Shown here piece by piece: positions 1 through 64,000 of a stretch of DNA of 64,000 nt. How positions within the stretch are numbered: the stretch's first letter is position 1; each line of letters opens with the position of its first letter. Under the pieces are notes generated by a model, which saw only the letters and a list, made by a program, of their open reading frames with translations, did not search any database and was not told the origin of the DNA. Both the position numbers and the translations under genes were made by a program. The stretch lies in contig CAWDYC010000011.1 of the NCBI GenBank assembly GCA_963806535.1, positions 32,001 through 96,000 of the forward strand. The letters are read 5' to 3'. This stretch comes from Candidatus Bathyarchaeota archaeon (lineage in GTDB: Archaea > Thermoproteota > Bathyarchaeia > Bathyarchaeales > Bathycorpusculaceae).

Positions 1-273
1 CAACTCGGTATTCCTCTACGATTCAAGTCACAACATTATTGGAGCATACTCGTTTTCAGGTGGTTCAATATCGATGCATTAAAACCAATTAATTCAGCGG
101 TGCCGTCACCGACACCAATTTCAAGTCTGAATGTTGGAAAAGAAGCATACTTCACATCACATTGGGAACGAACGCATCAGGAAACAACATCTCTCTAACA
201 TCTGGTTCAATTTACACTATTCATCTAATAACTAAAAGCGGGAGCGCTTTTGACTATGAATTTTACACCATAA
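1..273 (+). CDS. 3' end of a probable archaeal pilin-like protein (partial, frame-broken)
   Basis: Reads ...SGSIYTIHLITKSGSAFDYE; removing one T at 261-264 gives EFTP-stop at 271-273. 'I.LITKSG' resembles C-termini of archaeal pilins; lies directly before a class III signal-peptide gene. Confidence 0.5.
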
Positions 274-3200
274 TCTTCAAAGAAACAAGAAGGGAATCGG
301 TACAGTATTCGGAATGGTATTTTTCCTACTTATAGTCATGGTTGTTTTTGCAAGCTTTGTGATTGTTCTTAATCAAAACACTGGCCTCGAACAGACGACA
401 ATCAAGGCAAAACAAATGGATTTAGATCGCTACACGGAACTCACAACCGTATCAATCAGCTAACCCTGAAATAGCTGTGTTAAACAGTGTAGTTTACATA
501 AGCTGCACAATTACAAACAATGGCACGCTTCCCACTGAATTGGTGCGATTATGGATTAAAGACATAACAACAGACACAGTTGGCAACACAATAATGACTC
601 CATCAATTATCCTTCAACCAGGCAGCAGTATTCAATATTTCAACTTCACTCATGTTGCAAATGCAGGGTCTTCTGACCAGTTTAGCTTTTGGTTTATAAC
701 AACCAGAGGAAACACAATTTCAGCTTATCCAAACACTAATCAATTTAATGGTATAACACAAGTTGGAACTTTCCCAGGAGTAACTGCTATCAACTCTACT
801 TACCAAACTGACCAAAATAACCCCTTGCAGTTATCTCTTAACACAACTAAGCCCAATCAACTAATTTATGTGGTTGTGTCATACGATGATGGCAATACCT
901 TATACACTCCTACCTCAACTCCTAGCCTGACTTGGACTCTGAGAGGTCACATCTTCAGCTACAGATCAAATATAGCTGGGGACAGCATTTTGAAAACCTT
1001 TTATGCCATTAAGCCTTCAACTGGTCCGATAACAATCAACATTCAATCAACTGCTGATGAATTAAGCGATTACTATTGTTCGGCATTAGCATTCGCAATT
1101 AGTGATGTCAACACTACTTCCCCATTTGATGGTTCAGCACAAACTTCTATAGGCCAATCTACCATGCCGCAAGATACAATCAATACTCATTACTCAAATG
1201 AGCTTATAATAGGCGCCCTAGGAATCGACGATCTTAACCCTGCAATAACACCCGGAGCAGGTTTCGGACAAATTATGCCTGTGCAGAGTTCGTACGGAGC
1301 CTCAGGAGAACCTAACGCTATGCCCAGATCAGTATGGAGTGAATGGGATATAATGGCGGCTCCAAGAACCAACTTGCCGGTAAATTGCACTTTTCCTTTT
1401 ACCGAAGATTGGGCTATAATTGTAGATGCTGTCAAATTGGTTGTGATACCTCCAACTGCTCCTGTGAGTCTTTCCCCTACTAGTGGTCCAATTGGTCAGC
1501 CAGTTACGGTTTCTGGGCAGGGTTTTGCAGCCAACTCTCCGCTTATAGCTACATTTGATGGCTCACAAATTCCTTTCAGCTTCACAACTGATGGCTCAGG
1601 CAATATTCCGCCCAGCGCTATCTTCACTGTTCCACAAGGTTCAACAGCAGGCATCAAAAACGTTACTATCATTGACAGCAAATTCAATTATGCTTCAGCT
1701 AATTTCACAGTTACAACTCCTAACATAACTGTGACTCCCCAGTGGCCCAGTTGGAACTACTGTCACGGTAACAGGTTCAAACTTTATTGACTAATTCAAC
1801 TATAACCATCAACTTTGACGGAAATCCAATAGCAACCTCCCCGTCACCTTTAGCTGCGGATGCAACTGGGCGCATTCTCGGCAACTTTTAATTTGAATTT
1901 TAATGAAACAGCAGGAGTTAAAACAGGTTTTGGCAAGTGATGGCATCAATTCTGCCTTTAACACTTTCACTGTTTCTCCTTCAATTACTTTGAACCCGAC
2001 CACTGGTAACATAGGTTCATCCGTTATTGTGACTGGCACAGGTTTTGCCGCTTCTCAACCGGTAACCCTCACGTTTGCTAGTTCAACAGTCGTTACAGTT
2101 CCTGCCAATATCAACACGGATGGCTTTGGCTTTTTCAGCGCTTCTTTCACCATTCCAACAGGTCAAACAGCCGGACGCAAAAACGGTTACCGCGGTTGAT
2201 TATCTCTCAAACACTGCTAATGCCGTATTCACAGTAGCCCCCTCTATCACTCTTAACCCAAACACCGGTAATGCTGGTTCATCCGTTACTGTTTCTGGTT
2301 CAGGTTTCGCAGCTGCAAAGACTCTAACTGCTACATACGCGGGATCATCAGTGACACTCAGCGGCACAACAATCACGGATGCAACTGGCTCATTCTCCGG
2401 CGCGATTTTTATCGTACCAACCACAACAACAGGAGGAGCTCAAACGGTCACAATCAAAGACGCTAACTCAAACACTGGAAGCGGCGCGTTCACCGTAAAC
2501 ACTCTATCTCAGAGTATATCAGTTTCCATGAGCAATTCCGCTCCAACGTCAACAGTGACGATCAACGGCGGTAGCCCTGCGCCTAATCAGTTCGCAGCCG
2601 ACGGGACAACACACAATATTCTGATGGTTGCAGGCGACACATTCACTTTGTCATTCTCAAACAGCGGCAACATTAGAAACGGCTTTATCGTATCAAATGC
2701 CTTCTCAGCAATCTCGTCTTCTTACACGGCTTCAACAAACCCGTTATCGTTAACCGCATTGGAACAAGTTCAGAATACTTTTTCCGCAACAATAATTGGC
2801 GGCAATCCGCCTAATGGCGACTTTGTAGTTCTAACAGGCACATATTTGAGTGTTCCAGGGACTCAACTCGCACCATCTATTAGTGTTGGGGGGCATTCTT
2901 CGGCCAGCAGCCTCGTTTGGAGCGATTATAATACGCCAGTTACTTTTCCAGCATCTACGGCAATAAGCGGAGGCACTGGTTATACAAATGAGCGCTGGAC
3001 CATTGGAAGTGCATCCTCAACCACAGCTTTGACCACAGGTGGAGGCACATATTCTAAGACCTATTATCATCAATTCTTCCAAACATTAAGCTACTCAGTT
3101 TTTGGTGTCGGTTTTCCAACAGCTCCCTCTGCATCAGGCACAACCCTTGGTGTGGCATACGTACCTTCTTTAACTAATTCTCCGACAGGTTACTGGTTTG

Positions 3201-5030
3201 ACACTTCAGGGTCGATCACATTTACCACTTCTGCAGGAGGAATCGGCGAACAGTGGACTCCGGTTCCTGGCGAGTATTTCCGCATCAACTCTGCAAACTC
3301 AGATTGTTAGCATGCATCATCAATATCAAGTTAGCTTTAGCCAGACTGGCATTGATAGTTCAGCTGGAACCAGAACGGTCCTAACGATTGGTTCAACAAA
3401 CTACGCTTACAATACTTTGCCTACCAATGCTTGGGTTGACAATGGCGCGATTTTCAGCTGGATGTCTCCTATTTCAGGTGGCGCAAATAAGCAGTTTGTA
3501 AATACAGGAAGTTCAGGCGCTTCGCCTATATCGGGTGCAGGACCTTACTCTGCTACTTATAATGCCCAGTATCAGCACACAATAACCAGCTCGCCAGGTA
3601 CTGGAAGCGGATACATCACAGTAGATGGAGTTGCCCAATCAACGCCTTACACAACGCCATGGTGGGATAGTGGTTCAACTCACACAATTGCCGCGAGTTC
3701 AACCGTAAGCATAGTTACTGGGCAAAGACAATACCAGTACCTAAGCTGGAGCGACGGAGGAGCACAATCACACACTGTGTCCCCAACCGTACTTACAACT
3801 TACACTGCTAACTACCAACAGCAATACTATTTTGCAGTTTCATCCACAAATGACAGCCCAACCGGATCTGGTTGGTATCCCGCGGGAACTATTATCGCGT
3901 CAACTGTAACAACTCCTGTTTCTGGAGGAACTGGAATCCAATACGTAACTACGGGCTGGACGGGTACAGGCAGTTTAAGTTCAGGTGGAACAACTGGCTC
4001 AAGTAGCACAGGATCGTTTACTATAAATGCTTACACAACTTGCACATGGAATTGGAAGACTCAGTATCACGTAACTTTCGCTGCTTCGAACTTGGGATCT
4101 GTTGCGCCTACTACAAGAGTGTTGAATGTCGGCGGCTCCGATGTCCTGTTTAGTCAACTTCCCTACACAAATTGGTTTGACAGCGGGACCTCCTACAGTT
4201 ATTACTCTGCGGTTGCAGGTTCAGTCTCTGGAACACAGTTTACTTTGACAGGTACTTCTCCCGTCTCACCAATTAGTGGAACTACTGGAACCACAGTAAC
4301 TGGAACTTACAAGACTCAGTATCAGTATACAGTAACTTCTGCCGCCGGCACTACTGGCGGACAAACTACTGGCTACTATGACGCAGGAACAAGCATCACT
4401 TCTTCAATCTCCGCAACAGTAAACATTGCAGGCCCACCAGTAATCAGCTACACTACTATGGGATTTACAGGAACTGGAAATGCACCATCAAGCGGCTCAA
4501 CGACAACAGTCAGCTTCACCTTAAACCAGCCATCATCGGTCACATGGCACTGGAACGGTCAAATGACATTAATCCCCGATGCAAGTCTAAATGAAGGCAT
4601 TGCAAGCGAAAACCCCAATGGGTCTGATCATTCGGTTGATGTATCAGACAGCAGCGATAGCACATACGTATATGTTAGTTCAAACAGCGGCACTTACTCC
4701 GATTCATACTCACTTCAATCAGTCGGCTCAATGTCAGGTACAATCAGCAGCGTTACTCAATCCATGCGCATATACGTATCATCAACAACAAGTGGTTCTT
4801 ATGCAACAACCTCACTCACGCTCGGAGGCAACACAGTAACAAGTAATCAATTCACGCCGGCTTCGACGAATACATTTACTACTCATTCAGATACTTTCAC
4901 AAGACCTGGAGGCGGATCTTGGACAATGGCCGATCTAAATAACCTTCAAAGCGGACTAACTCTACACCGTACATCTGGCACAACTATTAGATGCTCTGAA
5001 GTTTGGATAGTGGTTAACTTTAGTACATGA
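256..5030 (+). CDS. Giant pilin-headed adhesin / minor pilin with Ig-like (IPT/TIG) and Listeria-Bacteroides-type repeats; split by about 6 frameshifts
   Basis: ATG at 256 leads (after a 1-nt fix) to NKKG|IGTVFGMVFFLLIVMVV, a class III prepilin signal. ORFs 477..1790, 1903..2199, 2075..3310 and 3198..5030 overlap and continue each other: repeated ITLNPxxGxxGSSVxVxGxGF units, then QYxxxVxS...GSGWY units. No C-terminal TM anchor. Confidence 0.75.
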
Positions 5031-5223
5031 TTCCAAATCCAAATTTTTTCTTTTTGGACACTTCTAACAACGCAATTAATGAAGATTAAGAAAAAGGAGA
5101 CAAAAACTTGAAATCAAATAGAAGAACAAAATCATCCTTAATTGTCGTTATGGCAAACTCAAAAACCTTGTATCGATTACCCAATTTTACATGGTTTATA
5201 TTGACTCTTAAGGAATTAATCGT

Positions 5224-6860
5224 GTGGTCGCTAACTTGAAGATCTGGAAACGTGAAAAAAAATCTGAGCAATCACAATTACCAACAGAAAATGCTTCAGT
5301 TATAGATGAGGATACACCTGGTCCTGCTGTGGAAACTCACACAGATGCTGCTGGGGGTTCAGAAGTTCCTGAAACATTCAAAGAGCATTATCCTCTTTTG
5401 CTTCCTTTTTCGTATGCAGCAATTGTTGAAGACGAAAAAAACGAAGTAAAATATTCACTTCTTGAGCCAACGTTAACAGAATTAGATAAACAAATGCTTA
5501 GACTGAGCTTAAAAATATTCTTTGGGATGAACTTTCAATTAACACAAAAAGTTTCAAAAATGGAGCAGGAAGCAGAAGAATTCTTAAAATATAAAATTTT
5601 GGATACAGCAATAAAATATCGCATAAATGTGGACGCCAACACACTGGGCAAATATCAGTATTACATCACCCGAGATTTCTTAGGTTTTGGAAAAATAGAT
5701 GGAATAATGAGAGACGAAAACATTGAAGACGTCTCCTGCGATGGCATTAACTCGCCAGTGTTTGTTTGGCACCGCAAATATGAATCCATACCCTCAAACG
5801 TAATATTTGAAACTCATCAGGAACTGGAAAACTTTGTTTTCAAACTTGCCTATCTTTGTGGCAGACACATCTCCATCGCGCAACCAATCCTTGACGGAAC
5901 ATTAACTGATGGCAGCCGAGCCCAAGTAACATATGGAACAGAAGTAACACCTAAAGGCAGCACCTTCACAATTAGAAAATTCAAAAAAACCCCTCTCACC
6001 ATCACCGACTTAATAATTTACAAGGCACTGTCACCCGAAATCGCAGCTTATTACTGGTTCTTAATAGAAAACAGACACTCAGTCATGATCGGCGGCGACA
6101 TCGGTGGAGGAAAAACCTCAATGCTCAACGCCATCAGCCTATTCATTAGACCAACACTAAAAATAGTAAGCATAGAAGACACACAAGAAATACGTTTACC
6201 TCATCAAAACTGGGAAATGATGGTTACAAGACAAGGCTTAGGCACAGGCGCAGGAGCAGTAGGTGAAGCAGGAATTGGCAGCATCAGCATGTTCGACCTA
6301 CTCCGAGCAGCCCTAAGACAAAGACCAGACTTCATCATCGTAGGCGAAATCCGAGGCGAAGAAGCCTACGCACTATTCCAAGCCATGGCAACAGGACACT
6401 TAGGCTTAACAACCATACACGCAGAACATGTACAAGGTGTCCTACACCGACTAACAACAAAACCAATGAACATTCCCCAAACCCAAGTAGAAAACCTAAA
6501 CGCTATCTCAATCGTCCGAAGACTAGTCGTAAACAACGTCTCTCTAAGAAGAACAATAAGCGTATCTGAAATGGTCGGTTGGGACAAAGAAAAAAACGAC
6601 TTCAAAATCCAAGACATATTCAGATGGGACGCAGAAAAAGACATCTACGTTAAGGTAGCAAGAAGCCCACTTACTAGATAGAATAGCAGCTCAATGGGGA
6701 TACTCACAAGAAGAAATAGATCAAGAACTACAAATGAGACAAACAATTCTCGAGTACATGGTTAGAAAACACATACGCTCCTACGAAGACGTCTCCAAAC
6801 TGGTGCTTAGATTACTTCTCTGACCCACAACAAATATACCGAAAAGCAAAAGTGAGCTAA
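5224..6860 (+). CDS. Type II/IV secretion (archaeal pilus) ATPase, FlaI/PilB/VirB11 family; C-terminus frameshifted near 6680
   Basis: Walker A GDIGGGKT, Asp box SIEDTQE, Walker B RPDFIIVGEIRG, His box ATGH..TTIHA. Continuation in another frame ends at TAA 6858-6860. Confidence 0.92.
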
Positions 6861-6862
6861 GA

Positions 6863-7747
6863 ATGAAATTTGAACCCTGGGCAACAGCATACAATCTGCT
6901 TAACAAGAAATTAGAAAAAATATACCCGCAATTTCAAGAGCTCCATATTCAACTCAAAAAAGGCGGCGTACTGATAGCATTCAAGGCTTACATTGCCTTC
7001 ATGGTGCTAATTTCAATAATTGCTTTTGCAGCCGCAATCCCCATATCATTTATCCTCTTGCCACTTTTAACTGGTATTCCATTTCTGTCAGTAATGAATT
7101 TCTTATTTAGCTTTAGTTATTGCAGCATCAGCAGCAATGATAACTTTAATGATAATGTACCTTTATCCAGGAATGAAAGCAAGCAGCAGAAAAGGACCAA
7201 TAGACAGAAATCTTGCCTTACATAACCAACTTTCTAACTCTTCTCTCAAGCTCAAATGTTCCACCAAGCATTATTTTCGAGTCAATGGCCAAAGATTGAT
7301 ACTCTCAAAGAAGTACGCTTGGAATTTAGCAATATTATAAGAGACATAGAACTCTTTGGCAATGACCTTATGAGTTCAATCGTTGACAACGCCAAACTAA
7401 CACCCAATGATCAACTCGGCGAAATTCTCGAAGGTTACGTTGCAACAGTAAGAACAGGAGGAAACCCAACAGAATATCTAAAAATTACAACAGAAACAGT
7501 AACAAAAGAGCGAATGGGCAAACTAGACATGATGCTGGAATCACTTTCAGCCATGGCAGAAATCTACATTATGATGCTAGTCGCTGCTCCATTGCTTTTC
7601 ATCGTTCTTTTCGTTACATTAGGCATGATAGGCAGCGGCTCAATTGGAGGCATGAGCATGTCACTGGTTCTTTACCTGCTGACCTACCTTGGAATCCCAA
7701 TAATGGGTGCAATAATGATGGTTATAATGTCAACATTCGAAAAGTGA
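6863..7747 (+). CDS. TadC/FlaJ-like (T2SS F family) pilus membrane platform protein, frameshifted
   Basis: ORFs 6863..7225, 7137..7340 and 7256..7747 join; EFSNIIRDIELFGNDL..TP....EILEGYVATVRTGG motif and C-terminal TM helices; follows the ATPase. Confidence 0.85.
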
Positions 7748-7754
7748 GAGCTAA

Positions 7755-8585
7755 ATGAGAATAACCAAAAAAACAATAAAAAGAATATCAATCATTTCTG
7801 CATGCAGCAGCAATAATCTTCTTCATTTCCGCATTATTTTTCTATCTTTTGTCTCCAACATTAGACTATATGATGGTAATAGCTCTAGCAATAGGTGTCG
7901 CTACCTCCAGGCATCGCAAGCATCATACACAATAGATGGAAAACTAAAATTGAAAAAGCAACCCCTGAATTTCTAAGAGACTTAGCTACTGCATCAAGAA
8001 CAGGAATACCCTTACAAGTAGCCTTAGAACATGCTTCCAAACGAGTCTATGGCCCACTAACATATGAACTAAAAATATTAGTAGCACACATGAGTTGGGG
8101 CATGAACTTTAATGAAGCTCTAATAGAATTTAGCAGACAGAATAGATTTGCCTCTAATCAAAAAAGCAACCGTCCTGATAAATGAAGCAGGAAAACACGG
8201 AGGAGACTTATCAGACATCTTTGACTCAACAGCAAAATACCTTGAAAACATCAATGCATGGACCGAAAAAAGAAGACAACAAACAACACCCTACGTTCTA
8301 ATATTCTACTTCTCAGTCTTCATGTTCTTATTCATAATCATAATCATTTCAAACATGATGTTCGCTCCCCTAAGCCAAACAGCAGCAGGACAAGTATCTT
8401 TCATTAAGCCAATAATATCACAAGCAGCATCAAGACGACTATTTCTCCATGCCGCTTTAATAGAATCACTATTCGGAGGATTAATCGCAGGAAAAATCAA
8501 CGAAGATTCATTTGCTGACGGATTAAAACACGTAGCTGTTTTAGCAGTTGCTTCAGGATTAGCATTCTATCTGTTCCTCCATTAA
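7755..8585 (+). CDS. Second TadC/TadB-like (T2SS F family) membrane protein, frameshifted
   Basis: ORFs 7755.., 7895..8185 and 8148..8585 join; PEFLRDLA...G.PL..AL, YGPLT.EL, SWG, GLIAGKI motifs. Confidence 0.85.
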
Positions 8586-8644
8586 ACAAAACGATATAAG
8601 TATAAATGAGAAACATAAACCGAAAATAGGAAGTTGCTGAGACA

Positions 8645-9845
8645 ATGAAGAAAAGTCAAGAACAAAAAGCAGAGATTAAAAAAACCAGCGGAGCAGCCAA
8701 ACAATATTCTTCAGACAAGAAAGAATCAATTAATACTATTGATGTTGAAGACAAAATAGAACTTGAAAGAAGAGAAGCATACATTGAGCCCAAAACACGC
8801 GACCTCCTAAGAAAACTGCTTCAGGATGGAGATAGAAGAAGAAATAATTCCTATTTACGCTCCAGGTTTAGGATTTGTTTATCAAGTAACAAGTAGCAAC
8901 ATCAGGTAAAAACGAAACAGATCAGATCTCAAAAGATTGTTTAGAAAATCTCGCTCAACTAGACATACTTCAAAAAAGCTTCTTTGATTCAGTATCAGCA
9001 TGCCCAAATTGCAAATCAACAATCATGACTCTGCATAATCGATGCCCAAAATGCAAAAGCCACAACGTTGAAAAAACAAGCTTAACCGAACATATTCCAT
9101 GCGGATACATCGACCAAAGAGACAAATACATAAATGATCGCTGTCCAAAATGCGGAGAATCCCTTGATTGAAGGCCAATACAGAAACATGGGACGTTGGT
9201 ATGTATGTCAAGAATGCGGCGAAAAATTTGAAAATCCAGAATTTGACCTAATTTGTCGCAACTGCAACAAAAACTTCACAATAAAAGAAGCGCATGTAAC
9301 AGAAATACCAAAATTCTCATTAAACTTGAATCGAAAGAAAGAAATAAGACAAAACGTTGCAAGCCTAGAAGATATCAGAATACTTCTAACTGACTTAGGC
9401 TTCAGCATTGAAATACCTGGATTAACAGTTGGACAAAAAAGCGGAATGCAACATCACTTTAGCCTTATAGCTAAAAAACAGATCAGTAGCGGACAAGAAA
9501 TCGTTATAGCTCTTGATCATGCAGTAAGCGAATCAGAAGTTCAAACTTCACCGCTAATACTGTACCTTTACAAAACTTCAGAAGTAAAAGTTGATATTCC
9601 AATATTTGTCGCGATACCAGAGCTTAAGTGAAACAGCAAAGAAAATAGCCCAAGGTCATGACATTCTTTTAATTGAAGGATCAACCGAGCAAGCTCAAGC
9701 AATAAACAAAATCAAAAATGCAATCAATGAAAGGATGATCAAAATAGACCAAAAAATAGTCGATGAATCCAAAAATCAACAACCAGAAATCAAACCAGAA
9801 ACAAAATCCTTCTTCGGCAAATTACGAGGAGTAAAAAAACCCTGA
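8645..9845 (+). CDS. TackOD1-like multi-Cys metal-binding protein with a C-terminal restriction-endonuclease-like domain, frameshifted
   Basis: Across frames: CPNC...CPKC...EHIPCG...CPKC...CQEC...CRNC, then GQKSGMQHHFSLIA; resembles the TACK output domain TackOD1. Confidence 0.65.
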
Positions 9846-9914
9846 CTTAAAGATATCCGTAGGGACAAACTCTTGAAATGTATCAATTAGGAAATCAGCC
9901 TATTTCCAAAGTAC

Positions 9915-10292
9915 TTAGTTTTGATTAACGCTAAGGTTTTTTGCTTTTAGCTCTACCTGTTTCGTTGCTGGAATAATGGATTTTAACTCAGCATTATATT
10001 CGGTCATCAAATATTGTCCTTTCCTTGTAATTCGGTATTGTCTTCGGGCTCTCCCTAAGGTGAAATCCCAGCTTGACGCTACGAGTCCCTGCTTCTCCAA
10101 ATTTCTGAGCTCAGGATATATGGTTGAAGGACCCAATCGTATGCCGAACTTTTTGTTCAATGAACTGTATATTGCATAGCCATGTAGGCCGCGTTCGGAG
10201 TTCTCATTTATCAGGTTGAGTAGAATGCTTTCGAGGAGGGCTCCGTGGAAAATTTTTTTATACATAATTTTTTGCTCCTTTCGAGAGTTCAA
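9915..10292 (-). CDS. PadR-family transcriptional regulator
   Basis: HGYAI...GPSTIYPELRNLEKQGLV...RRQYRITRKG. Confidence 0.88.
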   Translation of the reverse strand: MNSRKEQKIMYKKIFHGALLESILLNLINENSERGLHGYAIYSSLNKKFGIRLGPSTIYPELRNLEKQGLVASSWDFTLGRARRQYRITRKGQYLMTEYNAELKSIIPATKQVELKAKNLSVNQN

Positions 10293-10580
10293 AAATCTTG
10301 ATTAAGATGTATTAAGAATAAAGACTGAAGATATATAAGATTGTGTAGTAGTTATGGCGCTACAACATCCAAAAAAGCGTCTCGTTTCTGATGCGTTTGA
10401 ATTTCTTTATGATTGTACATGGTTGGAACACTTCAAGTCAATAGTGAATCAAACGGGGGCCTCAAAACATTATTTTTTAGTACCATAATCTTGTTAACTA
10501 TTCCGGAAACGAAATATTCCACTATCGAAATACGCCTTAAAAAGCAAAAGCGCTAAGTTCAACTTAGGAAATAGGACGAT

Positions 10581-11150
10581 ATGGCAGAAAACCCCGGCTC
10601 GAAAGATAAATCATTAGAGACTTTAGATTTCATAATCAATGTTCTGAAAGAACATGAAATAAATTTGGACAAGACGATTGATGATTTGTCAAGAGTTATC
10701 GAGCAAATAAGGGACACTACAGCCGGATTAAAAGGTAAAGTTGAAGAATCTGAAGAAAAAATAAACAACTTACAAAAAGAAGTGGCAAATCTAATTGGCT
10801 TCTTGTCAAGCGCACCCAAGAAAGCCTTACCTGCCGAGACAAACCAGCAGGAGCCTAAGAATCAAGCAGCGTCAGTCGTGGCTTCAACAGCTATTCAAGG
10901 AAAGCCTACTTTGATTTTGCGATGTAACAATTGGAGCGATTTTCAGGATTTGGCAATGCATGCACAAAAGTTGTCTTTTAGCTATAAAGAGGACGAAAAG
11001 GTTTTCCAAGCTCACGCGATCACTGGAAATCAAATGATCACGTATGAAGGAGCACTTCCAAACTTCTCGATAATTCTTAAAAAATGGCTTTCTGGACAAT
11101 TAAACATTAATGATCAGGATATTTTGGAAGTCTCCTTGGATAAGCCCTAA
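10581..11150 (+). CDS. Hypothetical protein with N-terminal coiled coil
   Basis: 189-aa ORF with a good start context; heptad-rich LDFIINVLKEHE..LD. Confidence 0.6.
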   Translation: MAENPGSKDKSLETLDFIINVLKEHEINLDKTIDDLSRVIEQIRDTTAGLKGKVEESEEKINNLQKEVANLIGFLSSAPKKALPAETNQQEPKNQAASVVASTAIQGKPTLILRCNNWSDFQDLAMHAQKLSFSYKEDEKVFQAHAITGNQMITYEGALPNFSIILKKWLSGQLNINDQDILEVSLDKP

Positions 11151-11323
11151 AACGATTATACCTGGATTTCATAATATTTTAGTAGCAAAGTTTTGACTTT
11201 GAAATACTAAACCAATTTAGATTTCGAATTTGGCGATGAAAAATTGAGAAAGCTGCTTCTGTTGACGTATTTTGAGATTTTCTTCGCGTGTGTGCACTTG
11301 GATTTGAGTCGATGATTTGAGTT

Positions 11324-11767
11324 CTAGATTGTTATTTCTTTGACTCGTGTTTCAATGAATTCGGCTACTTTTTGTTCACAAAAAGTCTTTTCCTCTTCTT
11401 GGAGGTGCAATTGTTCTTTTACTGTATCAAGCAGTTTCTCAACATTCACAGGCTTGATAAGATATGCGTCTGCATTTTTGTTTACGGCTGTGATTGCATT
11501 TTGCATTGATGGATAACCAGTTACCATGATTTTTCGAGTTCGTGGAACATTGTCTTTGATCAATTTCAGCAGTTCTACGCCTTCCATGTCTGGCAATCGA
11601 ATATCTAAAAGTGCAATGTTGTATGTTTTTTCTTGAGTCATTTCGATGGCTTCATTTCCATCGACGGCCAAGTCTACGTTGTATCCTTCGTCTTCAAGTA
11701 TAGCTTTCATGGTTTTTCTTATATTTTCGTCGTCATCAACTATTATGATTCTTGCTTGTTTTTCCAC
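11324..11767 (-). CDS. Stand-alone response regulator receiver (REC)
   Basis: IIIVDDD, LLDIRLPDMEG (phospho-Asp), TG, YLIKP. Confidence 0.92.
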   Translation of the reverse strand: MEKQARIIIVDDDENIRKTMKAILEDEGYNVDLAVDGNEAIEMTQEKTYNIALLDIRLPDMEGVELLKLIKDNVPRTRKIMVTGYPSMQNAITAVNKNADAYLIKPVNVEKLLDTVKEQLHLQEEEKTFCEQKVAEFIETRVKEITI

Positions 11768-11793
11768 ATTTATTCACCTTTGATTTTTTTTTC

Positions 11794-12354
11794 TTAATTA
11801 CTGGGAACTTCTGTTTTTTTGAGTGGTTCAGTATTTTTGTTGGAGTTACAATATTCTTCGCGTGTTTTTTGGACGTACTCTGTAAATGACATGTCATCTA
11901 TTATCCAGTTGGATAAAGCCAATTCGGACCCATTAGTTTCAACATTGATCTTTATTTTTGAATAGAGATTTTTCATAAATTTAATTTCAAGACGACTTGC
12001 GCCTAACCCAAAGATTTTGTGCATGATGTTTGTGAATTCATCGATTTGATCAGGTATTTCATTTTTCGGGATGTTGAAATTGTTTTCTAACTGAAAATAT
12101 ACTGCATTTTTAACTGGCTCACCCAATGATGTTAGAGCTTCGTCAACTGCTTGAATTAAATATTCGTTAAACTTTTCTCGGGCTGAACAATTTGGAGTTT
12201 GCTCCTCATTGTTTTGGTCTGCTTTTTCTGAATTAAACAAGTTTATTTCTAGTAAATCTGGTTTTTGGGTTGAGAGTGAACTTGGATCTGACATGTTATT
12301 TGTGCCTCTTTGGCTTCCCGTTTCTTTTTTTTCGAAGACGGTTAGTTTTGGCAT
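11794..12354 (-). CDS. NitrOD5/DUF3227-like signalling output-domain protein
   Basis: AVDEALTSLGE...IP..I.EF....KIFG.GA..LE pattern typical of these TACK domains; co-oriented with the REC gene. Confidence 0.55.
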   Translation of the reverse strand: MPKLTVFEKKETGSQRGTNNMSDPSSLSTQKPDLLEINLFNSEKADQNNEEQTPNCSAREKFNEYLIQAVDEALTSLGEPVKNAVYFQLENNFNIPKNEIPDQIDEFTNIMHKIFGLGASRLEIKFMKNLYSKIKINVETNGSELALSNWIIDDMSFTEYVQKTREEYCNSNKNTEPLKKTEVPSN

Positions 12355-12695
12355 TTTTTTTCCTTCAATTGCTTTTAGTTGTTAATCTTTTTTGTGTAAA
12401 GTATTGAACTTTGTAATATACTGAAAAATGGGCTATCTTGTATATAAACATTTAAGATATAATATACCTATTTGAAATACATGCTTTGAAAAAATCTTGG
12501 AATAACTTCAAAATAAGCAGCCCTGATATTTGCAAAATTCAATTAGTTGATCAGTGTTATTTGTATCGTAATTTATCATATATAAGATTTCGAAATATCC
12601 CTTTTATTGCGTAAATGGAAACATAAAGATAGAAAAATGAAAGATATGAAAGACGCCTAACTTAAAGCGCCATATATGAAAGGAGAAAAAAAATC

Positions 12696-13952
12696 ATGAG
12701 ACAACTAAAAAATCTAACATCTATAATGCTAATATGTTTAGCTTTTTCAATCATTAGTGGAACTTTAGTTTTGGTTCAAGGATGCGAATCCGCTTCAAAA
12801 CTGGTTTTCACAGCTGGAGCCGCCCAAGTTTTGCAGGTTGGCACTGTTTCAAATCAAATTACCGTTCAGTTGCAAGATGCTTCCAACTATTCGGTTAATG
12901 CCGCTTCAAATATTACCGTAAATTTAGTTACGAACGCATCTTCAAGCGGTCATTTCTATTCCGATAAGAATGGCCTAACTCAAATTTCACAAATAACCAT
13001 TAAACAGGGACAAAACTCCAGCAGCTTCTATTACCAAGACACAGCTGGGGGGCATCCAACTCTCATAGCATCCTCACAATCTTTAACCTCCGCAACAACC
13101 CAATTCACAATAAAATCTGCTGACCCATCTCCAAGTCCATCACCATCGCCTAGCCCCTCACCAAGTCCAACTCCAACAGCTACCTCTTCCCCATCACCAG
13201 ATCCAACTCCGTCAGCAACTTCCTCGCCTTCACCAAGCCCAACCGAATCACCAACTACTTCACCATCTCCAAGTCCAACTCCATCACCTTCGCCATCACC
13301 AAATCCAACTCAGTCGCCTACCACTGCTACTACTTCATCAACTTCAAATCAACCAACATTATCCTCGTACAAGATAACTGTCATAAGCGCTCATGGTTCA
13401 CCAACGGCTTCAGCAAATGTGAAAGCAGGTGACAGCTTCATAGTCCAAGTTTCAACTCCTGATGGCGACTCAACACACAGATGGGTATGCACTGGCTACA
13501 GCATTGACGGTGGAAAAACCGTTACCGGTGCAATTTACACATTCACAAATGTTCAAGCAGCTCACACAATAACTTTCAACTGGCAAGAACAGTATTACCT
13601 AACTGTAACTTCTGACTATGGAATTACGGGCGGAAGCGGATGGTACAATACAGGTTCAACCGCGCACTTCACTGTAACATCGCAAGATACGGCCAAGAAC
13701 GGCACTCAAGTCGCATTCGTTTCATGGAATGGAACGGGTGTAGGCGCATACACAGGCAAAGAAACTTTATCGTCCGTTACCATGAACAACCCAATTAAAG
13801 AAACAGCAAATTGGACAACCGCTTCTACAAGCCTATACACCGTAGCTGAAACAGCCTTGATTCTGTTTTGCTTGCTCCTCGTGATCACACTCTTGTTAGC
13901 AAAACGAAAACAGCGAAAAAAGAAACAAGCAGAAAACAAAGCTAAACTCTAA
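12696..13952 (+). CDS. Membrane-anchored surface protein (Ig-like domain, Pro/Ser/Thr linker, Listeria-Bacteroides-type repeats)
   Basis: Signal peptide, (PS/PT)n linker, QEQYYLTV.S..G...GSGWY repeat, C-terminal TM plus KRKQRKK. Confidence 0.8.
   Translation: MRQLKNLTSIMLICLAFSIISGTLVLVQGCESASKLVFTAGAAQVLQVGTVSNQITVQLQDASNYSVNAASNITVNLVTNASSSGHFYSDKNGLTQISQITIKQGQNSSSFYYQDTAGGHPTLIASSQSLTSATTQFTIKSADPSPSPSPSPSPSPSPTPTATSSPSPDPTPSATSSPSPSPTESPTTSPSPSPTPSPSPSPNPTQSPTTATTSSTSNQPTLSSYKITVISAHGSPTASANVKAGDSFIVQVSTPDGDSTHRWVCTGYSIDGGKTVTGAIYTFTNVQAAHTITFNWQEQYYLTVTSDYGITGGSGWYNTGSTAHFTVTSQDTAKNGTQVAFVSWNGTGVGAYTGKETLSSVTMNNPIKETANWTTASTSLYTVAETALILFCLLLVITLLLAKRKQRKKKQAENKAKL
13122..13330 (+). repeat. 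Low-complexity coding repeat (PSPSPTP linker)
   Basis: Degenerate CCA/TCA/AGT codon runs encoding the Pro-Ser/Thr stalk. Confidence 0.7.
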
Positions 13953-14051
13953 ACAAAACCCTAAAAAAGTAAAACCATTTCCTTTTTTATATTTTCCTTT
14001 CTCAAAACCACATTATAAACCTCTCAATTTAGAGCTTATATATAGATTGCA

Positions 14052-14849
14052 ATGAATATTATTAGAGGCTTATGTTTGGAGAATAGGAACCAAAGCTATT
14101 ATCGAAGATTTGCTAACATAGCCGCATTTATTGCTGTATTAATTGTTAATGGTTTAGCGGGAGCAACATCATTTATTGGTGGACGAAACACAGCTCAAGT
14201 CTCCAACTCGTTTCCAACGTTAATAACGCCGGCAGGTTATGTTTTTTCAATTTGGGGAATAATCTATTTCTTGCTTGGGGTTTTTGTTGTTTATCAAGCG
14301 TTACCAAGCCAAAAAGGCAAGATCTTTCAAAGTAAAATCGGCTGGCTTTTTGTGTTAAGCAGTTTAGCAAATATTGTTTGGCTTTTTCTTTGGCAATTTG
14401 AATTTTTGATTTTCTCTGTAGTGGTGATGTTTTTGCTTTTGGCCTCTTTGATTCTTATTTATATTAGATTGGGAATAGGAAGGAAAAATGCTCCTCCAAG
14501 AGAAAAACTAGCTGTTTATGTTCCATTTAGCGTTTATCTTGGGTGGATTACTATTGCCTCAATTGCCAACGTAGCGACAGCGCTTGTGTCGTTGAATTGG
14601 GGTGGCTTTGGATTAAGTGCGCAGATTTGGGCTGCATTAATCGTTATTCTTGTTCTAATTATTACGACTCTTGTCATTGCAACTCGAAAAGACATCGCTT
14701 ATACACTGGTTATTATATGGGCTTTGGTGGGGATTGGCTTCAACCACACTTCTAATCAAGCAGTATTTTTTCTAACTGAAATTGGTGCCTTAGCTGTTGC
14801 AGTTTTATTATTTGCTTGGATTTTAGCAGCTAAGCTAAGAAAAAAATAG
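14052..14849 (+). CDS. TspO/MBR-like tryptophan-rich membrane protein
   Basis: ITPAGYVFSIWGIIY, NIVWLFLW, PFSVYLGWITIA.IAN motifs. Confidence 0.8.
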   Translation: MNIIRGLCLENRNQSYYRRFANIAAFIAVLIVNGLAGATSFIGGRNTAQVSNSFPTLITPAGYVFSIWGIIYFLLGVFVVYQALPSQKGKIFQSKIGWLFVLSSLANIVWLFLWQFEFLIFSVVVMFLLLASLILIYIRLGIGRKNAPPREKLAVYVPFSVYLGWITIASIANVATALVSLNWGGFGLSAQIWAALIVILVLIITTLVIATRKDIAYTLVIIWALVGIGFNHTSNQAVFFLTEIGALAVAVLLFAWILAAKLRKK

Positions 14850-15034
14850 TTAAATTCATAGAAGACTCGTCGCTGCAAAACTCTCTTAGGTATTCCAATT
14901 AGTATTTTAACAAATGCTGTGTAGCTAAACAAATGCATAATTATAAACAAAAATGTCTTTCATTTATAAACAAAACTCGCTAACACAGCAAAATATTAAA
15001 ACAAATATCAACATATTAACAAAAGGTAATCATA

Positions 15035-15415
15035 ATGGATAAAGACGACGAAATACTTGAAGAACTGAGAAAAATTAGAATTTCACTTGAAAAAGCTCCG
15101 CCGCCCGAACCGCCAAAGGGCTTTGTAAACGAATTCAAAGATTTCTTGTCTAAGTATAAGATTCTTGGTTTAGCTGTTGCTTTTATCTTAGCTGTGTACG
15201 CGGGTCTCTTGATTCTTGCGGTTGTCAAAGACTTCATTATTCCACTTTTGGGCTTGGCGATTCCTGGCTTGTCAGACTTGGCTAGTTATTCAGTTGGAGT
15301 TATGAAGCAGAGTTTTGGTATCGGTGACTTCTTAGTAGCTTTAATTACCTTCATTATAGTTGCTTTGATAATATTTGTTATAGTGAAGGTAGCAAAAAAA
15401 TGGAAAATAGAGTAA
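15035..15415 (+). CDS. mscL: Large-conductance mechanosensitive channel family protein
   Basis: EFKDFL.KY.ILGLAVAFI...D.I.P...G.FL.ALI.F.I. Confidence 0.85.
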   Translation: MDKDDEILEELRKIRISLEKAPPPEPPKGFVNEFKDFLSKYKILGLAVAFILAVYAGLLILAVVKDFIIPLLGLAIPGLSDLASYSVGVMKQSFGIGDFLVALITFIIVALIIFVIVKVAKKWKIE

Positions 15416-15555
15416 ACAAAAATTTCTATTTTCCCCTCTCTATTTTTTTTAAAATTTAATTACTTAATTCTTAACAAAATTTCATGTTCTTTTTTAACTG
15501 CTTAACTTTTATCGATGTATTTTTTCATGCCACTGGACGAGGCAAAAACGAAGTG

Positions 15556-15855
15556 CTAAATGCTGGAAATAATAAAGCGCCACAACAGGTAAACCAAATA
15601 TGTGACTGCTATAGCGGTTAAAGCCACTTCAGAATACAAAACAATTGGGTTTTTTTCTATGCCCAAAAAATATCCCTGCTCAAGTATTCCGCCAAGTACT
15701 GAACTCTGAAGAAACAAAGCAGCGCCCAAGACGCTGATACCCGCACAGTGAAAGATTAGACGAAACCTGAAATTATTTCTAGCTGCGAAGATATGTTTGG
15801 AAAATAAGCCAAATCGTGATGAAACTGAAAATAGACTACCGTTTCTCTTTCGCAA
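15556..15855 (-). CDS. Small two-TM hypothetical protein (paralog of 16027..16290)
   Basis: Shares H..G....G.ALFLQ..V...IL..GYF.GIE.N.I.L.SE.ALT with the upstream ORF. Confidence 0.7.
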   Translation of the reverse strand: MRKRNGSLFSVSSRFGLFSKHIFAARNNFRFRLIFHCAGISVLGAALFLQSSVLGGILEQGYFLGIEKNPIVLYSEVALTAIAVTYLVYLLWRFIISSI

Positions 15856-16026
15856 AAACTAAAGCCTCTCCACAGAAACAGAAAACCAATTCTCTTTTTA
15901 AGTTTTGCGATAGTCAAAATACCCTACATAGCAATCATCCAAGTATTGATAGCCGATCACACAAACCTGTTCAGCTATTTCTCAAAGAAGCTGGGCTTCT
16001 AACCAAAGACAAGTGAAAAAGGTCTT

Positions 16027-16290
16027 TCATTTGCTGCTATTGAAAACAAAACGTATGAACATGTATCCAAAGTATGCGATGGCGACGCCGGTTAAAGCAA
16101 TTTCTGAGTTGAGAATAATTTGGTTGTTCTCTATTCCTCTGAAGTAGCCGTTTTGAAGTATGCTTGTGAATACGGTTGTTTGTAAGAACAATGCGCTGCC
16201 TATACTGCTTAGACCTAAACCATGCATTATTAATCTTAGTTTTGGGTGCATGTTTGGCAGGGTTAGCGTCATGTTTACCACTAAAATCAA
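16027..16290 (-). CDS. Small two-TM hypothetical protein (paralog of 15556..15855)
   Basis: Same motif as the downstream paralog. Confidence 0.7.
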   Translation of the reverse strand: MILVVNMTLTLPNMHPKLRLIMHGLGLSSIGSALFLQTTVFTSILQNGYFRGIENNQIILNSEIALTGVAIAYFGYMFIRFVFNSSK

Positions 16291-16420
16291 CGTGTGTATT
16301 AAGTCTTAATAAATATTATGAATTACGATATACAGCTCTAATCTGTTCAACAACAAATCCTCTTAAACAACACAAACAATCGAGATTTAACTCCTTGTTG
16401 CCAACCTACTTAATCGGGAA

Positions 16421-17172
16421 CTATTTCCATTTCGTCAATATCTCTTCCCTTCGGAAAGTTGCTTTGCTTAAGAAGAAAAGTGCGACATCTGCAACTGCCA
16501 ATCCCACTGAAACACCAACTGCAAGTAAAGTTGAAAGCTGAGCACTCGTCGATGCAAAAATAACAATGAAAACCAATGGCAAAACCACCAAGCCTCCTAA
16601 CTGCTGCGCTGCACGGATGTCATTAACTTTTGAAGACACGATAATGTTGGCTTCTACACTCATTATGCATGATAAGGGCGCAATTACGCCGATGACTAAA
16701 ATCCAATACAGATTAGGTATCACCAGAATTCCTAGTGTTGTGTATGACCAATAATCTATAATTGGAGCAGATATCGCAGCACCTATGAAAGTTACTGCTA
16801 TGCAAGGGATGAACGCTGCTAAACTTTTGCCAAGCAGTAATTCGCCGTCAGTCGTAGGTGTTGCCAATAGAGGTTCGAGGCTTTTCTCTATTTTTTCCCC
16901 CACAAAACTGTAAGAAGCAATAATTGAAGGTAGAATTGATGCGATTAGCACAAAATACATTGTAGCGATATTTACCACTTGATTAGCGGCAACAAGAAGT
17001 TGAGCATGTGGAAGCTTTGCAATTTGCTGAGTTTAGAGGTAAATATGAAAATCACAGGCAAAACTACACCCATTATTATAGGTATGGCAACTAGGGAATA
17101 GAGCACGTACTTGTTTTTCTTGAAAACCGACAGGTCTTTTTGGGTTACTATCCACGATTTCCATAATCTCAT
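16421..17172 (-). CDS. ABC-2 type transporter permease, frameshifted
   Basis: SFVGEK..KSLEPLLATP...ELLLGK; ORFs 16972..17172 and 16421..16978 join. Confidence 0.88.
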
Positions 17173-18098
17173 TTTGGGGAAGCCTCCCGTATCAACTTCA
17201 GATAAACGTCCTCAAGCGTTGAACGTAGCTCTGTAACGTATTGGATGTTGCCGCCTGCCTGCACGATGGCTTTTACAACAGCTGGATTATCCTGTTCAGG
17301 GCTATCAATGTCAAGAATTAACTTGTTATCGCTTGTTTTAACGTTCTTAACTTTGTCTAACTGCTTAACCGCAGCCAAAACCACATCTGTCACGGCTTCC
17401 AAATGAACTATAGTTTTTCGATTGTAGAGGCTGCGCTCCAAGTTTTTCGGTGAATCAACCGCGATCAGCTTGGTTTTTAAGATAGCGATTCGATCACAGA
17501 GCCGCTCTGCCTCATCCAAATTATGGGTATTAAGAAAAATGGTTGTTCTCTCTTTTTTAAGATCCAAAATGAAGTCTCTAACAGTCTTAGCGGCTTCAGG
17601 GTCCAGATTCGCGGTAGGTTCATCTAGAAACAGCACTTGGGGCTCATGAATCAATGCTCTTACGATCGCAATTTTCTGTTTTGTACCTTTGCTGAACGTG
17701 CCAACTGCATCTTCTCGGCGTTCCCAAATGCCCAGAAGCCTTAAAAGACGCTCGATATTTTCGCTTCGTTTCCCATCAGGTACCTCGTAGAGTTTTCCAT
17801 AAAAATCCAAATTTCTATAAGCACTTAAGCTGTCATATAACCCTACGTTTTCAGGTAGGAAACCGACGATTTTTCTGATTTCAAGACAGTCTGCTTCTTT
17901 GTCAACTGAAAATTCGCCGATTCGTGCTTGGCCACCGCTTTTTCCAATTAGGCAGCAGAGCATTCGAACAGTCGTGGTTTTGCCTGCCCCGTTGGGTCCA
18001 AGAAAACCGAAAACCTCTCCCTTTTCTACATGTAGTGTAACGTTGTCTACAGCTGTGAGGTTGCCGAATTTTCGACTTAAGTTTTCGGTGTCAATCAA
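17169..18098 (-). CDS. ABC transporter ATP-binding protein
   Basis: GPNGAGKTT, FSKGTKQK, LFLDEPT, H-loop. Confidence 0.95.
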   Translation of the reverse strand: MIDTENLSRKFGNLTAVDNVTLHVEKGEVFGFLGPNGAGKTTTVRMLCCLIGKSGGQARIGEFSVDKEADCLEIRKIVGFLPENVGLYDSLSAYRNLDFYGKLYEVPDGKRSENIERLLRLLGIWERREDAVGTFSKGTKQKIAIVRALIHEPQVLFLDEPTANLDPEAAKTVRDFILDLKKERTTIFLNTHNLDEAERLCDRIAILKTKLIAVDSPKNLERSLYNRKTIVHLEAVTDVVLAAVKQLDKVKNVKTSDNKLILDIDSPEQDNPAVVKAIVQAGGNIQYVTELRSTLEDVYLKLIREASPK

Positions 18099-18181
18099 GG
18101 TCTCGCTTTCTCACTTTGCTTAATTAATGGTAATCGGATATAAGCGTAAGTATTTAAGCTAGGTGAAACCGCTTTCACTCT

Positions 18182-18694
18182 ATGAAATTAGTAGAATTCC
18201 TCAACCAAGAAGGCACCGCTTTACTATCTGATCCGACAAACCAAGCAATCATAACGCACTTAGTGAATTCAGAATATTCAATATCAGAACTATCATCAAA
18301 GCTTAACGTACCAAACCTGAAACTTTGGAGAAGAATGCAAAAACTTGCCAAAGCTAGTTTAGTTGAAGTGACTAGAACTGAAAAAGTAGGCAACGTCGAA
18401 AAGAAACTGTATCGAGCGACGGCAACTTGGTTTGGCCCCAAACAATTCTTTAATTTCAAACCAAAAGATGCAAATCTTATTGAGGGCTTCGAAATTTACT
18501 CTGAAATTCAACGGGAAATATTGAATAAAATCTTAGCGTACAACGATGTCCCGAAAAATGCTGACCCAGTAGATTTTTCTCTTTACGCACATATGAACGC
18601 ATTTGCCTATGTATTGAGTGAACCTGAGGTTAAAACAAAAATTATTGAGCTTAAGCGGAGACTTGAAAAGTTTAAGGAAGAAAGTGGCACTTAG
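18182..18694 (+). CDS. ArsR-like winged-helix regulator
   Basis: LSDPT...II..L...SISELS..L...KL....LV......EKKLY; divergent from the ABC operon. Confidence 0.75.
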   Translation: MKLVEFLNQEGTALLSDPTNQAIITHLVNSEYSISELSSKLNVPNLKLWRRMQKLAKASLVEVTRTEKVGNVEKKLYRATATWFGPKQFFNFKPKDANLIEGFEIYSEIQREILNKILAYNDVPKNADPVDFSLYAHMNAFAYVLSEPEVKTKIIELKRRLEKFKEESGT

Positions 18695-18702
18695 AACGGT
18701 GA

Positions 18703-18975
18703 CTAGGCTTTTTCGTATTTTGATTCTTCTATGCGTTTTTTCTCCAGTTCTTCCTCGGTTAGTTGGGGCTGGGTGACCTGCTGCTGTTTTTCTTCTGGAG
18801 GCCAAGTGACTGGGTCTTTTGTTGATGAATAGATGTTAATCCAACTGTTTTTCTTGCATGAAGGACATTTGATATAGTGTAAGGGACCGACATGTGGCAT
18901 CAAAACTGCTCCACCTAATCCTTGTTCAAAGACAGCTTGACACTTTTTGCATTTTACCCTTGTCATATGAATCAA
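18703..18975 (-). CDS. Small Zn-ribbon protein
   Basis: CKKC...H...KCPSC. Confidence 0.7.
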   Translation of the reverse strand: MIHMTRVKCKKCQAVFEQGLGGAVLMPHVGPLHYIKCPSCKKNSWINIYSSTKDPVTWPPEEKQQQVTQPQLTEEELEKKRIEESKYEKA

Positions 18976-19066
18976 CTTTAGCTCTTTTGTTGGTATTGGA
19001 TTAAAAGTTTGCTTACCGAAAACTGTTATTACATGTTACATATAGGTAATTGGCATCAAACAAGGG

Positions 19067-19432
19067 TTGAGTTGGATGTTTGAGCATCGCCATGAAAAAC
19101 TTTTACCTAGACATTTGTTCCTTAGGCGTTTAGCCAAATACGCGTTGATTTCACTTAGCATCATTATTGTTTCGCTTGTGTTCGGCATGATTGGTTACCA
19201 CGTGCTTGAAGGCTACTCATGGGTTGACTCTTTCTTGAACGCTGCCATGTTATTGGGTGGCATGGGTCCGGTCGGCATGCTGCAAACGGATGCGGGAAAA
19301 ATATTCGCAGGAATATACGCCCTATACTGTGGATTAGTCGTGTTGGTTGCAATTGCGATTTTTGCTGCTCCAATCTTCCATCGTTTTCTACATCATTTCC
19401 ATTTGGAAGGAGAGCACGGAAAAGATCAATAA
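19067..19432 (+). CDS. Two-TM ion-channel-like (K+ channel pore-like) membrane protein
   Basis: GMIGYH..EG.SW.DSFLNAAMLLGGMGP...T..GKIFAG.YAL. Confidence 0.75.
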   Translation: MSWMFEHRHEKLLPRHLFLRRLAKYALISLSIIIVSLVFGMIGYHVLEGYSWVDSFLNAAMLLGGMGPVGMLQTDAGKIFAGIYALYCGLVVLVAIAIFAAPIFHRFLHHFHLEGEHGKDQ

Positions 19433-19542
19433 TTGAAAAATGAAAGTAACCGGGCAGTTAAATTCAAAAAAAAGCCGCCATTCTCATGAATTACTTTTGA
19501 TTTTTGTTAATGTTTTTTAGAAGCGCTTGTTTGATTTGGGAT

Positions 19543-20782
19543 ATGAGTAATGCAATGATTTGGCGCAGGAACACACTTTCAAACGGTTTAACAGTGCTAC
19601 AATTTCCTAGGCAAGCTGCAAACACAACCCAATTGTCCGTCGCGGTTGAATATGGATCAAATCAAGAACCTGAAGAAATCGCTGGAGTCGCCCATTTCCT
19701 CGAGCATATGCTTGCTGGAGGCTCTGCAAAAAGGATACAATTATCACGGAGCATTGAGAATTCTGGCGGAATTTTAGATTTCTATACAGATCATGAGCAT
19801 ATGATGACTAGAATGGATATTTTACCTGGGAAATTAACCGAAGCTTCTTCTATTATTTCAGAATTGCTTTTTGATAATGATTTTGAGGAAGAAAAATTTA
19901 GGCAAGAACGCAAAATAATCCTCAACGAATTAGCCGAAGCCTTGGATGACCCAACAGAAAGAATTGAAGAATTGCTATTGAAGAATTTGTTTAAGAAACA
20001 CCCTGTGAATCGCCCAGTCGGAGGCTTTCCGAAAAACGTAAAACAATTAACTTTAGAAGAATTGAGTAACGCGCATAAAACCAATTATGTTCCTGCAAAA
20101 CATGATATTGATTTTGACGGGTAATTTCTCTGAGGAAACCACTGAGTTGGTTCTTAAAAACTTTAAGGACAGAAGTTTTGAAGCGTTGCCTCCGAAAAAG
20201 TTGTTTCCTGTTGAAACTGAAAAGCCTGCGCCTCTGGTTGTTGAGAAAAAAGCTGGAATAACTCAAGCCTACCTGAATATGGGTGCGCGAACAGTTTGTT
20301 CAACTCACCCTGATGCGCCTGTTCTGGATTTGATGAGTGCTTTGCTTAGCGGAGGAACCAATTCACGGTTATTTATAGAGCTGCGTGAGAAGAACGCGTT
20401 AACTTATGATGTGAATTCGGATCATAACAAGGGTTTAGATTTCGGTTTTTTCAACATTAACTGCGCCGTGAAGAAAAAGAATTTAGCGAAGGCTAAAGGA
20501 CTAATTCTTAAAGAATTAGCTAAGCTAAGAACTGAAAAGGTTCCTATCGATGAACTTGAAAGAACCAAGAATCTGATAGTGGGTGCTAGTCTTAGAGGTA
20601 TGGATGATCCTCAGGAATGCTCCGAGATTCTTGCTTACATGGAAATGCAATTTAGAAGTGAAAAAGCATTGGTTGACCACATCGCCAAAGTTAAGGCTGT
20701 TTCAAGCGAGGACATAATTGATGTTGCCAATACTTATCTTCAAGAGGATTGTTTATCAACAGTTCTTCTTAAGCCAAAATAA
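19543..20782 (+). CDS. M16 (pitrilysin/insulinase) zinc peptidase, frameshifted near 20095
   Basis: HFLEH (HxxEH), distal E, SRLF.ELREK..L.Y. Confidence 0.92.
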
Positions 20783-20828
20783 TTTTTTGATGAAAATGCT
20801 AAGATTCTAAAAAATTATGTTAGTAGGT

Positions 20829-20952
20829 GCCGTTTGGCAGACATCCTTTTTGCCGATAGGATGCCCAGAAATACACATTTGGGAGCCTAAGCCCCATAGT
20901 GCAAATTAGGGACGGAGCCATATCATGGCAGCAGGTTTGCCTACCAAACGAC
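20829..20952 (-). ncRNA. Candidate structured non-coding RNA (closing helix plus four hairpins)
   Basis: On the minus strand, GUCGUUUGGUAGGC pairs with GUCUGCCAAACGGC (three G-U pairs, which would be A-C on plus) around four hairpins. TATA-like TTAAA upstream (~20985), U-run downstream (20809-20814). GC-richer than flanks. Confidence 0.55.
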
Positions 20953-21091
20953 TCGTTGTGTTCGTCGATAATATCCTACGCATTTAAGAGCAAATAAAAA
21001 TTTGTGGTTGTGCTTTCGCAATCACAAGAGATAATTTTCGGCACGCTTGAAAACTAAGAGCTAAATACATATTGATAGTAATTGATAAGTT

Positions 21092-21481
21092 TTGAGGCGG
21101 AAGAAGTTGGAATTAGAAGAAATGAAAAAGGAAATTGAAGCTCTCGTTATAGCTAAAGGATTCTACAATAAACCCGAAGATATTCCGAAAAAACTGCTTT
21201 TTGCCTTCATCGAACTTGGCGAAGCCAGCGATGCTTGGAAAAAAGGTTTGCCAGAAGAAAAAATAGCAGAAGAACTCATTGACGTCATCTTTTACATTCT
21301 GGATGCAAGCCGCTTAGCCTGCCCACATATGAACATGGATGAAGTATTCAAAAAGAAACTTGAAAAAAACCTTAACCGCCCTTTCCAGTACGGCGAAGGT
21401 CACCGCAATAACACAGCCTTAAGAAAACATCAAGTAACAGCGAAGTTTTTTATGGCACTTGTTTCAAGCATTACTTGTTGA
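21092..21481 (+). CDS. MazG-like nucleotide pyrophosphohydrolase
   Basis: ELGE...EELIDV..Y (ExxE...EExxD). Confidence 0.85.
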   Translation: MRRKKLELEEMKKEIEALVIAKGFYNKPEDIPKKLLFAFIELGEASDAWKKGLPEEKIAEELIDVIFYILDASRLACPHMNMDEVFKKKLEKNLNRPFQYGEGHRNNTALRKHQVTAKFFMALVSSITC

Positions 21482-21972
21482 ACAAAAGTGGATTTCACCT
21501 ATCCAGCTAACCTACGTTTCAGTTGTAATCAATGCGGCATTATGCTGCGGCGACACTGAACAAAAAACAAGACATATCCTTCTTTTAGAAGCCGAAGCAA
21601 AAATTATCGCTTCACAAACTTCTCTGGAAATAACTGATTTTTCAATTCAAATTGCCGACAAAGCTCCTTTTGGGTACGAGATGAAAAAGACAAATGAAGG
21701 CAAATGCGTTTTCCTAAAAGAAAACCAAGTGCACGATTTACCTGATTAGACCATTGATTTGCAGGTTTTATCCTTTTGAACTAAAATTTGATAAAGACAA
21801 ACACCTGCACGTTTTCGATTTTACGCTTGAATGTCCCGGAATAGGTCAAGGCAAAGAATTCAGCAAAATTGATTTTGAAAGATTATTTGATTTGGCACAA
21901 GAAAGGATTGCTTTAGAGTTGTTGGAGAACATCCAGCTGCTCCAAGGTTATGCCGCAGTAATGGCATTTTAG
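21475..21972 (+). CDS. YkgJ-family cysteine-cluster (CxxCxxCC) protein, frameshifted
   Basis: Across frames: F.CNQC..CC, CVFL....C.IY..RPLICRFYPF, ECPG.G. Confidence 0.8.
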
Positions 21973-22377
21973 TAACAATGGTTCTTCATTCTTGACGTAA
22001 AATTTTGAGGCGATGGGTTCGTCGCTGTTACTTATGCAGCATGGATTTACACATTTAATTATGCCTTCAATGGTTTTCGGAAGCTTAACCTCGAGCTTTT
22101 CTTCTACTTTGTAGTTGTGGATAATGTTAATTGATGCATGTGGCGCCACCAGGGCAATTCGGTTAACTTCCTGTGAGTTTAGGGCTCGACCTTCAATCTT
22201 TACGATGTCTTTTACTTTGAAACGTTTACTTGGAACATTAACGGCGATTGTCATGACGCGTTTTTCCTTTCCTGTTATCCCCAAGATTTTAATGACGTCC
22301 AACGCGTATCCGCCTCGTATGTGGTCAATAACTGTGCCGTCTTTGATTTTTGACACCCTGAGGTCCAATTCGCTCAT
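21913..22377 (-). CDS. pyrI: Aspartate carbamoyltransferase regulatory chain
   Basis: IKDGTVIDHI, KDIVKIE, CVNP.CIS, CHYC. Confidence 0.96.
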   Translation of the reverse strand: MSELDLRVSKIKDGTVIDHIRGGYALDVIKILGITGKEKRVMTIAVNVPSKRFKVKDIVKIEGRALNSQEVNRIALVAPHASINIIHNYKVEEKLEVKLPKTIEGIIKCVNPCCISNSDEPIASKFYVKNEEPLLLKCHYCGITLEQLDVLQQL

Positions 22378-22450
22378 ATAAATTTCTTCCTGAACAAAGT
22401 TATTGCATGCGAAACAAATAAGATTTTACATTAAAAAATGGCTAAGATAT

Positions 22451-23167
22451 TTAGTGGGACCGTAAGTCAATGACTGTTGTACCTGCAAACTTGTCAAAGT
22501 ATCTCATGAAGGTTTTGTCTGGGATTCGCCAAATTCCAATGATTAGGTCAAAAGGAAGTAGAGGCAGAATTTTTCCAAAATTCCTAATTGCAGCATGGTC
22601 ATAACTCATTTTTTTGCCATCTGTTCTAACAACCTTAAGTCCTATGACGCGTTTGCCTATACTTTGACCATTAAATCCTTCCAGTAGAGTCGAGTAAAGC
22701 CAAAGGAGCCCTATAGTAGTGAAAAGTACTACGCTGATTCCTCCGTTTAGAATAGCAGTGCGCAATGAAAGGACTTGTGGCACAAAAACAATAGTCATAG
22801 TGATCGCTAGAATTATTGCAAAATCAATTAAGAACGCAGCTACCCTCTTTTTTAAGGAAGAAAGCGGAAGATGGCTTGCTTTTCTTTGCACGTCGGCAAC
22901 TTCAGCCCACCCTTCGATGTCATGAATGACTCTTATGGCGCTTTCACCTGCCCTGCTTAACTTGTATTTGCCCGAAGGGGTTTGTTCTATGAATACATCT
23001 AATGAGCGAAGGTGAAAACTTAACTTTCCAGTATCTACCTTTAGCAGGTTTAGCAGGTCAGTGAAAGTCGACTCGCCTTTTTCGCTGAGGCTGATTAGTA
23101 TTTCCCTTCGCAAAGGATGTGAAAGTATCGAAAGTATCTTGGAGATGTTTTCTTGATTTACTGACAT
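22451..23167 (-). CDS. ArsR/DUF7347-type wHTH fused to an RDD domain
   Basis: LSHPLRREIL...GKLSFHL; KRVAAFLID...GQSIGK..GLKVV...D..AGT.V. Confidence 0.85.
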   Translation of the reverse strand: MSVNQENISKILSILSHPLRREILISLSEKGESTFTDLLNLLKVDTGKLSFHLRSLDVFIEQTPSGKYKLSRAGESAIRVIHDIEGWAEVADVQRKASHLPLSSLKKRVAAFLIDFAIILAITMTIVFVPQVLSLRTAILNGGISVVLFTTIGLLWLYSTLLEGFNGQSIGKRVIGLKVVRTDGKKMSYDHAAIRNFGKILPLLPFDLIIGIWRIPDKTFMRYFDKFAGTTVIDLRSH

Positions 23168-23318
23168 ATTTCAAAACCAAACTTTTTGACAATGTTGTTT
23201 GCCGGTTTTGACTTCTAGCTCCTTAATCACCGAATACTCCAATATAAGTCCAACCTAAAAAACTCGCCTAGTTCAGGGGAACACAGTATTTATAGTGAAA
23301 AGACAACTATTATGTTGT

Positions 23319-24219
23319 GTGTCAAGCGCTGAAGTAGCAGTTAAAGTGTTTCGGGAAATAGAAGGAGAAGATTTCAGGGTACTCAATATTATCGAGTCTG
23401 CAATGAGCAAACGCGAATATGTTCCTATAGAACAAATACAAAAATACGCTAAACTGCCCATGGATCGCATTCAATTTACTTTAAGCAAACTACACAAACT
23501 CGGCTTAATTTACCGAACAAAAGGCGCATATGTGGGATACACCTTAAACTATGCAGGATACGATTGCCTAGCAATAAATACTCTTAGTTAAAGCTGGAGT
23601 TATCGATTCTTTTGGGCAAATTCTTGGTGTCGGCAAAGAAGCAGACGTTTACGACGCATTAAACGCTGAGGGCAAACGCATTGCGGTTAAATTTCATAGG
23701 CTAGGCAGAATAAGCTTTAGGCAAACCAGAAGAAAAAGAGGTTACGCTCGAGAACACTCTACTTGGCTGTTTCAATCACATATTGCAGCAGAGAGAGAAT
23801 TTCAAGCAATGCAGCTTGTTTATAAAAACGGCGTTTCAGTTCCAGAACCCATAAGCCACAATAGGCATGTAATAGCTATGGGAATGATTGAAGGTGCCGA
23901 ACTGTCAAAGTACAGTGAAATAGGGAAACCTGAAAAAATCATGAAAGAAATCCTGCGTAACGTAAGGAAAGCTTACTTGAAAGCTCACGTTATACACTCA
24001 GACCTGAGTGAATACAACGTTATTTTGAGACCTGATGGGCATATCCTCATCATTGATTGGCCTCAATATGTGATGACTGATCATGCAAACGCAGAGGAAC
24101 TGCTTGAGCGAGACATAAAGAACATTACGACATTTTTCAGCCGCAGGTTTAACTTAAAAGTAGCGATTAAGGAAGCCTGCGATTATGTGACTGGAAAGGT
24201 TAGAAATTTAGTTATTTAA
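23319..24219 (+). CDS. rio2: RIO2 serine/threonine kinase, frameshifted near 23588
   Basis: GYD.LA, GVGKEADVY, KFHRLGRISFR, IHSDLSEYNV, IIDWPQ. Confidence 0.93.
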
Positions 24220-24461
24220 TGTTTGTTTGCGTCAAGCACTATGTAGAGAATGTTGTTTCCGCGGAGCAGTACGTTGCCGTAGTTTGTCATTAATTGGTCG
24301 TCTTTTAATTCGTTGGCTCCTTCAAGAAGAATATTCATGTGTCCGTCGCACTTGATCATTTTTCCTTTATATTCGTAACCGTTTTTTAAAACAACTTCAA
24401 TATTTCCGTGCAACTGTTTTATGAGAACGTTTAACGGTTTTTTACTTGGTTCCATCATCAT
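24216..24461 (-). CDS. Sm-like (Lsm/SmAP) RNA-binding protein
   Basis: V.LKNG..Y.G....D.HMN..L..A.E...G..LLRG.NI. Confidence 0.92.
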   Translation of the reverse strand: MMMEPSKKPLNVLIKQLHGNIEVVLKNGYEYKGKMIKCDGHMNILLEGANELKDDQLMTNYGNVLLRGNNILYIVLDANKH

Positions 24462-24696
24462 ATCTTATTACCGCGTCTAGTATATTGCTGTATTATCCAT
24501 GAACGCCTCACCAAATATAAAAGCATTATGAAAGACTTGCTTGCAAGAAAGTTGAATCAAGAATGGGATTTTGTTTTGAAGCGAACAAAAAAGCAAAATA
24601 TATATTAAATTTTTAAAACGGGAAAATAGTATTTTCAAGTCCAAATCAAGAGAAGAAAAAATAGGCTTTTTAAGTTGAAGTTTCAGTAATTGATTC

Positions 24697-24948
24697 TCAT
24701 ATTTTGGCTATTATCGATACGAGTGCCACAACGAGGAAAGCTATTCCGGTCCATAACAGGTCGCCTGTGAGGAAATACACTATGGCGGCAACAATGATTG
24801 CGGGGATCAGAACCAAGAACAGCTTTATCAGAACTATTATTATCAGACCGATTATGACAAGTATGATGAGTAAAGGTATGTCCAGCGAACCGAGATGTAA
24901 GCTGCTGAGAATGGAATAGATTATTGCTAAAAACATTGCAGAATTCAT
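24697..24948 (-). CDS. Small hydrophobic membrane protein
   Basis: Three hydrophobic segments. Confidence 0.6.
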   Translation of the reverse strand: MNSAMFLAIIYSILSSLHLGSLDIPLLIILVIIGLIIIVLIKLFLVLIPAIIVAAIVYFLTGDLLWTGIAFLVVALVSIIAKI

Positions 24949-25017
24949 GAGTTAACCTCAAGAAAAGTGTGTAGCAACCAAGTAATATTCTTTTTCTTTG
25001 GAGCCTGTTGCGTTAGC

Positions 25018-25529
25018 TCAGGTTTTCATTTTTGATTTGATTTTGGGGATGATTTCTTTCTGGGTTTGAGCAACACCCATGGTTGTTATGCAAAACTTTT
25101 CGTCAGAGGTTTTTCTGAACCAACCCGTTTTTTGTTAGTTCCCCTAAACGTGTGCCAGTTATTTTGCTGCTTTTTCCAAGTTTCAATTGCAACTCATCCT
25201 TTGATAAAAGCGTCGCTGACTATTATGCCGAGTTTATACCCAAGATAATAGGTGGTCAGCCAAAGCGACAAGGCTTCATTGTCAGTTAATTTGTTTTTAG
25301 GCACGAGCAAACTTGCGCCGTCACTTGAAAAAACCGCTATTCCCTCTATGTCTTTAGCAAGCTGCTGAACGTCAATGCTGAGCCAAAGTTTCTGGGCAAT
25401 TTCAAAAGAAGGAATAAAATCTTTGAAAAACTGGTTAATCAGAAGCCCATGCTTCTTGAGGTTCGGCGGAAAACTGCTGTTCAAGCTCTTTATATTTGAG
25501 GTGGACTTGAATTTTTTCTTGTTTTTCAC
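25018..25529 (-). CDS. Hypothetical winged-helix protein (paralog of 25530..26000), frameshifted
   Basis: After a shift near 25200 it reads ELQLKLGKS..ITGTRLGELTKNGLV..FCITTMG to TGA at 25018. Confidence 0.6.
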
Positions 25530-26000
25530 TCAACTCATTTTGCCTCTAAGCTTGGTGAGCACTTCATCTTCAACCCATTTCTCACCTTGAATTGTAAGCT
25601 TAAACTCCGGCTTGCTTGGATCAGGTTTGAACACTTGTCCCCGTTTAGTCATCTCATTTAGTCGAGCAGGAACCATGCTTTTTATTCCACTGTTTTCAAG
25701 CAGTTTCTGAATTTGTGATGCAGTGTTTTTTCGTTCTTCAGAAGCGTAAAGAACCAAGCCTACTGCTTCGTAATGCGTTAAATTTTCACGTGTAACAATA
25801 ACTGGACCTTCGGTTGTAGGTTCAACGATACCCTTTAACTGAGCTCCTGACGGCGTTAGCTTATCTGAGACAAAATCAGATAGTTTCTCAACAAAATTTT
25901 CAGGAATCATCCCAAGCATGTCAAGAATTTCTTGGGGATTTTCGCCTTCTATAACCACTTCTCCGAAAGGAGTTTTAATATGTGCTTCAATGCGTTTCAA
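25530..26000 (-). CDS. Hypothetical protein with C-terminal winged helix
   Basis: ARLNEMTKRGQV....FKLTIQG wing motif. Confidence 0.7.
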   Translation of the reverse strand: MKRIEAHIKTPFGEVVIEGENPQEILDMLGMIPENFVEKLSDFVSDKLTPSGAQLKGIVEPTTEGPVIVTRENLTHYEAVGLVLYASEERKNTASQIQKLLENSGIKSMVPARLNEMTKRGQVFKPDPSKPEFKLTIQGEKWVEDEVLTKLRGKMS

Positions 26001-26103
26001 TAAGTATGCCTCGTTTAACTATAAGCTATGTTAAGCCTTTTTAGGATTTGCGGCTAAAACAAATAGGAGAGTTGATGTGACAGTTGTCTGGTTTTTTTCT
26101 TCG

Positions 26104-26280
26104 ACCCCTATATAGAGGGGGTATCATGGGTGAACATGCTTTCATGATCCGGGGTCTCTAATTTTCAATGAAATTCAATTGATAATTGATTTTTCTCATT
26201 AACAAATCTCAAGGCTTCAACATATGTCAACATACTTTCATGAACTGGGGGGCTACTCATGTAGTGTTTTCAATGAAAAT
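26104..26280. promoter_or_regulatory. Intergenic cluster of direct and inverted repeats with G-strings (ORB-like or operator region)
   Basis: AACAT(G/A)CTTTCATGA(T/A)C(C/T)GGGG at 26133 and 26229, each followed by TTTTCAATGAAA (26162, 26267); AT-rich spacer; ACCCCTATATAGAGGGGGT at 26104. Confidence 0.4.
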
Positions 26281-26354
26281 TGTTTAATCTAGATTATCAT
26301 TTGCTACTCCTATAGACTTCTATTGCTCAGAGCTGTTTTTGAAAGAGAATTGAC

Positions 26355-28250
26355 TTATTTGAGTCGTTCTTGCAGAAGTTTTGCAACTAATTCAGGATTA
26401 GCTTTTCCCCTCACTTCCTTCATTACGGCACCCATAAGCATTCCATATGCGTTTTTGCCTAACTTTTCAATCTGTTGCTTGTTAGCGGCAATTACACGCT
26501 CAATAATAGGCGTTAAATCGTTTTCAGTAAACATTTTCAAACCCAAAGCATTTACGGCATCTTGCACAATTTTTCCTTCGTTCTTGGATAGCCAACTGAA
26601 AACTTCTGCTATCGCTTCTTTAGCGAGTTCTCCTGAGCCGACTGCTTTGAAGATACTTCTAATTTGGTCTTCGCTAACATTTTCGATTTGGATGCCTTCG
26701 CGTTTCAGTGCTTTCACAGTTTCAGTTAAAAACGCTGCTACGATAGAAGCTTGTACGTCAGTGTGCTTCACAATTTCTTCAAAGAGAAGGTTATATTCTG
26801 AATCTGGAAGTTGCTTAGCTAACTTCTCATTCAGTCCGTACTGCTTAATCAATCGTGCAACTTTTTTTTCGGCAGGTTCAGGTAAATTGCATCGAATTTT
26901 TTCTGCAAATTCATCTGTTATTGGTGTTGGTGGAATGTCAGTTTCAGGGTACATTCTGGCTGCCCCTGGTCTTGGGCGCATGTACCTCGTTGTGCCATCA
27001 TCTTTTGCAGTGCGTGTTTCAGCCGGGATACCCGTTATTGTTTCTTGTGCACGCTCTACTACGGCTTTAAGGGCGTCGAAAACATTTTCAGTTGTGTCAG
27101 CAACAAATACAACCGCGTCATCTTCGGCTGCATTAACTGCTTTTCTTAAAGCATCGATTTCCTCGGGAGTTATGCCGTAATTTGGCATTTCATCTGTGTG
27201 GAATATTCCTCCGACTCTGCCCCAGAACTTTGCTCTATCCGAAAGTTCAGTTCCAACACGGAAATCAGGCATAAGCTCACGCTTTAATAGCCCACAAAAC
27301 TTTGACAATTTGACGGCCAAAACCTTCTGGTTTTTGTCCAATGCTTTGCGGATAACTTTACTTTTTGTTTCCTTAAAAATGCTTGAAACCTCTACGAAAT
27401 CTTGCTTGAGGTCTTCGACCTTGACACCACGTTTCGCAAGTTCCTCTTTGACGCTGATTAACCCAAGTTGCCTCTGTACCTCGTATTCAACGACCTTAGA
27501 AATCAACTCAAGCTCCTGAACACCTTTAATTTCAATTAACGCGCCATTTGGCAAAGACACGTTCAAATCCTGTCTTATTGTGCCTAAACCACGCATCACT
27601 TTGCCTGTGTCACGTAGAATTCTGCCTATAGCAAAGGCAACCTCTTGAGCTTCCATTGGCGAGTAGATTACTGGCGCAGTTGCAACTTCAATTAGCGGTA
27701 TTCCCAAACGGTCAATGCGGTAGCGAATTGTTTTGCCCGCGTCTTGTGTTCCCGTCTTCCGCGCTGCATCCTCTTCTAAACTTGCTGCTTGCATAGGAAT
27801 GGTTTTTCCTCCAACCTTAATCCAACCGTCCAATGCGATAATGCATGTGCGCTGGAAGCCAGTGGTGTTCGAGCCATCAATCACGGTTTTGCGCATTACA
27901 TGAACTTCATCAACAGGCTGCATATTCATCATTAAGGAAGCTGTTAAAACCACTTCTACAGCATCGAAGTTTATGGGATGCGGTGGCTCTTCATCCATCT
28001 CAACAAGACAAGAACTTGCCTTGTTAGCTTCATATAGGATTCTTACACCTTTTTGGAATTCAAAATACGCGGCTGGATCAACTTGGCCAAGCTCACTCTG
28101 AGTTGGGCGAAGTCTGCGCAGAAAAGTGATTTCTGGTTCTTCTTTAAAGAGTTCAGGTGGGCAACTGCAGAAGAGTTTTGAATTAACGTTTAGCTGTTGG
28201 TGGATTTCTAAGCCGACTTTTAAACCTATTTTTGCGTAATCAATTGCCAC
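26355..28250 (-). CDS. gatE: Glu-tRNA(Gln) amidotransferase subunit E
   Basis: GLEIHQQL, RKTVIDGSNTTGFQRT, DRLGIPLIE, RGLGTIRQD, RPRPGAARMYPETD. Confidence 0.97.
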   Translation of the reverse strand: MAIDYAKIGLKVGLEIHQQLNVNSKLFCSCPPELFKEEPEITFLRRLRPTQSELGQVDPAAYFEFQKGVRILYEANKASSCLVEMDEEPPHPINFDAVEVVLTASLMMNMQPVDEVHVMRKTVIDGSNTTGFQRTCIIALDGWIKVGGKTIPMQAASLEEDAARKTGTQDAGKTIRYRIDRLGIPLIEVATAPVIYSPMEAQEVAFAIGRILRDTGKVMRGLGTIRQDLNVSLPNGALIEIKGVQELELISKVVEYEVQRQLGLISVKEELAKRGVKVEDLKQDFVEVSSIFKETKSKVIRKALDKNQKVLAVKLSKFCGLLKRELMPDFRVGTELSDRAKFWGRVGGIFHTDEMPNYGITPEEIDALRKAVNAAEDDAVVFVADTTENVFDALKAVVERAQETITGIPAETRTAKDDGTTRYMRPRPGAARMYPETDIPPTPITDEFAEKIRCNLPEPAEKKVARLIKQYGLNEKLAKQLPDSEYNLLFEEIVKHTDVQASIVAAFLTETVKALKREGIQIENVSEDQIRSIFKAVGSGELAKEAIAEVFSWLSKNEGKIVQDAVNALGLKMFTENDLTPIIERVIAANKQQIEKLGKNAYGMLMGAVMKEVRGKANPELVAKLLQERLK

Positions 28251-29598
28251 TTTTTTCTCCTCCTTCAAAAATGCGTTCTTGCGGTAATGTTCTCGGCGAG
28301 AATTCACCTGCTATATTAGTTTTGAAGAGTTTGGTTGCTTCTTGGATGTTGTTGGTTTGTCCGAGAACCCACATGAGTTTAACAAGGGCTGTTTCAGGGA
28401 ACATGTCCTCGGAAGGGATTACACCAAAGGATAAAAGGTCTCTGCCCGTATCATACACGTTCATGTTTACTCTTCCCCAAATACACTGAGACGCCAGAGC
28501 AACCATAACATCTTTCTCCACGGCTTTTTTGATACTGTCAAAGCAGAATTTGCTTACATGGCCCAGACCTGAGCCCTCAAGCAGGATACCCTTAACGCCT
28601 TGGTTGACATACCAATCAATTATGGCTGGGTCAAAGCCTGGATAGAATTTGATTAAGGCAACTTTTTCGCTAAAATTAGGTTTGAGGACCACTTTTTTTG
28701 ATGGATCGCGTTTCTGATATTTATTGGTTAGCATAGTTACTTGGTTGTCTTTTACTTTGGCGATTGGGAACCCGTTTATTGATTTGAATGTGTCTCGTCG
28801 GCTGGTGTGGCATTTGCGCACTTTTGTTCCTCTGTGAACAACTATGGCAATGTCTGAGATAGTTTCATGCATTGCTAAGCCGACTTCAGCGAATGGTCCT
28901 TCTCCAGCCGCTTTAACTGCGCCAATAAGGTTGGTTGCTGCGTCGCTGCTGGGGCGATCACTGGAACGTTGAGCGCCGACCACTACTACAGGAACAGGCA
29001 GATTTTGCAGTGCAAAGCTTAGTGCTGCTGATGTATAAGCCATTGTATCTGTGCCATGAGCAATAACCACTCCGTCCACTCCGGCTTCAATTCGCTTGGC
29101 TACTGTTTCTGCAAGTTCTTTCCAATGTTTCTGAGTAATATTTTCGCTGTATAAGCTGAAAACGATTTCAGTATCAACTTTGGCGACGTCTGAAAGTTCA
29201 GGGACGACACCGTATAGGTCGCTTGCAGAAATTGCAGAGCGGACGGCTCCTGTGCGGTAGTCAACTCGACTAGCGATTGTTCCTCCAGTGCTCATTATTA
29301 CGACATGGGGTAAGGTAGGATTCTGTTTTGGTAGAGGCGGAGATGCAAAGGCGGGTTTTGCGCCTTTTCCCACTTTTTCAATTTTGACTTCTGCTGTTAC
29401 ACGGATGCCGATGTTGTAGCCACTTTTCATTTTAACGATAACAACTGTGCCATCGCCTAGTTCTGAGCGGGGAATAAGGATGCCTTCGTAGGTTTTTCCT
29501 TTGCTGGTGACTCGAATAATATCTCCAACATCGCAATCGGCTTTTTTAAGGGCTTCAACAGCTGCGCCCTTGTAATTTGAGTTTTCAAGTTGACTCAT
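28240..29598 (-). CDS. gatD: Glu-tRNA(Gln) amidotransferase subunit D
   Basis: K..SGYNIG, STGGTIAS, HGTDT, QRSSDRPSSD. Confidence 0.97.
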   Translation of the reverse strand: MSQLENSNYKGAAVEALKKADCDVGDIIRVTSKGKTYEGILIPRSELGDGTVVIVKMKSGYNIGIRVTAEVKIEKVGKGAKPAFASPPLPKQNPTLPHVVIMSTGGTIASRVDYRTGAVRSAISASDLYGVVPELSDVAKVDTEIVFSLYSENITQKHWKELAETVAKRIEAGVDGVVIAHGTDTMAYTSAALSFALQNLPVPVVVVGAQRSSDRPSSDAATNLIGAVKAAGEGPFAEVGLAMHETISDIAIVVHRGTKVRKCHTSRRDTFKSINGFPIAKVKDNQVTMLTNKYQKRDPSKKVVLKPNFSEKVALIKFYPGFDPAIIDWYVNQGVKGILLEGSGLGHVSKFCFDSIKKAVEKDVMVALASQCIWGRVNMNVYDTGRDLLSFGVIPSEDMFPETALVKLMWVLGQTNNIQEATKLFKTNIAGEFSPRTLPQERIFEGGEKSGN

Positions 29599-29600
29599 GC

Positions 29601-31195
29601 CTATTTCTCCAGTTTTTTGGAAACGTAAACTCCATCGTGTTCATACCCGAAACGCATGTAATACCTTCTTGTTCCTAACGCACTGATAACTAAAAGCTTT
29701 TTCAAACCAAAATCGTCTCGAGCAACGCGTTCGGCTTCCTTTAGCAAGTCTGCGCCAAAACCCTTATGTTGCCAAGCGCCCGCCGAATGCTTTCCGACAG
29801 GAACAAGTGGACCATAAACATGAAGCTCTCTCACAATCGCTGAAGGTACAGCAGTTATTTCTGGTCTATGAGCTTTTGCTGAAGGAACACGCAAACGCAA
29901 ATACCCAAGCAAGACTTGGTTGACGCGGTCTTCAGCTGAAATGAAAATTTCTTTGCCTTCAGAAGCATCATAACAAATTGATTGGATTTCGACTTTTTCT
30001 AAATCGGGCTTTACATGGTCAATTTGCATTCTATGCCCAACTTCTCTGCATCGGATGCAATTGCATTTTTCTCCTTGCGCTTGAAGGTGGTCGTTGGCAA
30101 GTTGACGTAAGTTGCTTTTTTTAACTCCGGCCAAAATGAGATGCGATGGAATGTCACGTTGAACTCGCATCACTCTTACCCAGGGCGGGATAAACTTTTT
30201 TATTTCCGCTATAACTTCGGAGGCTTGCTCAGTCGTGTAAGGCGTGTAGGTGCCTTTTTGGTACCATTCATTTGCTTTTGTGCCAGCTATGCAAAGGCAA
30301 GGATAAATTTTTATCATATCAGGTTTGAAAGCTGAATCCGTGAAAACCTGTTTGAACGCCTCTATGTCTTTTTTTGTATTTGAACCAGGCATTCCAGGCA
30401 TTAAGTGGTAAACTATTTTTAATCCTGAATCCTTGGCGATTCGTGTTGCTTCTTGCACATCGGCTACGGTATGTGTTCTTCCGACTAAACGGTAGATTTC
30501 GTCGTCTGGGTTTTGGACGCCGAGTTCAATCCGGGTAACTCCCATGTCGAGCATAGAGTCGATGTGGGGTTGTTTTGCCCAGTCTGGGCGCGTCTCAACA
30601 GTGATGCCGACGTTACGGGTTTTACTCATTTCAGCATTCGCTTTGCTTCTTCTAAACTCTGTGAATTCTTGTCGGTAATCGCGTCTAGGCAGCGTTGGAT
30701 AAACCATTTTTGATATTCGACAGGTGTTGCGGGAAAAGTGCCGCCCATAATAATTAGCTCTACCTTGTCTACTTTGTGCCCGATAGCAGTTAGTTGTTCG
30801 ATGCGGCTCTTAACTTGCAGATATGGGTCAAAGTTGTTTTGGCTTCCACGCATCGCTGCTGGTTCATGCCCAGTGTAACTTTGTGGGCTTCCCTGTGTGG
30901 GTCCTCCTGGACAGTAAGCGCATGGTTCAGGTTGAGGGCACGGGTAAGGTTTAGTCATCGTGGCAATAACCGTTACACCCGAAATGGTGCGGGTTGTTTT
31001 TCTTCGAAGGATAGGCAGAAGCCGTTTAGTTTCTTTTGGCGTTAAAAGACATATCAAATCTGCGTTTGACGGTATATCCTCTAGCTGGTATTTGCCCGTT
31101 GTTTTAATTTTGAGTCGATTAGCGTCTTCGCGTGTGGGATTAGGCATTTCCATAAGAGTCGTAATGATTTCTCTTAGAGCTTTTTTATCCGTCAA
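29601..31195 (-). CDS. elp3: Elongator Elp3 radical-SAM/KAT tRNA U34 modifying enzyme, frameshifted near 30640
   Basis: CP...CAYCPGG, QSYTG.EP, MGGTF, ETRPD, ELGVQ, RVQRDIP, RELHVYG, WQHKG.G. Confidence 0.95.
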
Positions 31196-31292
31196 ATTGA
31201 AGATACCAAAATAAGGTCTAGTTAAGTGATAAATAAACTAAACTAACTTTGAAGAGAATTTGTGGCTTGAAAAACAAGTTTTGCCTAGGCGC

Positions 31293-31455
31293 TTACATCC
31301 AGTTTTGCCCGGCTTTTCTCTGCAGAATCACGCGTTTTTCATAGTTGCGTCTGGTTCTGGCTTTTTGGGCTTGGCGCTGTTTTAGGCGTCGCCTGGATCT
31401 TCGGCGTTTGAGACCTTACTTTTCCAGCTTTAGATAAACTACCGTGAGTTGGCAT
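31293..31455 (-). CDS. rps30e: 30S ribosomal protein S30e (eS30); one-base frameshift; absent from the ORF track
   Basis: MPTHGSLSKAGKVRSQTPKI...; after the shift RTRRNYEKRVIL.R..GQNWM-stop. Confidence 0.93.
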
Positions 31456-31648
31456 TTAAATTACCTTGCACATAAAGCATAATTGTCCCACTTAAATCTT
31501 TACCCATTACGAGAAATGTTTTGACAGGTTTTTTGAAAGCTTTGATTAGACTGATAAGGTAGATTGTTGACGGTTTTTTTGTGCAAATTTTTTTGTTTGT
31601 GTTTTAGGTTGCTTTTTTGGATTTAGGCTTTGAAGTGTTTGCAGGTTG

Positions 31649-31728
31649 AGTCAAAAAAAGTCAAGAAAAGTTAAAATAAGTCGAGAAAAGTCAAATAAAG
31701 TCAAAATAAGTTAAAAGAAAGTGAAAAA
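31649..31728 (+). repeat. Tandem array of eight ~10-bp units with consensus AGTCAARAWA
   Basis: Units start at 31649, 31659, 31669, 31679, 31689, 31699, 31709 and 31720. Confidence 0.85.
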
Positions 31729-31732
31729 TATT

Positions 31733-32005
31733 ATGCCTCTAACTGGAAGAGTATCATTCAAAAGGCCCCTTGAAGTATGCAACAAAGTTCAGGTTCCAAA
31801 AATTATTCGGTGGGAGTTCAAGTTGGAACCAGATCAAGTTTTTCGTGTTAGCGTAAGCGGGTTAGGTGGAGGCTGCGAGTTTTTCTATGCAAGAATGGGC
31901 AAGGACGGACGGATATTTATTCCAAAGGCAGTGTTATTCGCAGCGCATGGAAAGACAGAAAATCTAGCAGGGTGCCTCGTGGAAATTTCACTTGAACCAG
32001 CATAA
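31733..32005 (+). CDS. Tandem AbrB/MazE/SpoVT (MraZ-like) DNA-binding protein
   Basis: Two swapped-hairpin motifs: NKVQVPKIIRW and MGKDGRIFIPK. Confidence 0.65.
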   Translation: MPLTGRVSFKRPLEVCNKVQVPKIIRWEFKLEPDQVFRVSVSGLGGGCEFFYARMGKDGRIFIPKAVLFAAHGKTENLAGCLVEISLEPA

Positions 32006-32158
32006 AACATACTCCAACAAATCTCTCCATTCTTACACTCAAATCATTTCAGATTCGTCTGAAAATCATCATATATTTTCAATGATCCCTGCTTCATACA
32101 TATTATATATTCATACTTCGCCAAAGGAAGTTTATCAAGAGTCTAGAGTTGGGACTGC

Positions 32159-33604
32159 ATGGAAAAAACAAGGATTTCTAAATCATTCTTTGAATCAACC
32201 AAAGCAGCGGCATTGGCAATCTGCGCTGTAATATTATTTTCAATAACGATAACTCCACTTTCTGCTCAGCTTAGCCCTGCTAGAGATTTAACTGGAACAT
32301 GGCAAAGCTCAGTTCCTGGCACTTACTACGATATGGATCCCTCTGACTCGAGCACAAGAATGAATGACATAACCGCCACCTTTAAGATGGAAATAACTCA
32401 GCAAGGCAGCCAAATAGACATAATATTAAGTTCAAACCCAATAAGTTGGAAAACAGACAGCGCATACTGGGACACATATCAACTCAATGGCGTTCCCCCA
32501 GCAGGCGGAATGTCAATTGAGCTTACAGGAACAGTTTCAAGTTCAAGCTTTTCGGCTGATGAGCAAGGAAGCCAACTGACCCAAGAACACTTGTCTGGCA
32601 CATTCACTACTGACATTATAACCGCAACCTTGACGGGAACGTCTGAAACAACTGACCAAAATGGAATAGTTGTTATCCGTACAAGCTCACCGACTTCAGC
32701 TCCAACTCAAGCCCCGACTTCTAACCCGACAGCTCAACCAACAAGCCGCTTCTTTGGCAACATTGAAACAGTTAAAGGCCAAGCAAATATCATAGATCCG
32801 AACGGCGGTGAATCGCCCGCAGCATCTGGTCAAAATAGCAAGCGGCAGCTCAAATTCTGACAGGCGACAATTCAATCGTCAGTTTTACTCCTCCCAATCA
32901 GGGCGGAACAGTGTATTTAGGTTCAAACAGTGAGGCTGGATGGGTAGGTCTCACTTCACAGCCTGCACCAGACAATGGAATAGTCTATTCAGTGTATCCT
33001 CCAAGTGTGGCCAAATCTACAAATTGGCGAGAAGGTTTCTGGGACATGGTAATATCGATGCCATTGGAAGCTACAATTGCAGTTGGAATTTTTAGTGAAA
33101 CAATTGGAACTGCGGCTGCTGTTGCTATAGTCGTTGAGGGAGGCGTGTATTTGCTTCATCATGGAAATGCATACATTACGGAAACTGTTTCGCACATGAT
33201 AGATATACCGCAGGGGACGCTTGTTGGTTTAAAAACTGAATATGCCATAAACGTTCTATCTGATGGAACAACCACTGTTCAAGTCTTTAGTGGTCCAGTA
33301 CTATTCATTGACCCGATCACAAATAATACAATAACTGTCGGCACGGATCAGAGTGCTCACACTTCCTTCAACACAACCAAACGGATTTACCACACAGAAT
33401 TTGCAGAATGACATTTCAACGTTCACACCAGGTTCAGTAAATCAATGGTGGACGCAGACATCACAATCATCTTCTGATAGCCTCTTAGATCAACCACTAA
33501 TTGTTGTGGCTTTTATTATTGCAATAGCTTTAGGGATATCTACTGCCGCTGTCACCCTTTCAAAGCGAAGGAAAACTTCACATTCAGTTACAGTCCCAAA
33601 GTAA
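32159..33604 (+). CDS. Exported, C-terminally anchored protein with FecR-like domain, frameshifted
   Basis: Signal peptide, PT linker, VKGQA...ILTGDNS...LGSNS...GT...TE...TTVQVFSG.V; ORFs 32159, 32911 and 33353 join; TM plus KRRK. Confidence 0.6.
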
Positions 33605-33842
33605 TGCCAAGCCATCATTGCCATCGATGTCAGATGGACCAAAGAATCCGATGTATGAAATGGCAGGCCGGAAAAAAAATTCAAGCAACTTTACAGCAAC
33701 ATTTAACCAACACCCTACAACTATTTTATTGCCTTGCCAAAATTGAGCACCCATAACGACGGACTCAACAGAGGTACGCAAGAAACACAAAGCTTGCACC
33801 CATGACGAGCGAGTTCTACCCAATTATGGAACAGGTGAGGCG

Positions 33843-33941
33843 CGGGCGAAAAAAGTCCCAAGCCGAGAGAACTTAGCCAAGCAAAAAGCAACGCTCAGCA
33901 ATGAGGTTAAGTGTTAGGTTACTTGGGCGACAAACAGCCCG
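33843..33941 (+). other. Long imperfect hairpin (~100 nt)
   Basis: CGGGC/GCCCG, GTC-CCAAG/CTTGG-GC-GAC, ACTTAGCC/GGTTAAGT, AGC/GCT nested pairs. Confidence 0.45.
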
Positions 33942-33977
33942 TAAAAGTGGCAAACTATTTTTGGCACTTGAGACTTT

Positions 33978-34057
33978 AGTCAACAAACTTTGACTTAATT
34001 TCAGTCAAGAGACCTTTACGAGAAGCCTTATAACAAAAACCAGTCCCAAATGTAATC
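33978..34057 (+). repeat. Module A copy 1: AGTCAA-N6-TTGACT-N7-AGTCAA-N6-TTTACG plus BRE/TATA (AGAAGCCTTATAA) and leader
   Basis: Near-identical to 36725-36804 and to the reverse complement of 59058-59110. Confidence 0.85.
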
Positions 34058-34834
34058 ATGGGAAGTATAGGCAAGAGTTTCGCATTAATTCTAATTCTAA
34101 TCCTAATAATACCTATCTTAAGTCTGAGTCTATCGTTTGTTAAACCGGCGTTTGCCCAGACAGCGGCTACACCGTCTACTCCAGAATTCACCATTAAGCT
34201 AGGTGTTGCTTCCAACGATGTACCTTCCACTTACTCATTAAATTCGAGTTCAGGACAGACAATAGCGCAACCTGGTTACCATGAAGAGTACACCACTATA
34301 GAATTGGTTATCAAGAATCAACCTCTCGTATTCACCAATTATCCGGGTTGGAACGGTGTAGGGTTCTTCTACAACGTTCGCACAACGACCACACCGGATA
34401 CTGGCAGCTGGAATGAACTCTATAATGCTCAGGATGGATATTTAATCCCAGCAAACAGTTCGTACACAACCGTGTCTATTCCTTTCAAAGGTAATGACAT
34501 GATTGATATTCAAGTTGAAGCGATGATAGGACAAATTGTTAAACTACAAGTATCTGACCCTAACACTCCAAGCCACTGGCGTGATGCAGGTACCAGTCTT
34601 TTTGAAGGTCAATTTAGCGGATGGAGCGCTAATCAAACAGCAACCATTAGCGACACAATTACCTACTTAGAATCTTCTCCAACAGCAACCCCAGCTTTAC
34701 CGTCAGCTAATACTGCTACTTCCTCATCGACTCTCTTTTTGATAATCGCCATAACAATCATAGTAATCGCATTCCTGTTAGGCATTATAATTTCATTAGT
34801 TATCTATTTTAGAAAACGAATAGTCACTAAGTGA
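34058..34834 (+). CDS. Exported membrane-anchored hypothetical protein (MGSxGKxFA signal family)
   Basis: Signal peptide, PSxPEFT, FFYNVR, IDIQVEAMIG, SGWS..QT.TI, TM plus RKR. Confidence 0.8.
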   Translation: MGSIGKSFALILILILIIPILSLSLSFVKPAFAQTAATPSTPEFTIKLGVASNDVPSTYSLNSSSGQTIAQPGYHEEYTTIELVIKNQPLVFTNYPGWNGVGFFYNVRTTTTPDTGSWNELYNAQDGYLIPANSSYTTVSIPFKGNDMIDIQVEAMIGQIVKLQVSDPNTPSHWRDAGTSLFEGQFSGWSANQTATISDTITYLESSPTATPALPSANTATSSSTLFLIIAITIIVIAFLLGIIISLVIYFRKRIVTK

Positions 34835-34861
34835 CCTTTTCCCACGGTAGCAACAAACTTA

Positions 34862-34950
34862 ATAAAATTGTGTCACTCAAAAAATAGTCAATAAACTTAC
34901 TAATTTCGGTAAACCGCTTAGTCAAGAAAGCTTGACGAAAACTCTTTTAT
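34862..34950 (+). repeat. Module A copy 2 (degenerate) with upstream TGTCACTCAAAAA segment
   Basis: AATTGTGTCACTCAAAAAATAGTCAATAAAC matches the reverse complement of ~59100-59130; AGTCAA-GAAAGC-TTGACG at 34920-34937 precedes a TATA-like TTTTAT. Confidence 0.75.
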
Positions 34951-34983
34951 CGCTAATTACAAAAAAAGACTATTAGAGTTAGA

Positions 34984-35538
34984 ATGAATAAAAAAATAAT
35001 ATCCGCAGTAGCTTTGGTAACTATTTTGTTTGCAACTGTATTCACTGGCACGTTTGTTTATTATAACTCTCAAATTGCAAATCTAAAAATGAAAATCTCA
35101 AGCCTTCAAGCTCAAATAGCAGAAAAGTCGTCCATAAATCTTGTCACAGCATTAGGGGTAACTGAAATAGCTGCTGAATACGGTCTGGGCGGTATTCCAC
35201 CTTATAATCACCTTTGGATTGATGGCACAGTAACAAATCAGGGAGGAGGATTTGTATATTACACAGGATTGCATGTCCTTGCTTATGCTGCCAATGGAAC
35301 TTTGGAAATAAACATGACTGTCCCCATAAATCCGTTGAATGAGAACTCTCAGACGAACACTGGGTGGTACGGCACTGATGAAAGAATTTACGCTTATCTT
35401 TCGAGCTATGGGGATTATTCTTCGTACCAACGTGGAAATTTACGCAGTGGGGAAACATCGGATGTTAATATCCACATTTTTCATGAAGGCATAGTTTCTA
35501 ATTGGACTATAACGCCAGTTTGGACAAATTCACCGTAG
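34984..35538 (+). CDS. N-terminally anchored exported protein (coiled coil plus FxLYD-like Ig domain)
   Basis: N-terminal TM, LWIDGTVTNQG...GLHV.AY..NG. Confidence 0.7.
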   Translation: MNKKIISAVALVTILFATVFTGTFVYYNSQIANLKMKISSLQAQIAEKSSINLVTALGVTEIAAEYGLGGIPPYNHLWIDGTVTNQGGGFVYYTGLHVLAYAANGTLEINMTVPINPLNENSQTNTGWYGTDERIYAYLSSYGDYSSYQRGNLRSGETSDVNIHIFHEGIVSNWTITPVWTNSP

Positions 35539-35595
35539 TCAAGACCCCAAAACAATTTCGGATTTGGTTCAAGTATCTCAAAAACTTTGGTAAAA

Positions 35596-35714
35596 AGTGT
35601 GCCACTCAAAAAGAATTCTGAGTGGTTTGCGAAAGACCAAGCTTAATTGAAAAAGGAGGTTTAGTAGAAGTTGCGTGTTTCTTTGCGTTTCTCTGCTTCT
35701 TCATAGAAACGCAA
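35596..35714 (+). repeat. Module D copy 1 (hairpin-containing element between exported gene and vapBC)
   Basis: AATTCTGAG(T)GGTTTGCGAAAGACCAAGC...GTAGAAGTT...TCTTTGCGTTTCTCTGCTTCTTCATA matches the reverse complement of 58193-58283. Confidence 0.8.
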
Positions 35715-35900
35715 CCTTAGAATTGGGGGCGGTCCCAAATTGTTTGCTTCACCAAGTTCAGAGAGCGTCATAAATTTCTCATAAATAGCAATCAACAAAT
35801 AAGAAAATAGGGGTAAGCAATAAGTGAAGAAGCCAGCAGTAAAAAATTACTAAGGCTAAAGGCAGATGACATCCAGCACACCAGCGTTCCAAGCATAGGA

Positions 35901-36272
35901 TTAGACGATTTTTATGTTGCTACCAACACTGGCAAGTTTTCGATCCCTTGTTAGCAATACCTCATCGTGCGCCAATGATATGCCGGCAATAAGCAAATCG
36001 TTCTCATTAATCATTCTGCCGGAATCCTTAAGCTCTTTAAAAAGAATCGCGGCTTTTCTTGCAGCGTCACTATCGAATGGATAGATAGTTAATTCCGAGA
36101 GGAAATCTTCTGCCAGCTGTCTCTTCAGCTTTGTCTTATGCTTAAGCAATTCATACTCAGTTATGCTGGTTGTCTTTATTTCTTCCTCGTTGGCGATTTC
36201 TTGTATTAAGGAAACAAGCTTTTCGTCGCCGGCTATGAAATCAATGATAACGCTTGTATCGATTAACATCAT
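35901..36272 (-). CDS. vapC: VapC PIN-domain toxin
   Basis: LIDTSVIID, T.YEL, ND.LIAG...LLTRD. Confidence 0.93.
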   Translation of the reverse strand: MMLIDTSVIIDFIAGDEKLVSLIQEIANEEEIKTTSITEYELLKHKTKLKRQLAEDFLSELTIYPFDSDAARKAAILFKELKDSGRMINENDLLIAGISLAHDEVLLTRDRKLASVGSNIKIV

Positions 36273-36505
36273 TATTCCTCTTCGAATGATCTGCCGTAAT
36301 TTGCTTCCCTTTCAGCAGCAATTTGTATTTTTAGCTGCTCAAGTTTTTCCTTTTCGTTTTTCATAACTCCTGCAAATTTCATTATGTCGGTTTTCTTTTT
36401 TGTTGAGCAGAGGCTTTCTTTTATTACTTCGGAGAAGCTTTTTTTGCCTTTTCGCTTTGATAGAAGTTCGTAGACTTCATTTGAGACTGAAATCTGTCGT
36501 GCCAT
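36272..36505 (-). CDS. vapB: VapB antitoxin
   Basis: MARQISVSNEVYELL...KSFSEVI...FAG; overlaps the vapC start. Confidence 0.88.
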   Translation of the reverse strand: MARQISVSNEVYELLSKRKGKKSFSEVIKESLCSTKKKTDIMKFAGVMKNEKEKLEQLKIQIAAEREANYGRSFEEE

Positions 36506-36712
36506 CTTAGTTCCTTCAATACATAGTGTATACATACTTACTGATAAATCTTCTCAGATGAGGCATCTACCTGAACGATCAGTAGCCCGATTAGCCGAAA
36601 TATGCATTTTAGTACATGTTTAGGTCTGGTATTTTTTACAAGCTATGGAGAAACCGATACTTGGGATAAGAGATCAACAGGGTAACTTCCCAAACTTAGT
36701 TTTAAGGCATCT

Positions 36713-36804
36713 CTCAAAAACAGCAGTCAAAAAACCTTGACTACATTTCAGTCAAAAAACCTTTACGAGAAGCCTTATAACAAAAACCAGTTCCAGATGT
36801 AAAC
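36713..36804 (+). repeat. Module A copy 3 plus promoter and leader
   Basis: CTCAAAAA..AGTCAA-AAAACC-TTGACT-N7-AGTCAA-AAAACC-TTTACG-AGAAGCCTTATAACAAAAACCAGT. Confidence 0.85.
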
Positions 36805-37650
36805 ATGGGTAGCTGCGGCAAAGTTTTCGCAATATTCTTTATTCTAATTATGGTCATCTCAGCTCTAAATCTATTGATGATAAAACCCGCATGTGCGCAG
36901 TCAATACCCACACCCTCTATTCCCCAGTTCACCATTAAGTTCGTAAATGCTTCCTAAGTTTAACTACAACAAATTCTTATACTGGAGTAAATGAAACTCA
37001 GCTAATTATTAATAACTCAATTGAAATTACAATAAATAACCAGTTCTTTGACAATTCAAACAACAAAATATATTACAATATTCGAACTAAACCTCACTTT
37101 TCAGAAAATTGGACTGAAGTTTACCCAATACAAAACAGAACTAGTTCCTACAATGGAGATGGCACTTTCTCTTTTGCATGGTATATTGACGATTCTTCTC
37201 CGAAATCAAATTCAAGTTACACCACTATTGCTTTCCCTGTTGTAGCAACTGAATATTATTCAGAATCAGGCTTTGATATTCAGAGGTACTATTCTGGAGA
37301 TATAAGTCAAGAAGGTAGATACTTTGCGTTTTTACATGGTATTCCAGCCAATGCTCAAATTGATTTCCAAGTAGAGGCATTAGTTGGGCATAATTCTACA
37401 TACTGGTATATTCAACATCCTCTTTACCCTACGATTGGTGGATATTCAGCCCCTGCCATTGCATACGACTTAACAAGTGGTTGGAGTAATGCACAAACAG
37501 TAACTATAAGTTCAACTTCTGGTCACCAACTTCAACTCCTACCGTTCCAGAGTTTCCGCTTGTTAGCAATTTTGCCCTTGTCACTCTTAGTGCTCTTTAT
37601 TGCGTTTAAGCAAAAGCTAAAGAAACCAAATCTCCTAGGTTGGACAATGA
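36805..37650 (+). CDS. Exported protein, paralog of 34058..34834, with VPEF (PEF-CTERM-like) anchor; frameshifted, absent from the ORF track
   Basis: MGSCGKVFAIFF...AQSIPTPSIPQFTIK; restoring one base near 36957 gives YYNIR.KPH...IDFQVEALVG...SGWSN.QTVTI...PTVPEF. Confidence 0.7.
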
Positions 37651-37680
37651 GTGACCAGCGAATAATGGATGTGTTAGCTC

Positions 37681-37932
37681 ATGGCTGAATCCGTAAATTT
37701 TGAACCCAAAAGTTTAGGCGATTTAAGCCAGTTTCTGGAAGAAAATAAAGACACTTACCATGAAATCTGGGTAATTATAACAAATAAAAAGGCTGCTTTT
37801 CCTCAGGTAGTATCATTCAACGATGTCGTGAGTGAAGCAAAAAAACAAGGGCTAATTGATAGCCGCATAAAAAATGTTGATGAAAAACGTTACATGATTC
37901 GTTTGACAAAAAGATTAAAGCCTGAAGTTTGA
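37681..37932 (+). CDS. YdeI/OmdA N-terminal-like small protein
   Basis: FL..N.....EIWV...K....VS..D.V.EA...G.IDS..K..DE.RY..R.T.R. Confidence 0.65.
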   Translation: MAESVNFEPKSLGDLSQFLEENKDTYHEIWVIITNKKAAFPQVVSFNDVVSEAKKQGLIDSRIKNVDEKRYMIRLTKRLKPEV

Positions 37933-38049
37933 AAATTTGAAAATAATGTGCTAAATTTGTCAATGCCGTAAAATCAGTACCTAACGAATAATTGTGCTAA
38001 TTGTAAGGCTAAGATTCTGTAATTTATGGTTTGAATCCAGAAGGAATAG

Positions 38050-38238
38050 AATACCTCTCACTTCCGAATAGATGAACCAATACCAGAAAAACCAAAAGGA
38101 ATTCCATACACCTTTAAACCTAACACTAATGTTTGGAATTGCCCTCAATGTGGAAGTTAGAATCCAAACGATTATGAATTCTGTTATGTATGCCGTATAG
38201 TTCCTAAACCAAAAGAAGCCTTAACGATAAAACAGTAA
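38050..38238 (+). pseudogene. Degenerate gene remnant with RanBP2-type zinc finger
   Basis: WNCPQCGS*NPNDYEFCYVCR (TAG at 38158); further in-frame stops at 38047 and 38032. Confidence 0.45.
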
Positions 38239-38450
38239 TTCTTCTTTTAACTGAAATTTGAAGGGGTAATATTTGGATGGTTAATATTGATAAAGAAATA
38301 GACGTTCCTTGTTAGTACTGTGGACATAAAACTAAGATCAGGATTTCTGGAAGTCTACCTATTGTACCTAAAAATATAGTATAAGAAAAAATCAAAAATT
38401 CTTCAAGTTTCTTTAGTTTACTTTACCGAATATTTTTGTTCTTCGTAACA

Positions 38451-40226
38451 TCAGATTTCTTGTTCTGATAATAATTTAAATTCAAACCTATCGGCATTAA
38501 GGAAGTTTCTCAACCTTGCTTTCTCAATCTCTAAAGTCCACTTTTTAAATTCTCCCTGGGGAATGACGTTTTGGCGTATAGCATTTTGAATATTATCAAT
38601 TAATTGCCTTATATCACCCGTATCGTTCTCAAAAACCTTGTATTCCCATGGGTTTACCCCATTTCTTAAGTTGATAAAATATTGTGATAAGGCTTCAAGT
38701 TTTTTAATGCTTTTAATTATTGGATTCAGCCTATCTTTGAACTTTGGTGTTAACAATTCAAGTTTTCTATTATTTTCATCAAGTAAAGGGTTAATCCATT
38801 CACTAACCACTTTTCTTAGATCGTTTCTTTCATCTGAAAGTCCAAACAAAAAGCAATCCTGATGTGAGTTTGTTATTTTGAGATTATCTACACTTAGAAG
38901 TGTTAACGAGTCATTTACTCGCTGTAACCAAATATCCTCAAATCCATCTTTGGAGATTATAGAATGCAGCAAGCTTCTAAAGCTCATTTGAAGTCTTGTT
39001 TGTGAAGGATTAAACTCAAGCTCGTTCCAGCTTTTTCTTATTTTCTTTTCTAAAATGCTTTGAGCTTTTGCCGTAAACTCTTCTTGTAAACACGTTCTTA
39101 ATAGAGATTGCCAATCAGGTGTATCTCCAGATTTCTCCTGTTCTAAAAACCCCTTTTCAGTTCTAATAATATTTTGAAGAGCTCTTAAGTAATTGTTTTT
39201 CAGCAGATGAATAATAGTTGAAAAAGGATAAGGTAAGCAGAAAACCTTTCCTGATAATCTTGAGAGAGCTTTTGTGTTTTTGTCAACGTATCTAAGTTTT
39301 GTTTCATAAAGTTCTTGAGCGTTAGGGTCAACTATAATCACGTTTAGGTCTTCATTTGCTCTTGCAGCATCCCATAACATATGTATGATATATTCATCTC
39401 TAAACGAGTATCCAACAACTACTAAGAATTTTGCTCTTTGAAAAAGCGTTTTTTTAAACATTAACTGTAAATCTGTTAGTGGTTCAACGTACTCTGATTT
39501 TTGTGCTGGATAAATTAGCAAAGGCTTTACATCTTCGCCATAGATAAGTCTCAAATCTATAGGGTCTTCAAACATTTCCACGAAAGCAGAAACAGGAATT
39601 TTAATACATTCTTTTGTCTTCTCATTTTGATACCATATTACTGAACCATGAAGCTTATAGTGAAAAACATCATAATTTTTGAAGTTATTTTCATTCCAAG
39701 TAATATCAAACCCATCAGTATAGCTACGATGATTTAGATAGCAAGATTGTTCAATACATGTATCATAGTTTGTTGAAAAAATTTCAACAGGTGAATCAAA
39801 GCTAAACAACTCTTGCAAATATTCAAGATTTTTTTGGTTTTCAATCACCACTTTTCTTCTAATAAAATTTTGGAGGAACCTTTCAATGAATAAAAGCTCT
39901 GATTGCTTCAGTTTATATTTTAACTCAAGGTTATTGTAAAAATAAAGAAGCGGTTCTTTATCCCTTCCAATAAGACGGCGAAGCGTGTCTAAGAGTTGTT
40001 CAACATCTACGCTTTTTTTGTCTTCACCCAAGAGCTTAACATTATACTTCTCTCTTATTTTCAAAATTCTAGATAAAAGTTCACCAAATTCAGGACGTTC
40101 ATTATTGACATAACTTTCAAATTCTTTGACAAAACTGTAAGTATCTGGAACGCCAGCATCTACAGATGCTCCAGCACCAAAAAGAAAAACCAGTGCTTCT
40201 CTGCGTTCTTTCTCTGTTGTACTCAA
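38451..40226 (-). CDS. SIR2-family (SIR2_2-like) protein, probable anti-viral NADase effector
   Basis: FLFGAGAS, STNYD, YKLHGS, VVGYSFRD.YI; long uncharacterised helical C-terminus; very AT-rich. Confidence 0.85.
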   Translation of the reverse strand: MSTTEKERREALVFLFGAGASVDAGVPDTYSFVKEFESYVNNERPEFGELLSRILKIREKYNVKLLGEDKKSVDVEQLLDTLRRLIGRDKEPLLYFYNNLELKYKLKQSELLFIERFLQNFIRRKVVIENQKNLEYLQELFSFDSPVEIFSTNYDTCIEQSCYLNHRSYTDGFDITWNENNFKNYDVFHYKLHGSVIWYQNEKTKECIKIPVSAFVEMFEDPIDLRLIYGEDVKPLLIYPAQKSEYVEPLTDLQLMFKKTLFQRAKFLVVVGYSFRDEYIIHMLWDAARANEDLNVIIVDPNAQELYETKLRYVDKNTKALSRLSGKVFCLPYPFSTIIHLLKNNYLRALQNIIRTEKGFLEQEKSGDTPDWQSLLRTCLQEEFTAKAQSILEKKIRKSWNELEFNPSQTRLQMSFRSLLHSIISKDGFEDIWLQRVNDSLTLLSVDNLKITNSHQDCFLFGLSDERNDLRKVVSEWINPLLDENNRKLELLTPKFKDRLNPIIKSIKKLEALSQYFINLRNGVNPWEYKVFENDTGDIRQLIDNIQNAIRQNVIPQGEFKKWTLEIEKARLRNFLNADRFEFKLLSEQEI

Positions 40227-40361
40227 AGCTTTTCCCAGACTATTCTTAATGACTGTGTAAAGTTATAACATTTACCAAAGTTGTTAGTCTTAAGTTAAGT
40301 TCATCTAATGATAAATCTTAAATCTGCATAGAGTGGAATAGACGAAAAGAGAAAAAGCAAA

Positions 40362-40502
40362 ATGGCTACTTACAAACAGATTCAAGCCTATGTAAAAAAC
40401 AAACACGGTTTCCTGCCTAAAACTTGCTGGATTGCTCACGCAAGAGAGGTTTATGGTCTTCCATCAAGAAAAGCATGGAACAGACTTTTAAAAACTAACT
40501 GA
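40362..40502 (+). CDS. Small hypothetical protein, possibly truncated
   Basis: MATYKQIQAYVKNKHGFLPKTCWIAHAREVYGLPSRKAWNR; recalls a widespread small ATY.QIQ..V helix family. Confidence 0.5.
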   Translation: MATYKQIQAYVKNKHGFLPKTCWIAHAREVYGLPSRKAWNRLLKTN

Positions 40503-40698
40503 GTTCTTAACTCTAAGTTTCCAGAGTACATAAGAACGTAGATCTTAAGCAAGAAAAACTATAAGTTAGGTATCATAGTAAAGAAAGAAGTTAGTTTAAT
40601 GCGAAGGTTGAACTTAAGAAATTTCAATACTAAAAACATTGATACTTTTAAGTTCCACACCCACATTAAATAGGAAACACAAGGAAGATGCGGGCAAT

Positions 40699-41787
40699 TT
40701 GGATATAGAAAAGAAAATTGAGTTAATCTGCAGACCGCCAACAGAAGAAGTAGTTACTCCAGAAGATTTGCGTCAGCTTTTGGAAACAGAAGAGCATCCT
40801 GTAGCCTACAACGGCTGGGAGCCTTCTGGCTTGGCACATCTTGGAACAGGCGTTATCTGCGCTTACAAAATGAAAGACTTCGCCGAAGCAGGCGTCCATT
40901 TCAAAGCTTTTTTGGCGACTTGGCATGCATGGTTAAACAATAAGCTTGGCGGCGACCGAGTACTTATTCGCAAAGCCGCTGAGCTTTTCAGGCATTCATG
41001 GTTGTCGCTTGGTGTGCCCGGAGATAAGGTTGAGTTCATTTATTCTGACGAGCTCTACAAGGATATTGATTATTGGGCTAAAACAGTCATAATTTCAAAG
41101 AATCTCACCTTAGCCCGAACTACAAGAACACTTGAAATCGCTGGCAGAAAAGAAGGAGAAGCACACTACGTCTCAGATTATCTTTATACACCAATGCAAG
41201 TTGCTGATATTTTCGAGATGAAAGTGAAAATCTGCCAGTTAGGCATGGATCAACGAAAAGCAAACATGGTTGCAAGGGAAATCGGCGAAAAAGTAGGCTG
41301 TTGGAAACCAGTCTGCGTTCATCACCACCTGCTTCAGGGCTTAGAAAAACCTTCGATTTGGCCTATTCCTGAGGGTCAAGAGAAAGAAGCTGTTGCCTCA
41401 GCGAAGATGTCTAAGAGCAAACCTCAAACCTGCATTTTCATCTATGATACGCCCGAGGAAATTAAGCAGAAAATGAGCAAAGCGTTCTGTCCTGAAAGAA
41501 CCGTTAAATTCAACCCGATAATGGACATTTGCAAGTACATAGTTTTCCGAGAAAAACCCGTTTTGAAGATTGAACGCCCAGCCAAATTTGGCGGCAATAT
41601 CGAGTTTCAAAGCTTCCAAGAACTCGAATCAGCCTATGCGGAAGGCAAACTGCATCCAATGGACCTCAAAAACGGCGTTGCAGCCGAACTTGCAGATATA
41701 TTAGAGCCTGTTAGGCGTTACTTTGCAAATAATATGGAAGCGAAGGATTGTTTGGAGACTGTACGCCAGGCAAAGATAACAAGGTAA
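40699..41787 (+). CDS. tyrS: Tyrosine--tRNA ligase (archaeal type)
   Basis: YNGWEPSG..HLG, YTPMQVADI, GMDQRK, KMSKS, LHPMDLK. Confidence 0.95.
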   Translation: MDIEKKIELICRPPTEEVVTPEDLRQLLETEEHPVAYNGWEPSGLAHLGTGVICAYKMKDFAEAGVHFKAFLATWHAWLNNKLGGDRVLIRKAAELFRHSWLSLGVPGDKVEFIYSDELYKDIDYWAKTVIISKNLTLARTTRTLEIAGRKEGEAHYVSDYLYTPMQVADIFEMKVKICQLGMDQRKANMVAREIGEKVGCWKPVCVHHHLLQGLEKPSIWPIPEGQEKEAVASAKMSKSKPQTCIFIYDTPEEIKQKMSKAFCPERTVKFNPIMDICKYIVFREKPVLKIERPAKFGGNIEFQSFQELESAYAEGKLHPMDLKNGVAAELADILEPVRRYFANNMEAKDCLETVRQAKITR

Positions 41788-41792
41788 AGCGT

Positions 41793-42206
41793 TTGTCTAC
41801 AAGATTGAAAGACAAAGAGGAAAAAATCCAGCAAATAATAGAACAATTAACTAGACGAATCAGCTAAGGGAACACTGGTTGTTGTTGAAGGCAAAAAAGA
41901 TGAGTTAGCGCTTCAGAGAGTTAGGCGTTAGCGGCAAAATTTTTACTGTGAAGACAGGCGGCAAATCCTTTTTGCAAGCAACTGAGGAAATAGAAAGATT
42001 AGGTATCACCGAGGTTATTCTTCTGTTGGATTTTGATCGAAGAGGAAAAGAAGGCACTTTGCGTCTTAAAATACAACTTGGAAAGGGCAAAAATCAAGCC
42101 AGACATGAGGTTTTGGCTTGAGTTGAAAGCGTTGGTTGGAAGAGATATCCGATGCATTGAAAGCTTGCAATCCTTCTTGAGTACTCTTCAAGAAAAAGTT
42201 AGCTAA
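41793..42206 (+). CDS. Toprim-domain (RNase M5-like) protein, frameshifted
   Basis: VVVEGKKD..AL..LG, ILLLDFDRRG across frames. Confidence 0.8.
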
Positions 42207-42461
42207 GCTCATATCGAACTATTAAATTCTTAAAATTTTTGTATTTTTTAAGAATAGGTTGTTTTTTCTTTTTTCAAAATACATATAGTTCTTAATGCTG
42301 CAACCTGACCAAATGGTCCGATAATTCAAAATCCAAAAAATAAAAAAAAGGTGATTACTCCCTGTTACAGCCATTAATTTGGAAGATTACTAGTAGTCTA
42401 TATTCTCGCTTCAAATTTGTTAAATATGATTTCTTCTAGACTCTTTGATCGATAAAACACG

Positions 42462-42722
42462 GTGACAAAATTCAAGACAATTAAACCGGGAACTGCTAGT
42501 CTTCCCCTAATGATCTTTGGTTTCTTAGGCAGCTGCGTCGGTATAGTTGCTGATGGTGTATGGATTACTTTTCTAGTTCTTGGTTTCAGTTGGACCGTTT
42601 CTGGCTTAGCATATTTTTTCGCTGACCGAGAAATTACTGATGGAGGTTTGTCGATGGCTTTCTTTTTAGGAATAGTTGGTACACTTCTCTGGCTTTTGGT
42701 TGACTTAAGTCGAACCCAATAA
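42462..42722 (+). CDS. Small membrane protein
   Basis: Three hydrophobic segments. Confidence 0.55.
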   Translation: MTKFKTIKPGTASLPLMIFGFLGSCVGIVADGVWITFLVLGFSWTVSGLAYFFADREITDGGLSMAFFLGIVGTLLWLLVDLSRTQ

Positions 42723-42763
42723 TTTAGCTCTAAATAATCTCCTCATGTCAATTGTGACTACTG

Positions 42764-43000
42764 TTATTTGTTTTGAATGTTTGGTTCCTCAGGTGGATTA
42801 GATGGAGGGGGCGGGGGAAGCAAAGTTTCAGGTGGCGGAGGTGGATAAACTGATGCACTCGCGAGAGCCAAGAACAAAATGAAACAAACACCCGAAATTA
42901 ACGTCAAGAGAAAATTCCCTACGCCTATTCCAACAGCCCAGCAAAGGAAACTAAAAATAGATATTATTGAACATACTACTCTTCGATCAATTTGCCTCAT
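42764..43000 (-). CDS. Small membrane protein with Pro-rich tail
   Basis: Two TM segments, then PPPPPETLLPPPPP. Confidence 0.6.
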   Translation of the reverse strand: MRQIDRRVVCSIISIFSFLCWAVGIGVGNFLLTLISGVCFILFLALASASVYPPPPPETLLPPPPPSNPPEEPNIQNK

Positions 43001-43080
43001 ATTTTAAGTTTCCTCGAATTTTCTTCATGATTTTTTACTTTTAACTTCAGCCGTTCCACTATTTTTACTCAATGGTTGGT

Positions 43081-43104
43081 TGGACAAAAATTTAATCCAC
43101 AGCA
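43081..43104. repeat. Palindrome P, outlying degenerate copy
   Basis: GGACAAAAATTTAATCCACAGCA resembles the reverse complement of 60487-60510. Confidence 0.45.
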
Positions 43105-43184
43105 TTACAGTTTTATTGGTCTGTTTTTTATCCATAGAACCCTTTTTATAAATCTCAAACGTTCCCTAGTAATGGCGAAATTTT

Positions 43185-43763
43185 ATGGATATTAACTCTG
43201 TTATTGAAGTGTTAAAATCAAGGCGAGCAGTACGCAGCTATGAAGATAAACTAGTTCCTGATTCAGCAATCAAAATGATGCTTGAGGCAGCGACTTACGC
43301 GCCGTCCGCAATCAACGTTCAACCTTGGAAATTCACGATTGTTACGAATAAAGCGGAGATGAAGCGGCTCTCGGACATGGCAAAACCTATGTTGATTCGG
43401 ATGTTGCCTGATGTGGGTGACGAGGGATTAGTTGGCTTGAAGAAACGTCTTTCCGATCCACAATACAACATTTTCTACAACGCGCCTCTATTAATCTTCA
43501 TATCTAGTGTTCAATCGCCTTACGCAGTTTATGATTGCTCAGCTGCAGCGCAAAACATGATGCTTGCCGGCTACACGCTTGGTCTCGGAAGTTGCTGGAT
43601 AGGCACAGCACGTCTTGTTGCGAATGATCCAAAAGTTAAACCTACCCTTGGTGTGCCAGACGATCATGAAGTTCACGTTGGAGTGATCTTTGGCTATCCA
43701 AAGGGCGGCTTTCCCAAGGCACCTCTGAAACATCCAGCGCAAGTCCTCAAGCGGATTGATTAA
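43185..43763 (+). CDS. Nitroreductase family protein
   Basis: SRRAVRSY, APSA.N.QPW.F, AAQNMML....LGLGSCWIG, GYP. Confidence 0.93.
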   Translation: MDINSVIEVLKSRRAVRSYEDKLVPDSAIKMMLEAATYAPSAINVQPWKFTIVTNKAEMKRLSDMAKPMLIRMLPDVGDEGLVGLKKRLSDPQYNIFYNAPLLIFISSVQSPYAVYDCSAAAQNMMLAGYTLGLGSCWIGTARLVANDPKVKPTLGVPDDHEVHVGVIFGYPKGGFPKAPLKHPAQVLKRID

Positions 43764-43773
43764 AGGGATTTTG

Positions 43774-44526
43774 ATGGACGTTAAAGGGAAAGTTGCAATT
43801 GTAACAGGGGCATCTGGCGGCATCGGGTTAGCCACAGCCAAACTTCTTTCGAGCAAAGGCGCCAAACTGGCTTTAGTTGCTCGATCAAAAGAAAAGCTGA
43901 AGCAACTAGCCAAGGAATTGCCTGATTCAATTGCGATTCCTGCAGATCTTTCAAAAGTTGAAGACATAAAACGCGTTACAAAGCAGGCATACGAGCACTT
44001 TGGAAGAATCGACATCTTAGTTAACAATGCTGGACAAGGTTATGACGCTCCGATCGAAAAAATCGATCTTGATACGTTCCGTTGCATCATCGACCTTAAC
44101 TTTCTGGGTCCAGTTGTTGCAATGCAGCAAGTTATCCCAATAATGCGTAAGCAAGGGGGCGGCTCCATCATGAATGTGAGTTCTGGTCTAGCGTTAATGT
44201 ATCTGCCCGGCATGAGCGTCTATGCATCGTTGAAACGGGCGCTATCCCACATTAGTTTAACGGCGAGAGAGGAACTAAAAGAAGACAAAATCTCCGTATC
44301 CGTCGTCTACCCATATATCACAAATACAGACTTTGAAGAAAACACCATTAAAGCTGCACCGAGAAACTGGGAAAACACTGATGAGGCCGAAGGAGAGGGC
44401 GGTGGTCCACCGTTTAAGGCTGACTCAGCTGAGTTTGTGGCTCAGAAGATTGTTGAGGGTATCGAGAGCGGTGAAGCGGAAGTTTTTGTGCATGACTGGA
44501 TGAAGCGAGCTCCCGCAGTTAGCTGA
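43774..44526 (+). CDS. Short-chain dehydrogenase/reductase
   Basis: TGASGGIG, DILVNNAG, YASLK (YxxxK). Confidence 0.93.
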   Translation: MDVKGKVAIVTGASGGIGLATAKLLSSKGAKLALVARSKEKLKQLAKELPDSIAIPADLSKVEDIKRVTKQAYEHFGRIDILVNNAGQGYDAPIEKIDLDTFRCIIDLNFLGPVVAMQQVIPIMRKQGGGSIMNVSSGLALMYLPGMSVYASLKRALSHISLTAREELKEDKISVSVVYPYITNTDFEENTIKAAPRNWENTDEAEGEGGGPPFKADSAEFVAQKIVEGIESGEAEVFVHDWMKRAPAVS

Positions 44527-44938
44527 TTCCAAACTTTTTTCTTACATTTTTTGTGCTCAAGTAAATAATAACCATTATGCTCCAGGTTATTTCTGTTGGT
44601 GGCGCAAAACTTGGGATTCCAGGAATGCTGGGCAAATTTAGAATCCTTAACGTGTCTACAACAATGACAAATACTAAGACCGCAACTGTGCCTATCCAAC
44701 CTGCTTTTTTGCCCTTCCAGATAAACCATGCAAAAACTGAAACGAGCAAGCCAAAAACTACCGTGTAAATGTCATAGGTTAATGAGGCTGGCAGAATGGC
44801 TGAGCTTGACACCAAAAGCAGTAATCCGACAAGGAAATGTATGACTCCGATGAATAGTTGTTCGGCAGTTAAAATGGCGATGCCTATGCTTCTGCCGTTG
44901 ACAGTGATTGGTTCACGCTTGACACCCATGCAGTTCAC
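44519..44938 (-). CDS. Hypothetical four-TM membrane protein
   Basis: Hydrophobic helices ending YL....VR..F. Confidence 0.65.
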   Translation of the reverse strand: MNCMGVKREPITVNGRSIGIAILTAEQLFIGVIHFLVGLLLLVSSSAILPASLTYDIYTVVFGLLVSVFAWFIWKGKKAGWIGTVAVLVFVIVVDTLRILNLPSIPGIPSFAPPTEITWSIMVIIYLSTKNVRKKFGIS

Positions 44939-45083
44939 CTTAAATCAAATTAATTAATGGAACATGAAGAAGAGATATAACTTTCTACACCAAAAAGGCA
45001 GTTCATTCCAAAGCTATGAAACTTCGAAGCAAGTTAAAGCCTTATATCCGAAAAACACTCACTTAAACCATTGACGGAAGTGC

Positions 45084-46038
45084 TTGCCCATGGACTACGT
45101 CATTGAAACCACCGATTTAACCAAGAATTTCGGTTCATTAACAGCCGTAAACAAGCTAAACCTAAAAGTTCAAAAAAACACAATCCATGGCTTTTTAGGT
45201 CCAAACGGTGCAGGAAAAACAACTACCATAAAAATCCTTGTCGGATTGCTAAAGCCTACTTCTGGTTCAGTTAAAGTGTTAGGGCAAGAAGTGCATGTTG
45301 ATGATGCCGATTCACGTTTAGGCATCGGTTACATGTCTGAGTTGCCCAAGTTTCCTAAACATCTCAAAGGCGCTGAAATGCTTGATATTTACGGGCGAAT
45401 GTACGGCATGACAGAGCAGCAGAGAGCTGAACAAATCCCTAAGCTAATTGACTTGGTCGGCTTAAAAGGTAGAGAAAACGACCTTATCGGAAAATATAGC
45501 AAGGGCATGCAACAGCGCATCGGTATCGCCCAAGCATTGTTAAACAACCCAGAACTGGTTATTTTGGATGAGCCAAGCATCGGTTTAGACCCAGTTGGAA
45601 TGGTTGAAGTTCGAGAACTAGTTAAAACCATTTCAAAAGAAGGCATAACTGTTTTTCTCTCTTCTCACTTGCTTTTTGAGGTTGAGCAAATCTGCGATCA
45701 CGTTACAATAATTAATAAGGGCTTAATGTTAGCCTCTGATACTTTGCAGAATGTTTCCGGCATGATTTCAGAATCGCCAATGATACATATTGAATTAACT
45801 GACTTGTCGGACGCGGTTATTGCAGCAGTTAAGAAGTTGCCTTTTGTTTCAGGCACTTGGAAAACCGGCTAACACCTTGATTATTCAGGTGAACACACGT
45901 GATGATGTTCGGGCGCAGGTTTCTAAAGAAGTTACAGGTTCAGGCGGAGTTATCGTTGGCATGAGCCAAAAAAGCTCGAATTTGGAAGACGTATTTATTC
46001 AATTAGTTACTAAAGACCAAGGAGGAAAACCCCAATGA
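45084..46038 (+). CDS. ABC transporter ATP-binding protein, frameshifted near 45860
   Basis: GPNGAGKTT, YSKGMQQR, ILDEP, SSH; tail LEDVF. Confidence 0.93.
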
Positions 46039-47006
46039 CAACAATAGCCCCAACTGCTAAGAGAGCTCATCCAAGCTGGTTTACACGCTTCTGGGCAGTT
46101 GTAAGATATGAAATGCTTTGGAACATACGCAAGAAAAAGTTCATAGCTGCACTTGTAATAGCTTTTGTCTTAGCTACTGTAGATTTAGCGTTACCTGCAG
46201 TTCTGAAAGTAGGGCAAAACCCCTACTTTGCAGCTACTTTCAGTGGCGGAAGTTTCACTTTTTTCCTGTTTGGAATTGTAACTGCTATGAACAGCATTTC
46301 AGGAGAGTATGAAAGCGGCACAATTGTTTCCTTGTTAACTAAGCCCGTATCTCGAACTATGGTTTTCTTTGGAAAACTATTCGCTACGTTCATAGTTATT
46401 TTGGCATCGTATGTTGTGATTTTCAGCTACTCAACAATCGGGGGACTTCTTGTTTATGGACCACAAAACAGCCTCTACCTTGTGCCCCTTGCTCTATTGG
46501 GCGATATAATTAGCACATTTATCTGGGTAGCCATAGTTTTAGCTGCCGCATCCATCTCAAAAAGTTCACTACTTGCACTTTTGACTGCTTTAGGCTTGTT
46601 TATTGCATTGTCTTTAGGAGCAAGTGTCGTTGCAGCGTTCTCTGCTGATCCTGGAGTTATTGGAGGGCTAAACTATCTGCCAGGCGGTGGAGCCTCAGGA
46701 ATCATGAATATTACAGCTGGCCAAAACACTACCATAGCAAATGTTACAATTAATACCGTAACATCCGTTTCAAGCGGAACAGATAGCATCGGCTCCAACA
46801 TGGTGAAATCTATTCTTTTCCCAAATGCCAACGTGCTATTTACACATACAAACGTTCTGAGCAACCCACCAGCGCCGCCAACATTGCTTTACACTGAGTC
46901 TATCTCGCTGATTGCATCGCGAGCAATTGGTATAGCGTTTTTGTACATTGTTGTCTTTCTACTAATTGCTTGGTATGCCTTTAAACGGTCACAAATACTA
47001 GAATAG
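46035..47006 (+). CDS. ABC-2 type permease
   Basis: SISGEYESGT...LLTKPVSR...FGK. Confidence 0.88.
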   Translation: MTTIAPTAKRAHPSWFTRFWAVVRYEMLWNIRKKKFIAALVIAFVLATVDLALPAVLKVGQNPYFAATFSGGSFTFFLFGIVTAMNSISGEYESGTIVSLLTKPVSRTMVFFGKLFATFIVILASYVVIFSYSTIGGLLVYGPQNSLYLVPLALLGDIISTFIWVAIVLAAASISKSSLLALLTALGLFIALSLGASVVAAFSADPGVIGGLNYLPGGGASGIMNITAGQNTTIANVTINTVTSVSSGTDSIGSNMVKSILFPNANVLFTHTNVLSNPPAPPTLLYTESISLIASRAIGIAFLYIVVFLLIAWYAFKRSQILE

Positions 47007-47015
47007 AAAACGGTT

Positions 47016-47353
47016 TCAGCTGCTCATCAGTTTGGCAAGTGTAGTTACGAATTGACCGATGCGTTCGCTGTTTCTGCCATAATCTGCTATAGAAGTTATG
47101 GTGGTGACAGGGGTTTCAACCAATAGAGACATTTGCGTAGTTTTCTCATCTATCAACTGTTAAGTCAATTTTAAGTGTTGAGGGGTAAGATATGAAGCCA
47201 CCTTTAGTTTTAACTTTAAGATGGTGAGTAGCTTCGTCTGTTTCTTGGATTTTCCAATCAAGCTTTTCAATTGCCTTAGGAATAGCTTCCCAAACTGCAT
47301 TAAGCGGGTATGAAATTTCAATTTTTTCTTTTTGCTCTTTTAAGATAAGCCAT
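47016..47353 (-). CDS. Hypothetical protein, frameshifted; absent from the ORF track
   Basis: MAYLKEQKEKIEISYPLNAVWEAIPKAIEKLDW...ETPVTTITSIADYGR. Confidence 0.55.
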
Positions 47354-47364
47354 GTTTTTTCACC

Positions 47365-48646
47365 TTATTTTTTTAATAGTTCCATAAGTTTTGGCATTAA
47401 TTCGCAACCGCGATCTATTGTGCCTAAGCTTCCTTTAGCACATTCTTTCTCGCAGAACTTTACAGCTTTTCCGCTGCCTTCTATTTTGTCCCCTGAAATC
47501 AGCACGGGCACTGGCGTGTCGCTATGCACTTTTAAGGAACATGGGGTTGCATGATCTGTCGTTATGCAGATAAGGTTGTCTTTGAGAGAAATTTGCTTTA
47601 GCAATGGTCCAAAGAAGTATTTGTCGATGGCTGAGATAATTTGAGTTTTCAGAATGCAGTTGCCGTCATGTCCAGGTTCATCTGGACCTTTAAGGTGAAT
47701 GTAGAAACAGTCATGTTTGGGCAGTATGTCTAGTAAGGCTTTGACTCTTACTTCGCAGTCTTTTTGGAGGTTGCCTGAAGGCGGCGGCAAAAGCATTGAG
47801 TCCATTCCTGCCAGTTGTGCTATGCCTCGTTCAGCATGCATGTCGGCTAAACATGCAAAGTTCAACATGGTACCGCTCGTTTATGTTGAAGAATTTTGGA
47901 AGTAGATGTCCTGCATCTCTGGTTAAAACAACATTAGCTTTAAGCTTGCCCTCAGCCGCACGCTTCAAGTTCACTGGATGGTTGTCCCACAGCTTATGCG
48001 TTTTATCGATAAACTCGTTGACTAATGCTGCGGAAACTTTTGATGCCTCTGTTTTGTCGGTGGGTTCGCAGGTTTTCAAGACCATGTCAACTTCAGCTTT
48101 TGCCACTCCAAGTCCGTTAACTATTGTGTAGGCTGGGTCGCTGTTTGTTATGTTGCTTGAAAGAGGTTTCTTTTTGCTTTTTATTAGTAGAACTGCCCTG
48201 TGCCCCAGTGTGTTTCGGAATTCAAATGTGGCGGGGTACGATTCAAGTTTAACTTGCTTGTTAGCGGCTTGGCTTAGCTCGGTGGCTTCTTCAGTGGTTA
48301 GACTTCTTGCAACTCGACGGTCAATTATGGTTTTTCCTTCACCTAAAGTTGCAAAGTTACATCTTAAGGCTAAATCGCCATCTTTCATTTTCAAGCCTGC
48401 GCCAGCGGCTTCGATAACGCCTCTGCCAGTGCTGTATTTGAAAGGGTCATATCCTAAAAGAGAAATAACTGCAACATCACTCTCAGGCGCTACACCCTTC
48501 TTCACCGAATACATCAAGCCAATTTTGCCATTTTTGGCAAGAGCATCCATGTTAGGAGTTTCTGCGGCTTCCAAGGGTGTTTTGTTGCCTAAACTTTTAA
48601 TTGGTAAATCTCCCATGCCGTCTATTGCAACGTAAATTAATTTCAA
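47365..48646 (-). CDS. apgM: Cofactor-independent phosphoglycerate mutase (archaeal ApgM), frameshifted near 47860
   Basis: DGMGD...TPLEAA.TPNMD, PESD, GRG.IEA.G, IHLKGPDEPGHDG, TDHATP. Confidence 0.92.
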
Positions 48647-48717
48647 ACCTGCTTTTCCTCCTGCAAACTGGAGCTAACTCGACTGCTAAGCTTTATTATT
48701 CTTTTCATAAAAACAAC

Positions 48718-49677
48718 CTATTTTTTCAAAGAAAGAACATTTCTAATCTTCTCTTGTGTAGCTTGCGGAGTTTCGGTTGTATTCACAAGGTAGACTTCTG
48801 TTTGTTCAAAGAGTTTTCGGAAGAAGTTTTTTCTAAGCTCGATTTTTCTTTCATCTCTGACTAATTGGTGTGGATTACAAAAGTTGTGATCTAACATGTA
48901 CTTCAAGGCTTCTTCAGAATTTAAATGGCTTACAATGTTTTTGTCTTGAGGGTCTCGTTTTAGCAGAATTATTTTGTGCAAAGTCGCCATTGGAATTACG
49001 CCTCCTCCTCCTACAATCCACCGAACATTCACAATTGCCCTGCCTCTTTGGTCAAACTGCGCTTTATCCACCAAACTTTCGTACTTATTCCAAATCTTGC
49101 CTAAATCTGCATCAATGTAACAGTTTTTTTCGGAACCGAATGCTAAAGGCAAATGGCTTGAGAGCCTAACGAAGTACCAATCGTCAGAAATTAACCTCGC
49201 ATTTTTAAGAAGCAACAATCCCCAAGAATGGGTCGTTTTGCCTGTGCCTGAAGGCGCAATTATCGAAACACCTAAGCAACCGATGTCGATTGCAGCGCCG
49301 TGAACAGAGTAAATTCTATGTTCATCTTCTAAAATGTCACCTGCAACAGCAAGTGCTATGCTTTTTATCCATCCATAATAGTCAACGTTGACTAAAAAAG
49401 CGGTTTTCGTGTATGGATCATATTTTACGCTTAAGGGTTGACCGGGCTCATTGACAACTACAAGTCGTCCGTGGGACCTGTTGTTTTCGTTTGCTGTGAA
49501 AAAATTGTCTTCCCATTTATTTCTAGTAGCTTCAGTCTCGGTTAATAGTTTGATGCAGCAACCGTAGACTTCAGCTTTGCTTGTATAAAGTAATCTATGC
49601 TCGTATGTTTCGAATAGCCTGTCTTTTTCTTCTGGGTCAATTAATTGGACAACATAGCTCACTGGATGCATCCTCAA
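48718..49677 (-). CDS. HPr-kinase/PEPCK-like P-loop protein
   Basis: HGAAI...APSGTGKTT...LISDDW. Confidence 0.75.
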   Translation of the reverse strand: MRMHPVSYVVQLIDPEEKDRLFETYEHRLLYTSKAEVYGCCIKLLTETEATRNKWEDNFFTANENNRSHGRLVVVNEPGQPLSVKYDPYTKTAFLVNVDYYGWIKSIALAVAGDILEDEHRIYSVHGAAIDIGCLGVSIIAPSGTGKTTHSWGLLLLKNARLISDDWYFVRLSSHLPLAFGSEKNCYIDADLGKIWNKYESLVDKAQFDQRGRAIVNVRWIVGGGGVIPMATLHKIILLKRDPQDKNIVSHLNSEEALKYMLDHNFCNPHQLVRDERKIELRKNFFRKLFEQTEVYLVNTTETPQATQEKIRNVLSLKK

Positions 49678-50034
49678 AACAGTTTAAACTAGAACTTAGT
49701 GACGGATAAGTATTTCGAGATGAGATAAAACTGCAAAGATGAGTTTTGCAGGTAGAAAAAATTATGTACGGATTTTCTCGCAAATTTTTTTTCTGCGTTT
49801 TGAGTTGCTTTCTGCTATAGGTTTGACAAGGTATTCGTTATGGTTTTGGCTTAAATTGTTGGTTATTAAACAAGCTCTGTTATTTGCTTAGTATCAGAGA
49901 AACAAAAGAATAGTTCCCAAGATACAAAATTATATAATTCTTGTTCAATATATAAAATCAAATAACAGTTGAAAATTGCTAAAAATAATTCTTATATTTT
50001 AGTTTGCAGATCCCAAGTATTCTGGCACAGTTAT

Positions 50035-52237
50035 TCAATCTTTGTTATATTCAGCTGCCTTTTTAGTTTCAATGGGGAGAGTAACTTTGAATGTTGTTCC
50101 TTTGCCTTTCTCTGTTTCAACCCCTATAGATCCATTATGTGCCTCAATTACGCGTTTGCATATTGCTAAGCCAAAGCCCATACCTTGCGCTTTCGTAGTG
50201 ACCAATGGTGTGAAAATTTTCTGCAAGATTGCTTCTGGAATGCCACTGCCCGTATCAGCGAAAGTAATTTCAACGTTCTCATTTGTTTGCTTGCAACATA
50301 TTGTAATTGTTCCTCCGTTTGGCATGGCTTCTATCGCGTTTTTGACAAAGTTGATGAAAACGCGTTCTATCTTGTTTTTGTCAACTCTAAAAGTTGGATC
50401 TTCTGAAACGTTGTTTATGATCTTTATGTTTTCTGGAATTCTTACCATCGACAACGCGTTTACCAGAACGTTCTGCACGGGGTTTAATTCAAGTTCCAAT
50501 TGTATGTTTCTAGCATAGTCTAATAGGTCATTGATGATTTTGTCTGAATGGTCAATTCCTTTCCCGATTATCTCAAGCAGTTCTTTAGCCTGCTCTTCTT
50601 TAATTGAAGTACCTTTCTTTTTCAAGAGGTAGACTGCGTTTTTTATTGCTGCTAAAGGATTTCGCAAATCATGACCAACCATTCCTGCCTAGCTCCCCAA
50701 TGGCAACTAATCTTTCTGCATTAAACAGCTTCTTCTCCAATTCTTTCTTTTCAGTTAAATCTCTAAGTATCGTAACAAAACCGTACGGCATATGCTTAGA
50801 ATCCTGCAAGGAACTAATAGCCAGCTCAACCGGATATGTGGATCCATCTTTCTTTTTGATGTTGCACTCAAAAATTACCTTTGAACCATTTTCAACGAGA
50901 CCTTCCAAAAGTTTAGACACTCTTTTAGAATCTTCGATGGACATAAAGGAGAAGGCTGGTTTTCCAATCAGGTCACCACGGGTGTAACCAGTGAATTCAT
51001 TCATTTGCCGATTGTATTCAATTATGTTTGTTTGGAGGTCGGTTGCTATAATAGTATCTGGAGAGGCGAGGAATATGCTCCTTAACTTTTCTTGACTATT
51101 TTTTAGTTCTGAAGTTCTTTCTTCAACTTTTGTTTCAAGTCTTTCAGCATATTTCTTAAGCGTCTCACGGGAATCATGTATCGTAGCAAGCAAATCATTA
51201 ATTCGGTTGCCCAAATTCGACAACTCGTCATTTCCTTGAACAGTAACCTTATTTGGATTGTCACTGTCGGGTTTTATTTTGGCTACATCATTAGTGAGTC
51301 GACTTACTCTCGAAAGTATAACTTTATCTAGCAAAAAAGAAGTTACAACAAAAATGACAATGCCCAAAACAGCAAATGAAACAATAAGATAGTTCAAACT
51401 ATTTTCTGCCTGCAAGTATTCAGACCTGTAACTATCGACTTTTGCGATTAAAATGGGTGAGCCGCTCACATCTTGGAGCAAAACGTAGCCTGCTATATTA
51501 GTTCTGTTTGTGACTTGTGCAAAGACTGGTTTTTGAAGTGAAAGACTCTTGCTTGCTAATTGAAAATCCGTTGGCATTTGAGTACCTATCGTACGTATTT
51601 GGATAGATAATCCGACAGCTTGGGAAAGAGCGTTACACTCTGATTGGTCGAGAAAAATGCCTATGATTACTGCTCCACCAACAGGCCCCTCAGCTGCACT
51701 GGTTAGAATAGGCTGTGAGATTATGAGCATTGGAGACCCTTCTAAGCGAATAAGTCCCCCTTCGCTTTGTTGTTTGTCATCAGTATAAAGTAAATTATTT
51801 TTAAGCATTTGGCTAATTTCGGAGTATGAAATGTTGATGTTTGTTTGATTTTCAAGGTTTAATGCTTTTCCAAATACTAATTGTCGGGATTGATTGACAA
51901 AAAGCATCATGTTTAGTCCTAGATTGATTAAGGTCTGGTCGGGCAGGTTCGCAATTATGTAGTCTGTATTGTTGTCTTGAATGAATTTGTAAGTGTCGTC
52001 CCATTGGGACCAGTCAATGTCGGTTTGATTTAGGTTTTGAAGCTTTATGTTCAGGTTTGTGACAAATCTTTGGGCATTAGATTCGGCTTCTTTGTTCTCG
52101 GTTACAGTGATACTGTCTAACATTATTTTTTGAGCAACAGTATAAACAACAGACATTAACATAATTGTTGTTAAGAGAAGTATGAGGAGTGTTTTTGAAC
52201 GTATTTTCACGAATAGGAAACCGCCGTACGCGTACAA
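50035..52237 (-). CDS. Sensor histidine kinase (CHASE4-HAMP-PAS-HisKA-HATPase), frameshifted near 50690
   Basis: DWSQWDDTY (CHASE4), GNDEL (HAMP), PAS, GHDLRNPL, N/G1/G2 boxes. Confidence 0.92.
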
Positions 52238-52698
52238 CTAAATTTCAAAGACGATGTAGTAAAGAATTATGAATTAGTGGTAGTTAGTCTGAATACGGTC
52301 CGAATTGAATACTTGTTGAAACTTTGAATCTTACTCGAATAAAGCCTGAGATGACATTTCCAACAGAGACTCAGAATTTTCCAGTGCGGTGTTCCTTCTT
52401 TTTATATAAAAGAAGATGGCTAATCAATAATTTTTTCCAAAAAATGACATGATTTAGAAATTTTTCTTTGAAATAGCCTTATTTCAATCTTTTTTCTTGC
52501 TCTTTTTGAAATATGCCTAGGGGACAGCGTTTATTAGTCTCGAAAAACATCTTTAAATTAATCCCAAAAAAATGGGAAAAGTCTTGTTGCCTCAAACCAA
52601 GCATGCGTTTGCTTTGTGGTTGCAGTGACTTAAATCGCTTATCGCTCAACATTAAAGTTGAAGAAAGCATCATGTCTAAACAAAGAAGGATGATTAAG

Positions 52699-53097
52699 GT
52701 GGAAACGCCTAAAAAAACAATACTTGTCGTTGACGATGATAAATCAATTCTTAGAACGTTCACGCGTATTCTTCAAAAAAGCGGTTATGAAATTGATGTT
52801 GCCGAAACCGGAAAAGAAGCAATTGAAAAAGCAGAAAATCGACATTTCGATTTGGCACTAGTTGACATCAGACTTCCAGATATGGATGGCACTGATTTAC
52901 TTGCAAAACTCAAAAAGCAGCTTCAGACCACAGTAAAAATAATGATTACTGGTTTTCCATCACTCGAAACTGGTGTTAAAGCTCTTGACGAAGGTGCGGA
53001 TGCTTATTTGGTTAAGCCTGTAAAACCTCAGGAACTGCTAATGCTTCTGGAAGAGAAATTGAAAAACAGGGAAGACCCTCAAGAAGCAAAAAGCTAA
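52699..53097 (+). CDS. Stand-alone response regulator receiver
   Basis: ILVVDDD, LVDIRLPDMDG, ITG, YLVKP; divergent from the kinase. Confidence 0.92.
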   Translation: METPKKTILVVDDDKSILRTFTRILQKSGYEIDVAETGKEAIEKAENRHFDLALVDIRLPDMDGTDLLAKLKKQLQTTVKIMITGFPSLETGVKALDEGADAYLVKPVKPQELLMLLEEKLKNREDPQEAKS

Positions 53098-53144
53098 AAA
53101 TTTAAGGGCAATCTGGCCCAATGAAGAATAATTTTAATATAAAG

Positions 53145-54128
53145 TTAAGCCAGTCTAAGCTTAACACTCAATTTTTCGGATAATTTCTCAAGATCTTGCA
53201 CTGTATAGAAAAAAGCCATCCAAGACCACTTACCCCATCTTCGGATGCCTTCACTCTTTACTTCTTCGACAGCTTGCCTGTTATTCACAGGCTCTTTTCC
53301 AAAGAATAGCTTACCGAAGACTTCAACAGACCAAACATCTATAGGGAAACCGCCATTGGGATTTATTATGTCCGCAGAATAATCGCCAATGCCTGGGAGT
53401 TCCATCAATTTATTTTTTGCTTCCTCAGGACTTAGCTTTTCCAGCTCCTCTAGTGTGGGAAAGCCTTCTTTCACAAGCTTGTCGGATAGCTTGACGATAC
53501 GTTTTGCCCTATAGCCAATCTTGCAATCTTTTGCAAAAACTTCTGGATTTAGTTTAGCAAGCCTCTGTGGAGAAGGCCATGTATAGATAGTTTTGTCGTC
53601 AAATTCCGCTTTCTCACCGAACTTCCTAATCACACAGTCCATCATTTCATTACTCCTTTTGAGCGGAGCCATTTGGAGAAGTATGGCTAAAATTGCATCA
53701 GGAAATACAGTATCCCCCGATGATGTGCTATGCATGCCGAACAAATCAGCGACTACATACTTTAGAATTGGATCCTTCTTTGCGAGGATATAGAATTCGC
53801 GCAGATCGTCGTCGGCGCCAATGCTGTGTACTATTGTCTTTTTTATTTTGTCGAGTGCTTCTTTAGAGGGATTTCTTTCGAGGAAAATTTTTGCCTCTAT
53901 GCGAGGATTTTCTATAGTTCCTTTGGAAGTGAGCTTTAATCCGACAAGGGCGTCACTGAGAAGCACGGCTGTCCAGAGAGTACTCTTCTCATAGACCTCC
54001 AGAGGCGTAAACAACGGCCAGCCAGCTGGCTTCCTGATTGTAATGTTAAAGTTGTAGGGAGGAATCGGTTTTATTTCGTAAGTTAACGAGTGACTAAGTT
54101 TGACCATTAAAGTCACTTTCCGCTGCAT
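53145..54128 (-). CDS. HhH-GPD DNA glycosylase (AlkA/Ogg1-like)
   Basis: GYRAK, LMELPGIGDYSA, FPIDVW. Confidence 0.88.
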   Translation of the reverse strand: MQRKVTLMVKLSHSLTYEIKPIPPYNFNITIRKPAGWPLFTPLEVYEKSTLWTAVLLSDALVGLKLTSKGTIENPRIEAKIFLERNPSKEALDKIKKTIVHSIGADDDLREFYILAKKDPILKYVVADLFGMHSTSSGDTVFPDAILAILLQMAPLKRSNEMMDCVIRKFGEKAEFDDKTIYTWPSPQRLAKLNPEVFAKDCKIGYRAKRIVKLSDKLVKEGFPTLEELEKLSPEEAKNKLMELPGIGDYSADIINPNGGFPIDVWSVEVFGKLFFGKEPVNNRQAVEEVKSEGIRRWGKWSWMAFFYTVQDLEKLSEKLSVKLRLA

Positions 54129-54237
54129 AGCTAAATTGGTTTGTTATCCTTTTTGAATACAGTTTGCGTGCGCTAAATTGTTTTTCATGCATGCCTATTG
54201 AATTCAAACCTAAAAATAAAGGAAAAGTAAATTTCGG

Positions 54238-57120
54238 TTACTCAATATATATGGCTGGTTGATAGGGCATAGACATTGCTGATCGTTGCTTAGGATCATA
54301 TTGGTTTATATCATCTTCGCTGTATACCGATACTTCAGCATTGAAGCGTTCCTTCAAAAAGCTAATCGCGCTTACCAAAAGTTCTTTTTCGTCAATAGCT
54401 TTGATTTTTAGTATGTTGTTTTTTCTGTTGCTTGGCAGTTTAGTTAAAGCCTTAATTATTTTTGGGACCATGCCTGCAACATCCTTCATATGTGGCTTCA
54501 AATCTTTGTCTGCAGCAAATTCTTTCATTAAATCGCCAATTTTTGCCTCGCCAGAAACGGTTTTCTCTAAAACTTTAAAGTATATTTGTGACTTCCATGA
54601 TGCAGCGGTGTAGTAGCAAACTCGTTTTGGCGTAATCTTCATTGCTTTTAGAATATTAGAGGTGTCCGACATCACATCAGTTATCAGGTTTTCCTGTTCT
54701 TCAGCGGCAATGTCCACTTTCGTTTCATCATAAACCGGCCATTGCGCTACGCTAATAAAACACGGTTCGCCTGTTTGGCTCCAAAGTTCCTCAGTTAGGA
54801 AAGGTGCGAACGGTGCAAGCATTTTAAGCCAAAGCATAACTGCTTCCCGCAGCGCTTTTGCATCGCTGTTGCCTTTTCGTTGAATGTACCAGCGCAGGTC
54901 GTTCCAAGTTTCAAATAATGCTGTTTGGAGGGCGGTTCTGGTTTTTAGTTCATCTAAGCTGGCGGTGACTTCTTTTATTCGATGTTGAAGTCTGCTTATT
55001 AGCCAGCTTTCAAGTGCTGTGTTTTCTTCTTTTTTGGCGTTAATGATTATTCCACTAGCAAAACTTATCAGCCCTTCAAACTTTCCTTGCAAATCGCTTA
55101 CGTTTTCAGCTCGCCAGTCAGGGTCGTCCATACCTTCAGCACCCAGTAATAGAGCACACCGGGTGGCGTCGGCTCCATATTTTTCAATTGCACCCTTCAT
55201 TGTTATGAAGTTACCCTTGCTCTTGTGCATCCCCTGCCCTTCAACCATAAGCATGCCATTCACCCCAATTGCTTTGGGCCAATGCTCTGGCGGAAACAGG
55301 GCAGCATGATGAAAGATGCAGAATGTTAAGTGGTTTGGCACGAGCTCTTTTGCGGAGTTTCTCAGATCAAATGGATACCAGTACAAGAATTCACTTCGCA
55401 TAGAGTCTAGTAAATTAGCTTTTATTCCAGCAGATTTTTCAAGTTGCTCCGAGATGCCTTTCCCGTAGAAAACGTAATCGAAAACCTCAGGCGTTAACGC
55501 TTCCGGCTTTATCTTGTTTTGTCTTATATGTTTGTTTATTGTGTAGAACGCCATGTAAACTGTGGAGTCACTCAAGGTCTCAATTATCCAACCTTTTCCC
55601 CAGGGCAACGGTGTTCCGAAACCCGTTGTTCTTGCGCAAGCCCATTCCCTTAGCCAATCTATAACAGTATAGAAGGATTGCTTGGCTGATTCAGGGTAAA
55701 TTGTCATTTGAGCTACAGCTTCTTTTGTTTTCGCTTTCCATTGCGGATCGGAGTAGTTTAGAAACCATTGGTCCGAGAGAATTTTTACTATGCACTGAGT
55801 CATGCATCTGCAAACCACCTGCTCAGGCAAATCATACATGCAGTCAGCTACACCCTGCTTGAGAAAGTCGGCGATAATTGTTTCTTTTACTTCTCGAACG
55901 GTCTTTCCAGCGTAAGGACCACAATTCGCTTTCAGAATGCCGCCGTGGAATTCTTTTTTGTAGAGTGCTTTTGTGGCTTCGTCGGCTTTTGGGTCGTGCT
56001 GGTCTTTGATGCACATTTGCTGGACAATTTCTACTGCCGGGTAGTCGCCGTAACCGTCAACTTTGATAATTGAGATTGGCTTGATTTGCTTTACCATCTC
56101 TGGATCTACACCAAACTCAGCTAGAATCTCTGGTTTTTGCTGCAAATCCTTCAGAGCCAACCAATCGTATGGTGCGTGAGCCGGCACACTGTAAACTACT
56201 CCTGTAGCGGTTTTTGGATCTACAAACCAACCTGGCAAAATGGGAAACTTTTCTTTTGTTACTGGGTTTTCGAAGATTTTGCCGATTAACTCTTTTCCCT
56301 TAAAGAATCTTTTTACAATTATTTTCTTTTCTTGTTCTTTGAGTTTTTCAGCGGCTTCTTGGCTAATAATCCAGTTTTCGCCATTAACGTTTGCTTCAAC
56401 ATATGTGGCGTCTGGGTTTATCCATATGTTAGTAATGCCATAGATGGTTTCTGGACGAAAAGTTGCTGCAGGCAAAAACGTGTTTTCATCAAGTTTGTAT
56501 TTTATGAGCGTATATTGCTCCGGAGTAACGCCTTCACCTATTTGGCGGTCATGGTCTCCCGTTGGACTTTGATCTTTTGGACACCAAACAACTGGGTGCG
56601 TTCCACGAGTGACATAGCCTTTTTCTCTCAGGTTCCTGTATTGCCACTCAATGAATTTTTGGAAAGTAGGCATAACGGTTGTAAACTCTCGTCTCCAATC
56701 TACAGAGAAACCCACGCCTTTAACGGCCAAGCGTCCTTCATCGGTATAATACTGAGCCATATAAATGGGATCAACAAATTTCTTGAGTTCAGCTTCTGGC
56801 ACCCCGTCAACTTCTCTGAGAACTCGAATGTAAGCTTCATCGCCTCGAGCTACACGTTGACTCGCTCCCAGCAGTGGTTGCCCCGTCCAATGCCAACCCC
56901 AAGGCCAAAGCACATTGTAACCTTGCATACGCTTGAACCTGGCATAAGCATCAACCCGCGAGGCTGTAAAAGTGTGTCCTACATGAAGAGGACCGTTCAT
57001 GTATGGAAACGGAAAAGTCACCATTATTTTCTTTCTTTTTGGGTCAGGGTCAGCCTCAAAAATATGAGCGTTTTCCCATTTCGCTTGCCATTTCTGTTCA
57101 ATTTGCTTGGTTTGGCTCAT
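54238..57120 (-). CDS. leuS: Leucine--tRNA ligase (archaeal type)
   Basis: PYMNGPLHVGH, ATFRPET, SVPAHAPYD, IETLSDST.Y, GMHKSKGN. Confidence 0.97.
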   Translation of the reverse strand: MSQTKQIEQKWQAKWENAHIFEADPDPKRKKIMVTFPFPYMNGPLHVGHTFTASRVDAYARFKRMQGYNVLWPWGWHWTGQPLLGASQRVARGDEAYIRVLREVDGVPEAELKKFVDPIYMAQYYTDEGRLAVKGVGFSVDWRREFTTVMPTFQKFIEWQYRNLREKGYVTRGTHPVVWCPKDQSPTGDHDRQIGEGVTPEQYTLIKYKLDENTFLPAATFRPETIYGITNIWINPDATYVEANVNGENWIISQEAAEKLKEQEKKIIVKRFFKGKELIGKIFENPVTKEKFPILPGWFVDPKTATGVVYSVPAHAPYDWLALKDLQQKPEILAEFGVDPEMVKQIKPISIIKVDGYGDYPAVEIVQQMCIKDQHDPKADEATKALYKKEFHGGILKANCGPYAGKTVREVKETIIADFLKQGVADCMYDLPEQVVCRCMTQCIVKILSDQWFLNYSDPQWKAKTKEAVAQMTIYPESAKQSFYTVIDWLREWACARTTGFGTPLPWGKGWIIETLSDSTVYMAFYTINKHIRQNKIKPEALTPEVFDYVFYGKGISEQLEKSAGIKANLLDSMRSEFLYWYPFDLRNSAKELVPNHLTFCIFHHAALFPPEHWPKAIGVNGMLMVEGQGMHKSKGNFITMKGAIEKYGADATRCALLLGAEGMDDPDWRAENVSDLQGKFEGLISFASGIIINAKKEENTALESWLISRLQHRIKEVTASLDELKTRTALQTALFETWNDLRWYIQRKGNSDAKALREAVMLWLKMLAPFAPFLTEELWSQTGEPCFISVAQWPVYDETKVDIAAEEQENLITDVMSDTSNILKAMKITPKRVCYYTAASWKSQIYFKVLEKTVSGEAKIGDLMKEFAADKDLKPHMKDVAGMVPKIIKALTKLPSNRKNNILKIKAIDEKELLVSAISFLKERFNAEVSVYSEDDINQYDPKQRSAMSMPYQPAIYIE

Positions 57121-57547
57121 GAAACTTGTTGATTAAGCCATTAGCTATTAAGAGTTTTGCTTCGGCTTTTTCTACGGATTGTTTGTTTAGAGATTTTTGG
57201 CTTTGTTTGAATTTTTTTGGTTGCAGTTTGGTTTGGTTGTTTTTTTAATCAGAACTTGAAACGGTTGTGCGTTGTGAAGACGCCAAAAGAAATAGAAAAA
57301 TCTTTCAGCGACTACCTATAGGTCAAAATATATACGTTTTGTCAGTACAATTGTATATACAGACGTTATTTAATGATTTTGTCACGATTAAGAACAGCAA
57401 CATTTGCGTTGCCATTTTTGAACAAAGAAATTCAGACTGTTTTTCAAAAGCAGAATCTAAATCCTTTACAGACTGCCTAAACAGAAATCTCAAGACTGTG
57501 TGGCCGCAGTAATGGTTTTAGGATTAAAGCAAAGCGTAAACCAAATA

Positions 57548-57877
57548 TTATTTTTTGAGTCCACCAAGTTTCTTGGTGAGCTCATCAAATATGAGATATT
57601 TCTTTTCTTTGCCTAAATGAAAGACAACTTTAGAAACCATTTCTTCTGAGATGGTAAAGATATAGTTTAATTTTATGACGCTGTCTTTTATTGCGCCTTC
57701 ACTCTTAGTTAGCGGTATTCCTTTCATCTTGAGATTGCTCGTTATGCCGGCTATCACAACGTTTCCTAATTCTTCGAACAGAACTACTGCTGGCCTAGTC
57801 TTCACTTCAGCGGTTTCTGTAAACTGTACACTTGCAACGATAATATCTCCAGGTTTAAGCATCTTTCCAAGCCTCAT
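57548..57877 (-). CDS. PemK/MazF-family endoribonuclease toxin
   Basis: GDII...F......K.RPAVV......ITS. Confidence 0.88.
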   Translation of the reverse strand: MRLGKMLKPGDIIVASVQFTETAEVKTRPAVVLFEELGNVVIAGITSNLKMKGIPLTKSEGAIKDSVIKLNYIFTISEEMVSKVVFHLGKEKKYLIFDELTKKLGGLKK

Positions 57878-58082
57878 CTTCCTCGTTGTCCCATAATTCT
57901 TTCATTTTTGCTTGCTGAATCTTGTGAATAAACTCGTCATATTGGCTTTTTTTCTTGGAATCTTTTGCTATCTTTATTAAATCGGAAATAGTTTCATTGT
58001 ATGTTTCTCTTGGATACTTTCTAATGCTTTTTAGCTCCTTAACGACTGATTTCTTAAGCTGTATTGTAGTGGCTTCTTTCAT
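57855..58082 (-). CDS. Antitoxin partner (RHH-like)
   Basis: TTIQL....KEL...RETY.E.I..L; acidic tail ELWDNEEDEAW; overlaps the toxin. Confidence 0.75.
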   Translation of the reverse strand: MKEATTIQLKKSVVKELKSIRKYPRETYNETISDLIKIAKDSKKKSQYDEFIHKIQQAKMKELWDNEEDEAWKDA

Positions 58083-58192
58083 TATACATCGCCTATAACT
58101 CACTATAACAAATTATATATAACTTTCGCATCATGGCTCAACGCAACTTTCAATAAAGGACTCACCTTAAGCCTATATACAAAGATTAAGTT

Positions 58193-58283
58193 CTACGCTT
58201 TTATGAAGAAGCAGAGAAACGCAAAGAACCACATAACTTCTACTGCGCTTGGTCTTTCGCAAACCCTCAGAATTTTTTTTGAA
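58193..58283 (-). repeat. Module D copy 2 (between exported gene and MazF-type TA pair)
   Basis: Reverse complement matches 35610-35714 minus a ~19-nt insertion. Confidence 0.8.
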
Positions 58284-58295
58284 ATACTGCAAATT

Positions 58296-58964
58296 TTACG
58301 CTACCTTCGTTTTTCGATGCCTTCTATAAAGCAATAGAGATGCAATGACAGCCACTATAACTATTGTAATAACAACTAAAATTGTCGAAGTTGGAAAAGG
58401 TTCTGGTTTAGTTAGTTTTTGTGAGTACATCTCATTCAAGAAGATTAAAGTGGCAAAACTATGGGAACCGTCATGTGTATTAACGTAGACCGTCAATGTA
58501 TGGTTTCCATAAGGAATTTCGCTGAAATTTACAGTTATTGAGGCATTAATTGAGTCTGCACCACCAGTTGGCTGGATGCCGAATATTTGGTGAATACCGT
58601 TAATCCAATCTGCTTGGTAATAAACACTGTTAATTACCCAAAAATACGAAGCTACGTTTACGCTTAATGTAAAGTTGTTCGTTTGCAATACAGTTTGATT
58701 TTGAGGAAATACTATTTCACAGATTGGAGGTATATGTTCAAGTTCATCTGCGGGCGGCTGAATAACAGATGAATTTGTGTGCCAAAGTGTAAAAGAAACA
58801 GTTGGTTCTGGAGGTGTCAAAGTTGCAATAGGTGTAGGTTCAAGAGTAGGTGACAAAGCAGTGGCTGTATAAAGGAGCCCTTTTTGTTGATTAGAAAAGT
58901 TAACTGCGACAAAAGCTAAAGCAATTATTGTGATAAGCGTTAATGCAACTTTTTTTTTCTTCAG
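58296..58964 (-). CDS. Exported Ig-like protein with PEPFPT-TM-RRHRKT anchor
   Basis: ORF 58296..58856 extends upstream in frame through KVALTLITIIALAF (signal); start near 58964 is obscured by an A-run. Confidence 0.7.
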   Translation of the reverse strand: MKKKKVALTLITIIALAFVAVNFSNQQKGLLYTATALSPTLEPTPIATLTPPEPTVSFTLWHTNSSVIQPPADELEHIPPICEIVFPQNQTVLQTNNFTLSVNVASYFWVINSVYYQADWINGIHQIFGIQPTGGADSINASITVNFSEIPYGNHTLTVYVNTHDGSHSFATLIFLNEMYSQKLTKPEPFPTSTILVVITIVIVAVIASLLLYRRHRKTKVA

Positions 58965-59000
58965 GAGAACCCCCTGATTTAAAAGAATATGAAGGCGTGA

Positions 59001-59046
59001 CTTTTAGCTCTCCCTAAAGAACAGGCTGTTCCACCAGAAGAACAAG
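59001..59046 (-). promoter_or_regulatory. Module B copy 1: GGAACA-N3-TGTTC palindrome plus GGGAGAGCTAAAAG promoter block
   Basis: Matches 62575-62621; both lie 35-80 nt upstream of (M/L)KK..ALxL signal-peptide genes. Confidence 0.7.
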
Positions 59047-59057
59047 TGGTTTGAATT

Positions 59058-59133
59058 AAAAGGCTTCTCGTAAAGGTCTCTTGACTAAAATCAGTCAAGG
59101 TTTATTGACTATTTTTTGAGTGACGCAATTTAA
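59058..59133 (-). repeat. Module A copy 4
   Basis: Reverse complement: AATTGCGTCACTCAAAAAATAGTCAA-TAAACC-TTGACT-N6-AGTCAA-GAGACC-TTTACG-AGAAGCCTTTT. Confidence 0.85.
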
Positions 59134-59259
59134 TATGACAAATCAGATGATTCTATATGAGTCTCTAAATTTTAGAGCCAATACACAACATGTAAGAAGG
59201 TCCAAGCCAAAAAAGTCTTATATGTACTTGATTTTAACATACAGAAGAGCGCGATCAAT

Positions 59260-59640
59260 ATGGTGGATAATACAGAGACAAAAATTAAACAAGATCTGTT
59301 TGCTGAAATCCAAAATTTAGAACAAAATTATAAAGTTATCAAAAGTTTTCTTTCCGGAACAGACTATGACGCCATAACTCTCGGCGGAACAATTCAATCC
59401 TTCAAAGACGGCTTAAGTCGAGCCAGCGCATTTGTTCTTGCCCTATACAACCTCAAAGGAAAACGAGTTAACATTCCATGGGAACCACTTTTTACCAGCT
59501 TAGATTACGCTTTAGCCACAGTCACCGTTTCTTCATCGCCAAAACAGAAAACAGCAGTCAAAACTATTCTGTCAATGTCTGAAGAACAGATTGGGCAAGT
59601 ACTGTCTTACTTTGCCGCTCTGAAAGAATCGCTAAAATAA
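59260..59640 (+). CDS. Hypothetical helical protein
   Basis: 126-aa ORF with an upstream TATA-like TTATA. Confidence 0.6.
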   Translation: MVDNTETKIKQDLFAEIQNLEQNYKVIKSFLSGTDYDAITLGGTIQSFKDGLSRASAFVLALYNLKGKRVNIPWEPLFTSLDYALATVTVSSSPKQKTAVKTILSMSEEQIGQVLSYFAALKESLK

Positions 59641-59787
59641 AAACGGTTCTTTTATTCAATATAGCTCTTCTTTTGATTGAAAAAAGTCTCTATTAATAAC
59701 TTGACCTTTTTTTGAAAAATTGTGTAAAAAAAATTCAATGCGTCATAGTTATTAATTTTCAAAGTAAATCGAGTGCCCATTTATTGT

Positions 59788-59810
59788 TGGGAACTAAAAT
59801 TTAGTGCACA
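59788..59810. repeat. Palindrome P copy
   Basis: TGGGAACTAAAATTTAGTGCACA (reverse complement TGTGCACTAAATTTTAGTTCCCA). Confidence 0.7.
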
Positions 59811-59933
59811 CACACAAAATTTTTTAGATTAGAGTTTTCTGCTCGGCACATTCTACTGGTGTATAGGCGCGTCAGAGTTTAAGGCAAAAGTTATTATCTG
59901 TTGCTCAAAGACAACAGCAGCGGAAGTACTTGA

Positions 59934-60482
59934 GTGAAAACAGGTAAAATCCTGAAGAGCTTCAACGCCAAAGACAGAAGAAATGTAATTCTAAGGACGC
60001 CAAGAATGGAAGACTTAGACGATTTATTAGATCTGATCAACTCGCTTGTTGATGAGAATGCGGAGATTTTGATTACTCGGAAATTTACGCGAGAGGAAGA
60101 GGCGGAATGGCTTACTAATGCGTTGTTACGACTGGAAAAGAATGAGGTTTTCTTTCTTGTTGCAGCAGTGAATGGGGCGGTTGTTGCTTCGTCCGACCTT
60201 CAGCTTCAAGATGAAAGTCAAGAATGCACTGGATTGATAGGAATAATTGTGAAAAACGGTTACAGGGATTTGGGAATTGGGACTGAGATTATGAAAACTC
60301 ATTTTGAGAAGGCAGTGTTTTTTGGGTTAAAGGTTTTGACTGTGAATGTTTTTGCCACGAATCAGCGGGCAATTCACGTTTACGAAAAAGCTGGGTTTTT
60401 TCAAACGGAGAGAATTTCGCAGAAGCATTTTAGACAAGGTAGATTCATTGATGAAGTCATAATGAAAAAATCAATTTGTTGA
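59934..60482 (+). CDS. GNAT N-acetyltransferase
   Basis: YRDLGIGT, V.ATN.RAI.VYEK.GF. Confidence 0.9.
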   Translation: MKTGKILKSFNAKDRRNVILRTPRMEDLDDLLDLINSLVDENAEILITRKFTREEEAEWLTNALLRLEKNEVFFLVAAVNGAVVASSDLQLQDESQECTGLIGIIVKNGYRDLGIGTEIMKTHFEKAVFFGLKVLTVNVFATNQRAIHVYEKAGFFQTERISQKHFRQGRFIDEVIMKKSIC

Positions 60483-60486
60483 ATGT

Positions 60487-60510
60487 TGCTGGATTAAATT
60501 TTAATGGACA
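60487..60510. repeat. Palindrome P copy
   Basis: TGCTGGATTAAATTTTAATGGACA, 5 nt after the GNAT stop. Confidence 0.7.
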
Positions 60511-60619
60511 TACTCAAGCCTTTAATTCATTTGCAGATAGGCTTTCCAGCTGAGTCACTATCGTGTAGGGAAAGACGACCCTAAGCGAAATAATTGCATA
60601 AAAGAAAAAGTTTTAGCTT

Positions 60620-61045
60620 CTATGCGAAGCTAACAAATTTTTTCGGTTGATTATTCGTTGCAAAAGTCCAGAAGTGAGCTGTGCATTTGATGATTTTAAA
60701 GAGTATCAGCCCTGGGTTTTCCGGTGTTAGTCCTGCCTGTTTTAGGAAGGGTCTGGCGTCAAGAAGTTTCTTTTTCATTTCTACGTCATTAATGAATTCA
60801 ACTGTGCCTGTTACTCTCATTTGCTGCATTTCTTTGCTTTTAGGGTTAAAGAAGCATACTTCAACTTGAGGTTTAGCTTTCAACTGTTTATAGATGTCTT
60901 TTCCAGCGGCAGAGCTGTAATATAGACCTGACTTGTCGGCGTACCAAAGTTGAAATCCTCTGACTCGAGGTTGTCCACTATCTATAGTTGCTAAGAAGCC
61001 TATTGGATTTTCATTTGCAAACTTGATATATTCGTCAAAATCCAT
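60620..61045 (-). CDS. Pyridoxamine 5'-phosphate oxidase-like FMN-binding protein
   Basis: FLAT....QPRVR, K..YKQL..NP.VE.C, R.TG. Confidence 0.88.
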   Translation of the reverse strand: MDFDEYIKFANENPIGFLATIDSGQPRVRGFQLWYADKSGLYYSSAAGKDIYKQLKAKPQVEVCFFNPKSKEMQQMRVTGTVEFINDVEMKKKLLDARPFLKQAGLTPENPGLILFKIIKCTAHFWTFATNNQPKKFVSFA

Positions 61046-61148
61046 CTAAATCACCAAATTACTATTTCATCACCCTGAAAGTAATAACTTTTGGTTTACT
61101 ATATGACGGATTCGCTTCGTTTTTTAAATTCTGGTGCTTAGACTATGG

Positions 61149-61170
61149 TGTGCATTAAATTTTAATCCCA
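61149..61170. repeat. Palindrome P copy
   Basis: TGTGCATTAAATTTTAATCCCA. Confidence 0.75.
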
Positions 61171-61197
61171 CCGACATATGTTAAGGATAGGTGTTTT

Positions 61198-61320
61198 TCA
61201 AAACCAGTTTTTTGACAATATTTCTCTGCAAACTTTGCAAACACTAAATATTGTTTCGCTTTCATAGACAATTTCGGTCTCAGTTGAACTGCACGAAGGA
61301 CATTCATCATTAGTTTTCAT
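61198..61320 (-). CDS. 40-aa Zn-ribbon microprotein
   Basis: MKTNDECPSCSS...SVCKVCREILSKNWF. Confidence 0.5.
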   Translation of the reverse strand: MKTNDECPSCSSTETEIVYESETIFSVCKVCREILSKNWF

Positions 61321-61656
61321 TTTTAAGCACTTTCTAAAATTTGTTTGCGCCTGAGCTTTTGGCGTTTCTTTTGGTTTTTCATTTAGTATTCTCTTGATGG
61401 AAGCTTGTAAACATGCTTTTGTGTTCCAGTTTCTGCGTGTCTTGGTTAATTCTTTGAGGTTTAACGAAAATAAGTCTTATGAATCAATAATATGAATCAC
61501 GCACTTTCCTTAGGAAATGTATGTTTATTGAAATATGTGTCTTAACTTCTAATTAATACATACATTATCTTACCTACCTGCCACAGAAAGAAATTTTTTT
61601 AACTCTTCCAGTAGGTTCAATTTAATATCTAAAACCGTCAGAAACGTAAATGTGTG

Positions 61657-61677
61657 TGGGATTAAATTTTAATCCCA
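61657..61677. repeat. Palindrome P, perfect copy
   Basis: TGGGATTAAA-T-TTTAATCCCA. Confidence 0.8.
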
Positions 61678-61779
61678 AACCCAAACGTCCGCATCCACGC
61701 GCCCGTGTATGTGTCTGTGTCTCTAACTATCTGTCGCTTGCTCTGTCAATCTGTCCCTGTAAGCCCATGTCTGTCACTC

Positions 61780-62541
61780 TCACCGTTTGTGTTTCTTGAA
61801 GTAAACCAACAAACCAGCAACTACAACGGATGTTAATGCGCCTGAACTCATGGCAACTGTTGAAGTTGGAAAAGGCGCGGGTTGTGATATGGTGAAGTTT
61901 ATTGTTTCAGAGGGTCCAATGTTTCCGGCAAGGTCTTGAGCGTAGACTGTAACGTTATGCTCTTGAAAAGACAAATTGGCTAATGTTGTGTTTCCAGCAA
62001 CGGTTACATTGTCCTGTCCATCTAAAGAATAACCAATCCATGAGGTAGGTTCATCTATTGTGAAATTTAATGACAAGTTGTTTTGGCTGTAAGTTTTGTT
62101 TTCAGGTGATAGATTTGTTATGATTGGAGGTTTTCCGTCATCTATCGTAAAGTAGGCTGTAGCATTATCCAAAAAAGTGTGCGGTGGAGTAGTGTCCCAT
62201 TGAATTTCTTCATAAACAGTAACGTTGTGTGAGCCCTCCGGCAATTTTGGTATAATTCCTGACCCTGTAACTGTTATTTGAAATGACATGTTGTGAGTTT
62301 GAGTTATAAGAGGAATTGAAAAATTGTCTTTTCCGTCTACGCTGTAAGTCATCGAATAATAGATATTATTTGCCCCTAAGCCACCAGAACGTACACTTAG
62401 ACCTAACGGCGAGCCAGAATTATAGGTACTGTTAGTAGGATATAAAATGTCAACAGCTTTGACCACCTTGACAACCTGAACCCCAAAAATAAGTACGAAA
62501 AGCATCAAGAATAGAATTAATGCCAATGCAGTTTTCTTCAT
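61780..62541 (-). CDS. Exported Ig-like protein with PFPT-TM-KKHKR anchor
   Basis: MKKTALAL signal, YSVDG and WIGYSLDG.DN.T..GN.TL repeats. Confidence 0.82.
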   Translation of the reverse strand: MKKTALALILFLMLFVLIFGVQVVKVVKAVDILYPTNSTYNSGSPLGLSVRSGGLGANNIYYSMTYSVDGKDNFSIPLITQTHNMSFQITVTGSGIIPKLPEGSHNVTVYEEIQWDTTPPHTFLDNATAYFTIDDGKPPIITNLSPENKTYSQNNLSLNFTIDEPTSWIGYSLDGQDNVTVAGNTTLANLSFQEHNVTVYAQDLAGNIGPSETINFTISQPAPFPTSTVAMSSGALTSVVVAGLLVYFKKHKR

Positions 62542-62574
62542 GCACCCTCACACCAAACTATTTGTGGTAAGCGG

Positions 62575-62621
62575 CTTTTAGCTCTCCCTAGAGAACACTT
62601 TGTTCCGCAAAAAGAACGAAG
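62575..62621 (-). promoter_or_regulatory. Module B copy 2
   Basis: CTTTTAGCTCTCCCTAGAGAACACTTTGTTCC matches 59001-59032. Confidence 0.7.
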
Positions 62622-62676
62622 AATAATAGCAGAAGAGATTGAAACGCATCTAACATTTCCCCCCAAGAATTTTGAT

Positions 62677-62722
62677 TTCTCGCAAAAATCTTTTGACCGC
62701 GATAAGTTAAAGTTTGTTTACA
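62677..62722 (-). repeat. Module A copy 5 (degenerate), overlapping the stop of the upstream gene
   Basis: Reverse complement: GTAAA-CAAACT-TTAACT-N6-GGTCAA-AAGATT-TTTGCG-AGAA. Confidence 0.6.
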
Positions 62723-64000
62723 ATTGACGTTTGTGTTTTTTTTTGAAGTAAACCAACAAACCAGCAAATACAGCCATTAAACTAAGTAACATGGAAATTG
62801 TAAATGAAGGAAACTCTGGGATTGCGATTTCTGGAATTAGTAAGGGGTTCATGAGCGGAAAACGGTCTGTATTGTTATTGTAAATTACGTAGGGTGTGTC
62901 GCCTATTCCTGAGGCGTCAATTTCTGTGGCGTTCGGATACTTTGTTAGATAGTCGCTCCAGTAGTTCCCTGCTGTGCCATTGTCCCACGTGCTCACCGAT
63001 ATTGGGAGGACATTTGGAAAAGGCTCAAGAACGATGTCGAACCACTCTTTGGTGTTGTTTATGAAATTGTTGTTGTAAAGAATGTTGATTCCGCTATATT
63101 CAGTGTAGATGCCCGTGGCGCTGTTAGTTATGTTGTTTCTAGTTACGATGTTTGAAGCTGCTGCACCAAAGTAGATGCCGTTGCCGTTTCCTGTTATCAC
63201 ATTTGAGTCAATGACGTTGTTTGCGGAAAATGTGCCTAATCCCGCGCCCAAACCGATGCCATTTTCGTTATTTGCAATTATGTTTTTGCTTATTGTGTTG
63301 TTATTAGATGCATCTAAACTGACGCCAAACAGATTGTTTGAGAACGCGTTGTTAATTATTGTTGAGTTCTCGGTGGAACCCTAAGTATACGCCTTCAGCG
63401 TTGCCAGACAGGTTTAGGTTTGAGAGAGTTATGTTTGTACAACCTATGAGGGCAACGTATCCAGCGTCGATAGGAATGGACCTATCATGCTGGTTGACCC
63501 AATAATAGATTGGCTTACCATTCACCTTGTTTGAAGTGTCTACATCGACGCCTTTGAGGGCAGTAATTCCTTGAACATTAAAGACGTGGAAGCCGTAGGT
63601 GTTGCCGTTCAGAGTGTTATTTCTTAAAACACTGCCTGCGCCACCACCAACGAAAAAGCCGTACTTGTTATCCGTTAACGTGTTTCCAAAAACATTGGTG
63701 TTGGTGAAATATGTTAGTGTGATTCCTACATTATTGTTTGTAACGTCATTACCTGAAATGATGTTGTTCGAACCGGCGACTGCGCTCTCCAGTTCAATTC
63801 CCGATGTGTTGTTTAGCAAGTTGTTTTCAACGATTCTGTTGTTGGAAGACAATCCAGATATTTCGACGCCAATGAGGTTTCCTTTAAGATTATTTTTAGA
63901 GATTATACAGTTGTTAGAACCAGTAACGAGAATGCCGGCTCTTCCCAGAAATCCTTGAATTACTACGTTTCTCACTGTCACGTTACTTCTCCCTTCAATG
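62718..64000 (-). CDS. NosD/CASH right-handed beta-helix surface protein with IPEF anchor; 5'-partial, frameshifted near 63380
   Basis: N.I..N.I..N..GI repeats, N.VNGKPIYYW, GNYWSDY...GIGDTPY...D.FPL, IPEF-TM-KKKHKR. Confidence 0.85.

Follow-up and report, generated by a model that had tools for sequence, protein, structure and literature searches.

The window examined in this study, a 64,000-nucleotide stretch of DNA from a Candidatus Bathyarchaeota archaeon, carries between positions 20809 and 20990 an intergenic sequence whose minus strand was originally predicted to encode a novel structured RNA, drawn as a closing helix around four hairpins and credited with a promoter and a terminator of its own. 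Few uncultured archaea are as abundant in sediments, peat and soil as the Bathyarchaeia, and the locus raises the question of whether such an RNA exists in these organisms, what shape it takes, and what it could do. The sequence constitutes a gene of its own that encodes a stable, structured non-coding RNA of about 130 bases not described previously, and it is very likely that this is a real RNA gene whose product is shaped as one long irregular hairpin. The best explanation as a whole, which joins the independent gene and the rod-like product to a role as a protein-binding scaffold or decoy, is given a probability of roughly 0.5.

Extent, strand and fold of the RNA

The conserved RNA body comprises 128 nt on the minus strand (20825–20952), opening at 20952 with the 5' G of GUCG and closing at 20825 with the final U of an ACCU tail, and rests on sharp conservation edges in 22 and in 69 homologues, on covariance-model scores and on covariation. 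The range 20809–20990 contains this body together with part of the upstream region and a run of six Ts. When this 182-nt stretch was folded, the minus strand reached -60.3 kcal/mol (z = -4.60), a value equalled by none of 200 shuffles (mean -43.0 ± 3.8 kcal/mol), whereas the plus strand reached -45.6 kcal/mol (z = -0.85) and was equalled by 39 of 200. The original assignment of a structured RNA to the minus strand is thus upheld, as is the observation that the G-U pairs of the closing helix work only on that strand; across the homologues, paired cells hold 305 G-U combinations versus 123 A-C combinations.

The RNA is single-copy in its own 2.95-Mb genome, where a BLAST search found no paralogue and no rRNA or SRP mimicry at the sequence level, and where a short-word search returned, besides the RNA itself, only words of 16 nt or less with E values of at least 1.1, which is chance level. 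Total length among the 69 homologues ranges from 124 to 133 nt and takes nine distinct values differing by non-multiples of three, which indicates that the RNA is not coding. A small open reading frame was considered and rejected: in many homologues a single frame stays open across the RNA (median 42 codons), yet the lengths vary, and the start codon found in the window is absent from several homologues (e.g., L012).

Both ends of the structure are strongly conserved. The terminal helix joins 20939–20952 (5' strand) to 20829–20842 (3' strand) through 14 bp, in agreement with the closing helix of the original prediction, with 97% of cells paired over the 69 homologues and a mean majority-base identity of 0.90 for each strand. 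Eight of its 14 pairs show changes on both sides, and its second pair is a U-G wobble retained in 61 of the 69 sequences. Beyond the helix, the 3' end continues as an unpaired, conserved ACCU tail (20825–20828; mean majority-base identity 0.91 over 69 sequences). At the opposite end lies a nearly invariant apical module of 30 nt (20873–20902; mean identity 0.94), whose outer part consists of a GCAC/GUGU helix followed by a 2 × 3 internal loop (UA opposite AAU), and whose inner part consists of the helix UGGGGC/GC(U)CCCA, with a bulged U, capped by the tetraloop UUAG. Among the homologues in rows L062, L082 and L084, two carry paired single-base deletions at the apex and one carries two G-to-A changes, each matched by a C-to-U change; the paired deletions in L082 point to a loop of four bases closed by C-G in preference to one of seven. 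Between the two modules, a variable spacer (20903–20938 on the 5' side, pairing with 20843–20872 on the 3' side) has a majority-base identity of 0.65–0.79, compared to 0.90–0.94 in the end modules. The overall design is therefore a rod with invariant modules at both ends and a spacer between them that drifts in sequence while keeping its pairing and its length.

Pairing within the spacer is indicated by covariation and by the folds of individual sequences. Covarying long-range pairs were found at CUGCC/GGCAG, AAGG/CCUU and CCC/GGG, the first of which is replaced by the compensatory variants CUGUC/GACAG, AUUGCC/GGCAAU and CAGCCGCA/UGCGGCUG. In a MAFFT alignment of the 69 homologues that was fitted to no structure, 80.9% of the cells in the 27 inner pairs of the single hairpin were paired, and both the number of double-change cells (54, compared to 22.0 ± 3.8 in shuffles) and the covariation score (0.172, compared to 0.140) exceeded all of 500 shuffles. 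A second, model-fitted alignment of the same 69 sequences, which leans towards the single-hairpin model, had 88.4% of cells paired over the whole structure, with 25 of 41 pairs changing on both sides (14.1 ± 1.8 in shuffles) and 104 double-change cells (28.4 ± 4.7 in shuffles). None of 500 shuffles equalled these two counts or the paired-cell fraction, and when partners were moved by one to three columns as a control, at most 49% of cells remained paired.

Folded individually, 61 of the 69 sequences formed at least eight long-range spacer pairs in their minimum-energy structures, while six formed none. When these pairs were forbidden, the median loss in folding energy was 6.9 kcal/mol, and in 56 of the 69 sequences the loss was 3 kcal/mol or more. 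The helices in the middle of the rod have 63–73% of alignment cells paired, which is attributed to bulges and to shifts of register between species. RNAalifold, applied to the 69-sequence alignment, recovered the terminal helix and the apex but not the spacer helices, and the structure was therefore judged by per-sequence folds and by counts for named structures; for both reasons, the model is least secure in the register of its middle helices. Comparison of the homologous sequences nevertheless supports a predicted structure consisting of one long, unbranched, irregular hairpin of about 45–50 base pairs.

The interior of the original prediction fared differently from its closing helix. It envisaged a five-way junction enclosing four hairpins, together with a possible kiss between two loops and a sequence resembling a GNRA-receptor motif, and each hairpin can be drawn in the window sequence; in the structure-free alignment, 72.9% of the cells in its 22 inner pairs can pair. 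However, the covariation of these pairs does not rise above shuffle level, with 18 double-change cells (13.2 ± 3.1 in shuffles, 44 of 500 being as high) and a covariation score of 0.157 (0.152 in shuffles, with 91 of 500 as high). Where CCC at 20911–20909 changes to UUU, it is GGG at 20866–20864, its partner in the rod, that changes to AAA in the same species, while the partners assigned by the junction model remain unchanged. A junction-type fold also bears the median penalty of 6.9 kcal/mol given above. The supposed kissing interaction (UGCAC/GUGUA) turns out to be an ordinary nested helix of the long hairpin, and the CCUAA of the proposed GNRA-receptor motif is not conserved among homologues. 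A five-way junction is consequently a very improbable description of this RNA.

Genomic setting and distribution

Upstream of the RNA, conservation among the 69 homologues peaks between positions -54 and -40, counted from its first G, where the window contains a BRE-like CCACAAA followed by a TATA-like TTTTTATTT (20992–21007, minus strand), which, by the usual form of archaeal promoters, is taken to be a BRE and TATA promoter. This putative promoter persists where the upstream gene differs. The expectation that the RNA has its own promoter is supported by this box, but not by the element originally named for the purpose, TTAAA (about 20987–20983), which is present between the box and the helix but is not conserved. 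Given the usual spacing between TATA box and start, transcription would begin near 20967–20970, about 15–18 nt before the helix, and the resulting 5' leader of about 15–18 nt (20953–20970, minus strand) would include positions that are partly conserved.

Abutting the TATA box is an inverted repeat, TGTGAyTG-N-CwAyCACAA (21001–21028, minus strand), which was recognised from upstream conservation and as a hairpin in a scan; its halves are spaced by 8–10 bases, and nearly all 69 homologues retain it ahead of the RNA. Loose matches to the repeat plus TATA box occur at 44 places in the organism's own genome, many of them just before start codons, and the combination therefore seems to be a common promoter type of the organism that is not specific to the RNA. 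The repeat may be bound by a transcription factor of global scope or may extend the promoter in this lineage. Downstream of the RNA, the predicted run of six Ts is present (20809–20814, minus strand) and is likely an archaeal terminator. Runs of at least five Ts start within 45 nt of the helix in 39 of the 69 homologues (median position 20), and runs of at least four in 63 of the 69, these being raw counts in AT-rich spacers.

Followed in the direction of the RNA, an M16 peptidase gene is convergent downstream in 40 of the 69 loci, often within a few tens of bases, and a MazG-like gene is divergent upstream in 41 loci, with a gene for a small cysteine-rich protein (36 loci) and then pyrI (28 loci) lying beyond it. 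In other species the flanks are formed by alternative genes, such as those for a 2-oxoacid:ferredoxin oxidoreductase subunit and a small zinc-ribbon protein, and the RNA and its promoter are unchanged where the flanking genes differ. Varying neighbours around a constant RNA and promoter indicate that the RNA is neither a leader nor tied to one neighbour, but an independent gene, in keeping with the original view that it converges on the peptidase gene without being a leader. In the window, the stop codon of the peptidase gene and the RNA do not overlap. The peptidase gene itself (19504–20782, plus strand) consists here of two overlapping frames, one covering the N-terminal domain (19504–20124) and the other the C-terminal domain (20087–20782), while most relatives encode the protein as a single open reading frame of about 420 amino acids; the split represents either a frameshifted gene or an assembly error.

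An index search traced parts of the sequence to RNA libraries, and the contigs of four such runs (X2–X5), each from a study of its own, were compared with the locus. Three of these runs (X2, X3 and X4), from wetland and peat, contain contigs of 177–280 nt from close relatives that cover the core and give neither strand nor ends, while the contigs of the fourth (X5) cover flanking sequence only. Uncovered parts, differences in depth between the RNA and its neighbours, and one contig carrying adapter letters were not counted as evidence. Expression of the RNA is weakly supported by these contigs, as libraries of this kind may hold DNA.

The distribution of the RNA was examined with BLAST and with two covariance models, one built from 22 sequences (R1) and one from all 69 (R2). 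Of 120 genomes of the host genus, 69 each yielded a single R1 match, always on the forward strand, with scores of 44–159 bits compared to at most 37 bits on the opposite strand; among genus genomes that are at least 90% complete and at most 5% contaminated, 45 of 73 were positive. With BLAST, 21 of 36 further genomes from this genus contained the RNA (71–94% identity), compared to none of 24 genomes from 11 other families of the order. R1 likewise gave no match in 23 genomes of other genera in the family or in 115 genomes representing 11 further families of the order, and R2 gave none in 145 genomes from 69 other genera of the family. No diverged copy was found when the syntenic locus beside the MazG-like gene was searched with filters off in 20 RNA-negative genomes of the genus, where 12 weak matches were returned at E values up to 10, the best scoring 11.1 bits (E = 0.49).

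An exact 21-mer from the core was found in 50 contigs of a collection of species-representative genomes and in 84 metagenome contigs, the latter being exact matches only and not scored with a covariance model. By label, 45 of the 50 genome contigs belong to Candidatus Bathyarchaeia or Bathyarchaeota (several as isolates Bathy6), one to Candidatus Bathycorpusculum and one to an 'uncultured archaeon'. The remaining three (L102, L107 and L111) are labelled Limnocylindrales, Methanomassiliicoccales and Methanocella and are probably mis-binned Bathyarchaeia contigs. A search of 332 genomes of the family with an apical 17-mer, allowing up to one mismatch, gave three lone matches outside the RNA family (G084, G421 and G428); these lack the rest of the RNA, the two that were inspected lie in ordinary sequence, and all three were taken as chance.

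Among the genomes searched, the RNA is thus restricted to one genus, from about four in ten of whose species it is absent, and the original guess of Bathyarchaeia is correct. The lack of a match in 51 of the 120 genus genomes indicates that the RNA is dispensable or young. RNA-negative species of the genus tend to have smaller assemblies (many of 1.0–2.3 Mb) than RNA-positive species (mostly 2.1–3.5 Mb), which suggests that the RNA marks a subclade. An RNA confined to a single genus and missing from such a proportion of its species offers a rare chance to study the birth or loss of a structured RNA gene. The host genus consists of uncultured peat and soil archaea, and the sequence of the RNA also provides a ready marker for the lineage in metatranscriptomes.

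Candidate functions

In the mechanism proposed here, transcription directed by the conserved BRE/TATA promoter would begin about 15–18 nt ahead of the structure and stop 10–30 nt beyond it, in an oligo-T run, and the 128-nt core would fold into a rod with sequence-invariant modules at opposite ends. The RNA could then act as a protein-binding scaffold or decoy in which the two modules serve as recognition sites held at a fixed distance, and would work along the lines of SRP RNA or Y RNA, not by antisense pairing. The presence of two invariant end modules, a spacer of kept length, and invariant bases that are mostly paired fits protein recognition better than antisense action. The scaffold mechanism is put forward tentatively, at somewhat less than an even chance. 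The locus itself suggests no partner protein, its neighbours being unrelated housekeeping genes; the two-module rod design points to such a partner, which co-occurrence analysis could find. It is also important to note that invariant paired ends would fit RNA-RNA recognition or processing signals too.

There are several other potential explanations for a conserved rod of this kind. The RNA could be a trans-acting regulatory small RNA that pairs with mRNAs through its apical loop, its internal loops or its 3' tail (CACCU when the last helix base is included). Several conserved segments are unpaired in the model, and lineage-specific, stand-alone small RNAs with their own promoters are the commonest kind in archaea, which counts in favour of a regulatory role; however, the best-conserved stretches are mostly paired rather than exposed, and the short-word search of the RNA's own genome gave matches at chance level only, so that regulation by base pairing appears rather unlikely. 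Mimicry of tRNA is less likely than this. The apex would correspond to an anticodon arm, and the terminal helix with the following A-C-C to an acceptor end; such a mimic might be handled by RNase P or the CCA-adding enzyme, or might titrate a tRNA-binding factor or an anticodon nuclease. In favour of mimicry, nine consecutive bases of the apex recur in the anticodon arm of tRNA-Leu(UAG) from this genome, a conserved A and then C-C come after the helix, and the first seven helix pairs could pass for an acceptor stem. The tRNA was chosen by its anticodon, however, so that most of the nine-base identity follows from that choice and may be due to chance. In addition, the D and T arms are absent, the 14-bp helix continues into a rod far longer than a tRNA, and the deletions in L082 speak for a four-base loop rather than the seven-base loop of an anticodon arm. 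A more elaborate version, slightly less probable again, would make the RNA part of a young ribonucleoprotein of one Bathy-6 genus, its rod mimicking both ends of a tRNA at roughly twice their normal distance and thereby capturing or regulating a tRNA-handling factor. Candidate factors would then include a synthetase, a modification enzyme, the CCA-adding enzyme and an anticodon nuclease, and the RNA would represent a new class of archaeal tRNA-mimic regulator.

The remaining explanations deny the RNA either its independence or its existence. The proximity of the convergent M16 peptidase gene, seen in 40 of the 69 loci, would be expected if the sequence were a cis-acting or antisense element of that gene, such as a shared terminator working in both directions or an RNA antisense to the gene's 3' end. 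Clustering, however, found no M16 open reading frame downstream in the other 29 loci, some of which have another gene in its place while the RNA is unchanged, and the structure, which is specific to one strand, is far more complex than any terminator would need. Together with the lack of overlap between stop codon and RNA in the window, these results leave little probability for a peptidase-linked element. A long imperfect inverted repeat could also be a palindrome that functions as DNA, for example as a protein-binding site, a cruciform or a single-strand origin. Contrary to this, pairs of the G-U type strongly favour one strand, covariance-model scores depend on the strand, and the promoter is of the same type as that of many genes; the exact core is absent from the viral contig collection searched, and no replication or recombination gene lies nearby. 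A DNA palindrome therefore has about as slender a chance of being correct as the five-way junction.

Comparison with known RNA classes

A search of the whole 64-kb window against Rfam 15 at gathering thresholds gave no matches, and a search of positions 20700–21150 at E values up to 10 gave five weak, unrelated matches, none of them over the RNA body. ARAGORN found no tRNA genes in the window; in the whole genome it found 44, several with introns. The original view of a stand-alone small RNA that is not a tRNA, 5S rRNA, SRP RNA, RNase P RNA or C/D guide is borne out by these searches, and for the guides inspection by eye points the same way. Conservation, covariation and the lack of an Rfam match, named as checks in the original prediction, all turned out in its favour. 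No Bathyarchaeia-specific non-coding RNA was found in the titles and opening parts of abstracts that made up the literature covered. It is well supported that the RNA constitutes a new family that belongs to no family in Rfam 15.

The archaeal H/ACA and C/D guides are similar in being small stand-alone RNAs, and H/ACA guides also share hairpins with an internal loop and a short 3' tail. By the definitions of their motifs, an H/ACA guide should carry an ANA box immediately 3' of its lower stem, but the tail reads A-C-C-U in most of the 69 homologues, and no more than two rows (L082, perhaps also L084) have A in its third position. Inspection of the 69-row alignment by eye revealed no ACA box, no conserved C or D boxes and no tandem G-A pairs of a kink-turn or K-loop, nor was a bulge-helix-bulge splicing motif seen by eye. 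The likeness to tRNA is limited to the G at the 5' end, the A-C-C that comes after the helix, and the similarity of the apex to the anticodon arm of tRNA-Leu(UAG); this RNA has no cloverleaf, and neither ARAGORN nor Rfam detects a tRNA at its position.

The 5S rRNA is of similar length and has its ends joined in a terminal helix, but it forms a three-way junction, whereas covariation here supports an unbranched hairpin. The genome's only match to the 5S rRNA family (RF00001) is a normal 5S rRNA located elsewhere (C5:356697–356816, 69.8 bits), with none at the RNA. The only match to archaeal RNase P RNA (C9:153724–153912, L136) spans 189 nt and scores 22 bits, below the cut-off of 84 bits; the genome's 5S and SRP RNAs score normally, and this lineage may have a divergent or reduced RNase P RNA.

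The Y RNAs, which bind Ro60/Rsr in animals and some bacteria, are comparable in several respects: they are about 100–130 nt long, are encoded by stand-alone genes, and form rods with internal loops whose ends are paired in a long, sequence-conserved terminal stem. Within the stem of a Y RNA, Ro recognises a conserved bulged helix. Unlike this RNA, they have no counterpart of the conserved apical module, and the 3' tail of this RNA is not oligo-U. No Rfam Y RNA match was found at the RNA, and the TROVE/Ro60 domain (PF05731) was not found in the organism's own genome (92% complete), while control genomes matched as expected. The SRP RNA (4.5S or 7S) model does not match the RNA either, which is confined to one genus, and the genome's only match to archaeal SRP RNA is a normal one (C4:359408–359723, 145 bits). 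In its proposed working, however, the RNA would resemble SRP RNA in being a rod whose ends carry conserved protein-binding modules separated by a spacer helix.

Follow-up and report, generated by a model that had tools for sequence, protein, structure and literature searches.

A paired palindrome before exported-protein genes in Bathyarchaeia: most likely the operator of a regulon with fast gene turnover

Sediments and peat are rich in Bathyarchaeia, about whose gene control, to our knowledge, almost nothing is known. In the window, i.e., the whole analysed stretch of 64,000 nt (C11:32001-96000 of source genome G000, 2.95 Mb and 92% complete), genes for exported proteins are repeatedly preceded by a short conserved sequence, here called module A, which is made up of one or two dyad boxes AGTCAAG-N4-YTTGACT. 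Is this a site where genes are cut out and rejoined, or a site from which they are controlled? The initial annotation of the window put forward both, a gene-cassette system or a large regulon; its observations are partly confirmed and its interpretation is partly supported by what follows. The regulon reading is sustained by the fixed spacing between box and TATA, by the existence of solitary sites, by conservation of the module before regulator genes, and by a co-distributed, membrane-spanning regulator. Judged from its sequence context, module A most likely serves a gene regulator as the place to bind when it switches on dozens of exported-protein genes in these uncultured archaea, and this regulator probably spans the membrane. 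To the explanation as a whole, an operator regulon with a membrane-spanning binder and with gene units that move by non-site-specific recombination, we assign a probability of about 0.8. The features of the window are the following.

33691..33945 (listed as +): conserved non-coding element, probably a structured RNA, from conservation and paired changes
33946..37660 (+): whole array, an insertion when compared with close relatives whose flanks are joined
33978..34034 (+): module A copy 1 from the motif scan, with distal box 33978-33995, proximal box 34003-34020 and BRE/TATA
34058..34834 (+): exported protein of 258 aa with signal peptide and C-terminal membrane anchor
34862..34884 (+): CACTCAAAAA core, a segment of the sequence that follows rpoN
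34886..34950 (+): module A copy 2, with degenerate distal box, proximal box 34920-34937 and BRE/TATA
34984..35538 (+): exported or membrane-anchored protein of 184 aa
35590..35713 (+): module D, the last ~16 rpoN codons (minus strand) plus ~80 nt of the downstream region
35901..36535 (-): VapBC toxin-antitoxin pair (Pfam PIN and VAPB_antitox)
36725..36781 (+): module A copy 3, chimeric, with distal box 36725-36742, proximal box 36750-36767 and BRE/TATA
36805..37660 (+): exported-protein gene, paralog of 34058-34834
57548..58103 (-): MazF/PemK-type toxin-antitoxin pair directly past module D (Pfam PemK_toxin and DUF7557)
58182..58300 (-): module D copy
58296..58960 (-): exported protein anchored at its C-terminus, start codon ambiguous
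59057..59134 (-): fourth module A copy, preceded by a core; its boxes are 59093-59110 and 59069-59086
62677..62722 (-): decayed copy of module A, TATA missing

At least five copies of module A had been reported in the window; four of the five listed are good and stand where they were placed, and the fifth (62677-62722) shows decay and lacks a TATA. In copy 2 the distal box, at 34886, lies 34 nt from the proximal box at 34920. The protein encoded at 34058..34834 has no significant Pfam family, and the gene at 36805..37660 has a frameshift near 36955. Housekeeping genes in the window, those for ELP3, phosphoglycerate mutase and an M16 peptidase, are split as well; since the ELP3 reading frame is unbroken in 10 of 10 relatives, the frameshifts in cassette genes, including the one near 36955, may be assembly errors.

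The abundance of the module is best judged from the whole genome, where a PWM scan at 18 bits or more gives 61 boxes, to be compared with 2 in each of two block shuffles; at this scale the motif far exceeds what chance would give. The exact form GTCAA-N6-TTGAC occurs 28 times in the genome, against 3-13 occurrences for other spacings (2-15). In the window alone, 10 single-box matches face a shuffle mean of 4.75, and 3 of 100 shuffles reach 10, so that this count is borderline and was dropped as support for the motif. TATA-like sequence follows 38 of the 61 PWM boxes, and in 32 of these 38 promoter-proximal boxes the TATA starts 7 nt past the box, which means that the dyad is held at a fixed place (+7) just upstream of BRE/TATA, with the proximal box ending on the BRE, as the adjoining of module and BRE/TATA in the initial annotation would have it. 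The start codon comes at +54-57 or +64-70 in 24 of the 38.

The arrangement of the two boxes can be followed in a set of 89 sites, made up of those in G000 and of fetched loci of relatives, with one site counted twice. The distal box lies 24 or 25 nt from the proximal one in 55 of them and 32-36 nt away, about one helical turn more, in another 16; in a further 16 it is absent. The distal box retains an AAA centre. Downstream of 81 of the 89 sites there is a gene product with a hydrophobic N-terminus, a property found in 548 of 2083 control ORFs (26%), and by sequence the regulon consists of exported and membrane-anchored proteins. The targets are in this sense functionally coherent, and the observation that exported-protein genes lie downstream of module A, in the same orientation, is confirmed.

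Solitary sites, which have no second module A site within 4 kb, account for 20 of the 34 sites in G000, and solitary sites between housekeeping genes are seen in other genera. The position of module A after the stop of a preceding gene, which had been described as frequent, is a property of sites within arrays only. The sequence TGYCACTCAAAAA, said to precede the module often, does not do so in general: it has 29 genome matches at no more than one mismatch, of which only the two in the window lead directly into a box. A repeat of ~94 copies (31564-31730) was rejected as a companion of module A, as it occurs within 3 kb of 6 of the 34 sites where random placement gives a mean of 4.5. The box+TATA pattern is present in 100 of 120 genomes of the genus, the reversed control pattern once. 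When 201 genomes are drawn from the whole class, 17 are motif-rich, i.e., have at least five box+TATA matches per genome, and these come from two families; under strict patterns a distant clade seemed free of the motif, and variant boxes were then found there.

The genes themselves behave like cassettes, as the initial annotation proposed, in that they are gained, lost and relocated fast. The array 33946-37660 is absent, with directly joined flanks (gap 5-16 nt), from 10 of 23 fetched orthologous loci; 4 of the remaining loci have other inserts and 9 have different neighbours. In the closest relative, G013, whose LeuRS is 91% identical, 14 module A sites were found, and only 1 of the 14 retains both gene and flanks in G000. 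The array is preceded by the element 33691..33945, which is ~80-96% identical in 23 relatives with indels of 1-2 nt, has 54 predicted pairs, 7 of them with two-sided changes, and gave no match in an Rfam search; its end is an insertion hotspot that took in the array. The block 35830-36779, from VapBC to module A, has a 95% identical counterpart in G013, which lies upstream of leuS and stands before a gene other than the window's. The left side of copy 3 corresponds to the G013 locus L007 (95%) and the right side to G000 C6:103953 (81%); copy 3 is a chimera, with its joint somewhere inside the ~55-nt module. One contig from a peat metagenome carries the block of module D, VapBC and module A, and two contigs span the empty allele.

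If module A were the place of exchange, insertion ends should fall in it. The joint of the chimera does so, but most breakpoints lie outside: at four junctions the left end of the insertion is found 32, 26, ~14 and ~36 nt before the distal box, and upstream blocks shared between loci stop 38-285 nt ahead of the proximal box. The overlap at the joint of the window array is 8 nt, degenerate, when G013 is the reference and -5 to 3 nt when five other genomes are; other joints overlap by 11 nt and by 27 nt, the latter falling to -14 when a second genome is the reference. When joints are simulated, overlaps as long as 8, 11 and 27 nt arise by chance in 5.3%, 3.0% and 0.3% of cases; the chance values for the 8- and 11-nt duplications (5%, 3%) count against the explanation favoured here.

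Consider now the case where module A is a tyrosine-recombinase site of dif-, attI- or attC-like kind, by which exported-protein cassettes are excised and reordered. Inverted arms do flank a short spacer, the arrays are co-directional, contain toxin-antitoxin pairs and turn over quickly, the chimera crosses over in module A, and there are integrase-like genes in the genome. Conservation, moreover, falls sharply to background immediately 5' of the distal box, and a left half-box occurs near the stop of 4 of 10 anchor-tail genes at array positions, compared with 71 of 2083 ORFs; such an edge and such half-boxes also follow from operator selection combined with tandem order. For dif or pdif sites one expects a single hybrid site at the empty allele and a common overlap sequence between partner sites. 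At the window-array locus (10 of 10 empty loci), the nusA-regulator locus and the rpoN locus, however, the empty allele has no box, hybrid or otherwise, and the proximal boxes have 39 types of spacer among 89 sites, which leaves no overlap sequence in common. The attC pair RYYYAAC...GTTRRRY was absent from both strands of 6 intergenic stretches in a sequence-pattern search, and module A folds no better than its shuffles (z -0.7, -0.5). The best match to the integron integrase profile TIGR02249 reaches 24 bits where the cut-off is 265, in a genome that is 92% complete and with the reservation that CALINs can lack IntI. Integrase-like genes are found within 20 kb of 4 of the 34 G000 sites. The sole integrase family that was profiled, that of C6:86932, is present in 90 of 120 genomes, motif-poor ones included, and no member of it turned up in G071, G088 or G104, each with 9-12 motif matches; its distribution does not follow the motif, and it was rejected as a partner of module A. 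Because empty alleles are free of boxes, spacers are unshared, and neither IntI, attC nor, in the one integrase family profiled, co-distribution was seen, the reading of module A as a tyrosine-recombinase site is mostly unsupported, and we regard it as very improbable.

Site-specific integration may act elsewhere, at module D. This module is as real as the initial annotation had it: there are 9 copies in G000, and the core matches the end of rpoN in reverse complement and gives the RpoN C-terminus when translated on the other strand. The sequence is single-copy in most of 54 genomes (of the 120 genus genomes), where it has third-position changes, and the native rpoN-end locus adjoins the gene for ribosomal protein S9 (20 native loci). 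Just downstream of rpoN sits a module A gene unit in G049 and in G013, and the insertion in G049, when compared with G112, has duplicated 27 nt, the CTCA core included. This duplication accounts for the continuations from the core to module A as well as to module D; CTCAAAAA, which had been taken for a crossover point, does lead into either module, but is better accounted for by the duplication of a 27-nt target that follows rpoN. Folding z-scores of module D are inconsistent (0.05 to -2.6), and module D was rejected as a structured RNA or attC. With module A as an operator, module D could be att-like, so that a trans-acting integrase would insert small elements, each a toxin-antitoxin pair with an exported gene, at the rpoN 3' end or its copies, and thereby build arrays. 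Integration typically leaves behind a second copy of the 3' end of an essential gene, most of the ectopic copies end within a few bases of one rpoN codon, and G013 has an array that terminates next to a tRNA fragment and an integrase gene. Of the 8 ectopic copies in each of G000 and G013, 4 and 5 respectively are directly followed by toxin-antitoxin pairs, which are of several types (Pfam families for those of the window and two others, the rest assigned by eye), and just 2-3 of 22 PIN matches lie inside arrays; it is this link that speaks for a possible att-like role of module D. Set against it, searches with G000 queries revealed no integrase-like ORF within 6.5 kb downstream of rpoN at 20 native loci, some copies reach 15-45 nt further into rpoN, and the majority of module A genes lack a module D. 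A similar passenger upstream of some copies of module A is the region after aspS, and generic flank capture is favoured for this reason. An att-like module D appears, all in all, rather unlikely.

Which protein would bind the operator? The likeliest candidate, at somewhat better than even odds, is a regulator of ~430 aa with predicted membrane-spanning topology: an N-terminal ArsR/DUF7347 winged helix (matches to DUF7347, HTH_5 and HTH_20), one membrane helix and an outer domain. In G000 it is encoded at C3:335394-336671 and from C4:307874 onward. All of 20 examined loci predict one hydrophobic helix, so that a DNA-binding domain and a membrane helix are predicted to be joined in one chain, and in its structural model (pLDDT 83.6) the outer domain resembles the C-terminal fold of YpeB (E 3e-7) and the propeptide fold of vibriolysin (1e-4). 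From its resemblance to such PepSY-containing structures, we take the outer domain to be PepSY-like. The regulator (E<=1e-29) is present in 27 of the 201 class genomes, among them all 17 motif-rich ones, and the 174 genomes that lack it have at most 3 box+TATA matches each. A forecast also held, in that carriers without the strict paired pattern have 22, 22, 12, 8 and 3 matches, and non-carriers 0, 0, 1, 0 and 0. Of 20 fetched regulator loci, 5 contain a box and a sixth has one just beyond its edge; in G219, G040 and G294 boxes lie within 150 nt of regulator paralogs. There is a weak hint that the DUF7347 family may read TTGAC, from half-sites upstream of 3 of 10 DUF7347 genes under a loose pattern that has 487 genome matches. 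The regulator is a candidate only, because 10 of its 27 carriers have just 0-3 matches, and because motif-rich and regulator-bearing genomes belong to about two lineages, so that phyletic counts are not independent.

A soluble protein with a Cys4 motif and triple winged helix (G000 C5:43368-44348) could instead be the binder and regulate its own gene. Its winged helices are ArsR/PadR-like, and among 50 selected loci the module precedes 0 of 30 core copies, and of the 20 non-core copies 15 have it upstream when judged by score and all 20 when judged by eye; in G006, G042 and G017 its gene has the sole paired site found. Searches did not find this protein in six motif-rich genomes that belong to a different genus, nor in G005 with its 12 matches, and it occurs in 29 genomes that are not motif-rich. 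On this distribution it was demoted from first choice, and that it should be the binder seems unlikely; a second-tier member of the regulon fits better. Foldseek gave no match to it at E<=0.001.

In the operator explanation preferred here, a dimeric winged-helix protein would bind the boxes of module A, and the paired boxes may be bound by a membrane-bound regulator, as is the case for ArnR. By analogy with archaeal activators that act upstream of the BRE, the bound regulator would most likely activate by aiding the loading of TFB/TBP. In this picture the mobile unit consists of operator, promoter, gene and tail, and where it enters an intergenic hotspot its ends are imprecise and short stretches are duplicated. 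It takes along pieces of earlier neighbours, such as the rpoN end (i.e., module D) or the region after aspS, and units swap parts via their common promoter and tail sequences, presumably with selection for an intact promoter. We infer, and hold it to be fairly probable, that short-homology or illegitimate recombination moves the units, rather than a site-specific recombinase acting on module A. The joint inside module A and the toxin-antitoxin pairs directly after module D count against this explanation. A more daring reading is a plug-and-play surface system, where arriving genes would join the regulon of a membrane-spanning PepSY-type sensor by their own operators and a trans-acting integrase would build arrays by using copies of the rpoN 3' end as a portable att site. 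Such a system, in which toxin-antitoxin pairs would be brought in as stabilisers, is doubtful on present evidence. The operator reading yields a testable site, tens of exported targets per genome and a named candidate for the sensor-regulator. Even close relatives have almost entirely different sets of genes in the regulon, since every gene brings its own operator.

In a literature search mostly outside subscription journals, no description of the motif or the regulon was found; known systems with related layouts exist. ArnR and ArnR1 of Sulfolobus acidocaldarius are membrane-bound one-component activators with N-terminal HTH, for which the promoter has two inverted-repeat boxes TCGAC-N5-GTCGA, both required for binding (PMC6396743). 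In layout, the candidate system is alike in its N-terminal HTH, predicted membrane location, two boxes and surface-structure targets. It differs in its box, GTCAA-N6-TTGAC, in having a single box at 16 of 89 sites, in the one membrane helix with large outer domain of the candidate, and in its targets, which are tens of exported proteins with fast turnover where those described for ArnR are type IV pilus operons. The soluble regulator TFB-RF1 of Pyrococcus furiosus activates by TFB recruitment from a palindrome just upstream of BRE/TATA, a position shared by module A, and has two known targets and the palindrome TCTG-N5-CAGA (PMC5937170). Transmembrane transcription regulators of ToxR/CadC type, which resemble the candidate in being single-pass and DNA-binding with an outer domain, are common in Thermoproteota according to a paper whose main text contains no 'Bathyarchae' and gives no site or regulon for the family of the candidate (PMC10269533). 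Archaeal integrons and CALINs (PMC9668308) share with the arrays the tandem, co-directional short genes, the intervening repeat and the toxin-antitoxin genes; here, in contrast, neither attC pattern nor IntI was found, every gene is served by a promoter of its own, the majority of sites stand alone and empty alleles are without the repeat. The module A system fails the integron tests and, by analogy, appears to work like a regulon of the ArnR or ToxR type.

In the related genome G096, module A, the dyad-box element read as a regulator operator, occurs in a lineage-specific variant with TTGTCG as right arm (loci L089-L095), and this variant recurs with a common promoter and leader before exported-protein genes that are unrelated to each other. 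A promoter and leader shared by unrelated genes suggest that the promoter has recently been duplicated.

At window 33691-33945 there is a non-coding element of about 255 nt, which is 80-96% identical among relatives, has some two-sided changes in its predicted structure and matches no family in Rfam. It is a candidate for an undescribed RNA, and its end is an insertion hotspot. Window 31564-31730 belongs to a dispersed repeat that matches about 94 places in the genome, and a 52-nt repeat upstream of leuS (57312-57363) has at least five further genomic copies.

A SIR2-domain gene, possibly a defence gene, is inserted at window 38451-40226, ahead of a gene for a tRNA synthetase (at 40639); the equivalent place in the related genome G003 lacks the SIR2-domain gene. 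In G013, another relative, an integrase-like gene (L032 5440-6430, contig C3), the start of which falls in a tRNA-like fragment, has a module A gene as its neighbour, together with a decayed copy of module D, the duplicated rpoN 3' end with its downstream region. In the source genome, G000, a gene that looks terminase-like when its sequence is read by eye (C3:304390-306409), possibly a provirus remnant, lies immediately 5' of a module A array.

Two groups of winged-helix genes in G000 also stand out:

C5:43368-44348 (L109) and C3:295955 (L138), Cys4 regulator genes with three winged-helix domains
C4:373443-381574, three small membrane-tethered genes with the winged-helix domain DUF7347

The former belong to a regulator family of Bathyarchaeia in which four cysteines are invariant and the winged-helix domain occurs three times; one of its two paralogs is conserved, and the other is fast-evolving, relocated and under module A. 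About 60 nt upstream of each DUF7347 gene is TTGAC-N10/11-GTCAA, the half-site of which is that of module A, but in a different arrangement.
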